The translations under genes and the position numbers were made by a program. From the NCBI GenBank assembly GCA_000146465.1, contig CP001948.1: DNA of 64,000 nucleotides, one strand, 5' to 3'. A model generated the notes under the pieces. That model had not been told where the DNA came from and made no database searches. It saw nothing but the letters and a program-made list of their open reading frames with translations. Below, piece after piece: positions 1 to 64,000 of this stretch. The stretch's first letter is position 1. Each line of letters opens with the position of its first letter.

Positions 1-1681
1 GGAAGAAGATGCCTATGGATGTGCTGTACCTGACTCTTCGGAATCCGTAGAGATGCAGGGCTTCTCTCCCATTGGGAATGCATCTTTCGGAATCCTTGCA
101 TTCGAAGGTCAAGTTTTCAAACTGACTCTGTAGAATGGTTTCAAAAGCATAGTACACAGGAGACATCCATACAGTCCACTTAACAAACTCCGGGGCCTCC
201 TCAGGGTTAACAAACATCCCTCCAAGCATTATGAACAATGCAGCTACTGTAGACGAAACCACCTGTGCGTGGATAAGTGTTTTGGTGTGGAGAGAAACTA
301 TAACTCCAAATGATATAGAGAAAAGCACAAGCATCACAAAGACAAATACAAACAATATGAATTGGAGGAGGCCTGGGTTCAAACCCACCACCCAGTACAC
401 CACAACGGTATAAAGAACGCTAGGGATTCCAGATATAAAGAAGCTAGACATCACATTGGCGAAGTAAGATTCAACTGCACCATACATCCCTGCACAGACC
501 TCTCTTCTGAGTGCCTTCTTGTGGGAGTCGATGAATATGATTGAGGAAGCTATTGACCTTTCAAGGCCGCTTATAACCATAAACGAGAGGATTCCAAATC
601 GGTCTCGGATGCCTTTCTGTGTGTAGTCTAGGCGGAAGTAAACAAGAACAAGAAACAGCAAGGTTACAAGCTTTTGGACACTCAGAGTCCTCATGAGCCC
701 ACGTCTTCTGGAAAAGTCTGACAGGTTTCTTTCAAGGACCAGTAAGAAGCTTAAAAAGGACTTCTGAAGCATCACTGGGAGCTCTATCTTCTCTATTATT
801 GATGATATGGCCAAGGGCTCTATTCTTTTCCAGGATGCTTTTAGTCTTTCTATCCTTCTAGTAGACTCTCTTTCCGACACTGGCGATGCCATATCGATAG
901 ATAGGATCTTCATAAAGAAGTCCAGCGGGTTTTCATGTTTTTTAAGATTGTATCCACACTTCTTCAAGAAGCTCTTACATTCTCTAAGACTTCCACTGAA
1001 CACAATTTCTCCTTGGCATATCATTATGATCCTGTCAAAGAACGAAAGAATTTCCTTGGGAACCCTTTGGAACGAAACCATAATTCCCTTTCCTTTACTC
1101 TTCAGATCCATAAGAATGTTTAGGATGTGAATGATATTCAGCAGATCAAGATCGTTAGTGACTTCGTCTATAATCAGCACCGAGGGTCTCTTTGCAAGAA
1201 TTATTCCCAGGGAAAGCCTTACTCTTTCTCCAGTTGATATTGAGCTGACTGGAATGTGTGCAACTTTATACAGTCCTAGACTATGGATCAGGTTGGGCAC
1301 CTCTTCTGCCACAATTATTCTCTGATCTCGGTTCCTTGACGCCATCACTGCAAATCTCAAGGTTTCCTCAACCGTCTGTGTTTCATACGAATGGAGATGC
1401 TCTCCCACAAATCCTACGGCATGCTCCCACACTCTTGCATCGGCAAAGTGACCATTTAGGAGGACCTCTCCCGATATCCTTAGTCCTTCCATTGGTTTTC
1501 CTATTATCGCATTTACCATCGTTGTTTTACCTGAACCGCTTGCTCCCACAAGTACAGTCATTTCCGAAGGCCCTATCTTTCCCTGAACCCGATGGATTAC
1601 TGTTTCCTTGAAAGGCCCCTTAATTGATTCCACGTTTATGCTCCTCCAAACGATCTCTACCTTTCCATTCGTTGGATCCAT
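1..1681 (-). CDS. ABC transporter, ABCG (White-like) half-transporter, NBD-TMD order. The C-terminus is truncated by the window start.
   Basis: My manual reverse-strand translation from the ATG at 1679-1681 has no stop down to position 1. It gives Walker A VGASGSGKTT, signature ISTGERVRLSLG, Walker B LIIDEVTNDLD, then about six hydrophobic TM segments. An in-frame stop lies upstream at 1715-1717. The gene is absent from the ORF track because it is open-ended. Confidence 0.75.
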   Translation of the reverse strand, partial: MDPTNGKVEIVWRSINVESIKGPFKETVIHRVQGKIGPSEMTVLVGASGSGKTTMVNAIIGKPMEGLRISGEVLLNGHFADARVWEHAVGFVGEHLHSYETQTVEETLRFAVMASRNRDQRIIVAEEVPNLIHSLGLYKVAHIPVSSISTGERVRLSLGIILAKRPSVLIIDEVTNDLDLLNIIHILNILMDLKSKGKGIMVSFQRVPKEILSFFDRIIMICQGEIVFSGSLRECKSFLKKCGYNLKKHENPLDFFMKILSIDMASPVSERESTRRIERLKASWKRIEPLAISSIIEKIELPVMLQKSFLSFLLVLERNLSDFSRRRGLMRTLSVQKLVTLLFLVLVYFRLDYTQKGIRDRFGILSFMVISGLERSIASSIIFIDSHKKALRREVCAGMYGAVESYFANVMSSFFISGIPSVLYTVVVYWVVGLNPGLLQFILFVFVFVMLVLFSISFGVIVSLHTKTLIHAQVVSSTVAALFIMLGGMFVNPEEAPEFVKWTVWMSPVYYAFETILQSQFENLTFECKDSERCIPNGREALHLYGFRRVRYSTSIGIFF

Positions 1682-1818
1682 GGGTGGAAGGGAGTAGCTG
1701 TTAAAATAGTCCTCCTACCATTCAAGTCCCAGAACAAAAAGAAAGAGACCTCCATGAGGATCAATGCCAGACACCTCTGATTCCTTGTCTTAATATCCAA
1801 AGATTTGTTTATCCTAAA

Positions 1819-3351
1819 ATGAAGAGGTCGATTAAGGTTTGCCATTCCAAAACATATGGATTTCCATCAGGTGAGAACATATGCCATCAGGAACTTGCGG
1901 AGAGCTTCCAGATTCTTTCGGCAGTAAATCTTTTGGTGTTGCCTGAGTCGTTTGTAAGAATCGAGTTTTTTTCCACTCGTAGAAGCGTTTTCACTAATGA
2001 TTCCTTTAATGCAACAGACATCTACTCTGTATACAGGAACGGCGAGCTTTTTTTCAATTCCTCCCCGCTTCCATGGGAGTCGGATGCACAGATACCCTGG
2101 GCAGAATATAGAAAAAGGCTAGTCGACTATATTTCAAAGAGGCTAGCTCACGGGATAGAGAACATGGAGGGACTTAACGATCGTTATATATTCTATACAA
2201 AATATCGCCTTGCAAATTCCATCAATCCAAGACAGTGCCGAAAAGACCTCCAGAAGCTCTCCAAAGAGTTTAAGCTATTGGAGAGGATAGAGGTTTTACG
2301 GCTGTCTACACAAAAAGAAATCTCAGGTCCCCTTGCTGATGAAGTATATAACATATTTTTATCCTATAAATCAGATCCAGAGCTAGAAATCAGGTTTATT
2401 TTGGAAGTGATAGACATACTGCCGCTGTCTGTCATTGTAAGAATGGCTAGAAGTATTAGCAAGGCAAGAAGATACCAGGCTGTATTACTGTATTACGAGG
2501 TATACTTGAGATCTCTACAGAAGGAAAGATACAGAACAGCATTTCTGTTTGCCATCAGTGCATCAAGACTTCTTAAGCAGGGGGTGAACTTAAACTTTGA
2601 GGGGACGATCAAGTCAGATTCAATCCGCTGTATTAAGGAAAAAAACTGGCAGATGGTGTTGAAGAATGTGATTAAGGGAATAGAGGAGTTAGATTCACTC
2701 AGATACGGGGTAAATCCATATATATTACACGACATTGATAGATGTGAGTTTACTGTCGATTCTGTGGAACTTGACTGGTCCAACATTACCAAGTGCTCCG
2801 ACACAGTGCTCTTCAATGGAGAAAGCACAAGAACATACTTCACGGATCGGTTCAGAATCAGAATCTTATTTTCTAGAATATCTTGTGCCAATCTCCATGG
2901 GATTTCGGGAAGTATTGCGGGAGGACCGGATATATTTATACCAATATACCAGGTCTTAAATGAAAGTCCTGCAGTTGTCCAAGTATTCTTTGATCTAGCC
3001 AAAGTACTTCCTTCTGCGGAAGATAGAGCCAGTGAGCTTGAACTAAACCTTAAAAGATTAGTTTTCTCCGAAAACATAGTTGTACCTATCGACCTTGAGA
3101 TTACCTGGGTGAGAAGAAAGAGCACAGTCCACGTCAAGGATGCCAGTACTATCGATGACGAAGGGAAAATCATCGTTCTCCTTGTATTATCAAATCAGGA
3201 GGGATTTGAATCCAGAATTCTTGGGCCAGATGTTATAGAGAGAAATGGATGTGAGACAACTGTTTCTCTGCATGTGTCCAAGGGATTCAAAGTATGTTTA
3301 CGCCATGAGATCTCGGAAAGCATATTTGAGACATTCGAACTCACATACTAA
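1819..3351 (+). CDS. Hypothetical protein, 510 aa
   Basis: Long ORF that fills the gap between flanking genes. I recognise no motif in it. Confidence 0.4.
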   Translation: MKRSIKVCHSKTYGFPSGENICHQELAESFQILSAVNLLVLPESFVRIEFFSTRRSVFTNDSFNATDIYSVYRNGELFFNSSPLPWESDAQIPWAEYRKRLVDYISKRLAHGIENMEGLNDRYIFYTKYRLANSINPRQCRKDLQKLSKEFKLLERIEVLRLSTQKEISGPLADEVYNIFLSYKSDPELEIRFILEVIDILPLSVIVRMARSISKARRYQAVLLYYEVYLRSLQKERYRTAFLFAISASRLLKQGVNLNFEGTIKSDSIRCIKEKNWQMVLKNVIKGIEELDSLRYGVNPYILHDIDRCEFTVDSVELDWSNITKCSDTVLFNGESTRTYFTDRFRIRILFSRISCANLHGISGSIAGGPDIFIPIYQVLNESPAVVQVFFDLAKVLPSAEDRASELELNLKRLVFSENIVVPIDLEITWVRRKSTVHVKDASTIDDEGKIIVLLVLSNQEGFESRILGPDVIERNGCETTVSLHVSKGFKVCLRHEISESIFETFELTY

Positions 3352-3387
3352 CTTCAGGATTAACAAAACGATCCACTAAATAACATA

Positions 3388-4251
3388 TTACTTGCCTCCA
3401 TTGGCCCCGGAATCCCATGTGTATTGACCCTCTCCTAACTTCTTTTCCGCAATCTTGATATCTTCAACAAACTCCACTTGCTCTGATTTGGTAAAAGAGC
3501 ATCTTGCCTCGGGCGGATATTCCACCTCCTCTTTTGGAAACACAAAACTTTCCACAATGTCCTCAACGGTATTCTCCGAGACATCCATGTCTTCGTCTTC
3601 TATTGCTTCTTCACTAGAAGCTTTTTCTGTATAATCCTCCTCCCCAAAGAAGACCCTGTTCCGAGGCTTCCGGATAAACCTTTTCTTGAGCTTTCTCAGT
3701 ATGTTTCTGTTTATCTCTAACATGTCGTGGTTGTGCTTCTTGGAAGGTTCTTCATAGTCTTCATCGGACGAGGCAATAAACGACAGGGCATCGGAATCAC
3801 CTCCATCCTCTTCATAGGAGGATTCTCCATCCTCAGATGTTTTTGCTTCCAAGTCTATGAATCTTTTAAATCCTTTGGACTTCCCAGACTTGGACTTTGC
3901 TTCTGAACTTGAACCCAAACTCGATGAAGAAGAATGATGCAACGGTTGGGCCTCGGTTTCATCTTGGTCTTCCATTTGTTTACTGGAAGAAAAACACTCA
4001 TCATCGCTTGACATACAACAGACTCCATCCATAGAGGTATCATGACGGCTCTTAAGAAAAATTAAGTCAAAATCATCATCTTTCCTTCCAAGTATCTTAT
4101 TGGTTATTCTCTTCTGGACCTCTCTAACCGCAAGTTCCCTTAAGATCTGCTTGCGATGTTCCCCATAAAGTCCCATCGCATGAGATATTGTATAGACACA
4201 TGCCTTTCTGCTTGTCAAGGAGTTTCTTGGGAATTCTTCGGCTTCCTTCAT
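3388..4251 (-). CDS. Hypothetical acidic, Ser-rich nuclear-type protein
   Basis: 287-aa ORF with a structured N-terminus followed by a D/E/S-rich low-complexity region. Confidence 0.4.
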   Translation of the reverse strand: MKEAEEFPRNSLTSRKACVYTISHAMGLYGEHRKQILRELAVREVQKRITNKILGRKDDDFDLIFLKSRHDTSMDGVCCMSSDDECFSSSKQMEDQDETEAQPLHHSSSSSLGSSSEAKSKSGKSKGFKRFIDLEAKTSEDGESSYEEDGGDSDALSFIASSDEDYEEPSKKHNHDMLEINRNILRKLKKRFIRKPRNRVFFGEEDYTEKASSEEAIEDEDMDVSENTVEDIVESFVFPKEEVEYPPEARCSFTKSEQVEFVEDIKIAEKKLGEGQYTWDSGANGGK

Positions 4252-4296
4252 GTCTGGAAATAGGTTAGCGATAAAAACAAATAAAAGGGCTCCCTT

Positions 4297-5466
4297 ATGA
4301 TTGAAGAGCTGAAAGGGATAGTGAGAAACAAGGAGACAGTGCTTGAGGAAAAAGAAGCTGCAGTCCTTGAGATTTTTAGGATCCTGATTTCCAAGGGTGA
4401 CTACCAGGAGATCGGGGCCACTATCATTTCATTGAGAGAGACTTGGGAAGATATAACAACACCCAGAATCACAAAGATCATAAGAAACCTTTTTGAAATG
4501 ATCCCATACTCGTCTGACAACTTTGGAAATGTTCTTGAGCTTCTTACTGTTCTTGTGGAATGGGCAGACAAGGAAAATAAGAAGATGCTCCGCCTCGACT
4601 TAGAGTGCAAAAAGATATATGCTTTGCTGAAGACAGGAAGATATTCGGAGGCATTGGCACAGATAGGACCTGTAGCCCATGAGCTCAAGAAGTACGATGA
4701 CAAGATCAATCTCATAACCTTATATGTGTATGAAAGCAAGGCATTCTATGAGATAAAGAACATCTCGAAGTCAAAGTCGTCTCTGACATCTGCAAGGGTT
4801 CTTGCAGTTTCTGCGTACTGCCCGCCCCAGCTTCAGGCACAGATCGATCTTCTAAGTGGAATTTATATATGTGACGAAAGAAACTATGGAGTTGCGTCTT
4901 CTTACTTCATAGAAGCTCTCGAGGGCTTCACACTTGGAAAGATGGATCCTGAAGCCTGCATATCGCTGAGATATCTTATTTTGTCAAAGATCATGGCAAA
5001 TAAGAGAGAGGAAATCAATACGGTGATGAAGAATAAAAGCACTCTCAAACATCTTGGAGACGAGATAATCAGGGTCCTCCTCAAAGTCAGCAACAGTTTC
5101 GCAAACAGAGATCTGAAGTCATACACCAATGTTCTTCAGGAGTATTCCGAGCAGATACACAGCGATTCATTTATCTGCAGCCATCTACAATACTTGTATG
5201 ATCTTCTCCTTGATAAGAACATCATTAAGATAATTGAGCCTTACTCTGTTATCCGAATCAGCTTCATAGCCGATGTATTGGGCTTTGGAGTAGACGTCAT
5301 TGAAAAGAAGCTTAGAAAGATGATCTTGGACAGAGCTGTCAACGGCACCCTCGATCACATAGACGAATGCCTAATTCTGCAAGGAGAGAAAGCCGATGAA
5401 AGCTTTGCAGACGAATGCATGAAACAAGTCAAGGCATTGAATTGTATTGTCTCCCCTCGCTATTAA
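4297..5466 (+). CDS. PCI-domain protein, probably 26S proteasome lid subunit Rpn6 (PSMD11) or CSN-like
   Basis: Helical-repeat N-terminus and a C-terminal PCI/winged-helix-like region. The 389 aa length fits Rpn6. Confidence 0.5.
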   Translation: MIEELKGIVRNKETVLEEKEAAVLEIFRILISKGDYQEIGATIISLRETWEDITTPRITKIIRNLFEMIPYSSDNFGNVLELLTVLVEWADKENKKMLRLDLECKKIYALLKTGRYSEALAQIGPVAHELKKYDDKINLITLYVYESKAFYEIKNISKSKSSLTSARVLAVSAYCPPQLQAQIDLLSGIYICDERNYGVASSYFIEALEGFTLGKMDPEACISLRYLILSKIMANKREEINTVMKNKSTLKHLGDEIIRVLLKVSNSFANRDLKSYTNVLQEYSEQIHSDSFICSHLQYLYDLLLDKNIIKIIEPYSVIRISFIADVLGFGVDVIEKKLRKMILDRAVNGTLDHIDECLILQGEKADESFADECMKQVKALNCIVSPRY

Positions 5467-5504
5467 AGCCTTTCGCAGCCTATTTTGGTTCTTTCTTTAC
5501 CCAT

Positions 5505-5891
5505 ATGGACATGGCAAATGCTCCAGACAAGACCTCCGGGAAGGTCGGCCTACTTTTCAAGACCATGGGGAAAATGATTCCTGTCAATGCAGTGTATGGA
5601 GACACAGTATTAGAGACTGCACACAAGAATGGCGTGGATCTTGAAGGAGCCTGCGAGGGAAACTTGGCATGCTCAACATGCCACGTGATCCTAGAGGAGC
5701 CTCTATACAGAAGACTTGGAGAGCCTTCCGACAAGGAATACGACTTAATCGACCAAGCGTTTGGCATCACAAGTACCTCAAGACTGGGATGCCAATTGAA
5801 AATTGATAAGAGCTTTGAGAAGACAGTCCTTACAATTCCTAGAGCAACGAAGAACATGGCTGTGGATGGATTCAAGCCCAAGCCCCACTAG
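5505..5891 (+). CDS. YAH1: Adrenodoxin-type [2Fe-2S] ferredoxin (Yah1-like), part of the mitosomal Fe-S cluster machinery
   Basis: Cys pattern CEGNLACSTCHV...LGCQ (C-x5-C-x2-C...C) and the adrenodoxin core GACEG/CSTCH. The start is taken at the MDMANAP ATG because the track ORF begins inside the previous gene. Confidence 0.8.
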   Translation: MDMANAPDKTSGKVGLLFKTMGKMIPVNAVYGDTVLETAHKNGVDLEGACEGNLACSTCHVILEEPLYRRLGEPSDKEYDLIDQAFGITSTSRLGCQLKIDKSFEKTVLTIPRATKNMAVDGFKPKPH

Positions 5892-5924
5892 CTGGGAAGA
5901 AGAATATCCAAGAGTCAAAAAACT

Positions 5925-8900
5925 TTATTCCATTCCGTACACAGAATGTCTTACAATTGTAGAGTCTCCATTTCCGTTTCTACTGAGTCTATAGAAGTAT
6001 TCAGGCCCGTCTCTACTTAGCAGCTGGACAAAATCCTCGTCGTGTGTGATTACAATCAGCTGGAAGTTGGAATCCTTTTTGTGCTTCGAGATTATCTTGG
6101 AGAGAGTGAATGCAAGGCTTTCTATGTTGTCTCTGTCGAGATTGGTCGTTGGTTCATCAAGAGCCAATATATTACAGTTGGAAGCAAAGGAATCTGCAAG
6201 CGCCAGTCTTATGAGAATGCTAGCTATCATCTTTTGTCCGGCACTCGACCTTCCTCTCATGTCGAGCTCCACCCCTCCTTTGATAAATACAACCTTGTAG
6301 TTATATGTTCTTTGGCCCGAACTCTCTGTCTTGATCTCTATCCAGTCAACGTCATCTCCTCGGTAAGTATTCATCCACAGGTCCTTCAGCGTTGCATTGA
6401 CTTCTTCTAACTTCGAGGTATGGAAATCCACAATAGCCTTGTCCAATGCCTGGATGCACTTCTCGAGGTCCAGAGAAGATATCTCCAGAGCCTTAACTTC
6501 AATGAAGCATTTGTTATAGTCCTCTACAGTCTTTTCATGATCTTTCTGAAGCTCCTGCCTACAGGACTTTATCCCCAGAGCAATCTGCTTGCATTCCCCT
6601 AGTAATAATGACTTCTGTGCAATCAGCTTCATCTTCTTTTCTTCCAAAAGCTGTTTCTTCTCTCTAAGTCTGGTTAGATACTCAAAGTCAATTTCAGACA
6701 ACTCCTTCTCTATTTCTTCAATTATCCTTTGTCTTTCGTAATACTTCACACTCTCCTCTGCCAGGACACGCATTTCATGCATAGTACGAATCTTCTGTCC
6801 AGCCTCCAAAACCTCATTTTTCTTCTCAAGGAGCTCATTTCTCACAGCATCAAACTTCCCTTCATCCTTAGCCTCATCACAATACTCAATATGAAGAAGC
6901 TTCTTCACCTTACTGTTCAGCTCTTCTATCTCTTTTTCAAGCACTGCTATTTCCTTTTCCTTTTGGTAGAAAATCTCCATACTCATTTCCAACTCTACTC
7001 TCTTTCTCGAAAACTTCTCCAGAATCTTCTCAACCCTGCCTTTCTTTCGCAATACTTCCTCAGAGACTTCTGCAATCCTCGCTCTTATGCTACTCCTCTC
7101 AATCTGGCGAATGGCTTCTTTTGCATCCTCTCGAAAATTGATCTTTTCTCGGATCTCTTTCTCTGCCCTAACTACTTCCTGCTTCCGCTCAAGATACTCA
7201 ATCCTTTCTTTCTTTCTTTTCATCTCCCCTCTCTTCTCCTCATAGATCTTCTTTATTCCATCAATCATTGACTTCAGCTCCTGAACAGACTCTCCTTCCT
7301 TTTCATCCTTCAGCTTCCCCTCTATCGAAAATAGCTCGGAAACTAATGAAAGATAAAACTCTGTTTTCTTGATTCCCTCAGACTCGTCCAGGATGTCTAA
7401 CTCCATCTCCTCTAGAACTTCCTCATCTACTATGCCTTCGCTAGGCTCGTATTTCAGAATAAGCCCAACAATCTCTTCTCGTTTCCTGTTTCTATCCATC
7501 ACTCCTTCATTGATCCTCTCTATTTCCGTCTTTCCCCTACTTTGTCTCTTGGATGTATTTTCTTTCCCTTCTAAAGAGACTCTTTCAATTGCAAGCTCCA
7601 GTCTTCTTTTAAACCCTATCTCTTCCTCCATAGAAAAGGATCGGTGGCAAATAGGACATCCATGGCTTCTTCTTCCATCCTCCAGCATTTCTCTATAAAT
7701 CTTTTCTCTCCACAAACTCTCTGACTCACTTGTCATATCCCAAAGCTCAAAGGCCTCCTTCTTTCCATAGAATCCTTCAAAGTTCAGTAGGTCAACTCCA
7801 AACATTGCTGAATCCGCTCCAAAGAATGTTCGATTTCTTTCTACAATTTCCCTTGCCTTTTCCACTTCACACTCATTTTTGTAGTAGAATCCTGAAACCT
7901 CTAACTCTAGCACTGCTTGATCTCCAGCTTTGAGTTGCATGGCTCTAAGCTCCTCACACTTCCGACCTATTTCCCTTTTGATTCTTTCATTCTCCTTCTC
8001 TCTTTGCATCATTTCAGCCTTCTTAAGATTTATTTCTGTCTCAATCTTCTTTGCCTTCCTCTCCTTCTTTCTAAGTTCTATTCTTTGTCTCTCAAGTTTC
8101 TGGTGAAGCTCAGAGACATTAACCTCGCTCAGAATCCCCTCAATCTCTTTCTTTCTGTTTCTTATCTGGCTCACCATGAAGTTTTTCTCTGCAATGCTAT
8201 ATGCATCGTTCAACCTCCTTTGATAGTCCTCTAACCTTTCTTCCAAGGCCTCCATCTCTCTATCTCCACTTATCTCCATCTTAAGCCTCTCCATCTCCTC
8301 CAAATATGAGACAGAAACATCTATACTTCCATTGTCCTCAAGACCCTCATATTCGTCCACTATTCTTCTCTTCTCAAAGAGGATTTTCGTCCGATTCCCC
8401 TCTTCCTCCTTCAGCTTCCGAAGCTCCTCCTCAAGCTCATTTATACGTTTCTTTTTGTCTCCAATGTCTTCCTCCACTTTCCTGAAAACCTCAAGAGCCG
8501 TTTCCCTGAAGTCCTTCTCAACCCTCAGCTCCAATGAAAGGTTCTTAAAAGCCTCTGTCTTCTGCCGTTTTGCTTCATCTAACAGAGAGGACTTAACAGA
8601 TATCTCCGAAAACACTCCGTCGAGTTCCCCCTTACTCCGGAGATAGCTGCTTCTTTTCTCGCTCAGACTCCTGAATCTTGCTTCCTTTTCCTCTGCATCC
8701 ATCTTCATCCTCTCGTACCTTTCCTCTACCCTCTTCAGGAACTCTCTGCTCAAAATTTCTCTTGCTTCTTCCAACTCCAACCTCTTTTCCTTCAGCCCAT
8801 CAATAAAGCTCTTTAGTTCCTTATGTTCGTTTCTTAGCAAATATGCCCTTTTCTCCCTTTCCCCATTCTTCTCAAGCTCCATATCTATCTCTTCAACAAT

Positions 8901-9686
8901 TCTTTCACATCTTCTTATTTCATTTCCATAGGCTTCAAGTTTTATCTCATTTCTTTCAATAGATCCACATCCATTTCTTATCCGTGACTCCAGCGATTCC
9001 TTCCTTTCCTTCATCTTTCTCAGGAACTCTAGCTCTTGCATCTTCATCCGGATATCCGAAGAGCATTCTTTCTTTGATGACTTCAGACTGTCCAAGGCCT
9101 TCCCATATTTCACAGATGCAAATATCTCGTCTAGCTTCTTCTTGACAACAATCGGTTCTCCAAGAGGCCATGTGCTTTCCTCCTGATGGCAGAATATAAC
9201 GTTTTCCAGTACACTACTCGACACCCCAAAGTGCTGTGGCATCTCCGTATCGACATCTCCACTCCTTCCACTCACTCCTCCTCCATCCTTTTCAGCCCAC
9301 ACCATACTTTCCAGTGTTTTTTGTTCCTTCTTACCTCCTCTCTGTGTTAACTGAAGAGAGCGCGAACATACCATCGTCTCCCCATGCACATTGGTAAACA
9401 AAAGCTTCACCTGTCCTTGAACCTCTACTAGTCTTGCAACCCTCGGGTCATAGATAAACGCTCCACCTCTACTGTTTGGAGGAAGACTTCCAGTACTGAT
9501 ATACTTCAGCGATTCGATTATCGTTGTCTTTCCTGTTCCGTTGGGCCCAACTATCAGTGTCAACGGAGAATAGAACTCCAGTATACTACCCTCTCTATGG
9601 CTGAATGACCTTATTCCTCGTATCATCAGCTTCTTAAGAGATGACATTCCGCAAGGGATCCAAACCTTTTCAAAGTACACTTTCAA
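5925..9686 (-). CDS. RAD50: DNA repair protein Rad50
   Basis: N-terminal Walker [20 protein letters not shown], a very long coiled coil, the central zinc hook GCPICHRSF (CxxC), and a C-terminal signature/Walker B region ([17 protein letters not shown]...LDEPTTNLD). Length 1253 aa. Confidence 0.85.
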
Positions 9687-9707
9687 AATACTACATAAAC
9701 TATAGCT

Positions 9708-10388
9708 TTATTTTTCCACACATTTGTTCATCATCGAAAGCACTTCCTCGCTTGCAACCCCAAGAAGCTCATCCCTCTCGTTTCGAGCAAGGCTACTCTT
9801 TACTTCCCTGTATTCAAGGAAGGTGTTGTAATCCTCGTCCCCAATACAGCTCACCATACTCATTTGGCTGTAGAGTCTCGTAACATTCTCAAGCTCCAAA
9901 CAGACCTCTGTAATCCTTCTGGCCAGGCCGTCCACAGACTCAGAACATTCAAGAAGAGATCTATACCACTCTTCCCTATATCTTTCAACCTCAATGCTTT
10001 CCCTCACTCCTTCAATCTCTGCTCTATAATAATCCTCAGACTCTAGTACATTCATCAGATCGTCCGTGATCGTCTGCAGATCCACCGTCACAACAACATC
10101 GCTCACTCTCCTCTCCGGTTGGAAAGAGCTCGGAAACCTAAGAATATTTCTCAAAACAAAGTTTGAAAATATAAAGTAGTTTCGACGAAAAGACTCCAAT
10201 ATCGTCCCTGACATTCGATGTATCTTTTTTTTGCCAAGAAACGATAGCTTCTCAATCCCTTCCTTCAGAATCCCTTCTATCTCCCCCTGTAGCTCAGAAA
10301 CTAGGGTCACAGGTGCAAATCCAAAGAACTCAATCTCTTCCTCGCTTCCCATCCTCAGGGTCAATTTTCTTTCCCCATTCTTATCCAA
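9708..10388 (-). CDS. Hypothetical protein, 226 aa
   Basis: ORF tightly packed between Rad50 and the next gene. No motif recognised. Confidence 0.35.
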   Translation of the reverse strand: MDKNGERKLTLRMGSEEEIEFFGFAPVTLVSELQGEIEGILKEGIEKLSFLGKKKIHRMSGTILESFRRNYFIFSNFVLRNILRFPSSFQPERRVSDVVVTVDLQTITDDLMNVLESEDYYRAEIEGVRESIEVERYREEWYRSLLECSESVDGLARRITEVCLELENVTRLYSQMSMVSCIGDEDYNTFLEYREVKSSLARNERDELLGVASEEVLSMMNKCVEK

Positions 10389-10393
10389 GACAA

Positions 10394-11521
10394 TTAAATG
10401 ATAAAAAGAACCTTCTCCTTTAGTATCCGCAACCCAGTACTATTCCACTCTTTATCTGTCATCCACATCTCCTTGATGCAGTCCAGCCCTGAAAACACTC
10501 CCATAACATTCATTATCATATCTTCGGCTGAGTCCGGATACATACAAACCTCAGGATAAATCCCACACTCCTCGAAGACCTTTTTTAGAGATGTCTCTGA
10601 CAACAGAGTTCCCCCATGGTTAAACACTATCACCTTACCTCCTATCTTCTTCATCTTTTCCTTACTAAGGACATGGTTTATTCTCTTGCCTATAATCTCA
10701 TAGATGTCTCCCTTTTCATCATACATCTTTAAATGCATCTTGAAGTGCTCCTGAGGATCTACATCTGGATGGCATTCGTTCTCCTTCTGGTGCTGTTGCT
10801 GAAAGTGTGTTTCCATCTTCTCCTCGGTCTCGTCCTTGTAATCACATTTCCCACAAGAAAAGATATTTTTCTCCTCAAACACCTTGATCTTGTTGAACTC
10901 GTCGACAAAGTCTATAGAGTCGGCAAGCTCAAATCCCTTGTTGCTTTCTTTAGATACACAGATCCCATCCAGCATCCAGAAGTCTTCCACAAGACACACC
11001 GTCGTGTAGTTTTCATAGACATTCACCACAACACAGTTTGGTGAAAGAGTTCCGATCGCTTGGGAAAGACTCCGTGGCGTGATCAGAATCCCCTTGAATG
11101 ACAGGACATTAATGAAGAGGTTGCACATCGCCAATATCTCGGTCCTGCCCAGAAGATCTTGGAATATAAGAGAAACAAATGAGTTCTTCGGTTTTATCCC
11201 AAGTTTATGAAGTGCTCCAGAAACCTGGTTCCCCAGCCATCCAATGCATTCCTCAAGATTCCTAAATCTCCTCGTATTCATTCCCGTCGGAAAAAAGAAA
11301 TCCCCCAGATCAATGGACTCCGACTCCACAAGAAGCTTGTTGTTCCAAACCACAATGTGGATTATCTCCTCATCTGCCTTGTAGTTTCCCATTCTATACT
11401 TTTCGTCAACATAGAACGAGACATCGCTTCTCATAAAGAAGCTTTGTATGTTTTTGTTCGGCGTAGTTATTTGCTCAATCTTTGGAACTGTGCACAGTTT
11501 CGGGGTGTATTTAAGCGCCAT
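10394..11521 (-). CDS. Divergent actin-related protein (Arp family)
   Basis: Segments MCNLFINVLSFKGILITPRSLSQAIGTL...VVVNVYENYTTVCLVEDFWML resemble the actin core ETFN.PA.Y...LSLYASGRTTG.V.D.GDG...P.YEGY. The match is weak elsewhere. Confidence 0.4.
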   Translation of the reverse strand: MALKYTPKLCTVPKIEQITTPNKNIQSFFMRSDVSFYVDEKYRMGNYKADEEIIHIVVWNNKLLVESESIDLGDFFFPTGMNTRRFRNLEECIGWLGNQVSGALHKLGIKPKNSFVSLIFQDLLGRTEILAMCNLFINVLSFKGILITPRSLSQAIGTLSPNCVVVNVYENYTTVCLVEDFWMLDGICVSKESNKGFELADSIDFVDEFNKIKVFEEKNIFSCGKCDYKDETEEKMETHFQQQHQKENECHPDVDPQEHFKMHLKMYDEKGDIYEIIGKRINHVLSKEKMKKIGGKVIVFNHGGTLLSETSLKKVFEECGIYPEVCMYPDSAEDMIMNVMGVFSGLDCIKEMWMTDKEWNSTGLRILKEKVLFII

Positions 11522-11557
11522 GGGCTTGGGATTTGATATCTAAATGAACAGTCTTCC

Positions 11558-12199
11558 ATGCCCATGACCTCGAAATATTCTGGAGTCAGTTTAGAGAGTG
11601 ATGAAGAGGAAAAGATTCATCCCAACATAGACGAGAAGAGTTATAAGGAATGGAAAAGAAGACAGAGAGAGCTGAAGAGAAAGGAGCTGGAAAGGAGGCT
11701 TGAAGAGATCAACTCGGTTGAATTTCCGAGTAAAGAGCTGGCCGAAGAGAGAGAGGAGATAGAGAAGATTTTGAAGCCATCCTATGTATGCCTTGGCACC
11801 GAGTCGTTCCGGACCCCCTCTTCAAATGAAGAAAAGGACTATATCCAGGAGTTGAGCCACCTTATAGTTCACAACGAGTTGGACAATTTTATTGAGCTGA
11901 TGGACCAGTGTAAAATTGACATGGAAGAGTTCGAGGTTGTTGTCCTTCACAATCTAGCAGAGCAAATCAAGGAAGGAAACGATGCAGGCGGGCTTATACT
12001 TTCGAAGATATCCTTGTATGTCAAGTATGCCTTGTCGCATGGAAAGGAATTTCTCTTGAAGCTACGTGCCCAACTTACAAACAAAGAAAGGCGAAGGCAA
12101 TTTGAGGAAGACTGTAGAAAGGACTTTGAAGAAACAAGACGAATGTTCTTGGAGCAGTTTGGCACATTGGACTCTACCTGTAGCCAGACTCCTAAATAG
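11558..12199 (+). CDS. CDC37: Hsp90 co-chaperone Cdc37
   Basis: N-terminus SDEEEKIHPNIDEKSYKEWKRR matches the conserved Cdc37 start (...[22 protein letters not shown]), followed by a basic coiled coil. Confidence 0.65.
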   Translation: MPMTSKYSGVSLESDEEEKIHPNIDEKSYKEWKRRQRELKRKELERRLEEINSVEFPSKELAEEREEIEKILKPSYVCLGTESFRTPSSNEEKDYIQELSHLIVHNELDNFIELMDQCKIDMEEFEVVVLHNLAEQIKEGNDAGGLILSKISLYVKYALSHGKEFLLKLRAQLTNKERRRQFEEDCRKDFEETRRMFLEQFGTLDSTCSQTPK

Positions 12200-12226
12200 G
12201 GGTGCTAGGGACCTAGAACGAATCTT

Positions 12227-12655
12227 TTATTTTGTGTTTGTCTTTAAAGCTGCAAACGGCTTATATAAAAACTCATAACAGCAGGAGATGACAAAGAAGA
12301 CATAAAGCAGCCATGACTTACTGGAGTAGAGCAGAAGCAGCTTCACAACCATCGAAATAAACAGGAAATCAAATGCAACACTGACATGGCCCTTTCCGTT
12401 AAGAGATGCCCCGGGGCTCACCAGAGTTGTTGTCTTTCCGTCGTGAGAAATAACAGGCGTTGAGATTCTATAGAGATAATAAACAGCAAGTGCCTCGGGA
12501 ATGGATCTAACAAGATATACCAGGATGTTTTTCTCTTTGTTCATCAAATACACTGCAAGCGCACATATGTTGTACAGAGCTATGCTTCTTAATATCAACT
12601 TCCTTGTGGTTTTGTTTTTTTCAAAAACTCGAATCTGAGACTTACTTCCTCTCAT
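12227..12655 (-). CDS. Hypothetical small membrane protein
   Basis: 142-aa ORF with 3-4 hydrophobic segments. Confidence 0.3.
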   Translation of the reverse strand: MRGSKSQIRVFEKNKTTRKLILRSIALYNICALAVYLMNKEKNILVYLVRSIPEALAVYYLYRISTPVISHDGKTTTLVSPGASLNGKGHVSVAFDFLFISMVVKLLLLYSSKSWLLYVFFVISCCYEFLYKPFAALKTNTK

Positions 12656-12758
12656 CTTTGTAGGGCAGAAATAGTAAAAAATATTGATTTCCAGAGCATT
12701 TGTTTAATTCCATTTCCCAAGATAAAAATAGCCTTCCCAGAAGAGGAAAGCTTACATG

Positions 12759-13061
12759 CTATCCCCCTACTTGTGATGTTACCACTTCGAGTTCTTCATT
12801 GCCCTCAAAGCCGAGGTCGCCTGGGGTTTTCCCAGGATCGATATTCTTTCCATTAAACAATAGACGGAACTCCGAGCTGTTCTTCCCGACATTGGAAGAA
12901 AAGGCATCGAGTATCTTCTTGAATGTTGTAGCCGGCTTGACATTGAACACAAGCATTGTACCATCCTGGTCAATAAGCTTCAGCGGCATCTTTTCTGAGG
13001 AAGTTATTTGCGGGATATTCTCTTTGGTCTTGGATTCATTTCCAGAATCCGGCGATCCCAT
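12759..13061 (-). CDS. SMT3: SUMO (Smt3)
   Basis: Ubiquitin-like fold ending in a di-glycine (…TSQVGG-stop). LKLIDQDGTMLVFNVKPATTFKKILDAFSSNVGK...LLFNGKNIDPGKTPGDLGFEGNEELEV matches the SUMO consensus. Start taken at the internal M (MGSPDSG); the track ORF abuts the upstream gene's stop. Confidence 0.75.
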   Translation of the reverse strand: MGSPDSGNESKTKENIPQITSSEKMPLKLIDQDGTMLVFNVKPATTFKKILDAFSSNVGKNSSEFRLLFNGKNIDPGKTPGDLGFEGNEELEVVTSQVGG

Positions 13062-13103
13062 GGGGTTTCCATCCCACTTGTTTTTGGCCCTGTTTCCTCC
13101 CAA

Positions 13104-13826
13104 TTATCCCTCTTCCCTATCTTCCATCTTTTTTTTCTGGTTTCTTGGCTCCTGAAGCCTGTAGAGTGTGGAAGCTTCGCTGTAGTATGCATTGCCATCT
13201 CTTATGCAGAGAACCAGGAGATTGTCTATCTTTTGTGGTGAGCATGTGAAGACTCGTCCGTCGGACATACAGGCTTTCTTGAACAGCTGGGAAGACCCTT
13301 CTTCTAGAATGGTAAAAGAATCTTTTTGGAAGTCTATCCCGTCCGACTGGATAATGACACTCTCATCTTCCGTCGACGGAAAGAGACTGTAAACCTCTTC
13401 GGCCTTGATGTTCTCGTCTGTAGGGTGAACTATTGTGTTTACATCCTCGAAGGACTCTTGGATATATTTTTGATAGTCGAAGATCTTACTCATGCTTTTC
13501 TTTATCCTTTCTCTCTCCAGAGCCTCGCCTCTTCTTTCCAGCCCACTGGAAGCTCCAAGTCGATGCCCAGGCTTTCCCGTACTTGAGGCCTCCCTTTCGA
13601 TATAGTCCATGACCATTTCTACGAAGTCTATGTCCAAGGCTTCAAGAAGATCTGTATGTAGCCGCCTTGGCACAATCTTCTCAAGGGACCCGTCAAATGA
13701 GGTGAAGTCTCTTTTTATCTGAGGCTCAATGTAGCACATCCCAGGTGTTGGTGCGGGAGGTGCATTTGCCCAGCATATGCTCTCTTCAAGCTCACGGAAG
13801 GCTTTTTCTGGATCCATCTTGGGCAT
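13104..13826 (-). CDS. Hypothetical protein, 240 aa
   Basis: ORF with no recognised motif. Its stop is immediately adjacent to the SUMO ORF. Confidence 0.4.
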   Translation of the reverse strand: MPKMDPEKAFRELEESICWANAPPAPTPGMCYIEPQIKRDFTSFDGSLEKIVPRRLHTDLLEALDIDFVEMVMDYIEREASSTGKPGHRLGASSGLERRGEALERERIKKSMSKIFDYQKYIQESFEDVNTIVHPTDENIKAEEVYSLFPSTEDESVIIQSDGIDFQKDSFTILEEGSSQLFKKACMSDGRVFTCSPQKIDNLLVLCIRDGNAYYSEASTLYRLQEPRNQKKKMEDREEG

Positions 13827-14074
13827 TGGGTTGAGAATTTTTCTAGGGTTGATTAAGGCCTTGGCAGCTTTGCCGGCGAAGAAATAAACTTTAAAATCAA
13901 GTGGTCGGGTGCTGGAGAGTAGTCTGAATCCTGTTACAGCACAAACAGCTGCCTTTCGAGTTGGACTATTGGAGTCTAAGACATCGTCCAGTTTCCAAAC
14001 TCCTTCTAGTCATTCCGTTCCGGTCATAGAAGAAGTGAACTTTTCTGTTATGAACGATTTCTGGCATTAACCAG

Positions 14075-17000
14075 ATGCCCTTTCGGCAATGTGTCTCATC
14101 TCAGACCTTCCCAAGGGCAGAGCCCCTAATCGAAAGCTTCCAGCCGCCGACAGGGGTAGGAGAAGAAAAATTTATGAATGGCAGAAAGGCCCTTTTGATG
14201 AATCTAAGGCTAGAATCGATAACAATCCACAACTTCAAAAGCTACAAAGGGACCCATGTGATCCAAGGCCTGGATCCAAGGTTCACGGCGGTAGTTGGGG
14301 CAAATGGCTCGGGGAAGAGCAACATAATAGACAGCATTCTTTTTGTGCTTGGGTTCCGAGCCCGAAGGATGCGTCATTCGTCGATGGCAGGCTTGATCTA
14401 TAGTGGAGACGGAAACCAAGACATGTGTTATGTAGAGCTAGGATTCAACAAGTTCCAAATAAGGAGAGAGGTTTCCTTGGCAGGAAGGACTAGGTATTTT
14501 GTGGATGGAGAAGAGGTACCTTGTACTATGGTGGAGTCTTTGCTCAAGAGCGAGGGTGTTGATATGGAGCACAATAGGTTTTTGATACTACAAGGAGAGA
14601 TCGAGAATATTGCTATGATCAAGCCCATGGATGGTGGTTTGCTGGAATATCTTGAGGATGTAATTGGGACTGGAGAATACAAGGCAGAGATTGAAAAGGA
14701 AGAAAGTGAGCTCCGAAGGGTCTCTGAGGAATGTGAAAGCAAGTCGGCAGCACTGAAGTTCTATGAGAAGGAATACAAACATATTGAAAGAAAGCAGGAG
14801 GAGTGTCTGAGGACAGCCAAAAGAAGAGCTGAATGCCTGTGTCTGGATCGGGATTTACATCTTCTCTTTTCAGAAAGAGGGAAAAAGAAGCTAGAAGGGC
14901 TTCTGTTGGAAAAAAAGAAGATTGAAGAAGATCTTCAGGTCCTTGAAAAGAAGAATAAAGAGAATGGAGGCAAGCTTGAGGTACTGGAAGGGAAAGGAGC
15001 AAATGCAAGAGTTTCGGCTCGAGAAGCCGAGGAGAGGTTTTTGAAGGCGAGAAAAGAATACCAGAGAGCAGAAAGACGAAATAAAATGATGGAAGAGGAC
15101 CTGGAGAGGGAGTCAAAGCGTATTGAGGAGTTATCTCGTGAGATTTCTGAAATCAGGTGTCTGGAAGATAAAAGGCAAAAGGAGGGGCTTAAATGGACAG
15201 AGGAAATTAATCGAAATGTGGAAGAGATCTCTAGATGTAGTGAATTAAGCGAGAAGCTCCGAAGTGAAATTGGAGAAGGACAGAGAAGGATTGAGAAGGA
15301 GGCCAGAAAGAGTATTGAAGAGATTTACAGAGAAGAAGAGCGGATGATGAAGCTTCTCAAGAGGAAAGGAGAGATTGGAGAGAAACAACGAGAATCGGAA
15401 TCTCGATTAGGAATTCTGATGTCGAGGAAGGAGGAGATTTTGAGAAGGGTTGGGGACATCGATGGCAGGCTATCGAAAATGGATGAAGGAAAAATAGAAA
15501 TGGGAAGGTCTGAGGAGGAAATTAGCAGGGAGATTGAAGAGATTGAGAGGGATCTGGCGAAGACAAGAAAGGAAATGAGTAGAAGAATGCAAAGGGCTGA
15601 AGAGCACAGAGAAAACGAGGAGACAAGTTGGAAGGAGAGAGAGATTCTAAGAAGTATTGAGCATGTGAAAGGAGTCTATGGAAGGCTAAGTGATCTTGGG
15701 TCTGTGGAGTCCCAATATGATAGGGCATTCAGGATTGCAGGAAAGGGATTGAACAGCATAGTTGTTGATACAACATGCACTGCAGAAGAGTGTATTTCCA
15801 TAATAAAAAGTCTGGGACTTGGGAGAGCTACATTTATAATATTGGACAGGATTTCCTCGGAGCCTAGCCTTCCTAAGGAGTCTGTGCCTTATCTGTACAA
15901 TCTTGTCAAGTGCCCAAAGGAGTTCCGAAAGTGCTTTTATTTTGCTCTGAAAGACACACTTGTATGCGAAGGATTGGAAGTGGCCGAGAGGCTTGCATTT
16001 GGAAAGACAAGAAAAAGGGTTGTGACGATTGATGGAAAGCTTATTGAGAAGAGTGGAGTCATGAGTGGAGGAAAAGGGAACGGAAGGATAAAAAGCATTG
16101 AAGAGCTTGAGAAGGCGTGCTTGAAGATGATGGAGCTGAAGAAGAAGAAAGTTTCGGAGATGGATATGGTTAGAGACTTGAAGGAAAGAGGAGCCCTATG
16201 GAAGACCCGAGAAAGACTTGCTTCGGACTTAGAGGAAGTGTGCCGGGAGATTGGGAGAGTAGAGAAGAGGATCAATCGAAAAGAGATAGAGGATATTGAA
16301 GTAGAGATTGAGAAGATTAAGAAAAAAGTGTCTTCTCTCCGAGAGGGAATTGAGAGTCTTACCGACATGGAGACCCGTAGGAAGAAAGAAAACCTTCGAA
16401 ATCTTAACGAGAGGATTGAGGTGTTTGAAAAGAGAAACCTTGAACTGAGACTGCATCTTGAAAGCAGTGGATCAGGGGAGCTTCGAGAAAAAGAGCTGGA
16501 GGTTGAAAGAAGAAAAAAAGACTTTGAAAGAATCAGCATCGAAGATATTTCAGGAATGAAGAGCAAGATGATTGAATGTGAAAGGGAATATAAAGAATGT
16601 GCAGAAAGGTTGAGGGGGATATTGAAGGAGATTGCAAACGTGAAAGCCTCTCTTGGAAACGACTACCATATGGAAATTGACCTGAAGAACAGGTTGGATG
16701 ATGCTTGCGATAAGATTGAGGAGTGGACACAGAGGATTAAGGAGAGCGAGACAAAAATAGCTTCTCTTGAGGAAGAATCCAAGAAGTATATGAGGATATG
16801 CAGGCTTGAAATCCATAGTACAGTCAAGGTTGAGGAAATGAACGAAGAGGAAATTGATCGGACAATAGGAAGGATCGGTGGCACGGTGGCAAGACTTAAA
16901 GGCGAAGAGATTGGAGAGATTGATCTAGATGTGTTTGAAGATTGTGAGAGGGCAAGGGTGGAATACGAGAAGGCAAAGGGGGAACATGGATGGTTTGAAT

Positions 17001-17515
17001 CTCGGCAGAAGGAGATCAAGGAGTCACTTGAGTATCTGAAAAAGAAGAGGTACGACGAGTTTATGAAAGGATTTACTCAAGTATCTGAAAACCTTAAGGA
17101 GATTTATAAGTCGATTACACATGGGGGAAACGCAGAATTGGAATTAGTTGACCATCTTGATCCGTTTAGCGAGGGGGTGGTTTTGAGTGTAATGCCACCT
17201 AAGAAGAGCTGGAAGAACATTGGGAATCTGAGTGGAGGGGAAAAGACACTCAGTAGCCTTGCACTTATTTTTGCACTCCATAAATTCAGGCCATCCCCGT
17301 TCTATGTTATGGATGAGATAGATGCGGCTTTGGACTACAGAAATGTAGGAGTGATATCCCACTTCATCAAGGAGATGTCCAGGACAGCCCAGTTTCTTGT
17401 GATAAGTCTGCGAAGTGACATGTTCGAGCTCAGCGAAACCCTCCTTGGAGTGTATAAGGCAAACAATGCTTCTCAATCTCTGATTGTAAACATAGGCAAG
17501 CTTGCAGGCCAATAA
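14075..17515 (+). CDS. SMC4: SMC family ATPase, SMC4-like (condensin)
   Basis: N-terminal ITIHNFKSYKG...AVVGANGSGKSNIIDSILFVLGFRARRMR, hinge GVYGRLSDLGSV...AGKGLNSIVVDT, C-terminal LSGGEKTLSSLALIFALH and the D-loop MDEIDAALD. The FRARRMR element after Walker A resembles the SMC4 YRAxKIR element. Confidence 0.85.
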   Translation: MPFRQCVSSQTFPRAEPLIESFQPPTGVGEEKFMNGRKALLMNLRLESITIHNFKSYKGTHVIQGLDPRFTAVVGANGSGKSNIIDSILFVLGFRARRMRHSSMAGLIYSGDGNQDMCYVELGFNKFQIRREVSLAGRTRYFVDGEEVPCTMVESLLKSEGVDMEHNRFLILQGEIENIAMIKPMDGGLLEYLEDVIGTGEYKAEIEKEESELRRVSEECESKSAALKFYEKEYKHIERKQEECLRTAKRRAECLCLDRDLHLLFSERGKKKLEGLLLEKKKIEEDLQVLEKKNKENGGKLEVLEGKGANARVSAREAEERFLKARKEYQRAERRNKMMEEDLERESKRIEELSREISEIRCLEDKRQKEGLKWTEEINRNVEEISRCSELSEKLRSEIGEGQRRIEKEARKSIEEIYREEERMMKLLKRKGEIGEKQRESESRLGILMSRKEEILRRVGDIDGRLSKMDEGKIEMGRSEEEISREIEEIERDLAKTRKEMSRRMQRAEEHRENEETSWKEREILRSIEHVKGVYGRLSDLGSVESQYDRAFRIAGKGLNSIVVDTTCTAEECISIIKSLGLGRATFIILDRISSEPSLPKESVPYLYNLVKCPKEFRKCFYFALKDTLVCEGLEVAERLAFGKTRKRVVTIDGKLIEKSGVMSGGKGNGRIKSIEELEKACLKMMELKKKKVSEMDMVRDLKERGALWKTRERLASDLEEVCREIGRVEKRINRKEIEDIEVEIEKIKKKVSSLREGIESLTDMETRRKKENLRNLNERIEVFEKRNLELRLHLESSGSGELREKELEVERRKKDFERISIEDISGMKSKMIECEREYKECAERLRGILKEIANVKASLGNDYHMEIDLKNRLDDACDKIEEWTQRIKESETKIASLEEESKKYMRICRLEIHSTVKVEEMNEEEIDRTIGRIGGTVARLKGEEIGEIDLDVFEDCERARVEYEKAKGEHGWFESRQKEIKESLEYLKKKRYDEFMKGFTQVSENLKEIYKSITHGGNAELELVDHLDPFSEGVVLSVMPPKKSWKNIGNLSGGEKTLSSLALIFALHKFRPSPFYVMDEIDAALDYRNVGVISHFIKEMSRTAQFLVISLRSDMFELSETLLGVYKANNASQSLIVNIGKLAGQ

Positions 17516-17559
17516 AGATCTTCTTTTCTTGGAATTCTTGTCTGTCCCTTTTCCCCTGG

Positions 17560-18609
17560 ATGAAGAGGTATCAAGAGCCATTTCTGCACTTCATAAAAGA
17601 CGGCTTTCTGGCTCCAAAGGATCTAGAGAATATACGAAATATACATGGGAAATGTGCGTTTAGAGAGATATACACAGACCTGTTCAGATTCCTGCAGACT
17701 GCCGAGTTGAGAGAGAGGAAGGATCTTCAGTTTTTCAGAGACTCTCTGATGAGGGCTTTTGAAGAGATTGGGGATGTAAAGGGAGGATGGATAGACCTTT
17801 TTGGGTCGTATTACCGAAAGGGAGACTACCTCCTATGCCATGATGACAGAACAGAAAGCCGGAAGTTTGCCTTCAGTTACTACTTGGAAGATCACAGTTC
17901 CGGAGAGCTCATCCTCTATGAAAATGATGGGATGAGTGTTTCGAAGAAGGTAGAGGTAAAGTCAAACAGACTAGTGATATTTGAGGTATCTGATGTATCT
18001 TTCCATGAGGTTGGATACTGTAGCAAAGATGGAAGAAGAGCATTTACTGGATGGCTAAACTTCGAGTATATCAAGCATAACGACCATAGCGAATGTGTGA
18101 ATATGGAGAGTCCGAATGTATGTGGTACGTTTCCGATGGAGATTGACTTCAATGAAAGCCCCCTTGTATTCTATCCTGGCGTGGAGTATGACTTTGAGCA
18201 CACCTCTGGAAGTGTCGAAGGTCCCTTTTGCTTCAGAAGAGTGAAGAGGATAGAGGTTAAAAGCCCATTAGCCCCATGTTTGGATGGATGGGAACTTAAG
18301 GGAGGAGGCTTCTACCACTTCAGGGTCGGAGACTATATACTTCTGAACGATGGATGCAATGCATTTGAAGGAGACGTGTGTGATGTGTTCTTCATAGGAG
18401 GTGATGAACATGTCTTTGAAGACAGGCCAAACATATTTGAAGATTCAAAAAACCCAATCAAATATCTAGATGAAGAAGGGAGGTTTGTGTTCGGCCTTCC
18501 GATAGCTAAGGGGATGTTTGCTATCAAGCGGAACGGCCTTTCTTTGTTTGTAGAAAGGTCTGGGACCGAGTTCTTTATGGGACACTTTATTTATGTTTCC
18601 AAAAATTGA
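17560..18609 (+). CDS. 2-oxoglutarate/Fe(II)-dependent oxygenase, Tpa1/Ofd1/OGFOD1-like (ribosomal prolyl hydroxylase family)
   Basis: H-x-D...H facial triad in CHDD...FHEV, a double-stranded beta-helix N-domain and an Ofd1-like C-terminal domain. A CCC-rich tract lies just upstream of the ATG. Confidence 0.6.
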   Translation: MKRYQEPFLHFIKDGFLAPKDLENIRNIHGKCAFREIYTDLFRFLQTAELRERKDLQFFRDSLMRAFEEIGDVKGGWIDLFGSYYRKGDYLLCHDDRTESRKFAFSYYLEDHSSGELILYENDGMSVSKKVEVKSNRLVIFEVSDVSFHEVGYCSKDGRRAFTGWLNFEYIKHNDHSECVNMESPNVCGTFPMEIDFNESPLVFYPGVEYDFEHTSGSVEGPFCFRRVKRIEVKSPLAPCLDGWELKGGGFYHFRVGDYILLNDGCNAFEGDVCDVFFIGGDEHVFEDRPNIFEDSKNPIKYLDEEGRFVFGLPIAKGMFAIKRNGLSLFVERSGTEFFMGHFIYVSKN

Positions 18610-18643
18610 AATAAAGGCACCGGAGTTTCTAATACAACCATAT

Positions 18644-19240
18644 TTATTTTTCATTCTTTACTTTCTTACTCCCGTGGTATTCCCACAGAGGAACAAAGCT
18701 CTCAAAGAAGCCCACGTCTTCAAACAGATTTGGGAACAGCCAGATCCCGGGAGAATACAGAAAGTATGTTATCGAGAACAGGATCAGCCTTATTATTGCC
18801 AGAACAATTATGAATGTGATGAATCCTCCCAGAGGGTAGACCATATATGAGAACAGACGCTGCTGGAGGTTTCTTGGCCACATTCGGAAGAGAACGATTG
18901 TAAATGTCATCAGGACAAACACCACACAGAGGATAAGAGAAATGTTAGATGTCTTTTCATTTGCAAAGACATAATATTGGTCCTCTTGAAACTTCTGATC
19001 AAGTACCACATCGCATTCCCTTGCATTTTTCTTGTTAATGGACACCTTGAATAGGACACTTTCGTTTAGAAGCTCCTGCATAACAGACTTCGCCTTCAAG
19101 GGCTCCAGCCCCTTTTTTGCCAGAAGAGCAAGGCCACTACTTCCCTTGAACGTCCCCACTCTCCTTCTATATCTCAGTGTTTTCTCCTCTGTTCCAACCT
19201 GTCTCAGAATGGCCTCGTACTTTTTTAATTCTTCCACCAT
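18644..19240 (-). CDS. SEC62: Translocation protein Sec62
   Basis: Basic N-terminus, two adjacent TM helices and the conserved GIWLFPNLF motif following them. Confidence 0.5.
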   Translation of the reverse strand: MVEELKKYEAILRQVGTEEKTLRYRRRVGTFKGSSGLALLAKKGLEPLKAKSVMQELLNESVLFKVSINKKNARECDVVLDQKFQEDQYYVFANEKTSNISLILCVVFVLMTFTIVLFRMWPRNLQQRLFSYMVYPLGGFITFIIVLAIIRLILFSITYFLYSPGIWLFPNLFEDVGFFESFVPLWEYHGSKKVKNEK

Positions 19241-19819
19241 TTGTTTGGGATCAAATTTTCGGCTTTTTTGTCTCTGGCTTATATCTGTAACTTACCCTCA
19301 ACTGGAATGAGACTCAAGGCCTTGATAAAAAAGAGGACAAACGATCTTCTAGTTGCCTTGAGAAGTCTTAGAGGAAAGATATGCAGTGAAGACGTTCTTA
19401 GACAAGTTCTGGGCAATATCCATAAAAGCTATATCCGCCTTGAGGTGCTACTAAATAAGCCAGGACTTTCACATCAGGAGCCTGTGGAAGTTGATTCCAC
19501 AAATGGAGTCGTAAGGTATAAAACAGGGAACCTTGAATTTCTGTATCATGAGGAACATGGGGTTATCTCTGTAAGCACAGGCGACACGGGGATAAATAAT
19601 TACCTCCTCTGTTTGATAAGAGGCAAACCGGTCGACACACACTTAGAAACTGCTTCGGCAATGCTTGGGATGTATGCAGGAAATGAAAGAGCATTGTGTG
19701 ATGTGTGTGGAAATTATGCAACTGTTCCAGGGCTCTTGACACCGATATGCCGGTCTCCTGAAGAAGACTTCGTACTTGTACACCACGCCCAATGCAAAGT
19801 GGAATCTCTGGAGAAATAA
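19241..19819 (+). CDS. Hypothetical protein, 192 aa
   Basis: ORF that overlaps the next same-strand ORF by 28 nt in another frame. Confidence 0.3.
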   Translation: MFGIKFSAFLSLAYICNLPSTGMRLKALIKKRTNDLLVALRSLRGKICSEDVLRQVLGNIHKSYIRLEVLLNKPGLSHQEPVEVDSTNGVVRYKTGNLEFLYHEEHGVISVSTGDTGINNYLLCLIRGKPVDTHLETASAMLGMYAGNERALCDVCGNYATVPGLLTPICRSPEEDFVLVHHAQCKVESLEK

Positions 19820-20373
19820 TATTTGAACGCCTGCAACAAATTTTGCACAATCCCCTTAGGATGATTGAATGCTCCGTATTCGGATATTTGATGGAGGTCG
19901 ATTGTATCTGCAACCATCTGAAGTTGCATAAAAGAACAGACAAAACTGTTAGTGAAGCCGTTTATTCTAATGGGACAAATGTGTTGCTTGTGTCTAAGGA
20001 GGATGATGGTATTTACCTGTCAAGCAGAGGGCCACCCGACAGAAACAAGAACAGAATGTCGTTCTGCTCAAGAGTACAGAAGTCAAGGATTAGGACATTA
20101 GACACTTTGAAGGAGTTTCTATCTTCGTTTGGCTTTGAGCTGGTGAGGGAAGGGCAAGTTGAACTAACCACCTTTGAGAAAGGAGCAGGGCGCATTGAAA
20201 TATCCAGGTCCATCTCTGATGAGGGCAACAGCCAGGAAGTAGACACCGGCAGATATTGGCTAGTCAAGGTATTTGTAACTTCAGAAAACACACAGAACGG
20301 AGAAAGAATGTTAAGCAGGTTAATCGAGGAGCTGGAAGACCAAGTCCAACTCATCAAACCCTCAATAAAGTGA
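19792..20373 (+). CDS. Hypothetical protein, 193 aa
   Basis: ORF with no recognised motif. Confidence 0.35.
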   Translation: MQSGISGEIIFERLQQILHNPLRMIECSVFGYLMEVDCICNHLKLHKRTDKTVSEAVYSNGTNVLLVSKEDDGIYLSSRGPPDRNKNRMSFCSRVQKSRIRTLDTLKEFLSSFGFELVREGQVELTTFEKGAGRIEISRSISDEGNSQEVDTGRYWLVKVFVTSENTQNGERMLSRLIEELEDQVQLIKPSIK

Positions 20374-20481
20374 TTTCGGCAGTCTCAATAATATGTATTT
20401 CTGCTCCTTTCCACCTCTCCAATGATTTTATTGGAGGCCCTGATCAAAACCCCTTAAGCCAGTGAAAAGAACCCTCCCTAG

Positions 20482-21474
20482 ATGGCAAGAGAATACAAGG
20501 AGACGGTTTACAGCATATTGGCATCTCTTTGTCTGGTGGGAGGGCTGTCCTTGGAAAGTTTTGTGTGTAAGACTGCAAATTGTTCGTTTTTCCTGAGCTC
20601 TACTCTGTTTATTTCAATGGCTCTAACACTCCTCAGTCTTGCACACATGGTAAGGACAAAGGCAAAAGTTACTCTTTTCTCTGCATACAAAGGATCTATC
20701 AGTGCTTTGATGGACATTATGATTGTGTTCATATACACCAAGATCTTGTGCACAAACTCCCTGTTCTTCTGTCTATCCTTTTTAACATATCAGATGACCG
20801 TGTCCATTCTGACCTGCTTCACGTCCTTTTCCAGCTCTGGCTTCATGGTTTGCATATGTGTCATATTTCTTTCCCCACTATTTGACCTGTGGTTTGTGGA
20901 GGAACATGGATTCTCAAGATCTCAGATTCCGGACTTTATGAAGTACTACATCACAAACGGATCTATGAACATAATCTTTTTCATCCCCATAGTTGGGATC
21001 AGGGTGATGTTCGGAGAGTTTTTTGGGAGACTCGAGAATAGAGAGTCGTCCACACTCTTCAACTCTCTGGGAATGGTTGCAATCGGAGCCATATTGGGGC
21101 TTATTGATAGATCCGCATTCTTGGAGGAATTTCGCAAAATGTATCAGGTTTCTATTCCATTTGTTGTGTCAAACATCATGCTTGTAACGTCCTTGGCTAT
21201 CTTCAGATGGAACAAGAACATCAACTTTACCTCTGTATATCCACCTGTATCGGTGCTGTCCATTTTAGTATCTGGACTGTTTTGTTACACCTCAGCACCC
21301 TTGTTCTGGAGGAAAACCATTTTGGAATGCTCGCTTAATGCCCCGTATCTTTTCTATCTCCTCACGTTTTCTCTTTTCACCTTATATATAATCGTTGTGT
21401 ATAAGAGTAATATTGTCTCAAGGCCTGCCAGGGATGGATTCATACCAGGAGTGACCTGGTGGCTTTGGGGATAG
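20482..21474 (+). CDS. Multi-pass integral membrane protein
   Basis: 330 aa with about eight hydrophobic helices. Confidence 0.4.
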   Translation: MAREYKETVYSILASLCLVGGLSLESFVCKTANCSFFLSSTLFISMALTLLSLAHMVRTKAKVTLFSAYKGSISALMDIMIVFIYTKILCTNSLFFCLSFLTYQMTVSILTCFTSFSSSGFMVCICVIFLSPLFDLWFVEEHGFSRSQIPDFMKYYITNGSMNIIFFIPIVGIRVMFGEFFGRLENRESSTLFNSLGMVAIGAILGLIDRSAFLEEFRKMYQVSIPFVVSNIMLVTSLAIFRWNKNINFTSVYPPVSVLSILVSGLFCYTSAPLFWRKTILECSLNAPYLFYLLTFSLFTLYIIVVYKSNIVSRPARDGFIPGVTWWLWG

Positions 21475-21709
21475 TGAGTTCTTGATGGCTGGATATAAAT
21501 CCATAAATTACAGTGATTAAATTAATTTAAAACCGATCACAGCTTGTAGTTTATGACTCAGCACCGCTTTTTGACTTTTTTGTTTGTAAACAATGTTCGG
21601 GAGTTAGTCTACTAGTGATTTAATTTGGTATTAAAGTATCAGGCCGATTTTAATTGGCCCACTTATGAATCAGAAACAAAATATTTAAGAACGAAAACAC
21701 AACAAACAA

Positions 21710-22465
21710 ATGGCTAAGGAAGCGCTAAAGACTCTACAGTCCATGTTTGGAGAGATGGTTGCATCCTTTGTCTTTGGATTTGCGGTATATTCTGCTATAC
21801 TGGGATCTAGCATTAGCCAGTCATCGGCAGATAAGGTCATTGTAGGACTAACAGTTGGATTTTCCGGAATCGGTGTGATATATTCATTTTGCGACGTGAC
21901 CATTGCACACTTCAATCCTGCAATCACTCTTGCAGCCATACTGACATCTAAGATCGATGTACTTCAGGGACTGGGATATATGTTGGCCCAGTACATAGGA
22001 TTTATGCTTGCTGTGTGTGCCCTGCTGGTATGCTCTCCTGTCGAATACAAGGAGACTTTGGACACAATAAGGCCAGGACCTACGGACTTTGGAGCAACCA
22101 GCCTCAATGTTTTCTTCGCCGAGTTTTTCCTAACTGCAATCTTTGTTCACATTGTCTTTGCAACAGCTGTTAATCCATACAAGCCAAAGGTCGACACCGA
22201 AGGAAAGTTTGTGGATCCCGACGAGAAAGAGCCGGTGGATCGCAGAATAACTGCACCCCTCTGTATAGGTCTGACACTTGGGTTCTTGGCATTCATGGGT
22301 TTGGCCAGTTCCGGAGGTGCATTCAACCCCGGCCTCACATTTGCTCCAATGGCAATGTCGAACACTTGGAGCCATTTCTGGATTTATCTTGGGGGTCAGT
22401 ATCTAGGAGGCTTGACAGGAGGTCTTCTCCAGGTGCTTGTGCTATATAAGCTTAGCTCGGACTAG
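21710..22465 (+). CDS. AQP: Aquaporin (MIP family)
   Basis: First NPA box HFNPAITLA, second box GGAFNPGLTF (NPG variant) and six TM segments. Confidence 0.85.
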   Translation: MAKEALKTLQSMFGEMVASFVFGFAVYSAILGSSISQSSADKVIVGLTVGFSGIGVIYSFCDVTIAHFNPAITLAAILTSKIDVLQGLGYMLAQYIGFMLAVCALLVCSPVEYKETLDTIRPGPTDFGATSLNVFFAEFFLTAIFVHIVFATAVNPYKPKVDTEGKFVDPDEKEPVDRRITAPLCIGLTLGFLAFMGLASSGGAFNPGLTFAPMAMSNTWSHFWIYLGGQYLGGLTGGLLQVLVLYKLSSD

Positions 22466-22517
22466 AGTTCAGAGCATCAAATAATGGAAAAGATAATAAA
22501 ATCACACAAAATTCTTT

Positions 22518-23708
22518 TCATTCGGTCCGCGGCACCTGCCATATCTGTAACATGTTGTCTTCAGAGACACTAACAATCTCAAAGGGCTCTGCAGGGTTCC
22601 AAGAGAGGTCGCATACAGTGCTTGTATGTCCTCCATGAAGAAACCTCATCTCGGGAGGTCCTTCTGCCTTGTACTCCTCAGACACCTCTGCTCCAATCCG
22701 ATTCAGATCCCATATAATTACTCTTCTGTCTGTACTTCCAGATGCAAGTATCCCTTTGTCGTGAGGAGACCACTCTGTGCTCAACACCTCCTTCGAATGT
22801 CCCAGGAGAATATGGAGTGGTTGTTCCAGATTCCTCCTATCCCACACCTTCACAGATTTGTCTCCAGATGATGTAGAGACAATATTCCCGTCCAAGGGCG
22901 AAAACCTTACAGAAAGAACATCAGACGTGTGTGCTTCCTCAATGGCATGTATGCAATCTCTACTCCTCGTGTCCCAAAACACCACCATCCCATCATCTCC
23001 TCCAGATGAGAGAAGACCTTTGTCTAGGAAGCTGAACGAACAGTCGTTGACAGTCATTCTGTGTCTTCTTAATACCACTGTGGGAGAAATTAAAGAAGAT
23101 TCCTGGGATATATCAAACACACATATCTGCTTGTCCTCCCCACAGCTTGCAAGCTCCCCAGAGCTCTGAGGACTCCATGACAATCCAAAACCTCCCCCCT
23201 CGTGCCCCCGAAGAACCATATCAGGCCTTGGAATCTTCTCATGTGAAAGATGCTTTGTGTAATCATAAACATGTATATCCGAAAGATCAGAGCGTACCGC
23301 CAGTACATTGCATGCAAACGGACTGTATCTAACCCTATTGGCCTCGTCCATAATCGAGATCCTTTGCACAATCTTGAATCTCATGTCCCCATTCACCTCC
23401 TCATTCTGAGACTCGTCAAATTCGTCGGGAAACTCAACCTGGGCAATCATTATATACTCGTCTTCCACTCCGCTTGTATGGGTACTCAGCAACAACCTTT
23501 GCACTGTCCTTCCTCCCTCCTCGTCTCTCTTCACATCCGGAAACCACTGCACAGAAAGAGACGGCCACTGGAGAGTGTGGCAGAACATAAGGTCGTAAAG
23601 ATACGGTACATTCTTCTTCCATATCTTATACTCCTCATTGATTATCTTCTGCTCCAACACCTGGTTGTTCATCCACGAGGGCTTTGAGGCCAGGGAATTA
23701 AAACCCAT
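22518..23708 (-). CDS. Histone-binding WD40 protein RbAp48/Hat2/Msi1 (CAF-1 subunit C family)
   Basis: NEEYKIWKKNVPYLYDLMFCHTLQWPSLSVQWFPD is a near-match to the RBBP4 N-terminal helix region, followed by 6-7 WD repeats. Confidence 0.85.
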   Translation of the reverse strand: MGFNSLASKPSWMNNQVLEQKIINEEYKIWKKNVPYLYDLMFCHTLQWPSLSVQWFPDVKRDEEGGRTVQRLLLSTHTSGVEDEYIMIAQVEFPDEFDESQNEEVNGDMRFKIVQRISIMDEANRVRYSPFACNVLAVRSDLSDIHVYDYTKHLSHEKIPRPDMVLRGHEGGGFGLSWSPQSSGELASCGEDKQICVFDISQESSLISPTVVLRRHRMTVNDCSFSFLDKGLLSSGGDDGMVVFWDTRSRDCIHAIEEAHTSDVLSVRFSPLDGNIVSTSSGDKSVKVWDRRNLEQPLHILLGHSKEVLSTEWSPHDKGILASGSTDRRVIIWDLNRIGAEVSEEYKAEGPPEMRFLHGGHTSTVCDLSWNPAEPFEIVSVSEDNMLQIWQVPRTE

Positions 23709-23759
23709 TGAAAAAGATACTCCAAATAGTTAGTTATACCTTAAAACGTTTATTCTCCC

Positions 23760-24956
23760 TTAGAAAAAGCTGAAGCTGTTGAAGAAGCTCCTGGGATTGT
23801 GCATGCCATCGTCAGAGGCCTCTTCATGCTCCCTCTCCTCCTCAGGCATGGTTCCAAACTCCCCGTTTACTTTTGTAAATGTTCCATAGGGCTTCCTTGG
23901 AGGCTCTGCAAGTACTTGCATGATCTTTGCCCTGTCAGACTCACTGCCAATTATCACATTTGGCTTAAGAATCAGACTTCCTTGCTTGTTCCCCTTGAAC
24001 CCTTCGTTCCGAATCTTGAGCACTGTATCAAACGTCTTGAACGGATTCACATTGATCTCAAGCACTCTTCCGTCAATATGGGTGAAGTATACCACTCCTC
24101 CTCCGACTGCAGTGTATAGCGGAATGTCTATCTTCCCCACCAGGTCACTTCCACGCCTCTCAAACCTGCTGTCTTCTTGCACATCAATTATGAAAATTAC
24201 ATCTCCTGGAACGTGGTTTCTTCTCTGGTCTCCCATACCCTCAAAGACAATCTTTTCTCCTTTTCTTGCTCCTGGCTTTATATTCACTTCAAACATGGTC
24301 TTGTCCTGTATATACTCAGACCCGTTACATGTACCACAAGGCTTACCTTTGATCTTATGTCCAGAGCCTCCACACCCATCGCATCGCGTCTCTGCAAGAG
24401 TTACAAACCCTCCTAGATTTCGCCGACTAGTGCACACTCCACTTCCATTGCATCTCTTGCACGTCTCTACATCCTTTCCTCCCTTTCCATCACATGTCCC
24501 ACATATCTTCTCGGTCCTGACATTGAACTTCGACACCTTCCCAACAAACGATTCTCTAAGTGAAATAGTAATCACATACTTTGTTGAGTTGACTTTGTTT
24601 GTTCTCTGGTGTCCTCTTCCTCCAGTAAACTGGCTGAATATATCAAAGATGTCGGAATATCCTCCTCCAGAGAAATGTGCTCCAAACTCCCCAAGCCCAC
24701 TGTCGTACTCTCTCTTCTTCTTCTCGTCAAACAATACACTCTTTGCAGAGTTTAGCTTTGCAGACATCTCTCCACATTCCTTCTTGATCTTCTCCCTTTC
24801 CTCATCATTGGCCGCATTCCTCAGCCTATTCTTGATAAACGGCGAGTCCAGGTGGTACTTTGCCTGTTGCTTTGAGTAGGCCTTTCTTATCTCGGCTATA
24901 GACGCCCCAGGACTAAGCTCAAGTATTTTATAATATCCCTTGGGATCTTTAGACAT
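23760..24956 (-). CDS. Type-I DnaJ/Hsp40 (Ydj1-like)
   Basis: Degenerate J domain with YHLD replacing HPD, G/F region, four CxxCxGxG zinc-finger repeats (CGTCDGKGG, CKRCNGSG, CDGCGGSG, CGTCNGSE) and a C-terminal peptide-binding domain. Start taken at the internal MSKDPKGYY. Confidence 0.75.
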   Translation of the reverse strand: MSKDPKGYYKILELSPGASIAEIRKAYSKQQAKYHLDSPFIKNRLRNAANDEEREKIKKECGEMSAKLNSAKSVLFDEKKKREYDSGLGEFGAHFSGGGYSDIFDIFSQFTGGRGHQRTNKVNSTKYVITISLRESFVGKVSKFNVRTEKICGTCDGKGGKDVETCKRCNGSGVCTSRRNLGGFVTLAETRCDGCGGSGHKIKGKPCGTCNGSEYIQDKTMFEVNIKPGARKGEKIVFEGMGDQRRNHVPGDVIFIIDVQEDSRFERRGSDLVGKIDIPLYTAVGGGVVYFTHIDGRVLEINVNPFKTFDTVLKIRNEGFKGNKQGSLILKPNVIIGSESDRAKIMQVLAEPPRKPYGTFTKVNGEFGTMPEEEREHEEASDDGMHNPRSFFNSFSFF

Positions 24957-25071
24957 GGCCCCACAAGATCTACCCTCTTTTATCTTTTTTTTTCCGCGGA
25001 AAAATCTAGAAAAAACCAGATGTCTCTTCAAAACTCCAATACTATAAAGCATTTAATCACAGAAAGACGGT

Positions 25072-26589
25072 TTAGTCTCTTCCTCCCCCACACATTTCGC
25101 ATAAAGATGTATTTCTTTCATTGGCAAAGGTACAGGCCTTGCATTCCCATACAGTACATCTATATTTCTCCATACTCGACACAAAACTCCTAAAGTCCTG
25201 GCTATTGGAAATGGCCTTGAACTTGACCTTGTCTTGCTTGGCTATACACATGAAAAGATCCTTCCAATTGGGAAAGATCTCTTTCACTCTTACCAAAAGA
25301 GTAAAGTTCGAGAACTTCTCCATCGAAAAGTCTCCTCCAAAGTATTCGGCCATCTTCCTCTCCCCAAACTTCTTTGGAATAAACTCTGTATTCTTGAAGA
25401 GTGGATTTGTCTTACACCCATGTGTTAGCTTCACCAGGAAAAACTCTCCTGGGAGGTATGGGTTTGCCTTGACCATCGATTCCTTTGTCTTTGTTCTATA
25501 AAGAATATCCCTTGTTGTCAGGAGCATCAGGGGGTTTTCGGTGGGAAAGATCCAATCTCCCTTGAAAAGAGCCATGCACTGGTTACTTACTTGATACTCC
25601 TGCAGCCCGATATTTCCATCCTTTTCCACAGTAACAACAATGGTTGCAAATCTCGACCCAAACTCTATCTCCTGCTCTCCATCCCTAACCACATAAGGAT
25701 GCATAAGCTGCATCTTTGCTATAAATTCAATCTCCAGAGATGACAAGAAGTAGCTTCGACCAAGTTTGTCGCTTGTAATTCCTCCCTTCTCCATCAGAAT
25801 ATCTGTGTATATCATCCCAACTATTTCAAGGCCTGTTCCCAAAAAGGGCCCGTCCATGGACCCTGTTATCACGAATCCGTCTGGATAGTTTTCCTGTTCT
25901 GGCTCCCATATCCCAGACACCACAGCCTTTAGTCCCAGGGGAATCATCTCATGGTCCATGTATCTCCCGACAAGAAATCCAAATCTCTGCCGTCCACTCT
26001 CCCTCCAGTTCCTAATGAAGTTCTCTACCAAATGCTGCCCGTCAAACTCGACATGGTCAACCATTCGGAACACCTGTGGTGCCAGGATTATGTTTTTTTC
26101 TTGGCATCTATTGCACCTTGTATTGGACCCATGATCCGTGCACGTCTTGATGGTGTAGTCCTCGGCACTTAGTCCCTTATTCTTGCTTTTTATCATCTCA
26201 TGATATGACTGAAAGCTGAGATATTTGATCATGTTGTCTTTGTAATACTTCTCGTCCCATGGATCTAAGGGTGCACAGTTGCTACACATCGCATTAGAGT
26301 CATGCTGGCACATCATCCTATCCCTTTCTCTTTTGATGTTTTTGGAGGCTTCTGGATTCTTCTTTGGCTCCTCTTTCTTCTTCTCGTACTCTACATACAG
26401 CACCTGGCCATTCCTGAGCCCCAAGGCGGTCGGGGTTTGGGTCTTATCCATCTTGTCCTTGCCATCTGGAGTAGAGGATATTGATATCTGACCCACATTA
26501 AAGAAGGCAAGCAGCTGCGTCTCCAATATTCTGGATTCGTCCACTTCCACCCGTCTTTGGCCTTCTGGGCCTCGAACGATGAATATCAT
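25072..26589 (-). CDS. NPL4: Npl4, a Cdc48 cofactor
   Basis: UBX-like N-terminus, zinc-finger/MPN core and a C-terminal RanBP2-type NZF finger WECKACTFANERNTSLCEMCG. Confidence 0.7.
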   Translation of the reverse strand: MIFIVRGPEGQRRVEVDESRILETQLLAFFNVGQISISSTPDGKDKMDKTQTPTALGLRNGQVLYVEYEKKKEEPKKNPEASKNIKRERDRMMCQHDSNAMCSNCAPLDPWDEKYYKDNMIKYLSFQSYHEMIKSKNKGLSAEDYTIKTCTDHGSNTRCNRCQEKNIILAPQVFRMVDHVEFDGQHLVENFIRNWRESGRQRFGFLVGRYMDHEMIPLGLKAVVSGIWEPEQENYPDGFVITGSMDGPFLGTGLEIVGMIYTDILMEKGGITSDKLGRSYFLSSLEIEFIAKMQLMHPYVVRDGEQEIEFGSRFATIVVTVEKDGNIGLQEYQVSNQCMALFKGDWIFPTENPLMLLTTRDILYRTKTKESMVKANPYLPGEFFLVKLTHGCKTNPLFKNTEFIPKKFGERKMAEYFGGDFSMEKFSNFTLLVRVKEIFPNWKDLFMCIAKQDKVKFKAISNSQDFRSFVSSMEKYRCTVWECKACTFANERNTSLCEMCGGGRD

Positions 26590-26641
26590 TACAGGGCTTC
26601 CTGGTCTTGTTTTTATTGATCATGGTTATGGCGAGCCCATC

Positions 26642-27238
26642 ATGCCAAAAAGAAAGGATCCATACAAGACACTTGGAGTAAAGTGGACATCCTCTGGGAC
26701 AGAAACAAAAGAGGCATACAGGAGATTACAAAGGCTGTACCATCCTGACAGCAAGACGGGAAATAAAGAAAAATATGAAGAGGTATGCAAAGCATATGAA
26801 GAGACTCTCAAGGATCCACCTGTAGAGATTGTTCCTATTAAAGATGTAGCGAGAATCTACAAGGGCTCACAAGAGGAGGTTGGAGATATCATTGCGTTGT
26901 ACAACAAATACAAAGGGAAGATGGGAAAGATTGTAGACAACCTTCTTCTGTCTGACGATGGGGATGAAGAGAGACTTCGAGGGATTATTGATGAACTGAT
27001 TGGGAACAGGACTCTCAAACAGTACTGTAGCTATAGCAAAAAGGTCAAGGAAGACCCGAAAAGAAGAAGAAGAAAAGCAGAAGAAGAGAGAATGGCTAGG
27101 CAGATTGCAGAGGAAATGGGGATTGATCTCGATGCTCCATTAGAAGATATCCTTGGAGGACATAGAAGAAGGGAAGAAAGGCTTCTTATCAGTCTTGAGG
27201 AAAGGTGTTTGGAGGGTCCTGGAAAAGAAGGAAGATAG
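26642..27238 (+). CDS. J-domain (DnaJ-C) protein
   Basis: KDPYKTLGV...AYRRLQRLYHPDSKTGN carries an HPD motif, with a charged C-terminal tail. A CCC motif (gagcccatc) lies just upstream of the ATG. Confidence 0.6.
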   Translation: MPKRKDPYKTLGVKWTSSGTETKEAYRRLQRLYHPDSKTGNKEKYEEVCKAYEETLKDPPVEIVPIKDVARIYKGSQEEVGDIIALYNKYKGKMGKIVDNLLLSDDGDEERLRGIIDELIGNRTLKQYCSYSKKVKEDPKRRRRKAEEERMARQIAEEMGIDLDAPLEDILGGHRRREERLLISLEERCLEGPGKEGR

Positions 27239-27263
27239 ACTTGAAATATGAAGAATAGATGTT

Positions 27264-28736
27264 TTGTTGACAAATAGATACCCTCTGATGGAAAAAGAGA
27301 TCGATGACTTGTTCCTATATGGGAGTGTTAAGAAGGTTGGGAAAGACAGAATAAGGACCTTGGAGAAATGCATGGGAGACCTTCCAAAGATAAACCCAAA
27401 TCTTGAGCAGGTGTGGACGAAGTGTAAAGAGATTGATTCAAGCTTGGAGCTGTACAGTATCAAACTGGAGTCATTGGCAAGAGAAATGAAAGGGATAGAA
27501 AAGGAAAATACGAAGCTAGAGAACGAGATTCAGTATCAAACATCCATATATGAGCATCTGAAGGAACTCCTGATCAATGTGGAGATAAAGGAGGACCACT
27601 TTATAACGTTAGAGAGCGAGTCCTTTGACAGTATTGATGGGCTTTGCAGGATCGAGAAGGCACTGGAGGTGCTTGATGGATTCCATGTGGATGAGTATGA
27701 CATCAGGATAGTCCGAGAAAAGAAGGAAAGGATCAACGATGCACTGAGGGAATTCTACAAAAGGTTTATAACATATATGGGGAGTTTTATGGTTGACAGC
27801 GAAAGCAGCGGAGACCTGAAGGTTCACAAAGGTCTCTACGGGGCGATCAAGAGGTTCAAGAAGATATTCCAACACTCGAAGAGGTATAGAGATTACTATG
27901 TTGTTCTGTGCTCGATATACATGGCACGCTCGAAGAAGTTATATGAAAGGGAGTTTGGGTTCCACTTGAAGACAGTTCTCCGGCTACTGAAAGAGGATGT
28001 GACACAAGATAAGATGGACCGAATATTCGAGACTCTTTTTGAATCGTACCGCAGCATAGTGAAGTGTGAGGATAGATTTCTTAAGAGTATGGAGATCGAT
28101 GGGACATGCCAAGAGATCTTCCGAAACACAGGGCTCCTGATTGTAGGATTTGTCGAGGATGCATATGACATTGCAGATATCGAAGTATTGAATGGATTGG
28201 GGAAAATATGGAAGGAAGTTGAGCCAGATGAGGATGTATATGGATCTTTCCAGAAGGAGCTTAGAGAAGTATATGGAAGATTAGAGGAAGAGTATCTAAA
28301 GAAGAAGATGGGCAAGGGAGAGAATGGAGTTGGAAAGCTGGAAGAGATCCTCAGCAGGTCCAGCAATGAAGACCTGAAGAGAAAAGCAATAGTTATGGGA
28401 ACACAGAGAATTATGGAGGAGGAAGACAAGGGAGACTTGAGAAGAATAGTAAAGAGATGGAGGCTTCTAGACTACATGGGGAAGAAGTGTACCAAGGAGA
28501 TAGAAGAGGTTTTGGATGCAGAAAGAAAAACCGAATCTGAATTTGAAAAGAGCTGTGCAGATATGATTCTTGGTAGCGGAAAAACAGTCGACAATGTGAA
28601 GAAGGTACTATCTCTCATCAATGGAGAAAAGGGCTTCAAAACAAAGGTGATCAGGAAGATGAGGGAGATGGTTTCAAACGACGTTGAGGAGAAGGATGCA
28701 GAAGATGCAGACAAGCTGCTGAGAGAGGCAATGTAG
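27264..28736 (+). CDS. Hypothetical helical/coiled-coil protein, possibly a vesicle-tethering complex subunit
   Basis: 490-aa ORF with heptad-like coiled-coil signature and no clear motif. Confidence 0.4.
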   Translation: MLTNRYPLMEKEIDDLFLYGSVKKVGKDRIRTLEKCMGDLPKINPNLEQVWTKCKEIDSSLELYSIKLESLAREMKGIEKENTKLENEIQYQTSIYEHLKELLINVEIKEDHFITLESESFDSIDGLCRIEKALEVLDGFHVDEYDIRIVREKKERINDALREFYKRFITYMGSFMVDSESSGDLKVHKGLYGAIKRFKKIFQHSKRYRDYYVVLCSIYMARSKKLYEREFGFHLKTVLRLLKEDVTQDKMDRIFETLFESYRSIVKCEDRFLKSMEIDGTCQEIFRNTGLLIVGFVEDAYDIADIEVLNGLGKIWKEVEPDEDVYGSFQKELREVYGRLEEEYLKKKMGKGENGVGKLEEILSRSSNEDLKRKAIVMGTQRIMEEEDKGDLRRIVKRWRLLDYMGKKCTKEIEEVLDAERKTESEFEKSCADMILGSGKTVDNVKKVLSLINGEKGFKTKVIRKMREMVSNDVEEKDAEDADKLLREAM

Positions 28737-28814
28737 TCTGTGAAATCGGAAGGAGGCTATCTTTGTTTCCAACCGCAGTGAAATTAAACTTAATTGCAGG
28801 GACGGGGTTTAATG

Positions 28815-29795
28815 TCATTTTTTCCTTGAATATGCATACTTTAGTAAGTCATACACTCTGCATGAATATCCATACTCATTGTCGTACCAGCTGATGAGCT
28901 TGAAAAAATTGGGTCCTATCGAGATGCTCGCATTAATGTCAAACACCGAGCTTCTCGAGTCTCCAATGAAATCGGAGCTTACAACATCATCCTTTGTTGT
29001 TCCTATGATCCCTTCATTGCTTTCCGAGAACCTTTCGATGGCATCCACTATGGCCTCGATGGTTGTCTCTTTCCTTGTTCTGCAGACAAGGTCGACCACA
29101 CTAACATTTGCAACAGGGACCCTCATTGCCATTCCGTTCAATTTCCCGGCAAGAGAGGGAATTACCTTTCCCACGGAAGTTGCTGCACCCGTGCTTGCAG
29201 GGATTATATTGGCCAATCCTGACCTCCCGCTTCTCAGGCACTTTCCAACTCCATCAACAATCTTTTGTGTTGCTGTCACTGCATGAACTGTAGTCATCAG
29301 TCCCTCCACAATTCCAAAGTTGTCGTCGACAATCTTGGCAAGGGGTGCCAAGCAGTTGGTGGTACAGCTCGCATTGCTGATGATCCTTTGGGACACATAG
29401 TCTTGATGGTTGACTCCGTACACAAACATAGGTGCGTCCTTGCTTGGCGCAGTAATCACAACAATCTTGACGTCCTTATGGCCTTCGCAATCCTTCAGTG
29501 TTGTAAACACCCCACTGGCTTCGACAACTGCATCCACTCCATATTCCGTCCATGGGATCTTCTCAGGCCTATCAAAGGCAGACAAGCTTGTTTTTTTTCC
29601 TTTGTATAGGATCTTTCCTCCCTCAACCTTACACTCCTTGCATCTTCCAAAGACACTATCGTACTTCAAAAGGTATTCTGCCTGCTCCGGCTTCAAAAGA
29701 GGGTCATTCACAAGAGGCACCTCTACACCTTTCTCCCTTAGAATCCTGTATACCAACTTTCCTATCCTTCCTAATCCGTTTATTCCCACCTTCAT
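28815..29795 (-). CDS. GAPDH: Glyceraldehyde-3-phosphate dehydrogenase
   Basis: MKVGINGLGRIGKLV Rossmann start and the active site SNASCTTNCLAPLAKIV. Confidence 0.9.
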   Translation of the reverse strand: MKVGINGLGRIGKLVYRILREKGVEVPLVNDPLLKPEQAEYLLKYDSVFGRCKECKVEGGKILYKGKKTSLSAFDRPEKIPWTEYGVDAVVEASGVFTTLKDCEGHKDVKIVVITAPSKDAPMFVYGVNHQDYVSQRIISNASCTTNCLAPLAKIVDDNFGIVEGLMTTVHAVTATQKIVDGVGKCLRSGRSGLANIIPASTGAATSVGKVIPSLAGKLNGMAMRVPVANVSVVDLVCRTRKETTIEAIVDAIERFSESNEGIIGTTKDDVVSSDFIGDSRSSVFDINASISIGPNFFKLISWYDNEYGYSCRVYDLLKYAYSRKK

Positions 29796-29976
29796 TTATA
29801 CGGCACATTGAATTTTGTTTAAATACCTTTTGACAGAAGTAACAAGGAAAGACCCAATTGCCGCCTGGAATCGATTGCAATGATAGCGGCTCATCCAATC
29901 ACCAGGTCTGCTCGATTATCGAGAATATACCGATGCATTCTGTAAACAAAAAAGAAAATACAGGCACCCAAGGAAA

Positions 29977-30996
29977 ATGATTTTGAATAGCCTATTCAAA
30001 AACTTCAAGAACATCAAAAGATATCAAAAGCCAATCAAAGCTATTCTCGTGGTTGTGCCTCTGCTTACCTTCAAAGTAAGCAAAGAGACCCATGTCTCCA
30101 CTAACGAGCCTGTTCAACATTATATAGATAGAAACATCGAACTCGAGAAGCCTTCAGACTCCACACCTCTTTTTACTTGTAACAGATTCATCCTCAATGA
30201 CCTTCCTCCAAGACGGACATTAAGGATTCAGGGACTTCCAGACCAAAAGGAAAACTACTATCCCATAATCTCAACTCTAAAGTCGATGGCCATAAAGAAT
30301 ATCAATGTGATCATCGACCTAAACCCTCCAGATGAGAAATGCATGTATCTGTTCGAAATAGACCTGAGGTTTGCCGGCAGCACATGCATGCTGATACATC
30401 CACTGAAGAACCACCAGCCCAACTCAGACTTCTTTCTTGTTGCTGGAGACTTCTTTCCCTCCAAAATGTCCTTCGACCCCATGGACATCCTTGTCACAAA
30501 CAAGCCGTCAAATCGCCTGCACATCTTGCTGAAAGGTACTCCCCGGAGTCTGAAAATGCTTATTTGCTTTATTAAGTCGATTTCGTTTATAAGGACCCAT
30601 CCATACGGAAGCTACTTCTATATCCCAGTAAGCCATGGATACATAGATATCACCATATTCATGCCTCTAGTGATTTGCGTGTTGGTTTACTACATACTTG
30701 ACTGGATTTGGACTCCCCACCATGTCTCTGTTCCAAGGATATTTCTAGGATCTCTTCTCTATTCGTTCTTTCCTATTTCATTTCTGTTCTTCACAAGGAA
30801 AAACGAGTTTCTTTGTCTTTCAACGATCTTCATGGTCCTGAACCCAAAAATAGGCCTGGCGTACATTGGGATATGCTACCTAAGAATGGTGTACGATACC
30901 TTCTCCATTGCCATACAGATGCTGAAGTCATCAAGAATGTCCCCAATGGATGAAAGATCTTTTATAAATTACAAAGCTAAACACAAGGTAGAATAA
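29977..30996 (+). CDS. Hypothetical membrane protein
   Basis: 339-aa ORF with several hydrophobic segments in the C-terminal half. Confidence 0.35.
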   Translation: MILNSLFKNFKNIKRYQKPIKAILVVVPLLTFKVSKETHVSTNEPVQHYIDRNIELEKPSDSTPLFTCNRFILNDLPPRRTLRIQGLPDQKENYYPIISTLKSMAIKNINVIIDLNPPDEKCMYLFEIDLRFAGSTCMLIHPLKNHQPNSDFFLVAGDFFPSKMSFDPMDILVTNKPSNRLHILLKGTPRSLKMLICFIKSISFIRTHPYGSYFYIPVSHGYIDITIFMPLVICVLVYYILDWIWTPHHVSVPRIFLGSLLYSFFPISFLFFTRKNEFLCLSTIFMVLNPKIGLAYIGICYLRMVYDTFSIAIQMLKSSRMSPMDERSFINYKAKHKVE

Positions 30997-31003
30997 ATGT
31001 CCT

Positions 31004-31843
31004 TTAATTAGCCATGACCATGGATTGCTCCTTGATCGCAAAGTCGGCTCCGAAGGAAACATGCAGGATATCCTTGAATGAGTTTCGGATGTTGTATGGC
31101 ATACTGGCTTGAGTAATGATTTCGGCACCAAGGCTTATTGCTGCTATGCTGCTTATTGCACTTCTCAAGGATGAGACGATGTCTTCCGTTCCGATGTCGA
31201 TGAGAGATGAATCATAAATCACTCCATCCTCGTAGACCTGGTGCATCACCATCTTGTAACTGAATGGCTTGATGTTGAGCATTCCAAGGAGGTTGGCCTG
31301 TGAAGGCCCCACCTTATCTCCTACAGAAAGAACCTTGTATGGAGAGATGATCTCCACCTTACCCTTTGTGATCTTGGTTGCTATTCCAAGAACCTGGAAG
31401 TATGATGTCTTGTCTGGAGTCATTCCTGTGATGCAGTTTTCCACCCATACGTCTTTCTGTGCAATGTTTCCAACCTTGGCACACGCTTCTCTGACGTTAT
31501 CGTCAATGGCCTTCTTGACATCCCTAACGTCTCCCTTGAAAAACACAAAGCAGACGTCTCCCTTGATGAGCTCAAGGATACTTGACAGCTTGGGATTTTC
31601 AAGACTTGCTACTGCACGCTTGATTGCCGAGTTCTTTCCCATGAGAAATTCAACATCCTCTCCCCAACCCTTCTTGATGTTCTTGAGCTGAGTCGACTCC
31701 ACATTCTCGATTCCCACAAGAGCAAACCTGGTGTAGGTTCCAAAGAGCCTCCTAGCCTTCTCATATACCTGTTCCTTCCTTTCCTTGGAGTCCTTTCTAG
31801 TCATTCCAGGGTGAAAAAATTTCTCTCTTTTGGACTCCGGCAT
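31004..31843 (-). CDS. RPP0: 60S acidic ribosomal protein P0 (uL10)
   Basis: [16 protein letters not shown]...[12 protein letters not shown] and [45 protein letters not shown] match the P0 core. Start taken at the internal [10 protein letters not shown]; the track ORF starts at a non-ATG codon and would overlap the next gene. Confidence 0.8.
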
Positions 31844-31964
31844 ACCCAAAGAGCTCTGGCCAGTCTGGTGGAGCCCTATCAAGAGAAGTTCTGATTTGAA
31901 GGTCATTCCAGCCACCCTCTGAATGGACGGGGTGGTCAGAAGGATTTCCAACCGGCTTGGAACA

Positions 31965-34900
31965 ATGCCAAAGGAAACAACAGAAATGATTTCCCAAGCA
32001 CTCAAGGATCCATCCTATCAGGAGAGACTGGTTGAGATTCTTGGATATGAGATGATGGAGGAAGTGGAGATGATTTGTGCAAACAAAGAGTACTTTGTTT
32101 CTCAGGAAGAGGTAGAGGACCACGGCTTTTATGTGGAGTACAACTTTCCAGAGTCCATTCCCATAGAGGTTGACTGTTCAGAGATTGTTAGTACAGATGT
32201 GATGGGGGGATACAAGAAGTACTTCGACTACAAGAAGTTCAACGGGGTCCAGTCAAAGGTGTTTAACTCGGCATACCAGAGCGATGGAAACATGCTGGTC
32301 TGTGCACCAACAAGCTCTGGAAAGACAGATATTGCATTTCTATGTGTTCTCCGGGCACTTGGTAAGGGAGACAAGGTTGTTTATGTCGTTCCGATGAGGG
32401 CATTAGCAACAGAAATAGCATCGAAGTACAGAAAGAAGCTTGGAGAGCAAAGGGTTGTGGAGTACACTGGAGACACAGAGATAAAGACAGAAGATGTGGC
32501 AAGGTGCGATGTCATAGTGTCAACACCGGAGAAATTTGATGTTGCAACACGAAGACAATGCAATGTATTCCAGAGCCGTGTTGGGCTTGTTATACTTGAC
32601 GAGGTTCACATGCTCCAGGACGAGAGGGGGCCTGTTTTAGAAGCGATTGTATGCAGAGTGCTTAGGTATGTAGAGCTCCGCCAAAGACCCATACGTGTTG
32701 TGGGGCTTTCTGCCACACTCCCTAACTATGAGGATGTGGGAAGGTTCCTCAGGGCCGAGCATGTGTTCAGCTTTGACCAAGGATATAGACCTGTTCCACT
32801 GAAGATGCAAGTTGTTGGAATGAAGAAGAGGAGCAAGCTCCAGCTCGAGGATGAGTTTCTAAAAAAGAAGGTGGAGAGATATCTGAGTGATGGAAAGCAA
32901 GTTCTGGTGTTTGTGCATTCCAGGGGAGAAACTTCTAGGACAGCAAAGCTTTTGAGTGATGATGGAGAAAGAAGAGATGTAAAGGGAGGAGTAGTGGGAG
33001 GAATACTTTTGGAACTGGCTCGAAGGGGGGTTGGGATACACCATGCTGGACTTCCTCGGAAGATAAGACTGTATATGGAAGATGAATTCAAGGCAGGGAG
33101 GCTAAGGATATTGGTTACGACATCAACCCTGGCATGGGGAGTCAATCTTCCGGCATATGCAGTGGTGATCAAAGGAACCAGATTTTATGACTCTTCTCAG
33201 GGAGGATTTAGGGATGTAGGCATTCTGGATGTATTACAAATATTTGGAAGGGCTGGGAGGCCTCAATTTGATTCCAGGGGAGAGGGATGTCTGATAACGA
33301 CAGGGGACAAGATGGACCATTATGTGTCTCTCCTCAAGAACAGCAGGGATGTGGAGAGCAGGCTGCTTCGACATGTTGCAGATATCATGAACGCAGAGAT
33401 ATACCTGAACACGATTGAGGATGTCAACACGGCTGTGGAATGGCTAAGAAGTACTTTTATGTATGTCAGGATGTCCAAAAATCCTATGTGTTACGGATTG
33501 AGTAAAGAAGATTTGTATGATGAATACAAGGCCCTGTCGGATTATGCTATTCTTACATGTAGAAGGCTAGAGGAGTGCTCGATGATAAGAATACATAGAA
33601 AAAGGATTGGAGACTTTCAAACATGGAGATTCTGTAGCACGGAGTATGGGAGGATTGCCAGCATGTATTATCTATCTCATGAAACCATGGAGAGGTGGCT
33701 GAGGGAAATAGAAGATATATATGACGAAGACTCCATACTTAGGCTTTGCTTTGAAGATAGGGAGCTTTCGGTGCTGGGATGTAGGGAAGAAGACGAAGAA
33801 AGTATCAAGGAGCTTTGTATGGAGGTTGGAGTTAAATACGAGGTGTCGATAGGATGTAAGCTGATGGTTCTTGTGAAAGCACATATCAAAAGACTCCCAA
33901 TCCAAAGGTTTTCACTTGCATGTGACAGTGAGTATGTTGTCAAGAATCTCCGGAGGATTCTGATGGGGCTATGCCAGATCCTGATATTCCAATGCAAGCA
34001 TCTATTTGTTGCAAAATGTTGCATACTATTGAAAAGAATAGAAAGGCAAAAGGAAAAGCCTTGGGATGCCAACAACAGAGTCGAAGTAGATCTTTTCCGA
34101 GTTCTTGGAATGGTTAGAATGGAAGTTTCCCTGAAGATGAAAGGGGAATATTGGATATTTGTATGGGATGGAGACTCTGCCATCTACTCGGGTCTCTTTG
34201 CACATCGAGCAAATTTATTCATCAAAACAAAGTGTGATGTGTTGAGGATTGAGATTGTTGCACGAGATGAATGGGCAAGAACAGAGGAGAGATGCTGGGT
34301 TAGCCGAGACACAAGTACAAGATCATTGTACCATAACGGTGTCCATGAGTGTGATCAAGGATGGTCTTTGGTAGGAGAGAAGCAAAGCTGTTCCCATTTC
34401 TGTGTGATAAAGTCGCTTTCGGATCTTTCCGATATGATGGATGGATGGAGATTGGACGGAATCTCCGAGCCTGGAAGATTGATTATGACAAACAGAAGGA
34501 TTAATTTTTCGAGTATGAGGAAGGGAGACATAAGCATAAAAGGGTGGGATAAGAGAGATCTAAGGGATGCTCCTGGTGTGAGTGTGGGCTACTTAATGCC
34601 CGAGGTTCCGCCGAGATATGTTAAGTATATTTTGTGTGATTTTTCTCTTCGGATAAAATTTGTGCAAATCGACTGCATGCTGTTCAGGGAGAGGCTTCAG
34701 CTCATGAGCTCCTGTATCACATTCATGGATAACTACGAAAGCAAGAAAGTTGTCATAGTGGCACCAGACACAAGTGACATGGAAAGAACAGCACAAGACC
34801 TCGAGACTAGAATGACTCTGAAGAGTTTGTCTTGTGGAAAATGTGATGTGAAAGTAAGGCGTGGAAGACCTATGGCAGGAGACACAGGGATATTTGTAAC

Positions 34901-35090
34901 TGCATTTGATAGGAGGTTGGAGATACAAAAGGATTTCACGGTGATTTTCAAGGGATGTTCCAATTCCAATGGATATTTTCCTATATTTGAGGTTTTGAGG
35001 ATATGCGACTCGAGAGAGGCGCTTATATATGAAGGAAGGGACTATATAGAGTATTTTAATAGCTGTGTACTGAACGGGGATGAAGAATGA
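31965..35090 (+). CDS. DExH-box helicase with a Sec63 domain (Brr2/Slh1/Mer3 family, single cassette)
   Basis: Motif [13 protein letters not shown], motif II DEVH, motif VI HHAGL, plus a winged-helix and Sec63-like C-terminal region. Start moved to an internal ATG to remove the overlap with P0. Confidence 0.7.
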
Positions 35091-35136
35091 AAATTAAAAG
35101 CGATGTTTAATTATCGGGATGTATAGGTGTGAAGAT

Positions 35137-35553
35137 TTATAGCACAAAGGTGAGTGCCAGGGATATGTCATCTTTGTCTCCAAGACCTCTGGTAACCTCC
35201 TCTGGAGCATCTATTATAAGAAGAAGGCCGCCAAGGGAAACCCTCACAATGGTCCTGGGCCCTTTTCTTTCAAGGGAATAGACCCTTCCATAGGCTAGAT
35301 AGAAGCAATCTATGTTCTCATGGATTCCTCGAAAAATACGCACCTCGACAGCATGTCCTACCTGAAGCCTGCACAAAGTGGTGTTGTAATCAAGAGAAAT
35401 GGAAATTTTGGGGGATTCCATGTACAGCCTCGAGACTTTTGTGTAGAGCTTTCCTTCTTTGTCGATGTCAACGACTTTGAAGCTGTCGGCCAAGATCTGC
35501 ATCATGGGTGCAAAAATTTGAATGTTGAAATGCCCTGTGATGGAAGGAAACAA
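35137..35553 (-). CDS. RPB8: RNA polymerase I/II/III common subunit Rpb8 (RPABC3)
   Basis: OB-fold protein with C-terminal YLAYGRVYSLE...VSLGGLLLIIDAPEE matching the Rpb8 motif YVMYGKVY...SFGGLLMRL. Confidence 0.65.
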   Translation of the reverse strand: MFPSITGHFNIQIFAPMMQILADSFKVVDIDKEGKLYTKVSRLYMESPKISISLDYNTTLCRLQVGHAVEVRIFRGIHENIDCFYLAYGRVYSLERKGPRTIVRVSLGGLLLIIDAPEEVTRGLGDKDDISLALTFVL

Positions 35554-35863
35554 GGGCAGAGAAGAGGAAGGAAAGGAGCTTTTTGATGAGGAGTGTTCCT
35601 CCGAGTTTCTTCCAATCGACTTCTATGATAAGAGCCGGAGGCCTAGGGACGACCAAGGGATTGAGTTTGTAGTTACCAAGAATGGTTTTCCTGAAGGAAC
35701 AAGGGGGGTGTGTTTTGAAGGAGTTGTGGATGGCCTTGAGTTTGAGAATCGGAAAATGGAGGCGGAGATTGAAGGGCTGAGCAAGAAGGAGAGAAGAATA
35801 GAAAAGGAAAATGCAGCTCTGAAGGATGTCCTATTGGGGCTTTTGTCAAAGCTTTCTTCTTGA
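35540..35863 (+). CDS. Small coiled-coil protein, doubtful
   Basis: 113-aa ORF in the Rpb8/cullin divergent gap. Its C-terminal heptad leucines are bZIP-like but not canonical, and it overlaps the Rpb8 start. Confidence 0.2.
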   Translation: MEGNKGREEEGKELFDEECSSEFLPIDFYDKSRRPRDDQGIEFVVTKNGFPEGTRGVCFEGVVDGLEFENRKMEAEIEGLSKKERRIEKENAALKDVLLGLLSKLSS

Positions 35864-35915
35864 CAGATGTTTGTTTTACCTTTATAATGAGCTTTGAGCA
35901 TAAACAAACCGTAGG

Positions 35916-38141
35916 ATGGACATAGGAAGAAAGCCACTGAGCGACGAGGATTTTGGAAGTGCGTGGAAGTCTATAGAGAAGGAACTTCGGAAGCTTTCCT
36001 CGGGGGGCTTGTGCAGTGGGCTTGAGATTTATAACAACATATACACGGTGTGTACGTCGTCTACACCCAGGCTTGAAAACAAGCTGTATTGGAAGATAGG
36101 AGATTTTGTGTATATGAGAGCACGGGAAATAAGAAAGGAGGTGTTTGAGGCAAAGGACTGGATTAAGGAGTACAACGAGGGGTTTAGGAAGTTTAGGCAG
36201 ATGGTCTTTGCAATTGACGAGCTATGCGACTTCTTGAACGAGTGTGTGAAGGGCCGGACGATGCGGGATCTAGGATTTCTCTTATGGGAGAGATGTGTGC
36301 TGCAGCAGACGATGAAGTACAAGCACACAACGCTTGGGTTCGAGCTTGTGAACCAGGAGAGGATTGAAGTGATCAAGGATGCAATTGAGTCGTTTCGGCT
36401 GATTGTTCCCGACCTGAAGAAGCCGATGCTTTACTATACACAGAGGTATGAGCAGTTTGCCCTACAGAAGATTGGAAGCAAGTACCAGGAGGAAATAAGA
36501 TCCATGTGTGGGGAAGTTGAGAAGTACTCGTTCTATGTAAGAGAAAAGATTTGGTATGAGAAGAGCATCCGGGAAAAAATATTTCTTGAAGAGTCTTGGG
36601 AGAAGATGGAGGAGATACTTGAAGAGGTGTTTATCTTGAACAAAAGAGAGTATCTCTTTGCAGAAATATACAAGATAATGTCGATGCACAGACTTCCTGT
36701 GGAGATTCTTGACAAGATCTCCAAAGAGATGGAGCATGACAAGCATCGAGAGGTTGGAGGATATCGAACAAACGATTTCTATGAGTTGCAGAATGATGAC
36801 GAGCCTAAGGTCAAGCATAGCGATGTCTTTCTGGAAAGGATGTCTGTCCTTTACAGGAACCTGTCCGGGCTGAAGTCAGCATGCGAAATATTCCGAGAGG
36901 TGTTTACCCGATATGTACGGGAAGAGAGTGAAAGGCATGTGGATGTGTACAGCAAGGGTATTGAGACGCTGTATATCTTTCACTGCATGCTTAGGCATGT
37001 TGTGGATGTCGGGTTTTTGGGGGACCATGAATATTTCAAGATACTGAAGAGAGAGTTTTCCACAAGCTGTATGAAACTGAGGCCATCTCTGGAAGCAAGA
37101 CTGCTTGAGTTTTCGGATTGGATTGTTGGGGAGAACAGCAATGTATTCAGGTTTCTTGACAGAGAATTTGAAAAAAACACTGGGGGAAGCCACCTGGATC
37201 TTCCTTTTCTGGGGCCTGGGAAGGTGAAAGAGGAAGGATTGGAGCTTGGAAGGAGGTTTGAAGGGAAGAATGAATTTTTGCGGCAGGTGTTTGGAACACT
37301 GTACAAGATGATAGAGAACAAGCATGTGTTCTACGAGATGTATCTTTCAGGGCTCGGAAGGAGGCTACTGGAAAAAGGCCCGAATCTTTATGAGGAGAAG
37401 AAGTTGATTTCCCTAATGAAACGAAAGGGGAACCAGGACTTTATAAAGAAGGCTGAGACGATGGTTGCAGATATAAACATCTCCCTGAGCTACAACAAGG
37501 ATACTGACCGATTTGTGTGGGTTCTGACACAAGCATATTGGCCACAGCAGGCAGAAGCCCCGCTGATCCGGATTCCAGAGTCTCTTGAAATGATAAAGAG
37601 GGTATATGATTCGAAGTTCAACAAAAAGAAGTTGTGCTGGGCATGGAATCTAGGAAGTGTGTGTGTGGAGATCTATGGAGTCGAGATCCAAATGAATGTT
37701 CTCCAGTACTCTGTGATTGATCTGTTCAACAGACATGAGCAGGTGGATTTCGAAAAGGCATTGAGTGCCACGAAGATGGGGACAAAGGTTATCGGGGATG
37801 TTCTTAAATCCTTAGTTGATAGTGGCCTCCTTGTCTGTGCCGAGGGTTGGTACAGAATAGGAGATATATTTGGTATCGAAAAGGATATCCGTGGCTTTTA
37901 CTGCAGCGAAAGTGTTTCCATGGTGCATGAGATAGACAAGAATTCGTACTACCAATCACTTGCATCGCGAATACTAAAGAGGAGGAAGAGGATGTGCATG
38001 GATGACATAGTAAAGGAAACTCAAGCGGAGCATACCGAGAGATTTGGATACGACGAAGTAATCTTCTCCGAAGCCATAAGAATTCTTGGGGATAAAGGAA
38101 TCATAGAGGAGGTGGAGGATGCATATGTCTATCTCCCCTAG
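35916..38141 (+). CDS. CUL: Cullin
   Basis: Cullin-repeat helical N-terminus, cullin homology domain and a C-terminal neddylation/winged-helix region (ASRILKRRKRMCMDDIVKE ~ IVRIMKxRK). Length 741 aa. Confidence 0.85.
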   Translation: MDIGRKPLSDEDFGSAWKSIEKELRKLSSGGLCSGLEIYNNIYTVCTSSTPRLENKLYWKIGDFVYMRAREIRKEVFEAKDWIKEYNEGFRKFRQMVFAIDELCDFLNECVKGRTMRDLGFLLWERCVLQQTMKYKHTTLGFELVNQERIEVIKDAIESFRLIVPDLKKPMLYYTQRYEQFALQKIGSKYQEEIRSMCGEVEKYSFYVREKIWYEKSIREKIFLEESWEKMEEILEEVFILNKREYLFAEIYKIMSMHRLPVEILDKISKEMEHDKHREVGGYRTNDFYELQNDDEPKVKHSDVFLERMSVLYRNLSGLKSACEIFREVFTRYVREESERHVDVYSKGIETLYIFHCMLRHVVDVGFLGDHEYFKILKREFSTSCMKLRPSLEARLLEFSDWIVGENSNVFRFLDREFEKNTGGSHLDLPFLGPGKVKEEGLELGRRFEGKNEFLRQVFGTLYKMIENKHVFYEMYLSGLGRRLLEKGPNLYEEKKLISLMKRKGNQDFIKKAETMVADINISLSYNKDTDRFVWVLTQAYWPQQAEAPLIRIPESLEMIKRVYDSKFNKKKLCWAWNLGSVCVEIYGVEIQMNVLQYSVIDLFNRHEQVDFEKALSATKMGTKVIGDVLKSLVDSGLLVCAEGWYRIGDIFGIEKDIRGFYCSESVSMVHEIDKNSYYQSLASRILKRRKRMCMDDIVKETQAEHTERFGYDEVIFSEAIRILGDKGIIEEVEDAYVYLP

Positions 38142-38351
38142 GGGGTAGGCCTTTGATATGTATACTTACAAAGAAGATCTTTTGGCCCATGGCAGAGCTG
38201 TCGGAAGAAAAAAGAAGGATGTATTTGGAGCAAATAGAGGAGCTTGAAAAGACACTTGAGAAGGAGAAAGATAGTCTTAGAAAGACTATAGAATCTCAAG
38301 ACTCCAAACAATAAAAGATTTATTTTCTATATCAAGAGATCTTTGGCAACT

Positions 38352-38597
38352 TCAAGGAAATGCAGGCTCCTTTCCACCCAGCAAGTTCCTGGCCTCGTTG
38401 ATCTTTGACGCTATGTATGGGCTTCCTCCCCTATCTGGATGGTTGATCTTCATCATCTGTATATATCTCTCTGCCACACTTTCCCTACGACCCTCGATGG
38501 ATAGGATCTTTCTTGCCTCGTTGAGATCCATCACAGGCTTGAATCCTTTTGGATGGCTTGGGACGAACGGAAGATAGTCTACAAGTCTCCGAAGCAT
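38352..38597 (-). CDS. PAM18: J-domain protein, Pam18/Tim14-like (mitosomal import motor)
   Basis: EARKILSIEG...RYIQMMKINHPDRGGSPYIASKINEARNLL matches the Tim14/DNAJC19 J domain (HPDKGGSP...KINEAK). No TM segment falls within the ORF. Confidence 0.5.
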   Translation of the reverse strand: MLRRLVDYLPFVPSHPKGFKPVMDLNEARKILSIEGRRESVAERYIQMMKINHPDRGGSPYIASKINEARNLLGGKEPAFP

Positions 38598-38630
38598 GGG
38601 GACCCCATAAGGCCAAATTTTTGACTCCCC

Positions 38631-39218
38631 ATGGACATTCAGAAAATAGTTGATGCCATTAGATCTAACGACATAGATGCAAACAGAGCTGCTATCGAAA
38701 GCATCTATGCCAACTGCAGCCAGCTAGACGACAAGGACATTATAGAAATAACTCCGTCTGTGATCTACTACCTGTGGAAGCTTCCGAAGTTCACGGCTCA
38801 GAAGCAGTTTGTTCTGGAACTTTTGTCCCATGCCGACCAAAGGTTGCGCTACAGCCTGTTCATGTATCTCATCGATCACTGGAGTAGCATCCAGCTGGTA
38901 AGAATGGACAAATTCTACTATCTTGTCAAGAGGATTCTGGAATATTATGTACTGGATGTGGAAACAGTCTCTTCCTTGTTCAATATATCCACGAGCATGG
39001 ATCTTAGAACATTTATAATTCGATGTGTTGTGGACAGACTTAAAGAAACCACCGAGGACATGGAGCATTTCTTGGCTGGGTTTGCTTCCACGTGCCCTCC
39101 GGCATTGCTGCTTCCTCTCGAATCCCTAAGGCTCCGGAAGGAGGTTGCCCTGGAATATGCAGGGAATAAGGACATCGGAAAGAAGAACAGAGCTGCATTA
39201 TACTCCATGATCAAATAA
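38631..39218 (+). CDS. Hypothetical helical protein, 195 aa
   Basis: ORF with no recognised motif. Confidence 0.35.
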   Translation: MDIQKIVDAIRSNDIDANRAAIESIYANCSQLDDKDIIEITPSVIYYLWKLPKFTAQKQFVLELLSHADQRLRYSLFMYLIDHWSSIQLVRMDKFYYLVKRILEYYVLDVETVSSLFNISTSMDLRTFIIRCVVDRLKETTEDMEHFLAGFASTCPPALLLPLESLRLRKEVALEYAGNKDIGKKNRAALYSMIK

Positions 39219-39241
39219 AAGATATTTCCACTAACTCAGCT

Positions 39242-39883
39242 CTAGCTCTCATGCTTCACAAAGCTGAACTTGCTTTTGCACTTCTTGCAGACAGGAACAA
39301 ACCTGCAGAACACAGAGAGACATATTGGACATACAAGCCCCAGCAGAACTTGCTTGTTATGGCAATAGCAGGTTGCAGGGAATCCCAGAGGCTTTGAATC
39401 TCCTTTTGTTCCAAGGAGAGAGAGTAGAAATCTCAAACATCCGTCTTCAGATGTTGAATAACCGCCGCCCGTTGCAGCACAACATTGGAGAATCGTCTTG
39501 TTTTCAAACAGCGAGAATGCACTTATTCTTACTCCAAACCTCTGTGCAGCAAACATGCATTTCAGATATCTCAGATACTCGTCGTTCCGCTCCTTCTCAA
39601 GTGTAAATATTACGATTTGGGATTCCCCGAGTCTGTGGAGACACAATGCATATCCGAGATCCCCCACGTCATAGCTGGACTGGTGTTGAGTTATCCTGTA
39701 TATTTCCTCGATGCTACTTTCCAAGGAGTCGAAGAGGATCTTCTTCCCACTTACGACGACAATTCGATTGTTTCGGCTTGACTTGTGATATGCATTCAAA
39801 AAGACAACAACGTCATTGAAGAGGTCTCTCCCCGTCATCTCCCAATTCTCTTTCTTCAGGTCGATTAGAAGGAAAAGAATCAT
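39242..39883 (-). CDS. TFB4: TFIIH subunit Tfb4/p34
   Basis: vWA-like N-terminus with LFNDVVVFLNAYH ~ yeast Tfb4 VLEALIVFLNAHL, and a C-terminal zinc finger CYCHNKQVLLGLVCPICLSVFC...CKKC. The track's N-terminal extension is translation through the tRNA, so the start is moved to an internal ATG. Confidence 0.6.
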   Translation of the reverse strand: MILFLLIDLKKENWEMTGRDLFNDVVVFLNAYHKSSRNNRIVVVSGKKILFDSLESSIEEIYRITQHQSSYDVGDLGYALCLHRLGESQIVIFTLEKERNDEYLRYLKCMFAAQRFGVRISAFSLFENKTILQCCAATGGGYSTSEDGCLRFLLSLLGTKGDSKPLGFPATCYCHNKQVLLGLVCPICLSVFCRFVPVCKKCKSKFSFVKHES

Positions 39884-39928
39884 GAGGGATTGGCAAGGAC
39901 AGATCTTGTGTTCTGTGGAGCAAAAAGA

Positions 39929-40009
39929 TGTCAGAAACGGGATTCGAACCCGTGCCTCAATGAGAATACGACCTGAACGTATCGCCTTAGACCACTCGGC
40001 CATCCTGAC
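39929..40009 (-). tRNA. tRNA-Leu, anticodon CAG, class II with a long variable arm
   Basis: Reverse complement reads GTCAGGA-T-GGCCGAGTGGTctAAGGCG-ATACG-TTCAGGT-CGTAT-variable-ACGGG-TTCGAAT-CCCGT-TTCTGAC-A. It has a 7-bp acceptor stem with one G-U pair, a D-loop of the Leu/Ser type, an anticodon loop TTCAGGT giving CAG, a T-loop GTTCGAATC, and no encoded CCA. Coordinates +/-2 nt. Confidence 0.8.
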
Positions 40010-40013
40010 TTAT

Positions 40014-41324
40014 ATGTCCCCCAGGGGAGGGTATCGCCAATTCCTTGCCCCATGCTCCAGACAAACATATATTCGCCAAGGGGATGTCCTCTATTATCTA
40101 ATGGACGGGTGCAGTCATCCCGTAAGACTGGGCACATTGTGCGGGGTATGTGGAATCGAAATCCCTGAAGATTCACACCTCTTCTGTGCACTCTATAACA
40201 CAGACAATGTTAAGATAACGCACAAAGAGGCTGTCTCAATATATAAAGAAAAAATGAAAACTTTAGAGACACAGATGAAGCTGATTCTGGTTCTTGATCT
40301 TGACCAGACAATTCTTCATACAACATACGGGGAATCCAGGATCCATGGAACTGTGAGATTTATAATGGATGGGAGCAAGTACTGTGTGAAACTAAGACCA
40401 AACCTTGATCATATGCTTCGGAAAATTTCCAGGCTGTATGAGATTCATGTGTATACCATGGGAACAAGAGCATATGCAGAGAGAATAGTTGGGATTGTTG
40501 ATCCTTCTGGAAAATACTTTCAGGACAGAATCATTACAAGGGACGAGAATGAAGGGGTTTTGGTGAAGAGGCTGAGCAGGCTCTTTCCACATAACCACAA
40601 AAACATAGTAATCCTTGATGACAGGCCTGATGTATGGGACTACAGTGAAAATCTGCTTCTTGTTCGGCCGTTTTGGTATTTCAACCGTACGGACATCAAT
40701 GATCCATTGAGGCTGAAGAGAAAGATAGAGGAAGAGGGAAGAACATCTAGGGACTTGGAAGGGTTTGTGGACAAGAAAAAAAGAGTTGAGGAAATTGAGG
40801 ATCCGGAGATTGTCTCGAAGCTGGATGATATAGTGCTTGAATGCTCTTCTGGATCCAAGGAGCCAAGGAAAGATATCGAAAGCACGGAAGAAAAAGAAGT
40901 AAGCAGATGCTTGGAGGATTGCGAGCTGTTAAGAGTGACAAAGGTGTTGAGGAGGATTCACAAGAAGTACTTTTCAAGCAGCCACAGAAACGTAAAGAAG
41001 ATTCTGAGGAACATCCGAAAAAAGATTTTCGGTGGAGATCGGTTTCTTGTTCCACCTGCCCCAAATAGGATGTGGCTTGTAAAAACAATCGAAATGAACG
41101 GAGGGACAGTAAGTTCTCTGGAGAACGAGGTTGACTTTATAATTTCTTCTAGCAAGGAGGAGGTCAAGGCCCTGGCACAGAAGCTTGAGTGTCTTGTTGT
41201 ATCTCCAAAGTGGATAGCCGATTGTGTGTATTCCCTGAGGCGAGTAAGGCACGGAAGGTACATTGTGTGCGACTATAGGCCCAAGGATGAATACGAAGAA
41301 GAGCTTGAAAGGCTCTTTTCGTGA
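40014..41324 (+). CDS. FCP1: RNA polymerase II CTD phosphatase FCP1
   Basis: N-terminal CSHPVRLGTLCGVCG motif, as in human CTDP1 (CSHPTVMKGLCAECG). FCP homology domain LVLDLDQTILHTT (DxDxT), and a C-terminal BRCT-like region. Start taken at the first ATG after the tRNA. Confidence 0.75.
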   Translation: MSPRGGYRQFLAPCSRQTYIRQGDVLYYLMDGCSHPVRLGTLCGVCGIEIPEDSHLFCALYNTDNVKITHKEAVSIYKEKMKTLETQMKLILVLDLDQTILHTTYGESRIHGTVRFIMDGSKYCVKLRPNLDHMLRKISRLYEIHVYTMGTRAYAERIVGIVDPSGKYFQDRIITRDENEGVLVKRLSRLFPHNHKNIVILDDRPDVWDYSENLLLVRPFWYFNRTDINDPLRLKRKIEEEGRTSRDLEGFVDKKKRVEEIEDPEIVSKLDDIVLECSSGSKEPRKDIESTEEKEVSRCLEDCELLRVTKVLRRIHKKYFSSSHRNVKKILRNIRKKIFGGDRFLVPPAPNRMWLVKTIEMNGGTVSSLENEVDFIISSSKEEVKALAQKLECLVVSPKWIADCVYSLRRVRHGRYIVCDYRPKDEYEEELERLFS

Positions 41325-41434
41325 TGGAGGCTGTTTGTTATTAAGTGGCGGGATAAATTTGAAGCCTTGCTAACAATCTTTATATTTGTTACCCATAAGT
41401 TTGTTTTGAGTTTATCACATTTGAAATAAAACCC

Positions 41435-42553
41435 ATGGAAGGAATTGTTCAGGAAGTAATACAGTGCATGCTTGGAGCAATTGTAAGGAACAATGCAATC
41501 CAGATGATAATTCTCTACTCGGTGTTTTATTTCACAAGGTGTGCAAAGCGCCCGGATGTATTCTACAGCGGAATGAAAAGGGACTCTGTCTTCAAGATGG
41601 GGAGCCTGCATAGAAGCTATTATCCCCTATTTTTTGCACCCTTTGGAACCATCCAGACCGTTCTTCAACTATTCCGAAGGCCCATGTTCCTTGAGAGAAT
41701 AAGTATTCAGGTGAAGACGCCCCACAACGGGTCGATCCTGCTTGACCTTGTGGAAGGTGACAAAAATTCCAAGAAGAATGCACTTCTAGTCCACGGATTC
41801 AATGGGTCGGGAAACTCAACGTACATGAGGGGACTGGCAGGGCATCTTTCAAAAGAAGGGTACAGAGTCTTCTGCTTTAATGCAAGAGGTATCAGGTCGA
41901 AGCTCAATAGTCCTGTGTTTTTCCATATAGGATGGACAGTGGACTTGAAGGCAGCCGTGGAGTTTATTCTTTGTGACTATCAAGGGACACTGGAGATATT
42001 TGGGTTCAGCATGGGAGCCAACTGGGTAGCAAAGTTTTTTGGAGAGGAGAAGCTCGATCCCAGAATAATAAAGGGAGGGGCTGTGTGTCTTCCATTTGAC
42101 TTCTTCAAAATAGGAATCCACTTTCTGAAGAATCCGTACACTAGGCTATTCAACAAACTACTGGCAATGAACTTTGTAAAGTATATCAACAGAAACAAGG
42201 ATGTATTTAGAGATGCAGGGTATGACATGAATATGATAAGAAAGTGCAGTAGCGTCCAGCAGATAGACATGATGGTAACAACAAAAATCTTCGATATCAA
42301 GGACGTCAATGAGTACTACAAAAACCAGTCGTGTGTGAACTACATCGATCAAATAAGTGTTCCTTTCATCATACTCAACACATACGACGACCCGATCATC
42401 CCCCCATTTTCAATAGACAAGGAAGTGTGCATGAGGAACAAAAACATACTGTTGGTAATAGCTCACAAGGGAGGGCATCTGGGCTTTCTGTCAAATAGGC
42501 TGGATAGAACTTGGGCAGAAGATGTTCTAATGGACTTTGTCAAGCACTTCTAG
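41435..42553 (+). CDS. Alpha/beta-hydrolase (ABHD1/ABHD3 / YheT-like family)
   Basis: LLVHGFNGSGNS, the nucleophile elbow GFSMGAN, and a C-terminal acid/His region HKGGHLGF. Confidence 0.6.
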   Translation: MEGIVQEVIQCMLGAIVRNNAIQMIILYSVFYFTRCAKRPDVFYSGMKRDSVFKMGSLHRSYYPLFFAPFGTIQTVLQLFRRPMFLERISIQVKTPHNGSILLDLVEGDKNSKKNALLVHGFNGSGNSTYMRGLAGHLSKEGYRVFCFNARGIRSKLNSPVFFHIGWTVDLKAAVEFILCDYQGTLEIFGFSMGANWVAKFFGEEKLDPRIIKGGAVCLPFDFFKIGIHFLKNPYTRLFNKLLAMNFVKYINRNKDVFRDAGYDMNMIRKCSSVQQIDMMVTTKIFDIKDVNEYYKNQSCVNYIDQISVPFIILNTYDDPIIPPFSIDKEVCMRNKNILLVIAHKGGHLGFLSNRLDRTWAEDVLMDFVKHF

Positions 42554-42626
42554 GCATGGCGGAGAAGAAATGTGTCGATTATTAAAGCATGAGTTTATTG
42601 CATCTATGCCCTGGAATATCCTGACT

Positions 42627-43646
42627 TCAAAGATCAAATCCCCTTGCAGCCAACTCACTCCGGACAATTTCTCTATACACTCCTTCAAGCCCGTCGAGTT
42701 CCATGGGATTAAGTTTAATCATCCTCAAGATCTTGTCTTCACAATCCTTGAGAACGGGTCTGGAGCCTTCAGGCATCTCGTTGTTGACCTGGTTTATGAT
42801 CTTCTTAAGATCCATCAAATAGTTTGGCCCAACAATCTTCTTCTTGTGTGCAGCACTACAGTTGAGCTTGAGCTCGAGGCAATCCAGAATTTCTTTTGTA
42901 GGTAGACTTTCCTTGGCATAGAAGATAGGGGCATCATGCTTCGAAGATGAAAGTTCTCCATCGGCCAAGATACAGTATGAAGTCTCGTTGCGCTTTGCCA
43001 AGCAATAAATCTCATACCTCTGTGGTTTCATTTCACAATTCTCCACTATGTATGCTGTGTCTGGATCCATGTTGCTAAGCTTGCTTCTTATGACTCGGAA
43101 CTCATCGTCCAGATGAACAACTCGAAAGTGCGCCGATAGACAGCTGCGCAGCTCCTCTAAATACATCCTCGACCTTCCCATCAGAATTATAACAGGCATC
43201 GAGGGGCTTGGGGACAAATGGATAAGACGGCTGGTAGCACTAGTCTTGTGTGAAACGGCTAATGAGGTTAGCCAGTCTTTCCTTGTTTCAGGGTCGAACG
43301 CCGAAGTTTCGTCCCATGAAACGATCGTGTTTCGTGTTTGAGAATAAATAGTAAGGTGAAAGAGACTCAAAACCAATATGCTACTGTCTCTGATATTCCC
43401 TCTTGTAGTGCTGGGAGAAAAGTTCGATGGATATGGACCCACGGCATTCGACATCTCTCTGAGCCCCGAGATTCCTCTTGAGGAGCTTACGGGATATGGT
43501 ACAAAGCATGCCAAAGAGAGAAAGAACAAAGGATTTGGAGATTTGAGTCTGGTCGACTTCAACATGGAGACAGAAGATAGCTTTGACAGAAATAAGCTGG
43601 TCGAGATTGCTTGGAATGTCTTGGACTCTTCCCACGGAACAATCAT
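42627..43646 (-). CDS. Hypothetical protein; the true start is probably internal (e.g. MPVIILMGRS...)
   Basis: 339-aa ORF whose first ~110 residues are low complexity and antisense to the next gene. The C-terminal ~190 aa look globular. Confidence 0.3.
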   Translation of the reverse strand: MIVPWEESKTFQAISTSLFLSKLSSVSMLKSTRLKSPNPLFFLSLACFVPYPVSSSRGISGLREMSNAVGPYPSNFSPSTTRGNIRDSSILVLSLFHLTIYSQTRNTIVSWDETSAFDPETRKDWLTSLAVSHKTSATSRLIHLSPSPSMPVIILMGRSRMYLEELRSCLSAHFRVVHLDDEFRVIRSKLSNMDPDTAYIVENCEMKPQRYEIYCLAKRNETSYCILADGELSSSKHDAPIFYAKESLPTKEILDCLELKLNCSAAHKKKIVGPNYLMDLKKIINQVNNEMPEGSRPVLKDCEDKILRMIKLNPMELDGLEGVYREIVRSELAARGFDL

Positions 43647-44313
43647 GACTATGCAATCAATCAGGAAGGGAGAGATCGATGCTTTGTCAATAAGGGCTCT
43701 TGGCCACTACGAGGTGCTGAACTCATCAGAAGGCTCTTACAACGTCCAGGAGGCGCCGATAACATATCTTCCAATCGTCTTTGACACACTGGTTCTTGAC
43801 CACAAGAAGAGTGGGTATGTCCGAAATCCAGAGAACAATAAAATCATCTATGCAAGCTGGGCAATATTCGAGCACAAGCGAACAAAGAGATGGTTCACTG
43901 TGGTCAATGTTGACATGTACAGCGCATACTCGGAGAAGACCGATGTCCAAATGGCAAATATTCTAGAGGATATGAATCGGGAGCACACAGTGGACTCCAA
44001 CCCGGTGTTCTTCATGGGGCACATCAATGCAATCTCGGACAGGCTTCAGAAGGTGATTGAGGACAAGTACATAAATCCTTTGGATGTAGACAGGAACGCA
44101 AAGGAAGGACCCAAGTTCACCATGAAGAATCTCCCAGATATTCTTGGCAATTTCCAGAGGGACTTTGTGTTGGTTAGAGATGCGTCATCCAAGGTGGTGA
44201 GAGTCAACTATGCAAGAATACTAAGAAAGGGCCTTCCCACCCTCCACTATCCCATTCATGCAATAGTGTCGTTTGAGGCGGGGGACCAGCACCGTACACC
44301 CTCGGCTGCCTGA
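43378..44313 (+). CDS. Hypothetical protein, 311 aa
   Basis: ORF with no secure motif. Its 5' end overlaps the upstream antisense ORF. Confidence 0.35.
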   Translation: MLLSLIFPLVVLGEKFDGYGPTAFDISLSPEIPLEELTGYGTKHAKERKNKGFGDLSLVDFNMETEDSFDRNKLVEIAWNVLDSSHGTIMTMQSIRKGEIDALSIRALGHYEVLNSSEGSYNVQEAPITYLPIVFDTLVLDHKKSGYVRNPENNKIIYASWAIFEHKRTKRWFTVVNVDMYSAYSEKTDVQMANILEDMNREHTVDSNPVFFMGHINAISDRLQKVIEDKYINPLDVDRNAKEGPKFTMKNLPDILGNFQRDFVLVRDASSKVVRVNYARILRKGLPTLHYPIHAIVSFEAGDQHRTPSAA

Positions 44314-44373
44314 ACAATAATAAACCACCTTTTGTGATGTTTTGAATAATTTTTCGGTAAAAGCAGTCCCTTC

Positions 44374-44676
44374 ATGATTGAAGGTCTTTCGACGTTTTCT
44401 GGACGCACCATGCCAAAAGGATCTGGAATCTACTCGGTGATGAACGACGGCAGGACGATACTGACGGCATCGAACAAGGAGAGAAAGCTTATCCAGCGAA
44501 AGATCAATCCACGAGATATCCGATGGACGACGACAAGTAGGGAGTTCTTTGGAAAGGAATCCCAATATGTGGTTGAGAAGATGAATGTGCAGAAGGTCAA
44601 GATCGTCCGTGGATTTAGACATATCAGTGCTGGCTTGCTTGAAAAAGCCAGGCAGACAGAGTCTTCAAGAAAATGA
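44374..44676 (+). CDS. Small basic protein, weakly SRP14-like
   Basis: SGIYSVMNDGRT resembles SRP14 SGSVYITLKKYDGRT. The rest of the alignment is weak. Confidence 0.25.
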   Translation: MIEGLSTFSGRTMPKGSGIYSVMNDGRTILTASNKERKLIQRKINPRDIRWTTTSREFFGKESQYVVEKMNVQKVKIVRGFRHISAGLLEKARQTESSRK

Positions 44677-44747
44677 AATCGCTTTATTTTTATGTCTTAA
44701 TCTTCTCTATTGAAATTGGAAAATTTGGTTCTCTATAAACAAAAAGG

Positions 44748-45368
44748 ATGGGTATAGGAAATCACCAGGATTCCTCGGATGGCCGTTTACCTGCTCTACC
44801 GGAGCTTGAATTCAGGATGACATATGGCGGAGAAAGATATAAGACCTCGATTCTGTCCAAGGAGATTGTTATGGGTCTGAGGGAAGCTCTCCAGGACAAA
44901 TATAAATATTCCCTGAGTTGGAAACTTCTTTTCTCCACATTTGAAAATGGATTTTCCTACAGAACCTTTCTTTCAAGCTTTGAAAGAGACGAACTACCTT
45001 TTGTACTTGCCTGTAGGACCAGGGATGGAGAGCTGTTTGGAGCATTCTTTGAGGATAGAATTAGGGTGTCCAGGACCATGTATGGGAGGCCATCCACTTT
45101 TTTGTTCACCACAGCCCAAAACATGATCTCGGAATCCGAAGATGGCAAAGTGGCTGTCTTCCCTGTATCTCAAGGCAGTGGAGCAAATATCTATTGCACC
45201 CCAGACTTCCTTGCATTTGGTTGTAGTGGAGAAAGGTTTGGGCTGCTGATAGACAGATCATTGTCAAGTGGAGAAACACATCCGGTGGAGACCTTTGGGA
45301 AGGCCATCCTTGCATCCAACAGCCATTTCCAAATATCGTACCTCGAACTGTGGCTTATCCAGTTATGA
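44748..45368 (+). CDS. TLDc-domain protein (Oxr1/NCOA7-like)
   Basis: Pattern WKLLFSTFENGFSYRTF...LACRTRDGELFGAFFEDRI...TFLFT...FGCSG fits the TLDc consensus. Confidence 0.55.
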   Translation: MGIGNHQDSSDGRLPALPELEFRMTYGGERYKTSILSKEIVMGLREALQDKYKYSLSWKLLFSTFENGFSYRTFLSSFERDELPFVLACRTRDGELFGAFFEDRIRVSRTMYGRPSTFLFTTAQNMISESEDGKVAVFPVSQGSGANIYCTPDFLAFGCSGERFGLLIDRSLSSGETHPVETFGKAILASNSHFQISYLELWLIQL

Positions 45369-45465
45369 GTCTTAACCTGTCTTCAATGCTCTTTGGAAAC
45401 CAAACAACTGCACCAATCAAGAATATTTTAATATGTTTTTGGCACAATGGATTGACATGAATTCT

Positions 45466-45750
45466 TCAGAATAGGTCTGGGTATTTTGCTGCAACATCTA
45501 CAAACCGGCAATATGTCTCCATGTCAAACCCATTTCCAACGGGATGGACACTGTTTTCAACAAGTACCCCATCTTCCACAACGCCGCTAACCCGGACCAG
45601 GCCAGACTTGTAAAGTCCAACATCCTGGTGCTTAACCTGAATCTCTCTCTCCATACATTTCAGAACAACAATGCCATCCTCAACCCTCTCAAGCCTTCCT
45701 ATCACTACGACTGTCTGTCCTTCACAGTTTCTAGGATCCAGTGAATGCAT
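45466..45750 (-). CDS. RPA3-like small OB-fold protein (replication protein A 14 kDa subunit)
   Basis: 94 aa. GQTVVVIGRLERVEDG...VSGVVEDGVLVENSVHP resembles the RPA3 OB fold. Confidence 0.4.
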   Translation of the reverse strand: MHSLDPRNCEGQTVVVIGRLERVEDGIVVLKCMEREIQVKHQDVGLYKSGLVRVSGVVEDGVLVENSVHPVGNGFDMETYCRFVDVAAKYPDLF

Positions 45751-45790
45751 GGGGACAGAATATCAAACGGGAAAAATCATCCCCAACCAA

Positions 45791-46393
45791 ATGGCTCTAG
45801 AACTCAGGGCTTTATGTCTAAGCAGAAACACTACAATAGAGATGATAAAGGACAGGGGATACACAACGACACAAGAGGTGCAGACCCTCGACGAGTTCCA
45901 TGAAAAGTATCCCTTTGCCCTTACAAAGAGATCGACATTGAACTTTGTCTGTGTAGATACGAACAGACCTGTTGCTATACACTTTGGAGAGGACGAGAAG
46001 ATGGGCAAGAAAGTATTTGAAGGGCTTCTGACGCAGTATGAAAAGGACAACATATTCCATCTGATTCTGATTCTTCCGCTTGCACCCAGTCCTACAGTTA
46101 TGTCGATGATATCTCTGAACCCAAAGTTTTGCATCGAGATCTTCCTTGTTGAGGAGATGATATTTAACAAGACAAAGCATTCATGGGTTCCTCCACATAG
46201 AATCCTGTCTCGAGAGGAGAAGGAGAAGGTTTTCAATACTCTGAAGCTTGGGCCGGGAGATCTCCCCAGGATTCTGAAAAGCGATGCGATTGCTAGATAC
46301 TACGGGGCAAGGCAAGGAGATGTTGTGGAGATAGTTAGAAAGTCGAAGACCGCTGGGGAATCCATTTATTACAGGATTGTGGTGGAAAAATAA
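45791..46393 (+). CDS. RPB5: RNA polymerase common subunit Rpb5 (RPABC1)
   Basis: N-terminal LRALCLSRNTTIEMIKDRGY and C-terminal HSWVPPHRILSREEKEKVFNTLKLGPGDLPRILKSDAIARYYGARQGDVVEIVRKSKTAGESIYYRIV match Rpb5 (H.LVPKH..L...EK..LL..Y.....QLPRI...DP.A.Y.G...G.VVKI.R.S.TSG....YR). Start at the MALEL ATG; a CCCC motif lies upstream. Confidence 0.85.
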   Translation: MALELRALCLSRNTTIEMIKDRGYTTTQEVQTLDEFHEKYPFALTKRSTLNFVCVDTNRPVAIHFGEDEKMGKKVFEGLLTQYEKDNIFHLILILPLAPSPTVMSMISLNPKFCIEIFLVEEMIFNKTKHSWVPPHRILSREEKEKVFNTLKLGPGDLPRILKSDAIARYYGARQGDVVEIVRKSKTAGESIYYRIVVEK

Positions 46394-46446
46394 AGAGGTG
46401 TTTTGGCTTCTGTGTAAATTTAACTTGTCTGGCATGGCCCTGGACA

Positions 46447-46698
46447 ATGGATGGGGTTCTTGAGAAACTGCTTCTGGATACAAGATTCACAACGAACAAA
46501 ATCCCGAAGGAGTTTCTCCTGAGGAGAGTGGGTCTTGGATACAGTATAAGAAGCAAGAGATTGGATCGAGATATCATAAAGCCCTGTCTTAAGGCAAAGA
46601 AGAACAAGGAGAAAGCTTTGAGTATTCAAGAGGAGGAGTCGGAGGATGCTGGGCGATCGGAGTCTGTCAAGAAGAAAGCCCGATCAAGAAAGAACTAG
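46447..46698 (+). CDS. Small basic protein, hypothetical
   Basis: 83 aa with a K/R-rich C-terminus. Confidence 0.3.
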   Translation: MDGVLEKLLLDTRFTTNKIPKEFLLRRVGLGYSIRSKRLDRDIIKPCLKAKKNKEKALSIQEEESEDAGRSESVKKKARSRKN

Positions 46699-46750
46699 CT
46701 CCCTCGCAACCAAAGTAGATGGCTATTTGTGGCCAAAAAAAGCCCCTAGG

Positions 46751-46972
46751 ATGGGAAAGGCAAGAAGAGCCTACGAGCTAGAGATCACAAAGATCCTGGC
46801 CAAAACCATGCAAAATAGCTACAGGAAGAAGCAAGTTGAAGAATTGATAACGAGGATCTTCCAAAAAATGCAGACGATAATTGGGCCTTCCAAGAATCAT
46901 GAGGAGTTGGAAACATTAAAGTCGGAGTTTCATCTACTAAAACAAGAAGCATACTCTCTTATGAAGACTTGA
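46751..46972 (+). CDS. Small hypothetical protein
   Basis: ORF starting at the internal MGKARRAYELE. The upstream part overlaps the previous ORF. Confidence 0.25.
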   Translation: MGKARRAYELEITKILAKTMQNSYRKKQVEELITRIFQKMQTIIGPSKNHEELETLKSEFHLLKQEAYSLMKT

Positions 46973-47012
46973 AAATAGGGTTGCTTTGTTTATTAAACCT
47001 CAAAAGGATACT

Positions 47013-48056
47013 TTATCTATAGTTCTTCCACTCTCCGTCCCCTTCTTTTGAATAGTAATCCATTAGATATTCTCCTCCCTGATAGAACACTTCGAAGGGC
47101 GACAGCAATGGCTTCTTGAACAATTTCCCCCAGTCTATGCTAAGTCTGGGACACGATATTTGAACAAAACTGTCTATGAACTCATACCTTTCGAGCTTCT
47201 TGGGACTTATTTCGTCCTGCATTATCAAATAGATCTTGTATCCTTTCAGTCGGTTGACCACACTTCTCAGGATATTCTTGTTTCCCTGCCTTCCGAGAGA
47301 CCCTAGTATTACTCCAAACGATCTTCCCTTGAATGCCGTCCTGATTTCAGACCTTCTATCACTCAGCATCTTATTGTAATCATAGAACTCCTGAGTCATC
47401 CGGCGACTGAAGGGACAGTACTTGTAGAACTTCAGATGGGGGTTCCTTATCATGGCTCCCTCCAAGTGGAATCTTCCATCTCCTATCGAAATAACGGCTG
47501 AAACTCCCTCGATTTTTGGTGATGTGCACCCTAATACCTCTCCACTGCTAAGAGGTTTCACTTGCGGAAGAATACATTCCACTCCACTCTTCTCGTCATT
47601 TAGAGCCCTTCTCAGTCTGCTTATACTTGAGTTAAATTGGATCGTCCCTATCACACCTACACGCCCTTGGAAGTTTCTCTTGATCATTTCAACAGCATGA
47701 TCTACATCTATCCGGATGTCCACAAAGACATAAAGAACCCTTGTGCTCATCTCGCCTACAGGGATAAGGCATGAATGGCCGTAGTGTACAAGGAGATCAG
47801 ACCCAATGCTCTCATCGTCCACACAGCATCCTCCATAAACAACATCGTTCAGAATTATACATTCTGCATCGGTATACTTCTCTATAATGTCTATTATCAC
47901 AAAAGAGTATTTCAAAAGCCCGTCTGGGAACTGCAATGTCACCTTCTTTGCAGACTGCCTTCTAATTGTTCTCAATACCTTTCCCATCTCAAAGTTGTAG
48001 TTCCTTGGAAGATATCTCTGGCATTCTGGGACCTCCTTCTGCTCAAGTACAACCAT
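47013..48056 (-). CDS. DPH1: Diphthamide biosynthesis protein Dph1/Dph2
   Basis: VVYGGCCVDDESIGSDLLVHYGHSCLIP matches the Dph1/2 signature (TYGACCVDD...ADFLVHYGHSCL) and carries the conserved Cys ligands. Confidence 0.75.
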   Translation of the reverse strand: MVVLEQKEVPECQRYLPRNYNFEMGKVLRTIRRQSAKKVTLQFPDGLLKYSFVIIDIIEKYTDAECIILNDVVYGGCCVDDESIGSDLLVHYGHSCLIPVGEMSTRVLYVFVDIRIDVDHAVEMIKRNFQGRVGVIGTIQFNSSISRLRRALNDEKSGVECILPQVKPLSSGEVLGCTSPKIEGVSAVISIGDGRFHLEGAMIRNPHLKFYKYCPFSRRMTQEFYDYNKMLSDRRSEIRTAFKGRSFGVILGSLGRQGNKNILRSVVNRLKGYKIYLIMQDEISPKKLERYEFIDSFVQISCPRLSIDWGKLFKKPLLSPFEVFYQGGEYLMDYYSKEGDGEWKNYR

Positions 48057-48104
48057 GTGCCCTTGGAGGGCCTGTCTATTTCATAATCGATTTCCTGGCC
48101 CAGA

Positions 48105-48380
48105 ATGGATGCAGAGGCATTGCTGAGAAACGAAGAAAATAAGAGTTTTTTGATGAAGAGACTTGAGGATCTAATAGAGAAGCATGGCTTTGACAGGAGG
48201 ATAGATGAATTTGTGGAGAATCTTGTGGGAGCCAAGATGGCCGACGTCATAGATATCAACAAAGTTTTTGACAAGTTATATGATTTCGTGATTATGAATC
48301 TACCTCCAGAGATTCAGGAAACATTCTATCATGACGTAAGAAGCTTTATAGAAAGAAGCGTTGTAACAGAGGATCAATAA
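48105..48380 (+). CDS. ENY2/Sus1-like small helical protein (SAGA/TREX-2)
   Basis: 91 aa. The helix pattern LMKRLEDLIEKHGFDRRIDEFVENLV...VIDINKVFDKLYDFVIMNLPPEIQETFYHDVRSFIE matches the ENY2 fold pattern. Confidence 0.45.
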   Translation: MDAEALLRNEENKSFLMKRLEDLIEKHGFDRRIDEFVENLVGAKMADVIDINKVFDKLYDFVIMNLPPEIQETFYHDVRSFIERSVVTEDQ

Positions 48381-48452
48381 ACAATATCCTTAACTCATGT
48401 TTCGTCTCTGATGTCTCGAAGACAAGACAAGGTTTCGAATAGCTATTGATAA

Positions 48453-49811
48453 GTGTCCCTAGAAGTGGAAAAGGAAATGAAGAGGCGGGCTTACATCTGT
48501 TTCTTTCTTGGGATTGCAACCTGCGAGATCTTTTTAACAACCATAAGACCGATTGACAACCCTAATGTTCTTATGGTTTCTGGAAAAAACGTTGTACTCA
48601 CGGCGAACAGGGAGGACGAGATGGCCACCTTCCGTGTCGAGACCCAAGACAGGAAATCCAGGTTCCTTGGAATAAAGTTTGGGAAACGGAAGCATACTGT
48701 TCTCATATCACCGGGGGACAACCCGAATCTTTATATGAAGTACAGTAAGTCGGATGGGAGGCCTACCATGGGGAAGAAAAAGAAGTACTGGGAATACAAG
48801 GAGATGAAGGATGGAGGCTACATGCTTAGTTCAAGCAAAAACAAGTGTTTGGGAGTGGTTGGGAATAGCTTCAGGATCTCCGAGTGTGGAACTGGAAAAG
48901 GCCAGGTGTTTGTTTTTGAAAGGAGAGACTACAGCGAATCTTCAAGCACTTCTAATTTTGAAGAGCAGATTTCTATTTCTTCGGAGGTTCCCTTGGTTCC
49001 TCCGGTCTCTCAAACTTCTTTGGTTTCTTCAACTTCTCGGTCCTCTCTTGTTTCTTCAACTTCTCCAACCTCTCTAACCTCTCGGATTCCTCAGTCTTCC
49101 TTTGTTTCTCAGACTTCTCCAACCTCTCGGGTTCCACAGGCAATCCAGGCCAGCCAGGCTTTCGAGGCATTGTTTCCATTTGATGAAAGTAATGACTCCG
49201 ATAGCAATAGCGACGACATGAAGCCCGTGTTTATTAATCTGGATATGAAGGACAAAAAGACAAATACAGAAACCCAGGAAAGCAGTTCTCCCATTTCGAT
49301 TTCAACGATGACAGTTTATGTATCTGTCACCAAGTCTCTTTCCGCAGGAGCGGTGTCTTCTTCACCAATAGTGACGATCATCGACAAGTTTCCGCCTGTC
49401 AGTGCCAAACTTCCTCCAAACGTGACGCTTATTCGGAACAGGATTGCATCTTCCGAGGAATCGCAGTCTTCTTGCGAGTCAAGTGATTCTTACTTGGGAA
49501 ATGAAACAGTATCTCACAAAAGTTCCAGCAGAAGCTTAGGAGGAGCCAAGAACGATGCAAATCTGGACTTTGATCTTGAGTTTTATCCAGAGCTGGGGAG
49601 GCTCCTAGACGATAGTATCCGCAAAAAGAAAGAAGAAGAGCTTCGGAAGGAAGCAACAGCTAAAAGGGCTCGAGGGAATCCTCTGGGCGAAGAAAGAAAA
49701 GACGGAGAGTTCTTTAGTGCCTTGGCATATTTAGATACCTCCATCCCAAATCCTTTACGCCAAAACCTAGCGGAAGCACAATCTGCCTGTGCAGACATTG
49801 GGCAAGTATAA
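48453..49811 (+). CDS. Secreted beta-trefoil (ricin-B-lectin-like) protein with a Ser/Thr-rich repeat stalk
   Basis: Signal peptide MKRRAYICFFLGIATCEIF. N-terminal domain with KCLGVVGNSFRISECGTGKGQVFVFE. Central S/T/P-rich imperfect repeats SQTSLVSSTSRSSLVSSTSPTSLTSRIPQSS... and an acidic C-terminus. Confidence 0.6.
   Translation: MSLEVEKEMKRRAYICFFLGIATCEIFLTTIRPIDNPNVLMVSGKNVVLTANREDEMATFRVETQDRKSRFLGIKFGKRKHTVLISPGDNPNLYMKYSKSDGRPTMGKKKKYWEYKEMKDGGYMLSSSKNKCLGVVGNSFRISECGTGKGQVFVFERRDYSESSSTSNFEEQISISSEVPLVPPVSQTSLVSSTSRSSLVSSTSPTSLTSRIPQSSFVSQTSPTSRVPQAIQASQAFEALFPFDESNDSDSNSDDMKPVFINLDMKDKKTNTETQESSSPISISTMTVYVSVTKSLSAGAVSSSPIVTIIDKFPPVSAKLPPNVTLIRNRIASSEESQSSCESSDSYLGNETVSHKSSSRSLGGAKNDANLDFDLEFYPELGRLLDDSIRKKKEEELRKEATAKRARGNPLGEERKDGEFFSALAYLDTSIPNPLRQNLAEAQSACADIGQV
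48990..49140 (+). repeat. Imperfect in-frame tandem repeats of ~27 nt encoding S/T-rich peptides
   Basis: Recurring units tcaaacttctttggtttcttcaacttctcggtcctctcttgtttcttcaacttctccaacctctc...cagacttctccaacctctcgg. Confidence 0.6.
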
Positions 49812-49845
49812 TATAAATAAATGTAAATGGATGCCAACTCTCTGT

Positions 49846-50502
49846 TTAATAAGGAGCCCTTCTAAGCCGGGTTATATCGACCACGCCTATAATTTTCTCT
49901 ATCTTTCTGAATATATCGTACATCTTGTGAATCATTTTACGGGTTCTAGCCTTTTCATTAAGCTTCAGCACGGCCTTGAGTGAAGGAATCATCACGAAGG
50001 TTTGGGAATTGTCTCCAGGATTGCAGTCTGTAAAGGAAAGTGCCCATCCGCTTACTCCCTCATAGTTGATTTCGTTTCCAACTGTAAGACACTTTCCTTC
50101 CGATATAAGCTGGAATTTCACACTGTTTGGAAGCCTTTTCAAGTAGATGGAGGACGGTGAGATCTTCATCCTCACGCCTTTCAGGGAGGAGTGAACGTCT
50201 GCTATTTCTATGCAGCGCTCCTTCTTGAGCTCCAGCCACACCTTCTTTGAAAAGCTCTCGTACTTCAAGTCAAAAACCTGGTTTTCCATCATCTCCTTAG
50301 AAAACTCAGAGAGTAGGGCTGGTAGGCTTATTCTTTCTGGATGGATGGTGTCAAACACGGTTAAGGGTTGATTCCGGTGCAGCACATTCAGCATCATTAC
50401 CCCGTCATAATCGGAGTTCCGAAGATGCCTATTGGACCTACCACAAGGCCCATATCCTCTTTGGAATGAATATGCAAATGCAAAGAATAACAACAACATC
50501 AC
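49846..50502 (-). CDS. Secreted beta-trefoil (ricin-B-lectin-like) protein
   Basis: Signal peptide MMLLLFFAFAYSF, and KCLTVGNEINYEGV...CNPGDNSQTFVM shared with the other lectin-like paralogs. Confidence 0.5.
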   Translation of the reverse strand: MMLLLFFAFAYSFQRGYGPCGRSNRHLRNSDYDGVMMLNVLHRNQPLTVFDTIHPERISLPALLSEFSKEMMENQVFDLKYESFSKKVWLELKKERCIEIADVHSSLKGVRMKISPSSIYLKRLPNSVKFQLISEGKCLTVGNEINYEGVSGWALSFTDCNPGDNSQTFVMIPSLKAVLKLNEKARTRKMIHKMYDIFRKIEKIIGVVDITRLRRAPY

Positions 50503-50568
50503 TTCCTTGTTTTGGAAAGATATTTAACTTGTGTTAAAACCTGTTCCGAAACAGTTTAAAGCTTTGTG

Positions 50569-50933
50569 TCAGAAGCAGGGCTGCTCCCCAGAGACATAAG
50601 TCAAGTCGGAAGAAGAAAGTTTATTTCGCATTGTACTGCTTGACCATGTTAATAAAAACCTTCCCTGCAGGCGTAGATGGGCATATGACCCTCCTGCAAA
50701 AATACGTCTGCATGACTTGCATTTCCATATTCCAACTGCCGTTCTCTTCACACTCTTCTTTCCACATGCCTCACAGCTGTACTTGGCCCTCTGTGTTTCA
50801 AGAACCGCTTTCATTCTCTTACGGAGAGTCGATCCATATCTTGCTCCGAAAGAGCCTGCAATCCCTACCTTCTTGGTTTTTCCCTATAAGTTAGTCTGCT
50901 TCAGAATCCCCTTGGTCCCAAGTCACTTACCAT
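50569..50933 (-). CDS. RPL43: Ribosomal protein eL43 (L37a), two exons: ATG at 50931-50933, intron 50884-50930, exon 2 from 50883 downward
   Basis: Spliced product [69 protein letters not shown] matches the eL43 N-terminus and C4 zinc ribbon. The track ORF lacks the first 27 residues. The 3' portion appears frameshifted; see findings. Confidence 0.85.
50884..50930 (-). other. Spliceosomal intron, 47 nt, immediately after the start codon of eL43
   Basis: mRNA sense: ATG|GTAAGTGACTTGGGACCAAGGGGATTCTGAAGCAGACTAACTTATAG|GGAAAAACC. The 5' splice site is GTAAGT, the branch point ACTAAC lies 5 nt before a 3' AG, and splicing restores the reading frame. Confidence 0.85.
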
Positions 50934-51274
50934 TTTGATGGGTAAAAAAAATTCTCCTTAAACCGCAATACTTGCAGGACACCTTCCAAGAGATGATGCA
51001 TCCGTCAGGAGCGGTCGTTTATCTTTTCCTCAAGAAATCCCTCCCCCGTCAGTTTCTTGAAACTTTCAATGTTCTTATTGATGCTTTCTATTAATCTATC
51101 TCCAAGTTCTATTTCAATTCCCTTTGCGGGATTAGAATTCAGGTGAGAAATAGCCAATCCTACGAGAGACAGAAGCATCCACATTGTTTACAGGCTTCCG
51201 TTACACTAAATAGTCTGTGTTTTGGATCATTCATTTCAAAACTCGATACATCCAAAAACAACTTGGGTTTACTA

Positions 51275-52549
51275 TCAATCATATTCATCAGAATCCACAA
51301 TCATGCTATCGTTTTCAGATTCATACTCGTCCTCCTCAAAGTCGGAGCTTGCTCCGTCGTCAATAACCTCGCTCCTCGCCTTAATTCCCTTCGAGTGGAA
51401 GTACTGCTCCAGAAGTCCGAATTCATCTTTCGAAAGCCCACTGAAAGCGTACGGACCCTCGCAGAACAAAGTCATGTCAAATGTCTTGGCCTGCATACTG
51501 CTCAAGTTGATTCTACTAAACTCCACAAGCGATATCTCACTTAAATCCAACTTAACGGCTTTGGGAAGAAAGAGAACACAGTCTTCCAGAGGATATAACT
51601 GCCCCTCGTATGCCTTCATTGCACACCTTAGGCATCTCATTCCATCTCTAGACTCAAAAGCACTTCTCACAGACTTGGTAACACATAAAGCTTCCATCAC
51701 CTCGGAAAAGATCTCGGAAAACAGCCCAGAATACTCCTCCTTGAGCCTTTCGTCACTAGCACTTATCTCTCCCTCCGAATCGTCAAACGATACAACAATG
51801 CAGTCATATTTCGTCTGCCCCTGCCTGATAGGAGGGTCGACACACACCACAGCATATTTGTCTTCGTCTCGAATGTATCCTTTCTCAAGGACATAGAGTT
51901 GCTTGATACTTTTGTAGTATATCTTGTGGTCGTAGCTGCTCCCAACTAACCTTAGGTAATCTCGAAAGAAGATCAGGTTGAACTTCCCCCTCGGATAGGC
52001 AAAAGAAAGACCCTCCATCTTAAATATCTCGTCATCAACCGAGGAGCTGCATCCTTCCTTGACTCCCTCAATGGTCTTCTTGTTAGAAATAAACCTTATC
52101 TCCACATCCTTCAGAGATACAGAAAGTTCGTTCTTTATGTCGACGACGCTTTCGATGTCCTCAACAGGAATCTCAAGTATGGTCTTTGTGTTTCGGAACT
52201 CCAGTGCTCTCTGCCCATTGATCCCAAGCTCCCCAGAAAGGACGTCGACTATCTCCAGCTCCTTGACATACAGACTAACCTTGAAGTATTCGGAAAACAT
52301 TCTTTTTAACTCGTCAATGTAGTTTTGGTCCACATTATTGAGTTCATAGACTGTACTTCCAAATATTCTTATGGCCATTTTTCTTACTCCATAAAACAGC
52401 TCTGCATCTTTGACTTCGTCCTTCTCCATTGTGTATACTTCTCCATCCTCTGTCTTGATTGCTATTCCATCCCTCGAAATCTTGACTGTTGCTTTCTTGT
52501 CGGCTTTCGACTTCAAAAAACAGTTGTTAAGTGTCAGGACCTCCATCAA
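51275..52549 (-). CDS. POB3: FACT complex subunit Pob3/SSRP1
   Basis: VCVDPPIRQGQTKYDCIVVSFD ~ yeast Pob3 LAIEPPLRQGQTTYPFLVLQF; AMKAYEGQLYPLEDCVLFLPK ~ SFKANEGYLYPLDNAFFFLTK. Tandem PH-like domains and an acidic tail. Confidence 0.85.
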   Translation of the reverse strand: MMEVLTLNNCFLKSKADKKATVKISRDGIAIKTEDGEVYTMEKDEVKDAELFYGVRKMAIRIFGSTVYELNNVDQNYIDELKRMFSEYFKVSLYVKELEIVDVLSGELGINGQRALEFRNTKTILEIPVEDIESVVDIKNELSVSLKDVEIRFISNKKTIEGVKEGCSSSVDDEIFKMEGLSFAYPRGKFNLIFFRDYLRLVGSSYDHKIYYKSIKQLYVLEKGYIRDEDKYAVVCVDPPIRQGQTKYDCIVVSFDDSEGEISASDERLKEEYSGLFSEIFSEVMEALCVTKSVRSAFESRDGMRCLRCAMKAYEGQLYPLEDCVLFLPKAVKLDLSEISLVEFSRINLSSMQAKTFDMTLFCEGPYAFSGLSKDEFGLLEQYFHSKGIKARSEVIDDGASSDFEEDEYESENDSMIVDSDEYD

Positions 52550-52578
52550 GGGATAAAAACATCTGCGCCAAGACCTTC

Positions 52579-53772
52579 ATGGATGGAAGGCATGAAATGT
52601 CGGAGGAGGAGTACAAGAGACTAAGGAAGTCACAGCCAAAAAAGAAGAAGGTTCCCAGAGAGGACTTTGGAGACCCGTCGGAAATAGGAGGATTTAAAGG
52701 ACCCTGGAGTCGGTTTGTGGGGATCTGCGAAGACACAAAGACCCCAAGAGACGTCAAGGAAGAATACTCGTTGAAGAAAATAGTCAACAAGCATTGTCTA
52801 ACTGCAGGAAAGGAAAGATCGAGGAGCAGCTACTTTTTGTCCATGAAAGATCCAAGCCTGGGAAGAGTACCATCAAAGAAGTTTCTTGTTCCAAAGAGCA
52901 ACGTCATGCTATTCCACGACCACAAGGACATGGTTTCCTCTGCAATCCTCTTCCGAAAACATAAGTTGTTTCTATCCTCTGGCTTTGATGGAAAGGCATA
53001 TTTGTACAATCTGAAGGACAGGGAGCTTGTGACCACATACATGGGACACAGCAAGGGGGTATCTTCGGCAATAGTATCTGAGTGTGAGAGTAAATTCTCA
53101 ACAGTATCCTTCGATGGGTTCTTGAAAGGTTGGGATGTGGAGACGGGAAGATGCAACACAAAAGTAGACTTGGACTGCCCACTCACCTGCCAAACATCAG
53201 AGGCATTAGATAAAGCCATCTTTGTGGGAGGAATAGATGGAAGAGTCAGAACAGTAGATATGAGGAGCCGAGCTGTTTTAGATGCAATGATAGAAGAGAG
53301 GATCTCGGAAAAAGATGCTTTCAAAACATTCTCCATACGGGATATCCTTACAATCAATGACTCCTCCCTAGTGTTTACAAGGAGAGAGGGCTCTCTGCAT
53401 TACCTAGACCTCCGAAATAATCAAATAGTCAAGTCTCTTCGAAACTCTTACTCCTTCGTTGGATTCAGCCATGGGAAAAATGCCATTATGGCCACAGGCC
53501 AAGATGAGATTGTGCTTTTGGATGCTCATACTCTGGAGAAAAAGGAAGAAGAGATTAAGGCTCCCGAATGTTCTACTCCTGCAAAGGCCTCGGAAGACGG
53601 AGGTATTCTGTGTTATGGAAGCAGCAAGGGCCTTGTCAGCTTCTTCACTTCAAAGTCTACTGCTTCTTTTGGATCCGCCGGTGAGATGATAACTGCAGTT
53701 GACTGGATAGACGGTAGCTCTTCAAGCTTCATATCGGGAGACATACTAGGGAACGTGAAGATATGGGAGTGA
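52579..53772 (+). CDS. WD40 protein, probably pre-mRNA splicing factor Prp17/Cdc40
   Basis: Basic N-terminus then seven WD repeats; MGHSKGVSSAIVSE ~ Prp17 GHSKAVRDI. Start moved to the internal MDGRHEM to remove the overlap with Pob3. Confidence 0.5.
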   Translation: MDGRHEMSEEEYKRLRKSQPKKKKVPREDFGDPSEIGGFKGPWSRFVGICEDTKTPRDVKEEYSLKKIVNKHCLTAGKERSRSSYFLSMKDPSLGRVPSKKFLVPKSNVMLFHDHKDMVSSAILFRKHKLFLSSGFDGKAYLYNLKDRELVTTYMGHSKGVSSAIVSECESKFSTVSFDGFLKGWDVETGRCNTKVDLDCPLTCQTSEALDKAIFVGGIDGRVRTVDMRSRAVLDAMIEERISEKDAFKTFSIRDILTINDSSLVFTRREGSLHYLDLRNNQIVKSLRNSYSFVGFSHGKNAIMATGQDEIVLLDAHTLEKKEEEIKAPECSTPAKASEDGGILCYGSSKGLVSFFTSKSTASFGSAGEMITAVDWIDGSSSSFISGDILGNVKIWE

Positions 53773-53839
53773 CTTAAGAGATGTCTTTATTCAAATAAAA
53801 TTACATTCATAGAAGTCTACAGAACTAGAACAAGTAGTG

Positions 53840-54724
53840 TCATGATGTGCTGGAATCTCGAGATTTCTTCTTCTTTTTATCAACCTTCAGAAGAGACTTT
53901 GCAAGCTTCTTCTTGAAACGAGAACCAAGGCGCTTCATTTTCTTCTTAATTCTTGGCTTCTTGAACCTCACGTGTTCCATAAACTCTTCAAGGGATTCTT
54001 CATCACTCTTTGGCTCCCGATGCTTCTTTTTTTTCTTTTCTTTCTTTTTGGTCTTCTCTTTCTTTTCCTCTCTTTCTTCTTCCTCTTTCTTCTCATCCTC
54101 CTCTAGATTTTTCTTGCATCCAGGCTCCTCGTCATCAGTGGTTTCCGAGGAGATTCTTTCCTCTTGGTCCTTTTCCTTGGTATCTTTCTCGCCATCCTTA
54201 TCTCGATCCCCATGCAAGCCTCTCCTGCTCTTCTCTAGATATTCGCATCTATCTCTAAAAACTTTGATTTGGAATCGGAATTCCAGAGACTCTCTTCCAG
54301 GTGGCATGCACTCTTTGAACTTCACTTCTCTACCCACATCTGCCATACATAGTCCACTGTCATGCCCTATCACAATACTTTTGCACTTTGTTGGTGACAC
54401 AAAATGGAACTCAAATCCAGATGGAATATCCTTTCCTCTTCTTTTGTGTCCTCTATAGATTGTCATTCTTCTATATTTGCTATCTACAGTTAGATATCCT
54501 TCCCTTGTATAAAGCTTAAATCCATAAGGCACATTTCTATTCCAATCATATCCAAAAACATAGTCTTCTCTTCTCCGCTTGTCAACAGGCTCTAACCTCA
54601 GAGTTCTTAAGTTAAGGTATCTTCCACTCATCATGGATTTGATTGCAATCCCCATCCTTGACACTACCATTCCCAGATGCAATAGGATATAAACATTCAT
54701 GGCACCTTCCGAGATGCAAACCAC
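53840..54724 (-). CDS. Hypothetical protein with a K/E-rich low-complexity C-terminus
   Basis: Globular N-terminal ~170 aa followed by a (K/E)n tail encoded by the aaga/ctt-rich tract at ~53,990-54,130. Confidence 0.4.
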   Translation of the reverse strand: MVCISEGAMNVYILLHLGMVVSRMGIAIKSMMSGRYLNLRTLRLEPVDKRRREDYVFGYDWNRNVPYGFKLYTREGYLTVDSKYRRMTIYRGHKRRGKDIPSGFEFHFVSPTKCKSIVIGHDSGLCMADVGREVKFKECMPPGRESLEFRFQIKVFRDRCEYLEKSRRGLHGDRDKDGEKDTKEKDQEERISSETTDDEEPGCKKNLEEDEKKEEEEREEKKEKTKKKEKKKKKHREPKSDEESLEEFMEHVRFKKPRIKKKMKRLGSRFKKKLAKSLLKVDKKKKKSRDSSTS

Positions 54725-54833
54725 CTGTTTTAATATGTCACACCATCAGACACATATCCACTGATTGGTTAGAGAAACCAGAAACCCCAATCTGTTTTGG
54801 ATTCAGCTAAGAAAACAAGAAACAGATACTCGT

Positions 54834-55508
54834 TTATTGAACTACAGAGTCGATCACATCCATGATAGCAGACTCTTCCACCCGCTCGCATCCCCTTCTG
54901 CTTAGTACAAAAGATGATATTTTTTTCGAGTCGGACTGGACAACCTCCATGAGTCCGAGAATAGTGAGTCTTACAAGGTCTCCCTTGTCCTTCTTCTCCA
55001 AATACTCACATACTCTTTGGCTTTTCTGTCCAATCGCTCCACAGAAGAATTCAGAGAAGTTTCCGTCCGGCTCAATAACATACGCCACAGGCCTGGGCTT
55101 TAGTCCAAACAGAACTGTACGGACTCCAAATGGCCTTTGGTGGTAAACAACAGTATATCTCTGCTTATATTCACTTAGCCTTCTTGCAAGCTGATCGATG
55201 CTTATGTCCTCTCCCGTGGTATTTTTGTATGAAAAACATATCATCCTTGCTGCATTCATCACCAAATATGCATCAGGTTTGAACCCAGAGTAACTCATCC
55301 AAATACTCTGCCGTTCGTTGACAAGAAACACCTTTTCCTCCTCCAGAAAAAGCTTGTTCCCCGACTTTCTCTCAATGCTCACAGATATCTTCTCGGAATC
55401 TACCCCAAACACAACAAGAGACCCTTGCTCGCTGGCCTGCTGTGCATACTCAACCTGTATAAGCCTTCCGTCAGGTGAAAACACTGCCAGCTGCTCTTCA
55501 AATCCCAT
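54834..55508 (-). CDS. 20S proteasome alpha-type subunit
   Basis: AVFSPDGRLIQVEYAQQASEQGS matches the alpha-subunit N-terminal signature (FSPDGRL.QVEYA). Confidence 0.8.
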   Translation of the reverse strand: MGFEEQLAVFSPDGRLIQVEYAQQASEQGSLVVFGVDSEKISVSIERKSGNKLFLEEEKVFLVNERQSIWMSYSGFKPDAYLVMNAARMICFSYKNTTGEDISIDQLARRLSEYKQRYTVVYHQRPFGVRTVLFGLKPRPVAYVIEPDGNFSEFFCGAIGQKSQRVCEYLEKKDKGDLVRLTILGLMEVVQSDSKKISSFVLSRRGCERVEESAIMDVIDSVVQ

Positions 55509-55570
55509 TAAGGGCTACCCCATTTACTTTATTTTGGAATACTTCTCTGCATCCCGAGACACAAGGTTCG

Positions 55571-56290
55571 TCATAGTAGAAAAAGCTCCTCAATTTGTTT
55601 CTGTCTGTCATAGTGGTTTAGATACCCAAACCTTACACTAGACCCGTCATAGCACACATCAAAAGACTTCTCCTCGCAGACTATTCCATCGAGTATAATC
55701 TGAGGGTCTCTATCGATCTCCACTCGGATTCTGGTTCCCATCCTACACACAATAGGTTTGAAGTTGCATCTGTTTGGTGCAACCACATTAATGACTATTC
55801 CTTCGTCTAGAAGCAAAGGCCCGTTCAGGGATGCATTGTATGCACTACTTCCTATTCTTGTTGACACAATAACTGCATCTCCCCTCAATTCTATCATGGT
55901 GTCATCTATGAATATCTTGAATGTTCCAAGTCCCAAAGAGGACGGCTTAATGATAGCCTCGTTGAGAAAATAGTGTTTTGGCTGCAGACAGAGTCTCTTG
56001 GTCTCCATAAACTTGATTTCTCCATTTCCCCTTAGCCGTGCAATGAGCTCGTCCACAGAAGAGTAGGAGATGGGGCATAGAAACCCCACCTTTCCCCTAT
56101 TGATCGCATACACCACGGGAGGGTCCCGATAAGGTGCAATGGCTCTAAGTACAGTTCCATCTCCCCCAATGACTATAATTCCGTCGTAGTTGATTCCATG
56201 GTCATAAACATCGCAATCCAGTGAACTCTTAACTCTTTCAATGAGCTCTTCATTGACATCATTTTTGGTAACAAGCAAGAACCTTCCCAT
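55571..56290 (-). CDS. NAD+ kinase
   Basis: GGDGT motif in IVIGGDGTVLRA, an NE/D short motif, and a C-terminal conserved domain. Confidence 0.8.
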   Translation of the reverse strand: MGRFLLVTKNDVNEELIERVKSSLDCDVYDHGINYDGIIVIGGDGTVLRAIAPYRDPPVVYAINRGKVGFLCPISYSSVDELIARLRGNGEIKFMETKRLCLQPKHYFLNEAIIKPSSLGLGTFKIFIDDTMIELRGDAVIVSTRIGSSAYNASLNGPLLLDEGIVINVVAPNRCNFKPIVCRMGTRIRVEIDRDPQIILDGIVCEEKSFDVCYDGSSVRFGYLNHYDRQKQIEELFLL

Positions 56291-56337
56291 TGCGTTATTT
56301 CTGGGATCGGTGAAACAAGCTAAATTGAAGAGCCCTA

Positions 56338-57588
56338 ATGGAAGACATTCTTTTGAGAGGAATAAAGCAGAAGAAAAAGAGGATTCTAAAGGAGGAAGTT
56401 GAGTACAACGTCGATGGAGAAAGACTACCCCTTCTTAACACATTTGACAGTCTAAAGACAAAAGCTCCTTTTTCCTCTCCTCTTTTGGCCCAGAAGGTCG
56501 TTGTGCCGTATTTCATGAAGAAGTACAACATTATTGTACAGGCCTTTACTGGGAGCGGGAAAACACTATCGTACTGCCTACCGCTTGTCGAGACTGCACG
56601 AAACGAGAATCTTTTTGGAATGATACTTGTTCCTGGAAGGGCGCTTGTGAGACAAGTCTATAGGGTTGTAAGAGAAATCAAGCACAGGGAACTGGAGATC
56701 AAGGGGATCTACAGAGATGGTTCCGAGGACTTCTTTGTTGAAGAGGATGAAGAAGGGGGATTGGTTGAGAGGAGAATCGACAGTAGAACACAAAAGGAGA
56801 TTGCTGGGTTCCCTCGGGAAGGAGGAAGAATTGTAATAGGAACGCTCCCGTCGATTCTTAGTTTGATGGATCTGTTTGAAATGAAAGCTATCACACATCT
56901 TATTATAGACGAGGCAGATCTCCTGATAAACCCCGAGACCATCGATGTTTTTGCATCTATTCTTCAGGAAATAGACGTGGAGAAGACACATGTCGGATGT
57001 TTTAGTGCTACTATGAACGAGTATGTTGAGCAGGTTATAGAAACAGTGAAGAACATCACAAAGATACATATTGTGTCGAGGAAACATATAGACCATGAGT
57101 TTGTATTTGGGACAAACAGAAAGATCAAACACCTATCGCTGCTACAGATCGTTGCAGATGGAATTGAATCACCGACCCTGATATTTGTCAGAAATGAAGA
57201 GACCGGGGAGTTTTTAAGTAAGCTGCTGGATAGAAGCGGAGTTTATAAAGAAGGAAGCGGGGAAAGCGCAGAAGTCCTTGACGACTTCCGGCTAAAGAAG
57301 ATCTGGTACCTGTTTGCAACAGATGCATTGAGTAGAGGAATAGACTTCTATAACATTAGGAGTGTGATAAACTATGATCTTCCAGATACTAAGACCCAGC
57401 TTGTGCATAGGGTTGGAAGAGTCAATAGAAATTGCCAGGGACAAAAGGTGTATACAATCTATTCGGGCGAAGACTTTGGAAGAATCTCCCTTGTTGCCGA
57501 GTTTCTAGAGGAGAACGGACATGAGATACCAAGCCACATTACTCGGATTATAGAAAAGAGCCGGAAAAGGATTGGCAGGAGGAGCTAG
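56338..57588 (+). CDS. DEAD-box ATP-dependent RNA helicase
   Basis: Motif I AFTGSGKT, motif II IIDEADLL (DEAD), motif III SAT, motif VI HRVGRVNR. A CCC motif lies upstream of the ATG. Confidence 0.85.
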   Translation: MEDILLRGIKQKKKRILKEEVEYNVDGERLPLLNTFDSLKTKAPFSSPLLAQKVVVPYFMKKYNIIVQAFTGSGKTLSYCLPLVETARNENLFGMILVPGRALVRQVYRVVREIKHRELEIKGIYRDGSEDFFVEEDEEGGLVERRIDSRTQKEIAGFPREGGRIVIGTLPSILSLMDLFEMKAITHLIIDEADLLINPETIDVFASILQEIDVEKTHVGCFSATMNEYVEQVIETVKNITKIHIVSRKHIDHEFVFGTNRKIKHLSLLQIVADGIESPTLIFVRNEETGEFLSKLLDRSGVYKEGSGESAEVLDDFRLKKIWYLFATDALSRGIDFYNIRSVINYDLPDTKTQLVHRVGRVNRNCQGQKVYTIYSGEDFGRISLVAEFLEENGHEIPSHITRIIEKSRKRIGRRS

Positions 57589-58109
57589 CTCCTTTCCTCC
57601 TCTTCGGAGTCTGTGCAGAACGAATCCATATCGTCAACCATCTCTGCTATCCGGGTGCTAACGGGGTCTACGAGTCCTTCCACTTTCCCAACAAGATCCA
57701 TTTTCCTGCGGATTCCATTTGAGTTTTTGGACACCCGAGTAGTACTGTCTATCTGAAACAGCTGGGATGCACTCCTGAAGTCGGATGGATCGAAGCATGG
57801 AGACATCTCCAAGCCTTCTTCTGTGTAAGTTAGACATTGGTCCTCCGAGCATATGATTGTGCCTAATTGCCTGTCGTACACATTCCAGTAAAACTCATCG
57901 TCGCCAATGCTTACTGAATCATTTCCAGATATATACAAGTTTCCTATTGTTATTGCATATTTTCCCTCTTTTTCCTCGATGCTTGTGTTGATCAAGGGAA
58001 TTCTGCCAACCTTTAGTTCTAGATCCGGCTTGAGGAATAGCCTTATCTCCACCGGATTCTTAATATGCCCACAAGCACCCGATAATAAAAGTAGAAATAT
58101 AAATTCCAT
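57585..58109 (-). CDS. Secreted beta-trefoil (ricin-B-lectin-like) protein
   Basis: Signal peptide MEFIFLLLLSGACG, and QCLTYTEEGLEMSPCFDPSD...QLFQI shared with the other lectin-like paralogs. Confidence 0.5.
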   Translation of the reverse strand: MEFIFLLLLSGACGHIKNPVEIRLFLKPDLELKVGRIPLINTSIEEKEGKYAITIGNLYISGNDSVSIGDDEFYWNVYDRQLGTIICSEDQCLTYTEEGLEMSPCFDPSDFRSASQLFQIDSTTRVSKNSNGIRRKMDLVGKVEGLVDPVSTRIAEMVDDMDSFCTDSEEEERS

Positions 58110-58179
58110 ATCTTTTTATTTACTTCCAGGCATCCTGGTATTTATAAATGGGCTTCATCTACGATTGACAGACAAATAT

Positions 58180-58938
58180 TTACCACAACTTCTTACAAAA
58201 CGGGAAACTAAACCAAGGCATGGAGAAGCTGGAAGGACCGAACTTGGGCCTCCTCCAATTAAAATCCCATAACTTGCGAAGGACATCCTTTACATCATCC
58301 TTTCCATCAAGGTCCGGAAGGTTTTTTTTGGCATACTTCGAGAAGTCATTCTTGTCCTCCAGGTTCTTCTTAATCTTTTCTACCTCATCTCTATTTTTCC
58401 TTCCCAGGTTTTCTAATTTCTTTTTGAGCTTGAGCTGTTGCACCATTTCTGCCTCAGTTCTAGGCTTTGCGTTTAGATCGACCGAATCCAGACAACTTTC
58501 AACACCCATATCTTCAAAGAGGAAGACATGACTTCTACTTCTCCCGTTGCACCTCTCCAACACAAGTTTATTCTCATCCCTAGTGCTAAGGCAATATCCT
58601 TCCTGGGATACAGTGAATCCATCTCCACTCTTGGATATTTCCCAGAAATCTATGCTGTCCTCGCATTTAAGAAGATCCCTACCCTTCCGACACAACCAGG
58701 AGTCTCCAACACGAATCTTAAAGACTCGTCCATTCCTGTTGATCTGAGATCTTGTGTTATGTCCGTAAGTTAAATTAAGCTCATCCACAGCTCTAAAAGG
58801 GTTTGATCCAAAGTCTCTTTTGAGTTCGGAGACAAGAAGATGATACTCTGCTGCCAAGATTCTGATAGGTTTGTTGGTAAATGAGTCGAGGTATAGCGGA
58901 TAGGAAAATGCCATTCCAAGAACCAATATCAGAATCAT
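58180..58938 (-). CDS. Secreted beta-trefoil (ricin-B-lectin-like) protein with a lysine-rich C-terminal tail
   Basis: Signal peptide MILILVLGMAFSYP. DSWLC, DFWEI, YCLSTRDENKLVLERCNGRSRSHVFLFE, and a K-rich tail KLKKKLENLGRKNRDEVEKIKKNLEDK. Confidence 0.55.
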   Translation of the reverse strand: MILILVLGMAFSYPLYLDSFTNKPIRILAAEYHLLVSELKRDFGSNPFRAVDELNLTYGHNTRSQINRNGRVFKIRVGDSWLCRKGRDLLKCEDSIDFWEISKSGDGFTVSQEGYCLSTRDENKLVLERCNGRSRSHVFLFEDMGVESCLDSVDLNAKPRTEAEMVQQLKLKKKLENLGRKNRDEVEKIKKNLEDKNDFSKYAKKNLPDLDGKDDVKDVLRKLWDFNWRRPKFGPSSFSMPWFSFPFCKKLW

Positions 58939-59047
58939 GGATGTTGATCTGTATTCCCACTATTTAAAGAAGATGTGATACACGAGTTAGGAGATGTTTA
59001 CGCAAATCACAAGACAATCTTCAGTATAATCGTTTTTAATCCACGAA

Positions 59048-59887
59048 CTAGAAAATTATAGGATCCCTCCTAACCAGATTTTTACTTCTGTAATGGTGAG
59101 GAGAATGATGATGATCTAAGTGCACCCTTTTGACCCCAGAATGGGGGTTTCTTGTCAAGACATGTGTGACAGTCACTTCTTCTTCCTTTGGCAAGGTTTC
59201 TTCATACAAGGGGAAGTCCGCTTCGTCTCCTGAATAGCTGGAGACGTCCCCTTGCTGAGAAAAGGAAGTGTTTCTATTCTTTTCTCTCTTAATGGGGAGG
59301 ATGATGTTCTTATTTACATCTCCCTTTGTCTTTATCCTGATGGATGAAGGACATTCACTCTCTGGATGAAATATATTCACATTTGTTGTCATATTCTTTC
59401 TCCCTTCGTTCCTCAGAAGGGACCCTATGTCTCCACATCCCCCGAGGTCTGCAAGCTTGAAGCTAAATATCTGATCGTCCGTATTGACACAGATCTTCAT
59501 CTGAATGGACTCCTCAGGACCCTTGGTAATGCATTTGTTGTCCGTAGAGATTGTGTATCCAAACTCCTTTCTGTCTATGTCCCAGGGTCTTTCTTCTTTG
59601 CACTTCACCACCGAGTTTCCATCTTTGCATATGTTATTTTCTCCAAATATCACAACATACTTCTCTCCAGACTTCACCAGCCTCGCCCTTGTAACAAACT
59701 TGTACTTGCTTGGATTCACATACTTGCTGTGAGACACTAGAAGCCCATTTTCCTCTTCTAGCCCAAGAATCTGTGTGGGATAGGACGAAAAAAAAACCTT
59801 GATGTCTTTTTCAACAAACTCCTCTAACTCTCTGTCCCTTGCGCTAACAAAGATTGACATAAACATCAAGATCAAACCCGGTTCCAT
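59048..59887 (-). CDS. Secreted beta-trefoil (ricin-B-lectin-like) protein
   Basis: Signal peptide MEPGLILMFMSIFVSA at an internal ATG. YVVIFGENNICKDG...KCITKGPEESIQMKICVNTDDQIFSFK shared with the other lectin-like paralogs. Confidence 0.55.
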   Translation of the reverse strand: MEPGLILMFMSIFVSARDRELEEFVEKDIKVFFSSYPTQILGLEEENGLLVSHSKYVNPSKYKFVTRARLVKSGEKYVVIFGENNICKDGNSVVKCKEERPWDIDRKEFGYTISTDNKCITKGPEESIQMKICVNTDDQIFSFKLADLGGCGDIGSLLRNEGRKNMTTNVNIFHPESECPSSIRIKTKGDVNKNIILPIKREKNRNTSFSQQGDVSSYSGDEADFPLYEETLPKEEEVTVTHVLTRNPHSGVKRVHLDHHHSPHHYRSKNLVRRDPIIF

Positions 59888-59993
59888 GCTTTCCAGAACG
59901 GCTTTTCTTTTGTATAAAATCGTTGAAACCACAGAGGCCTGTCTCACCCCATCATGCGATGAGAAGAAACTCTGTTCCAGACCTGAAGCATTA

Positions 59994-61229
59994 TCATTGA
60001 AATAACTTTGGCTTTCCCTTTGTCTCCCTGACACAGAGGAGTACAAATACACTGAAGACTAGGCAAAGACCTCCGTAAATCCCAGACATAACTTGTGCAT
60101 GGTTATAGTTCAGAGGATGTAGCAAGGTTGTTGTTATGAATCCAAATAGCCAATTGAAACTGACTCCAAACTCAAAGCCGGTGGATGTATATCTCGAGGG
60201 AAATATCTCTGCCGAGATTATCCATGGGATTACTGCAAGCCCGAGGTTGAATCCAATAAAGCAGATTATCACTCCTAGAAGGGGAAACCTGTCCATGGCA
60301 AGAGGGATCATTCCAAATGCCATTATTGTCGAAGAGATGATCGACATTGTTTTCCTCCCAAATCTATCAACTATCAGTCCACAGAATGCAGTTGTTATAA
60401 ACGATACAAACAAAGAAGAACTTGTCATCAGGTTGGGATATTTGCTACTCGAGAATAGGCAAGACTGCTGAAACGTCAAAAAGTTGATTCCAGACAGATG
60501 GTGGAAGGCGTGGAATACTACTGTTATTGCAATCGACTTTGCGGATCCAGGGGTCCTGATTAATTCCTTCATGGATGGCCTGGTGTTGAATGTATTTGGT
60601 GTTCTTGGATGGGGACTTCTAATAAATGCAAATCCTATCGTCTGGAGAACAAGGAACACAAGCATTGCAACGAATGGGATCCTGTAGCTTTCCTTGTTTC
60701 CAAAGAAGTTGAACATGGAGCCTACAAAGAGTCCCCCAACTATCCCGACTGGCTGGAGACTGGCCAGGAACCCCCGGATATGGTCTGGAGCAATGGCATC
60801 TATATAAGATGAAATTGATCCAGAAGTGAGGTCGAGTGCAAATCCAAGTATGAATCTGGACGTTAAATAATGAGCAAAATCCAATGTCATCAGCGGGGTT
60901 GCAAACACAATCATATATATGACGTTGGCTACGATCAACTTCACTTTGTCGTTAGTGAAAGACACAAACTTGAAGATAATTCCTGCAATAAATGCACCTA
61001 GGAAGTGTGTTCCTGGGATTAATGCTTCATGGTATATGGTGTAGGTCTTTCCAGTAGACTCTGTAAAGTGATCTTCTATCAAGCCATAGAGACAGGACAG
61101 GCTTATCAGAGAGACCCCAAATGTAAAGGCTGTCAGAACAACCAAGATCAGGCTGGCAAGCTCTCTTTTGGAAAAGACTTGGTGTTTCATCGATGCTTGG
61201 AGATGTCCCAAAACTTTTATATACTTCAT
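59994..61229 (-). CDS. Major facilitator superfamily transporter (sugar/solute)
   Basis: About 12 hydrophobic helices and the MFS loop motif VDRFGRKTM (D-R-x-G-R-K). The start could be the ATG at 61229 or the one at 61190. Confidence 0.7.
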   Translation of the reverse strand: MKYIKVLGHLQASMKHQVFSKRELASLILVVLTAFTFGVSLISLSCLYGLIEDHFTESTGKTYTIYHEALIPGTHFLGAFIAGIIFKFVSFTNDKVKLIVANVIYMIVFATPLMTLDFAHYLTSRFILGFALDLTSGSISSYIDAIAPDHIRGFLASLQPVGIVGGLFVGSMFNFFGNKESYRIPFVAMLVFLVLQTIGFAFIRSPHPRTPNTFNTRPSMKELIRTPGSAKSIAITVVFHAFHHLSGINFLTFQQSCLFSSSKYPNLMTSSSLFVSFITTAFCGLIVDRFGRKTMSIISSTIMAFGMIPLAMDRFPLLGVIICFIGFNLGLAVIPWIISAEIFPSRYTSTGFEFGVSFNWLFGFITTTLLHPLNYNHAQVMSGIYGGLCLVFSVFVLLCVRETKGKPKLFQ

Positions 61230-61242
61230 TTTTGGAATAGGG

Positions 61243-61791
61243 ATGCCGGTAAAAGAAAAGGAAGAGGTTCTTCTGAAGGATATCAAGGAGGATGTTCAGA
61301 GTGTAAGAGACGCAGTTGTCTTGTCGGACGACGTGTCCAGGATTGACGAGTATAACTTTGAGAGTCTTTTTGGAATATATAAAAATCCGCAGCAGCAAGT
61401 GGTCTTTGTAAGGACGATATATAGGCAGTTAGTAGGAGAGATCTTAAAGTTTTTCTCCTCGAAATGTGTTGCAGAGGCAATGACTAACATCTGCATTCTC
61501 GAAGAAGTCTTTAGGAGCCAGAGGGGGTACATTGACATAGAGATGAGTCTGGAGGATGTGGAGTGCATTAACCAGCATGCATATTCCTTGGGAAAGAAGG
61601 AAAACTCCGGAGTGGTGAGGGAAGGTATACGGGCATGGAACTGTCTAAAGCAGAGAAAGGCTATTCGAATATGTGTCATGCCATTTCCAGATGACGAACG
61701 AAGTTTAATGCTTATTGAAGAAGAATTAGAGGCCATATCGAAGACTCTTGATGGTTGGGAAGATTCTAGAGATGGGAACTGTACAAATTAA
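61243..61791 (+). CDS. Hypothetical protein
   Basis: ORF starting at the internal MPVKEKEE; the upstream part is antisense to the MFS gene. Confidence 0.35.
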   Translation: MPVKEKEEVLLKDIKEDVQSVRDAVVLSDDVSRIDEYNFESLFGIYKNPQQQVVFVRTIYRQLVGEILKFFSSKCVAEAMTNICILEEVFRSQRGYIDIEMSLEDVECINQHAYSLGKKENSGVVREGIRAWNCLKQRKAIRICVMPFPDDERSLMLIEEELEAISKTLDGWEDSRDGNCTN

Positions 61792-61984
61792 ATTCCTTTG
61801 GGTATTCCATTTGATAATCGTCGAATGCTCCATCTTCAAATGGCATGTCGATGACATCCAAGTCCATTATAGACTCTTCTGGATGAACGACACATAGCTC
61901 GGGCTCACTGGGCTTTTTGAATGTTCTTAGAGATGATGTGTTTGTTATCTCCGACAACTTTCTTCTGGGTTCCTGACTGCTCAT
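61766..61984 (-). CDS. Small acidic protein, hypothetical
   Basis: 72-aa ORF in a gap between flanking genes. Confidence 0.25.
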   Translation of the reverse strand: MSSQEPRRKLSEITNTSSLRTFKKPSEPELCVVHPEESIMDLDVIDMPFEDGAFDDYQMEYPKEFNLYSSHL

Positions 61985-62030
61985 CTCAAGGGATGAAGGG
62001 ATTTAGGTTATCTGCCACTAGGGGCTAGAG

Positions 62031-63287
62031 ATGCAATGCACCGAGGAATACTTGTTTGACAGAGACAAACAATTGGGAAGGTGTCTGAGGGAGATTCTTT
62101 TGGAAGACTACTGCTTTGAGCTTGGAGGCGAGGAGAGGACACCTTTTGAAATAAAGAAAGGATTTCTGTGGTATGGAAGATACAAGGTTATTAAAATCGA
62201 TGGGGATTGGGCATATCTTCATGGATACAAGCTGTTTGTTGCAAAAGACAGGCTCCGGGTTTATGAGCTACCTCTTGGACAGTCACGTAGTCTTGGGGAT
62301 TTGATAGTGAAGGAAGGTAGTATGGTCTTGGCTGAAAGGGATGGAAAGCGATGGAACTTGGCAGCGATATGCGAAGAAAAAGTTTTGGATGTAGCCTTTT
62401 CAAAGGACAAGGCATGGATATGGTATAGCGAGGGGGAAGAAGAAGAGTACTTGTGCAAGAGTATCTATCTGTTGAAAGATTCGGAATGGGTTAAATGGAA
62501 GAAAGAGACTTATAGAGAGAGTGGAGAGGAGATTCTTCGGATACAAGATATAGTTGTCAGAAAAAAGACGGTGGTACGGAATCCACTAAGAGTATGGAGT
62601 AAAGTATTAATGAATGAAGTGGTGAGCATAGTGGTAACTGAAGATATGGTGTATGTGGAGTGTGGGGGATACATCAGTTTGAAGCCCTGTTGTGGAGGCA
62701 TCTATGATATGGACGGATGCAGGCTTCTTGGGCTGTCTTCTTGGGAAAATATATCTGATCTGTATCTAACACTTCTTCTGTTTACTGACATTGCAGTAGA
62801 GAACTTGGAGCTGGAGAGGATTGAGGAATATCTCTTCAAGCTGTTTGTTTTTACCGAAGAAGGAGAAAGGCTTGTCAAGTGGTTAATGGAATCGGGGATG
62901 GACGAAAAAAAAGAGATGATTGTTTGCAAGCTGTACAGGAAGATAGATGATAGGGGCAAGAGAAAGATAGAGGGATGGGTGAGAAGAGTGAAGAACTTGG
63001 ATGCATTGAAGCTGGTGATTATATACTTTCCAGAGGAAATGGAAAGATACATCCGGATGTGTATAGAGGAAAAGAGAGAGTATGAGATAGAAGAGGTTAT
63101 CGAACACTATCGAGGGAGCGAGATGATGAAGGAGATATCCCGTGTTCTACTTCAGAACAACTGCTTCTATCTCTTTAGCCAATGTATGCCTGAATATGAG
63201 GGAAGCTTTGGAGATGTGGTTCTAGTTGAGAAGTACAACATGGAAAGCCAGAAGAACATACGACTGGAAAGGGATAGGAAGATTTGA
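62031..63287 (+). CDS. Hypothetical protein, 418 aa
   Basis: ORF with an aromatic-rich beta region and a helical C-terminus; no motif recognised. Confidence 0.4.
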   Translation: MQCTEEYLFDRDKQLGRCLREILLEDYCFELGGEERTPFEIKKGFLWYGRYKVIKIDGDWAYLHGYKLFVAKDRLRVYELPLGQSRSLGDLIVKEGSMVLAERDGKRWNLAAICEEKVLDVAFSKDKAWIWYSEGEEEEYLCKSIYLLKDSEWVKWKKETYRESGEEILRIQDIVVRKKTVVRNPLRVWSKVLMNEVVSIVVTEDMVYVECGGYISLKPCCGGIYDMDGCRLLGLSSWENISDLYLTLLLFTDIAVENLELERIEEYLFKLFVFTEEGERLVKWLMESGMDEKKEMIVCKLYRKIDDRGKRKIEGWVRRVKNLDALKLVIIYFPEEMERYIRMCIEEKREYEIEEVIEHYRGSEMMKEISRVLLQNNCFYLFSQCMPEYEGSFGDVVLVEKYNMESQKNIRLERDRKI

Positions 63288-63335
63288 TTTGAGGAAAAGT
63301 TTGCCCTAGATTTAACTAGAGGAAGATTTATAGAG

Positions 63336-64000
63336 ATGAACAAGGGAAAGTATGAAATGGAGTCGGACGAGTTTTTTATCAATGCCATTCTAGAGGATCG
63401 GGAGGTCAATGACTTTTCCTGGGAGTTCAGTGAGATAACAAGCTGCTCTGATATGCGGAGTAGCATAAAGGTTGAGAAGATTGACTCTGATAGTGACGTG
63501 GAGTTTATAGACAGGATAGATGTAGAGCCGCCTTTGTGGGAGAAGAGTGGAGAGGATGATACGTCGTCAGGGAGTAGGTTAAAAAAGAATCTAGGGAGAC
63601 TGGAATTGAATGGAGAGTCAGTTTTGGGAAGAGCAGATGCATGTCTAAGAAGTGGACTTGGAAGCAAGGATCTGGGAAAGGGAAGGGAAGTTGAGAAAGG
63701 AGGTGTGGATTATGAATATTACTCATCACTTGGAGAGGATATTTCGGACATCAGTATTGTTTCAGGGTCGTCGATGGAGGGATCTTCTGATATTGAAATT
63801 CTGTCTGGGGAAGAGAATGAAGGAGAAAGAATGGAGAGGCACCCAGACTCATGCAGTCTTAACAACGACTGCATCCGAGCAACGTTTCTCAGGTCCTCTG
63901 GCGAGGATAAGGAAGATGTGGACAACTCGTTTCCAGCGCATGTGCTTGAAGAGTCTTCTCTGTCGTCGCACGAAGACTTCGAGCCCAAGTCTATAGAGGA
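63336..64000 (+). CDS. Partial ORF for an acidic, Ser-rich protein that runs off the window end
   Basis: ATG at 63336 and no stop through 64000, so more than 221 codons. It is absent from the track because it is open-ended. The antisense 89-aa track ORF lies inside it. Confidence 0.35.
   Translation, partial: MNKGKYEMESDEFFINAILEDREVNDFSWEFSEITSCSDMRSSIKVEKIDSDSDVEFIDRIDVEPPLWEKSGEDDTSSGSRLKKNLGRLELNGESVLGRADACLRSGLGSKDLGKGREVEKGGVDYEYYSSLGEDISDISIVSGSSMEGSSDIEILSGEENEGERMERHPDSCSLNNDCIRATFLRSSGEDKEDVDNSFPAHVLEESSLSSHEDFEPKSIE

What the first reader, a model, noticed from the sequence alone, without database searches (positions are those of the whole stretch)
50600..50700. Apparent 1-nt frameshift in the 3' part of eL43
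After the zinc ribbon (...[11 protein letters not shown]) the annotated frame continues as [15 protein letters not shown]..., a 36-aa tail unlike any eL43. In the mRNA sense the local sequence is tat gcc cat cta. Inserting one C in the CCC run (plus-strand ggg at ~50689-50691) gives [24 protein letters not shown]-stop. That aligns to yeast and human eL43 (GGAYTVSTAAAATV / GGAWTYNTTSAVTV, matching at S-T and A) and yields a normal ~89-aa protein ending at ~50621. The cause is either a homopolymer sequencing or assembly error, a strain-specific indel, or a real programmed frameshift.
Basis: partly seen in the sequence, partly recalled or inferred. Interest (0 to 1): 0.6.

Follow-up and report, generated by a model that had tools for sequence, protein, structure and literature searches.

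The report
One-base assembly error in eL43 gene
The apparent frameshift in this microsporidian ribosomal protein gene is one missing C in an old reference assembly; every newer assembly of the species and every related species has the base and encodes a normal protein, so it is ordinary.

Summary
The window is Encephalitozoon intestinalis, and its as-is eL43 product equals the 2010 ATCC 50506 annotation. The frameshift is really in the sequence. As written, the minus-strand eL43 (RPL37A/L43) gene gives a 105-aa protein. Its last 36 residues match nothing. The next frame holds a conserved 19-aa eL43 C-terminus.

The cause is one missing C in a run that should be CCCC. A newer E. intestinalis isolate assembly matches the window over 63.6 kb with no substitutions and one difference, this base.

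The repaired 88-aa protein equals the one annotated on four other E. intestinalis contigs. I infer these are the telomere-to-telomere re-assembly of the same strain and three further isolates. E. cuniculi, E. hellem, E. romaleae and an unnamed relative are all in frame and share the same TAA stop. Conservation collapses after that stop.

There is no slippery site and no downstream RNA structure. The 2010 assembly used 31-bp reads, Velvet with hash value 19, and 40x coverage. This is a reference error, not a programmed frameshift or, most likely, a strain variant. Interest is low.

The parts
50931..50933 (-). eL43 exon 1, which is the ATG start codon only
   Evidence: Sequence. The splice reconstruction reproduces P0004 exactly. 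The position is conserved in all orthologues.
50884..50930 (-). 47-nt intron with GTAAGTGA at the 5' end, an ACTAAC branch point, and a 3' TAG
   Evidence: The 5' splice site, the TAAC core of the branch point and the 3' TAG are invariant across all seven aligned sequences, which represent five taxa (alignment A1).
50682..50883 (-). Exon 2 up to the lesion. It encodes the N-terminal arm and the CxxC...CxxC zinc ribbon (Cys 38, 41, 56, 59).
   Evidence: Pfam PF01780 covers model positions 1-68. The four cysteines are invariant in alignment A2.
50679..50681 (-). The lesion: a CCC run in mRNA sense (plus-strand GGG) that is CCCC in the newer E. intestinalis assembly
   Evidence: This is the only difference in the blastn comparisons of the window with L001 and L006. 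It is also the only gap in the coding part of alignment A1.
50621..50678 (-). True C-terminal coding segment (...[18 protein letters not shown]) with the true TAA stop at 50621-50623. It is out of frame in the window as written.
   Evidence: The TAA is conserved in all orthologues. The tail aligns to E. cuniculi ribosome chain 7qep_P3 and Vairimorpha 6rm3_LPP.
50569..50620 (-). Spurious read-through into the 3' flank, ending at TGA 50569-50571. This is the last part of the artefactual 36-aa tail.
   Evidence: Conservation collapses here, and the orthologues carry gaps that are not multiples of three. No homologue has this tail other than the 2010 annotation P0004.

Best explanation
The window comes from the 2010 reference assembly of Encephalitozoon intestinalis ATCC 50506. 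In that record one C is missing from a CCCC run in the single-copy eL43 (RPL37A/L43) gene. The real gene reads ...TAT GCC CCA TCT ACG... and encodes an ordinary 88-aa eL43 with a zinc ribbon and a C-terminal tail, ending at TAA 50621-50623. The 105-aa product with an unrelated 36-aa tail is an artefact of the missing base, carried into the GenBank and RefSeq annotation (ADM11859.1 / XP_003073219.1). Shown: the deletion, its uniqueness within 63.6 kb, the in-frame state of one conspecific DNA and of all orthologue DNAs, and the 88-aa annotation on all four other conspecific contigs. Inferred: that the missing base arose during sequencing or assembly rather than in the DNA itself.
For: (1) The spliced translation of the window equals P0004, the E. 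intestinalis ATCC 50506 protein on a 205,935-bp contig.
(2) The repaired 88-aa protein is 100% identical to P0001, which sits on four E. intestinalis contigs. Its accessions are UTX45613.1, KAL7345405.1, KAL7347308.1 and KAL7349315.1.
(3) PMC12697097 states that only one isolate had been sequenced before three new Illumina-only isolates at 303-361x. So the fourth contig (239,752 bp) must be the 2023 telomere-to-telomere re-assembly of the same strain, made from Illumina, Nanopore and PacBio data.
(4) DNA of GCA_051312775.1 matches window 394-64000 with 0 substitutions and 1 indel, which is exactly this C.
(5) E. romaleae, two E. hellem strains, E. cuniculi GB-M1 and a related Logan contig all have the full-length segment in frame with the same TAA. 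Their sequence diverges, with gaps that are not multiples of three, right after that stop.
(6) The Pfam match extends from 68 to 82 of 85 model positions after repair. The repaired protein aligns over residues 2-88 with eL43 of the solved E. cuniculi ribosome, 7qep_P3.
(7) The 2010 assembly used 31-bp paired reads, Velvet with hash value 19, 40x coverage, and PCR plus Sanger patching (PMC4355639). Single-base errors are plausible in such a procedure.
Against: I could not inspect any reads. I also could not view the DNA of the telomere-to-telomere ATCC 50506 assembly directly. The look-up tool collapses it with the isolate, so its CCCC state is inferred from its 88-aa annotation and the contig count. 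Illumina chemistry is not especially prone to errors in 4-base homopolymers, so the exact origin of the error is unknown; it could be Velvet, Consed editing or a Sanger patch. A genuine variant in the 2010 spore stock is therefore not formally excluded.
Confidence: 0.93

Rival explanations
1. The indel is real. The spore stock sequenced in 2010 carried a CCC allele, either fixed or as a heterozygous or subpopulation variant. That allele produced an eL43 with its C-terminal 19 residues replaced by 36 unrelated ones, and it was later lost or was never present in the re-sequenced stock.
For: The base is truly absent from the deposited sequence. Nothing here gives access to the 2010 reads. Because the lesion lies after the zinc ribbon, a truncated or altered tail might be tolerated.
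Against: By inference, the same strain re-sequenced with three technologies gives the 88-aa protein. Three other isolates also do. An isolate with zero substitutions relative to the window over 63.6 kb differs only at this base. A real mutation would then have to be the sole variant, and it would have to disrupt a tail that is identical or near-identical across the genus.
Confidence: 0.05
2. The genomic sequence is CCC and the normal protein is made by recoding. This would be a programmed -1 ribosomal frameshift, or transcriptional slippage, at GCC-C.
For: A -1 shift at this point would restore the conserved tail.
Against: Conspecific genomes simply have the extra C. All orthologues are in frame, and at this position they carry sequences without a C run, such as GTCACATCC and GCCAAGACC, so no recoding signal is conserved. 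U-AUG-CCC-A is not an X-XXY-YYZ slippery heptamer, and a 3-nt run is far shorter than known transcriptional slippage tracts; both statements rest on established knowledge, not on a test here. The 141 nt spanning the site and its downstream flank fold no better than shuffled sequence (z = 0.12, with 109 of 200 shuffles folding at least as well).
Confidence: 0.01
3. A second small intron restores the frame.
For: The gene already has one tiny intron. A GT...AG pair exists locally, in gtcatatgcccatctacgcctgcag, which is 25 nt.
Against: Removing those 25 nt gives ...AGGEGFY-stop and deletes the conserved SYAPSTPA segment; I worked this out by hand from the sequence. Orthologues are collinear through this stretch with no intron.
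Confidence: 0.005

Closest known systems
eL43 (RPL37A / L43 / L37Ae, Pfam PF01780) of Encephalitozoon species, e.g. E. cuniculi eL43 in ribosome structure 7QEP chain P3
   Same: After repair the protein has the same length (88 versus 89 aa) and is about 88% identical. It shares the four-cysteine zinc ribbon, the C-terminal ...TPAGK(V/I)FINMVKQYN(A/T)K tail and the intron right after the ATG. It also shares the gene neighbourhood: POB3/SSRP1, a small ORF, eL43, then a 217-aa gene.
   Different: As written in the window, one C is missing and the last 19 residues are replaced by 36 unrelated ones. Only the 2010 record shows this.
Single-base indel errors in early short-read reference assemblies, corrected by later re-assembly
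   Same: It is an isolated 1-nt deletion in a short homopolymer. It is the sole difference from later high-coverage assemblies, and it creates an annotated protein with an aberrant tail.
   Different: Nothing is distinctive. The error mechanism could not be traced without reads.
Programmed ribosomal frameshifting (e.g. antizyme +1, retroviral -1)
   Same: The only resemblance is that two frames are needed to read a conserved protein from the sequence as written.
   Different: There is no slippery site, no stimulatory structure, no conservation of the shift in orthologues, and conspecific genomes are in frame.

Membership tests
eL43 / Ribosomal_L37ae (PF01780) | Significant match to the family profile over its full length | tested here: met
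   The repaired protein scores E = 3e-34 and 117.4 bits, covering model positions 1-82 of 85. The as-written protein covers only 1-68 of 85.
eL43 / Ribosomal_L37ae (PF01780) | Four-cysteine zinc ribbon (CxxC ... CxxC) | tested here: met
   C38, C41, C56 and C59 are invariant in alignment A2. They lie upstream of the lesion and are intact in the window.
eL43 / Ribosomal_L37ae (PF01780) | Conserved C-terminal segment after the zinc ribbon, as in eL43 of solved ribosomes | tested here: met
   This is met only in the repaired frame. The repaired protein aligns to the end of 7qep_P3 and to residue 88 of 89 in 6rm3_LPP. It is not met by the as-written frame.
eL43 / Ribosomal_L37ae (PF01780) | Orthologous position (synteny) and intron position shared with other Encephalitozoon eL43 genes | tested here: met
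   POB3/SSRP1 lies upstream and a 217-aa gene downstream in E. romaleae, E. hellem and E. cuniculi. The intron directly after the ATG aligns in all of them.
Programmed -1 ribosomal frameshift site | Slippery heptamer X-XXY-YYZ at the shift point | tested here: not met
   The local mRNA is UCA UAU GCC CAU CUA, which contains no such heptamer.
Programmed -1 ribosomal frameshift site | Downstream stimulatory RNA structure | tested here: not met
   The fold of 50560-50700 on the minus strand gives z = 0.12 against shuffles.
Programmed -1 ribosomal frameshift site | The frameshift requirement is conserved in relatives | tested here: not met
   All conspecific and congeneric sequences are in frame.

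The most novel reading that the evidence does not exclude
The ATCC 50506 stock sequenced in 2010 really carried a CCC allele of eL43, perhaps as one allele of a diploid or as a culture subpopulation. If so, a microsporidian ribosome could tolerate replacement of the conserved eL43 C-terminal tail by 36 unrelated residues.
Probability: 0.05. Interest if true: 0.3.

Novelty: not a real feature. Interest (0 to 1): 0.06.

Why it matters
The biological significance is small. The practical value is curation. The RefSeq and UniProt entry for E. intestinalis ATCC 50506 eL43 (XP_003073219.1 / ADM11859.1 / E0S824, 105 aa) carries a false C-terminus. It should be replaced by the 88-aa sequence (UTX45613.1). 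Anyone using the 2010 reference for ribosome modelling, proteomics databases or studies of protein-length reduction in microsporidia would be misled by this entry. The comparison also shows that the 2010 assembly is otherwise very accurate here, with one error in 63.6 kb.

Tried and rejected
1. A second intron restoring the frame. The only local GT...AG candidate (25 nt) gives a premature stop and deletes conserved residues. Orthologues are collinear through the stretch.
2. Programmed frameshift or transcriptional slippage. There is no slippery site, no structure and no conservation.
3. Read-level proxies. I looked up the exact exon-2 ORF products, the 64-aa repaired and the 81-aa as-written versions, in the 15-billion-protein collection. 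I hoped for contigs assembled from public sequencing runs, but neither is present.
4. The 105-aa product in the gene-position index. P0004 is not on record there, so the 2010 record itself could not be re-fetched.
5. The DNA of the telomere-to-telomere ATCC 50506 assembly. The look-up tool collapses it with the near-identical isolate ('similar places not shown'), so its state is inferred from its protein annotation.
6. Other assembly differences in the window. There are none across window 394-64000.

Full report
**What is there**

The window has about 43% G+C and closely packed genes. Its proteins match Encephalitozoon intestinalis exactly.

The eL43 (RPL37A/L43) gene lies on the minus strand. 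It consists of an ATG at 50931-50933, a 47-nt intron at 50884-50930 (GTAAGT ... ACTAAC ... TAG), and exon 2 from 50883.

Read as written, the spliced gene gives a 105-aa protein. After ...[11 protein letters not shown] it continues [36 protein letters not shown] and stops at TGA 50569-50571. The neighbouring frame reads [19 protein letters not shown] and stops at TAA 50621-50623.

One detail was wrong. The C run in mRNA sense (plus-strand GGG) is at 50679-50681, not about 50689-50691.

**Is it more than chance?**

Yes. Pfam PF01780 (Ribosomal_L37ae) matches the as-written protein over model positions 1-68 of 85, at 105.4 bits. It matches the one-C-repaired protein over 1-82 of 85, at 117.4 bits.

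The repaired 88-aa protein aligns over residues 2-88 with eL43 of the solved E. cuniculi ribosome (7qep_P3, E = 1.3e-48). It aligns to residue 87 with Vairimorpha necatrix eL43 (6rm3_LPP). The 36-aa tail has no counterpart in any homologue.

**Where the sequence comes from**

The as-written product is identical to P0004. That is ADM11859.1 / XP_003073219.1, '60S ribosomal protein L37A (L43) [E. intestinalis ATCC 50506]', on one contig of 205,935 bp. This is the 2010 reference.

The 2010 reference was built from 31-bp paired-end Illumina GAIIx reads. It was assembled with Velvet at hash value 19 and 40x coverage, and finished with PCR, Sanger sequencing and Consed (PMC4355639).

**Comparison within the species**

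The repaired protein is 100% identical to P0001, 'ribosomal protein L43 [E. intestinalis]'. P0001 sits on four contigs, with accessions UTX45613.1, KAL7345405.1, KAL7347308.1 and KAL7349315.1.

PMC12697097 reports three new isolates: ATCC 50507, 50603 and 50651. They were sequenced with Illumina only, at 303-361x. The paper states that only one isolate had been sequenced before.

The fourth contig (239,752 bp) is therefore, by inference, the 2023 telomere-to-telomere re-assembly of the same strain, ATCC 50506. That assembly used Illumina, Nanopore and PacBio data (PMC10158259).

I fetched DNA of one isolate assembly (GCA_051312775.1, CM119895.1) in five overlapping pieces covering window 394-64000. 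Across those 63.6 kb there are no substitutions and exactly one difference. It is an extra base that turns the window's GGG at 50679-50681 into GGGG, which is CCCC in mRNA sense.

A second isolate (GCA_051312795.1, contig prefix JBLUPK, which the paper's table assigns to ATCC 50603) shows 5 substitutions in 21 kb. So real variation exists in the species, and it looks like substitutions rather than indels.

**Comparison across species**

A DNA alignment covered the window, the isolate, E. romaleae, two E. hellem strains, E. cuniculi GB-M1 and an unnamed Encephalitozoon-like contig from a public run. In the coding region the only gap near the site is the window's missing base (alignment A1).

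At that position the other species read GTCACATCC, GCCAAGACC or GTGACGGTG, so no C run or slippery motif is conserved. All of them stop at the same TAA. Immediately after it, identity drops and gaps of 3, 5 and 6 nt appear. The region that the 105-aa reading runs through is therefore non-coding.

The protein alignment tells the same story.

**Rivals**

- *Programmed -1 frameshift or transcriptional slippage.* There is no X-XXY-YYZ heptamer. A 3-nt run is far too short for slippage. The 141 nt spanning the site and its downstream flank fold no better than shuffled sequence (z = 0.12). Conspecific genomes simply contain the base.
- *A second intron.* The only candidate is 25 nt long. Removing it yields a premature stop and deletes conserved residues.
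- *A real allele in the 2010 spore stock.* This cannot be formally excluded without reads. It would have to be the only variant in 63.6 kb, it would have to hit a genus-wide conserved tail of an essential protein, and it would have to be absent from the re-sequenced stock of the same strain.

**Verdict**

This is a single-base deletion error in the 2010 reference record, carried into its annotation. The true gene encodes an ordinary 88-aa eL43. I put the probability at about 0.93. Its only real consequence is for database curation.

**What I could not do**

I could not inspect reads, and I could not view the telomere-to-telomere ATCC 50506 DNA directly. Exact look-ups of the exon-2 ORF products among proteins predicted from public sequencing runs found neither version.

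Noticed in passing
window 50563-50576 (minus strand): A 14-nt motif, GCTTCTGACACAAA, lies about 45 nt after the eL43 stop and about 60 nt upstream of the next gene's start. It is nearly invariant in E. intestinalis, E. romaleae, E. hellem and E. cuniculi, while the surrounding intergenic sequence has diverged. The window holds no other exact copy, and the one 2-mismatch copy is within chance expectation. It may be a 3'-end or promoter element.
   Followed up: partly
window 51005-51184 (minus strand): A 59-aa ORF sits between POB3/SSRP1 and eL43. Gene callers report a product of 58-60 aa at the same position in E. intestinalis isolates, E. hellem and E. cuniculi, and 61 aa in the unnamed relative. 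It has no Pfam hit. It appears to be a conserved small protein of unknown function.
   Followed up: no
L013 and L014 (Logan contigs from SRR21023580 and SRR21023579): Contigs assembled from public sequencing runs carry the same gene order (POB3, small ORF, eL43, a 213-aa gene). Their eL43 is only about 79% identical to that of E. intestinalis and differs from all named Encephalitozoon species here. They seem to come from an unnamed or unannotated relative.
   Followed up: no
L004 (Logan ERR13302946), matching window 10231-13491: A 3.3-kb contig from a public run is 99.94% identical to the window, with 2 substitutions. E. intestinalis DNA is therefore present in that sample.
   Followed up: no
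window 48453-49811 (plus strand): This ORF (annotated as 444 aa in newer assemblies, no Pfam hit) has a serine- and threonine-rich, loosely repetitive central region (SQTSLVSSTSRSSLVSSTSPTSLTSR...). It looks like a possible secreted or surface protein.
   Followed up: no
window 394-64000: Apart from the eL43 base, the 2010 assembly is identical over 63.6 kb to an isolate assembled independently in 2025. Another isolate (contig prefix JBLUPK, assigned to ATCC 50603 in the paper's table) differs by 5 substitutions in 21 kb. Diversity within the species is very low.
   Followed up: yes
L009 908-1518 (E. hellem GCA_029215505.1): The gene downstream of eL43 is called as 258 aa and overlaps the end of eL43. 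The other E. hellem and Encephalitozoon records give 217-220 aa. This is probably a start-codon annotation difference.
   Followed up: no

Follow-up and report, generated by a model that had tools for sequence, protein, structure and literature searches.

Microsporidia invade host cells by means of an organelle called the polar tube. Polar tube proteins 4 and 5 (PTP4 and PTP5) were first recognised as such in a proteomic survey of Encephalitozoon cuniculi (PMC5413088, PMC10229552). PTP4 has been located on the polar tube of E. hellem by IFA and immuno-EM, with an epitope that is specific to the tip, and binds host cells and transferrin receptor 1 (TfR1); infection by this species decreases in the presence of recombinant PTP4 or of an antibody against PTP4 (PMC5413088). 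In Anncaliia algerae, PTP4 is located at the end of the polar tube (PMC10229552). PTP5 is described as basic, rich in lysine and about 20% similar to PTP4 (PMC10229552) and has been given its name 'in unpublished reports and reviews' (PMC11972355). The PTP5 family is poorly characterised, and documentation of PTP5 as part of the polar tube is weak: in A. algerae, it was found in polar tubes neither with antibodies nor by mass spectrometry (PMC10229552), it was absent from a pull-down with V. necatrix PTP3, and its presence in the tube is unconfirmed in other species.

Both proteins have been published as having a ricin-B-lectin (RBL) fold, with genes that are always adjacent (PMC10759460). Other microsporidian RBL or RBLL proteins (NbRBL, EcRBLL-1, PTP6 and others) likewise combine a signal peptide with a single beta-trefoil, occur in tandem clusters, are co-expressed late, and have been connected with adhesion and with either the polar tube or the spore wall. 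In a 2025 study of E. intestinalis, Eint_071030 comes 14th among the putative RBL proteins of the genome and is the least certain of them (PMC11972355). Here, we compare three neighboring genes of this species with these described systems.

The ptp4–ptp5 locus of E. intestinalis

The window, a stretch of 64,000 nucleotides from chromosome VII of the human parasite E. intestinalis ATCC 50506, contains three consecutive minus-strand ORFs, whose coordinates we verified as 57585-58109, 58180-58938 and 59048-59887. Their products (174, 252 and 279 aa, respectively, counted from ATG) are exact sequence matches to Eint_071030, Eint_071040 and Eint_071050; Table 3 of PMC7040029 gives Eint_071050 as PTP4 and Eint_071040 as PTP5. 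A mechanical ORF list lets ptp4 begin earlier, with the GTG at position 60052; the deposited protein, however, is exactly the 279-aa ATG product. The locus is thus very probably the described ptp4–ptp5 locus of E. intestinalis together with a third, diverged paralog of the same lectin-like fold, Eint_071030. The ptp4–ptp5 locus itself is already known, having been named, modelled and partly characterised before. Its features are:

59048..59887, minus strand: ptp4 (Eint_071050), polar tube protein 4, 279 aa; exact sequence match, PMC7040029 Table 3, ortholog of ECU07_1090
59840..59887, minus strand: predicted PTP4 signal peptide, aa 1-16, MEPGLILMFMSIFVSA followed by RD; hydrophobicity and (-3,-1) rule
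59444..59815, minus strand: predicted PTP4 beta-trefoil domain, about aa 25-148
59051..59443, minus strand: predicted disordered C-terminal tail of PTP4, with the His-rich end HLDHHHSPHHY; pLDDT and ortholog conservation
58180..58938, minus strand: ptp5 (Eint_071040), polar tube protein 5, 252 aa; exact match, ortholog ECU07_1080, PMC7040029 Table 3
58489..58881, minus strand: putative RBL-like core of PTP5, about aa 20-150; hhalign to the PTP4 family, sub-threshold Pfam, aligned cysteines
58183..58473, minus strand: basic K/R-rich tail of PTP5, ending in the invariant FPFCKKLW; composition and ortholog alignment
57585..58109, minus strand: Eint_071030, probable diverged acidic RBL-like paralog directly downstream of ptp5, 174 aa; exact match, PMC11972355
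57741..57986, minus strand: Eint_071030 core, aa 42-123, aligned to trefoil repeats 2 and 3 of PTP4/PTP5; hhalign and shuffle control

PTP4 is orthologous to E. cuniculi ECU07_1090 (67% identity, 100% coverage); identity to the known PTP4 proteins of E. cuniculi and E. hellem (EHEL_071080) is 65-69% over the full length, in the same length class. It shares with them a gene beside ptp5 (109 bp apart, same strand), a signal peptide, a single beta-trefoil domain and a His-rich tail, the His-rich block being retained among orthologs. There is no material difference, with the tip epitope and TfR1 data coming from E. hellem, not E. intestinalis. PTP5 is orthologous to E. cuniculi ECU07_1080 (67% identity, 100% coverage, 252 versus 251 aa), and the two are alike in being lysine-rich, basic and encoded beside ptp4. 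Mature PTP5 has a pI of 9.1 and 10.8% K and is about 22-26% identical to PTP4, which fits the published description without material difference. Its tail (26% K+R, pI 9.8) ends in FPFCKKLW, which is invariant across six orthologs and recognisable in two further microsporidian contigs (L004 and L005). A sequence-only reading of this DNA had likened the K-rich tail of the middle gene to that of polar-tube proteins, and the middle gene is indeed ptp5. The regions upstream of the three genes hold generic A/T-rich TATA-like boxes only, with no specific motif in common.

Signal peptides and secretion

All three proteins start with a signal-peptide-like N-terminus, as had been noticed from the sequence. 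Their best 9-residue Kyte–Doolittle means at the N-terminus (2.68, 3.11 and 2.84) exceed the 90th percentile (2.62) among the 57 window ORFs of at least 150 aa, and the hydrophobic stretch is followed by small-residue (-3,-1) sites, read from the sequence as ACG before H, AFS before Y and VSA before R. Experimentally, GFP secretion was driven by the N-terminal 40 residues of each of the 15 PTP/RBL proteins that are up-regulated in P4, a late-stage expression cluster (PMC11972355). PTP4 was presumably one of these 15, since it is named as up-regulated in P4, alongside 12 of the 14 RBL genes (PMC11972355).

The trio had been described as the only clearly secreted, lineage-specific family in the window. 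It is secreted-like, but not the sole such set, as signal-peptide-like N-termini also occur in Eint_070940, Eint_070950 and Eint_070990 (48.5-50.5 kb and 53.8-54.7 kb). The hhalign probability of these three proteins to the trio is at most 16%, and a sequence-level link is therefore not supported; this includes the two genes at 48.4-50.5 kb (Eint_070940 and Eint_070950) that had been suggested for alignment with the trio. Eint_070940 has been called an RBL by structure (PMC11972355).

Paralogy of the three genes

The strings from which a shared motif had been proposed are all found in the proteins (QCLTYT...SQLFQI, YCLST...SHVFLFE, KCITKG...DQIFSFK, DSWLC and DFWEI). The regular expression built on them, however, is too strict as written: PTP5 has H for Q, and Eint_071030 has 10 residues, not 2-6, between the Cys and S-Q. 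Common to the trio and absent elsewhere in the window is a Cys...Cys...[Q/H]-x-F core. Of the 164 stop-to-stop segments with 100 aa or more, exactly the trio matches a relaxed pattern, C[LI][ST]-x(8-16)-C-x(3-12)-[QH]-x-F, which was drawn up post hoc with the genes already seen; residue shuffles give a mean of 0.13 matches.

Alignments between the proteins and between their families point the same way. PTP4 and PTP5 are linked to each other (blastp 5e-9; hhalign 96%), and against the PTP4 family, PTP5 aligns over aa 56-157 (96%, E 1.5e-9) with five of its cysteines lined up with PTP4 cysteines. Eint_071030 is linked to PTP4 (blastp 7e-5; hhalign 90-93%), and its family profile, built from eight sequences, aligns with PTP4 at 93.4% (E 2.5e-7) and with PTP5 at 80% (E 1.3e-5). 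Blastp, hhalign and the column-shuffle control described below hence connect all three families, which upholds the view of the genes as tandem paralogs.

The place of Eint_071030 in this family deserves scrutiny. The direct comparison of Eint_071030 with PTP5 is weak (blastp E 0.06, hhalign 40%), the protein has zero Pfam hits, and the first Cys pair seen in PTP4 and PTP5 is missing from it, as are ~20-35 residues of the first trefoil repeat. Moreover, its AF2 model, made from a 4-ortholog alignment, has a pLDDT of 35 and is unusable, and published models are likewise low-confidence (PMC11972355). These observations would fit a scenario in which only PTP4 and PTP5 are true paralogs, while Eint_071030, a small, acidic secreted protein, is unrelated to them, has no polar-tube role and shares their Cys/hydrophobic pattern by chance or convergence. 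We consider this improbable. The family-profile match to PTP4 includes the Q-x-F strand, and the Eint_071030 core, with the signal peptide trimmed, scores 40.9 against PTP4, about 10 SD above 200 column shuffles (13.8 +/- 2.6, maximum 21.6). The alignments of Eint_071030 with PTP4, of Eint_071030 with PTP5 and of PTP5 with PTP4 are mutually in register, and the gene lies directly after ptp5 in four other microsporidian contigs. Together, these alignments give quantitative support to Eint_071030 as a likely true paralog of PTP4 and PTP5.

Gene order in other microsporidia

In these four contigs, the order PTP4, PTP5, Eint_071030-like is kept: three (L001, L003 and L005) carry the full trio, and L004 carries the 3′ end of ptp5 followed by the Eint_071030-like gene. 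The third protein is 27-37% identical in three of the four, two with the whole trio and one with the ptp5 3′ end only. An exhaustive search with the Eint_071030-family profile returned four further relatives, all microsporidian; bacterial matches in the same search were repetitive surface proteins and were rejected as spurious. L001 and L005, representing two lineages, contain an extra, similar fourth gene in the cluster, a hint that the ancestral array had four genes; hhalign finds no sequence-level link between this gene and the trio family.

Beta-trefoil fold and relation to R-type lectins

The model of PTP4 is that of a beta-trefoil, with 12 predicted strands in three repeats, followed by a region of pLDDT below 50 across residues 149-262. 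In a fold search, it matched beta-trefoil proteins only. PTP5 would adopt the same fold, judging from the 96% hhalign match between its domain and PTP4 and from AF models in the literature (PMC10759460). As the AF2 model of Eint_071030 is unusable, its fold rests on a profile similarity of ~75 residues and the published low-confidence model, which give weak support to a beta-trefoil.

Membership of the classical lectin family is a different matter. No member reaches the gathering score of Pfam Ricin_B_lectin (PF00652): PTP5 reaches 16 bits where 29 are required, and PTP4 and Eint_071030 have no hit. Among orthologs, the domain appears below threshold in five of six PTP5 proteins (best E 0.0029), in none of eight PTP4 proteins and in none of four Eint_071030 proteins. 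The (QxW)3 signature is degenerate as well: in the alignment, the last repeat reads Q-x-F (PTP4 and Eint_071030) or H-x-F (PTP5), the middle repeat retains the W only, and the first has nothing recognisable. With one Q-x-F or H-x-F per protein, lectin activity may have been lost. PDB profile searches with an alignment of each of the three families found no solved lectin; matches to PilP, a pyranose oxidase and a cytochrome b5 domain protein (E 0.006-0.02) were judged to be chance, and solved lectins are therefore out of reach by sequence alone. Compared with R-type lectins (ricin B chain, PF00652; botulinum HA33, Clitocybe CNL), the trio thus has sub-threshold or absent sequence similarity and a degenerate QxW triad, and sugar binding by its members is hypothetical. 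The proposed beta-trefoil, ricin-B-like character therefore stands as far as the PTP4 model and the family-profile links go, but not by the Pfam threshold or the (QxW)3 signature. Within the microsporidian RBLs, PTP4, PTP5 and the Eint_071030 family form clades apart from the others, and Eint_071030 differs further in being shorter and acidic, with a truncated first repeat and no first disulfide pair.

Despite this degeneracy, the three proteins could still be functional R-type lectins whose main job is to bind glycans (host Gal/GalNAc or O-mannosylated PTP1) and not specific protein receptors. Trefoils that bind sugars (HA33, Rhizoctonia agglutinin, SeviL and CNL) lead the fold matches of the PTP4 model, with the non-lectin trefoils fascin, FGF and IL-33 scoring nearly as high, and microsporidian RBLs have been reported to promote adhesion. 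Furthermore, E. hellem PTP4 still bound TfR1-knockout cells, which its authors attributed to other host proteins or post-translational modifications (PMC5413088). In the same study, however, trypsin treatment of host cells abolished binding, and TfR1 was identified as a partner (PMC5413088), although this would fit a glycoprotein ligand too and leaves sugar specificity unshown. With a degenerate signature and no Pfam match at threshold, we regard glycan binding as the main job as possible, but not the favored explanation.

Possible role in the infection apparatus

The cluster had been proposed as a candidate host-interaction locus linked to the infection apparatus, and this agrees with the presence of ptp4 and ptp5 orthologs, the E. 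hellem PTP4 being found on the polar tube and binding TfR1 (PMC5413088). In our working model, each gene product would consist of a cleavable signal peptide, a single ricin-B-lectin-like beta-trefoil and a tail of low complexity, which is His-rich and disordered in PTP4, basic and K/R-rich in PTP5, and acidic in Eint_071030. In late sporoblasts, where the polar tube is under construction, the proteins would enter the secretory pathway, and would then be incorporated into or onto the tube. After germination, PTP4 would be exposed at the tube tip and bind host-surface proteins such as TfR1, thereby helping to form the invasion synapse. For PTP5 and Eint_071030, we infer that a role as accessory or partner subunits is most likely.

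Instead, some or all of these proteins might belong to the spore wall or the sporoplasm surface, or be secreted as host effectors. E. cuniculi RBLL-1 is reported to associate with the polar tube and the spore wall alike (PMC10759460), PTP5 is unconfirmed on extruded tubes of A. algerae and in the V. necatrix pull-down, and no localisation of Eint_071030 has been published. The location of PTP4 on the tube in E. hellem and at its end in A. algerae, and the E. cuniculi proteomic survey that first classed both PTP4 and PTP5 as polar tube proteins, argue against this scenario, which we deem rather unlikely, if somewhat less so than an unrelated Eint_071030.

Under the polar-tube model, the Eint_071030 family may tentatively be seen as an unrecognised, conserved third member of the ptp4–ptp5 unit. 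Given its position after ptp5, its truncated trefoil and its acidic nature (mature pI 4.4, versus 9.1 for PTP5), Eint_071030 could be a polar-tube partner, that is, a new component of the tube that pairs with PTP5 and/or PTP4.

Significance

This analysis shows which genes these are, that they are paralogous and what fold PTP4 is predicted to have, while the localisation and TfR1 binding of PTP4 (in E. hellem), its up-regulation in P4 and the signal-peptide activity of the P4 set come from the literature. To the known locus, we make modest additions: independent confirmation of the predicted PTP4 trefoil, quantitative support for the paralogy of Eint_071030, and the conserved position of this gene after ptp5. 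As this position has been kept over considerable divergence, Eint_071030 is a reasonable candidate for localisation studies. To our knowledge, a host receptor has been proposed for no polar tube protein other than PTP4; this, together with the role of the tube in invasion, makes the locus biologically important.

Identity of the locus

All three minus-strand genes that the sequence-only reading placed in 57585-59887 are present as open reading frames, with gaps of 70 bp between Eint_071030 and Eint_071040 and 109 bp between Eint_071040 and Eint_071050. The genes and their immediate neighbors are:

56338-57588, convergent to and downstream of Eint_071030: DEAD-box helicase
57585-58109, minus: Eint_071030, 174 aa
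58180-58938, minus: Eint_071040 (polar tube protein PTP5), 252 aa
59048-59887, minus: Eint_071050 (PTP4), 279 aa counted from the first ATG
59994-61286, minus, upstream of PTP4: MFS sugar transporter (Pfam Sugar_tr, E 1.4e-39)

The three products are identical to the proteins of those names in Encephalitozoon intestinalis ATCC 50506, and the E. cuniculi orthologs of PTP5 and PTP4 are ECU07_1080 and ECU07_1090, respectively. Table 3 of Han et al. 2020 (PMC7040029) assigns PTP4 to Eint_071050 (279 aa) and PTP5 to Eint_071040 (252 aa). PMC10759460 describes both as RBL-fold proteins encoded by invariably neighboring genes. A 2025 single-cell RNA-seq paper on E. intestinalis (PMC11972355) counts 14 ricin-B-lectin (RBL) proteins in the genome, among them PTP4 and 'PTP5'; Eint_071030 is the 14th, with models of low pLDDT yet resembling the RBL fold. 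Given these assignments and this listing, every element of the finding is already in the literature: the array comprises the known ptp4/ptp5 cluster and a previously flagged RBL paralog. The accessions of PTP4 and RBLL-1 conflict within PMC10759460: in the main text, PTP4 is Q8SUK2 and RBLL-1 is Q8SUY7, and the supplement reverses them (Q8SUY7 = ECU07_1090 = PTP4).

An extension of the PTP4 frame to a GTG at 60052 (59888-60052), running into the 3′ end of the sugar transporter gene, was rejected as an ORF-calling artefact, because the deposited 279-aa protein and all orthologs begin at the ATG at 59887. Eint_071030 and the helicase gene share 4 nt (57585-57588), where one CTAG palindrome provides both stop codons; this convergent overlap illustrates the extreme compaction of the E. 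intestinalis genome. The sole tRNA of the window, tRNA-Leu(CAG) at 39929-40009 (minus), is overlapped by mechanically called ORFs on both strands.

Signal peptides and secretion

Each N-terminus is hydrophobic and signal-peptide-like, in line with the sequence-only reading. On the Kyte-Doolittle scale, the highest mean over 9 residues is 2.68 for Eint_071030, 3.11 for PTP5 and 2.84 for PTP4; for the 57 window ORFs of at least 150 aa, the 90th percentile is 2.62. A (-3,-1) site of small residues follows each hydrophobic stretch (ACG|HIK, AFS|YPL and VSA|RDR, respectively). In the same strain, the first 40 residues of 15 of 15 PTP/RBL proteins up-regulated in the late-stage expression cluster P4, in which PTP4 is named, directed secretion of GFP from mammalian cells (PMC11972355).

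Paralogy of the three genes

The motif strings quoted in support of a shared family all occur in the three proteins, although the regular expression as written is not strictly satisfied by Eint_071030 or PTP5. A relaxed pattern, C[LI][ST]-x(8-16)-C-x(3-12)-[QH]-x-F, drawn up after the genes had been seen, matches only these three in six frames (0.13 expected from shuffles). PTP5 and PTP4 align most strongly (blastp E 5e-9; with ortholog alignments, hhalign 96%, E 1.5e-9, over about 100 columns nearly without gaps). Eint_071030 aligns with PTP4 at blastp E 7e-5 and hhalign 90%, rising to 93.4% (E 2.5e-7) with an 8-sequence Eint_071030 family, where the aligned part extends to the Q-x-F strand; with PTP5, blastp gives E 0.06 and hhalign 40%, or 80% (E 1.3e-5) with that family. 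Without its signal peptide, the Eint_071030 core reaches a score of 40.9 with the PTP4 family (200 column shuffles 13.8 +/- 2.6, maximum 21.6) and of 32.1 with the PTP5 family (13.2 +/- 2.6, maximum 22.8), and the three pairwise alignments agree in register. Scores above shuffles and a common register show that the genes are paralogs, as had been proposed, with Eint_071030 the most diverged. In the alignment, it lacks the first Cys pair common to PTP5 and PTP4, and about 20-35 residues of the first repeat are missing.

Evidence for a beta-trefoil fold

The proposed beta-trefoil fold was borne out by structure prediction for PTP4 and is probable by homology for PTP5; the AlphaFold2 model of Eint_071030, with four orthologs in the alignment, reached a mean pLDDT of only 35. 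For PTP4 (18-sequence merged alignment), core residues 63-148 were modeled at pLDDT 66-91, with 12 strands within residues 28-145 followed by a disordered tail. A Foldseek search of the PDB with this model yielded beta-trefoil proteins exclusively, led by botulinum HA33 and a Clitocybe ricin-B-like lectin (E ~1e-3). Model and matches together assign PTP4 a predicted beta-trefoil fold, which PTP5 would share by homology.

Membership of the ricin-B subfamily is suggested but not proven. The Pfam model Ricin_B_lectin matches PTP5 below threshold (16 bits, where 29 is the cut-off; E 0.014), as it does five of six PTP5 orthologs (best E 0.0029); none of eight PTP4 orthologs and no member of the Eint_071030 family matches this model. 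Profile searches of PDB sequences with the family alignments gave chance matches only. The QxW triad of R-type lectins is degenerate, with a single Q/H-x-F in each aligned protein.

Conserved gene order

An exhaustive profile search found four further distant relatives of Eint_071030 (E 8e-35 to 1.6e-6; 37%, 31%, 27% and 19% identity). Two microsporidian contigs, L001 and L003, carry sugar transporter, PTP4-like, PTP5-like and Eint_071030-like genes in the same order; a third, L005, keeps the trio, with the transporter absent upstream. In all three, convergent DEAD-box helicase, NAD kinase and proteasome alpha genes follow. On contig L004, an Eint_071030-like gene comes after the 3′ end of a PTP5-like gene. 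The contig of the 19%-identity relative is uninformative on synteny, because it is 1 kb long and without neighboring genes. Our literature search, which cannot exclude one, found no mention of the conserved trio.

Between the Eint_071030-like and helicase genes, L001 (7463-8014, plus) and L005 (5649-6203, plus) encode a fourth protein of about 183 aa with a predicted signal peptide, two Cys pairs (C..C / C..C..Q-x-F patterns) and a Q-x-F strand. It has no Pfam match, its profiles are not significant against the PTP4, PTP5 and Eint_071030 families, and the window holds no counterpart.

Other signal-peptide-like genes

Three further genes of the window have comparable N-termini:

48477-49811, plus: Eint_070940, 444 aa, signal-peptide-like N-terminus
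49846-50499, minus: Eint_070950, 217 aa, signal-peptide-like N-terminus, KCLTVG...C...SQTFVMI motif
53840-54700, minus: Eint_070990, 286 aa, hydrophobic N-terminus, C..C..C pattern

Eint_070940, listed as the 13th RBL of E. intestinalis (PMC11972355), combines a KCLGV...C...GQVFVFE motif with a long, repetitive Ser/Thr-rich middle; it matches a CCL2-like lectin weakly in Pfam (E 0.026), and its profile finds nothing significant in the PTP4, PTP5 and Eint_071030 families. Eint_070950 is weakly similar to the Eint_071030 and PTP4 families (hhalign 15-17%), and its ortholog in L004 (1053-1691, minus) directly adjoins the Eint_071030-like gene, a position that hints at a once larger cluster. The C-terminal half of Eint_070990 is K/E-rich and extremely charged (27% K+R), and the protein has neither a Pfam nor a profile match. 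At its syntenic position after the proteasome gene, L001 and L003 have unannotated genes of 318-345 aa.

A possible role at the polar tube

Overall, the observation of the array is confirmed and its interpretation as secreted and trefoil-type is supported. In E. hellem, PTP4 lies on the polar tube with an epitope exposed at the tip and attaches to host cells and to transferrin receptor 1, and infection is lowered by recombinant PTP4 or anti-PTP4 antibody (PMC5413088); PTP4 also marks the tube end in A. algerae. In E. intestinalis, expression of PTP4 rises together with that of most RBL genes in late sporoblasts (PMC11972355). The case that PTP5 belongs to the polar tube is weak: neither A. algerae tubes nor a V. 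necatrix PTP3 pull-down yielded it, and its name reportedly traces to unpublished reports and reviews (PMC11972355). Mature PTP5 is basic (pI 9.1), with a K/R-rich tail ending in an invariant FPFCKKLW, and Eint_071030 is acidic (pI 4.4). We propose that the three products may be secreted into the polar tube as it forms, where host binding at the tip would fall to the PTP4 trefoil, and PTP5 and the acidic Eint_071030 would act as accessory subunits.
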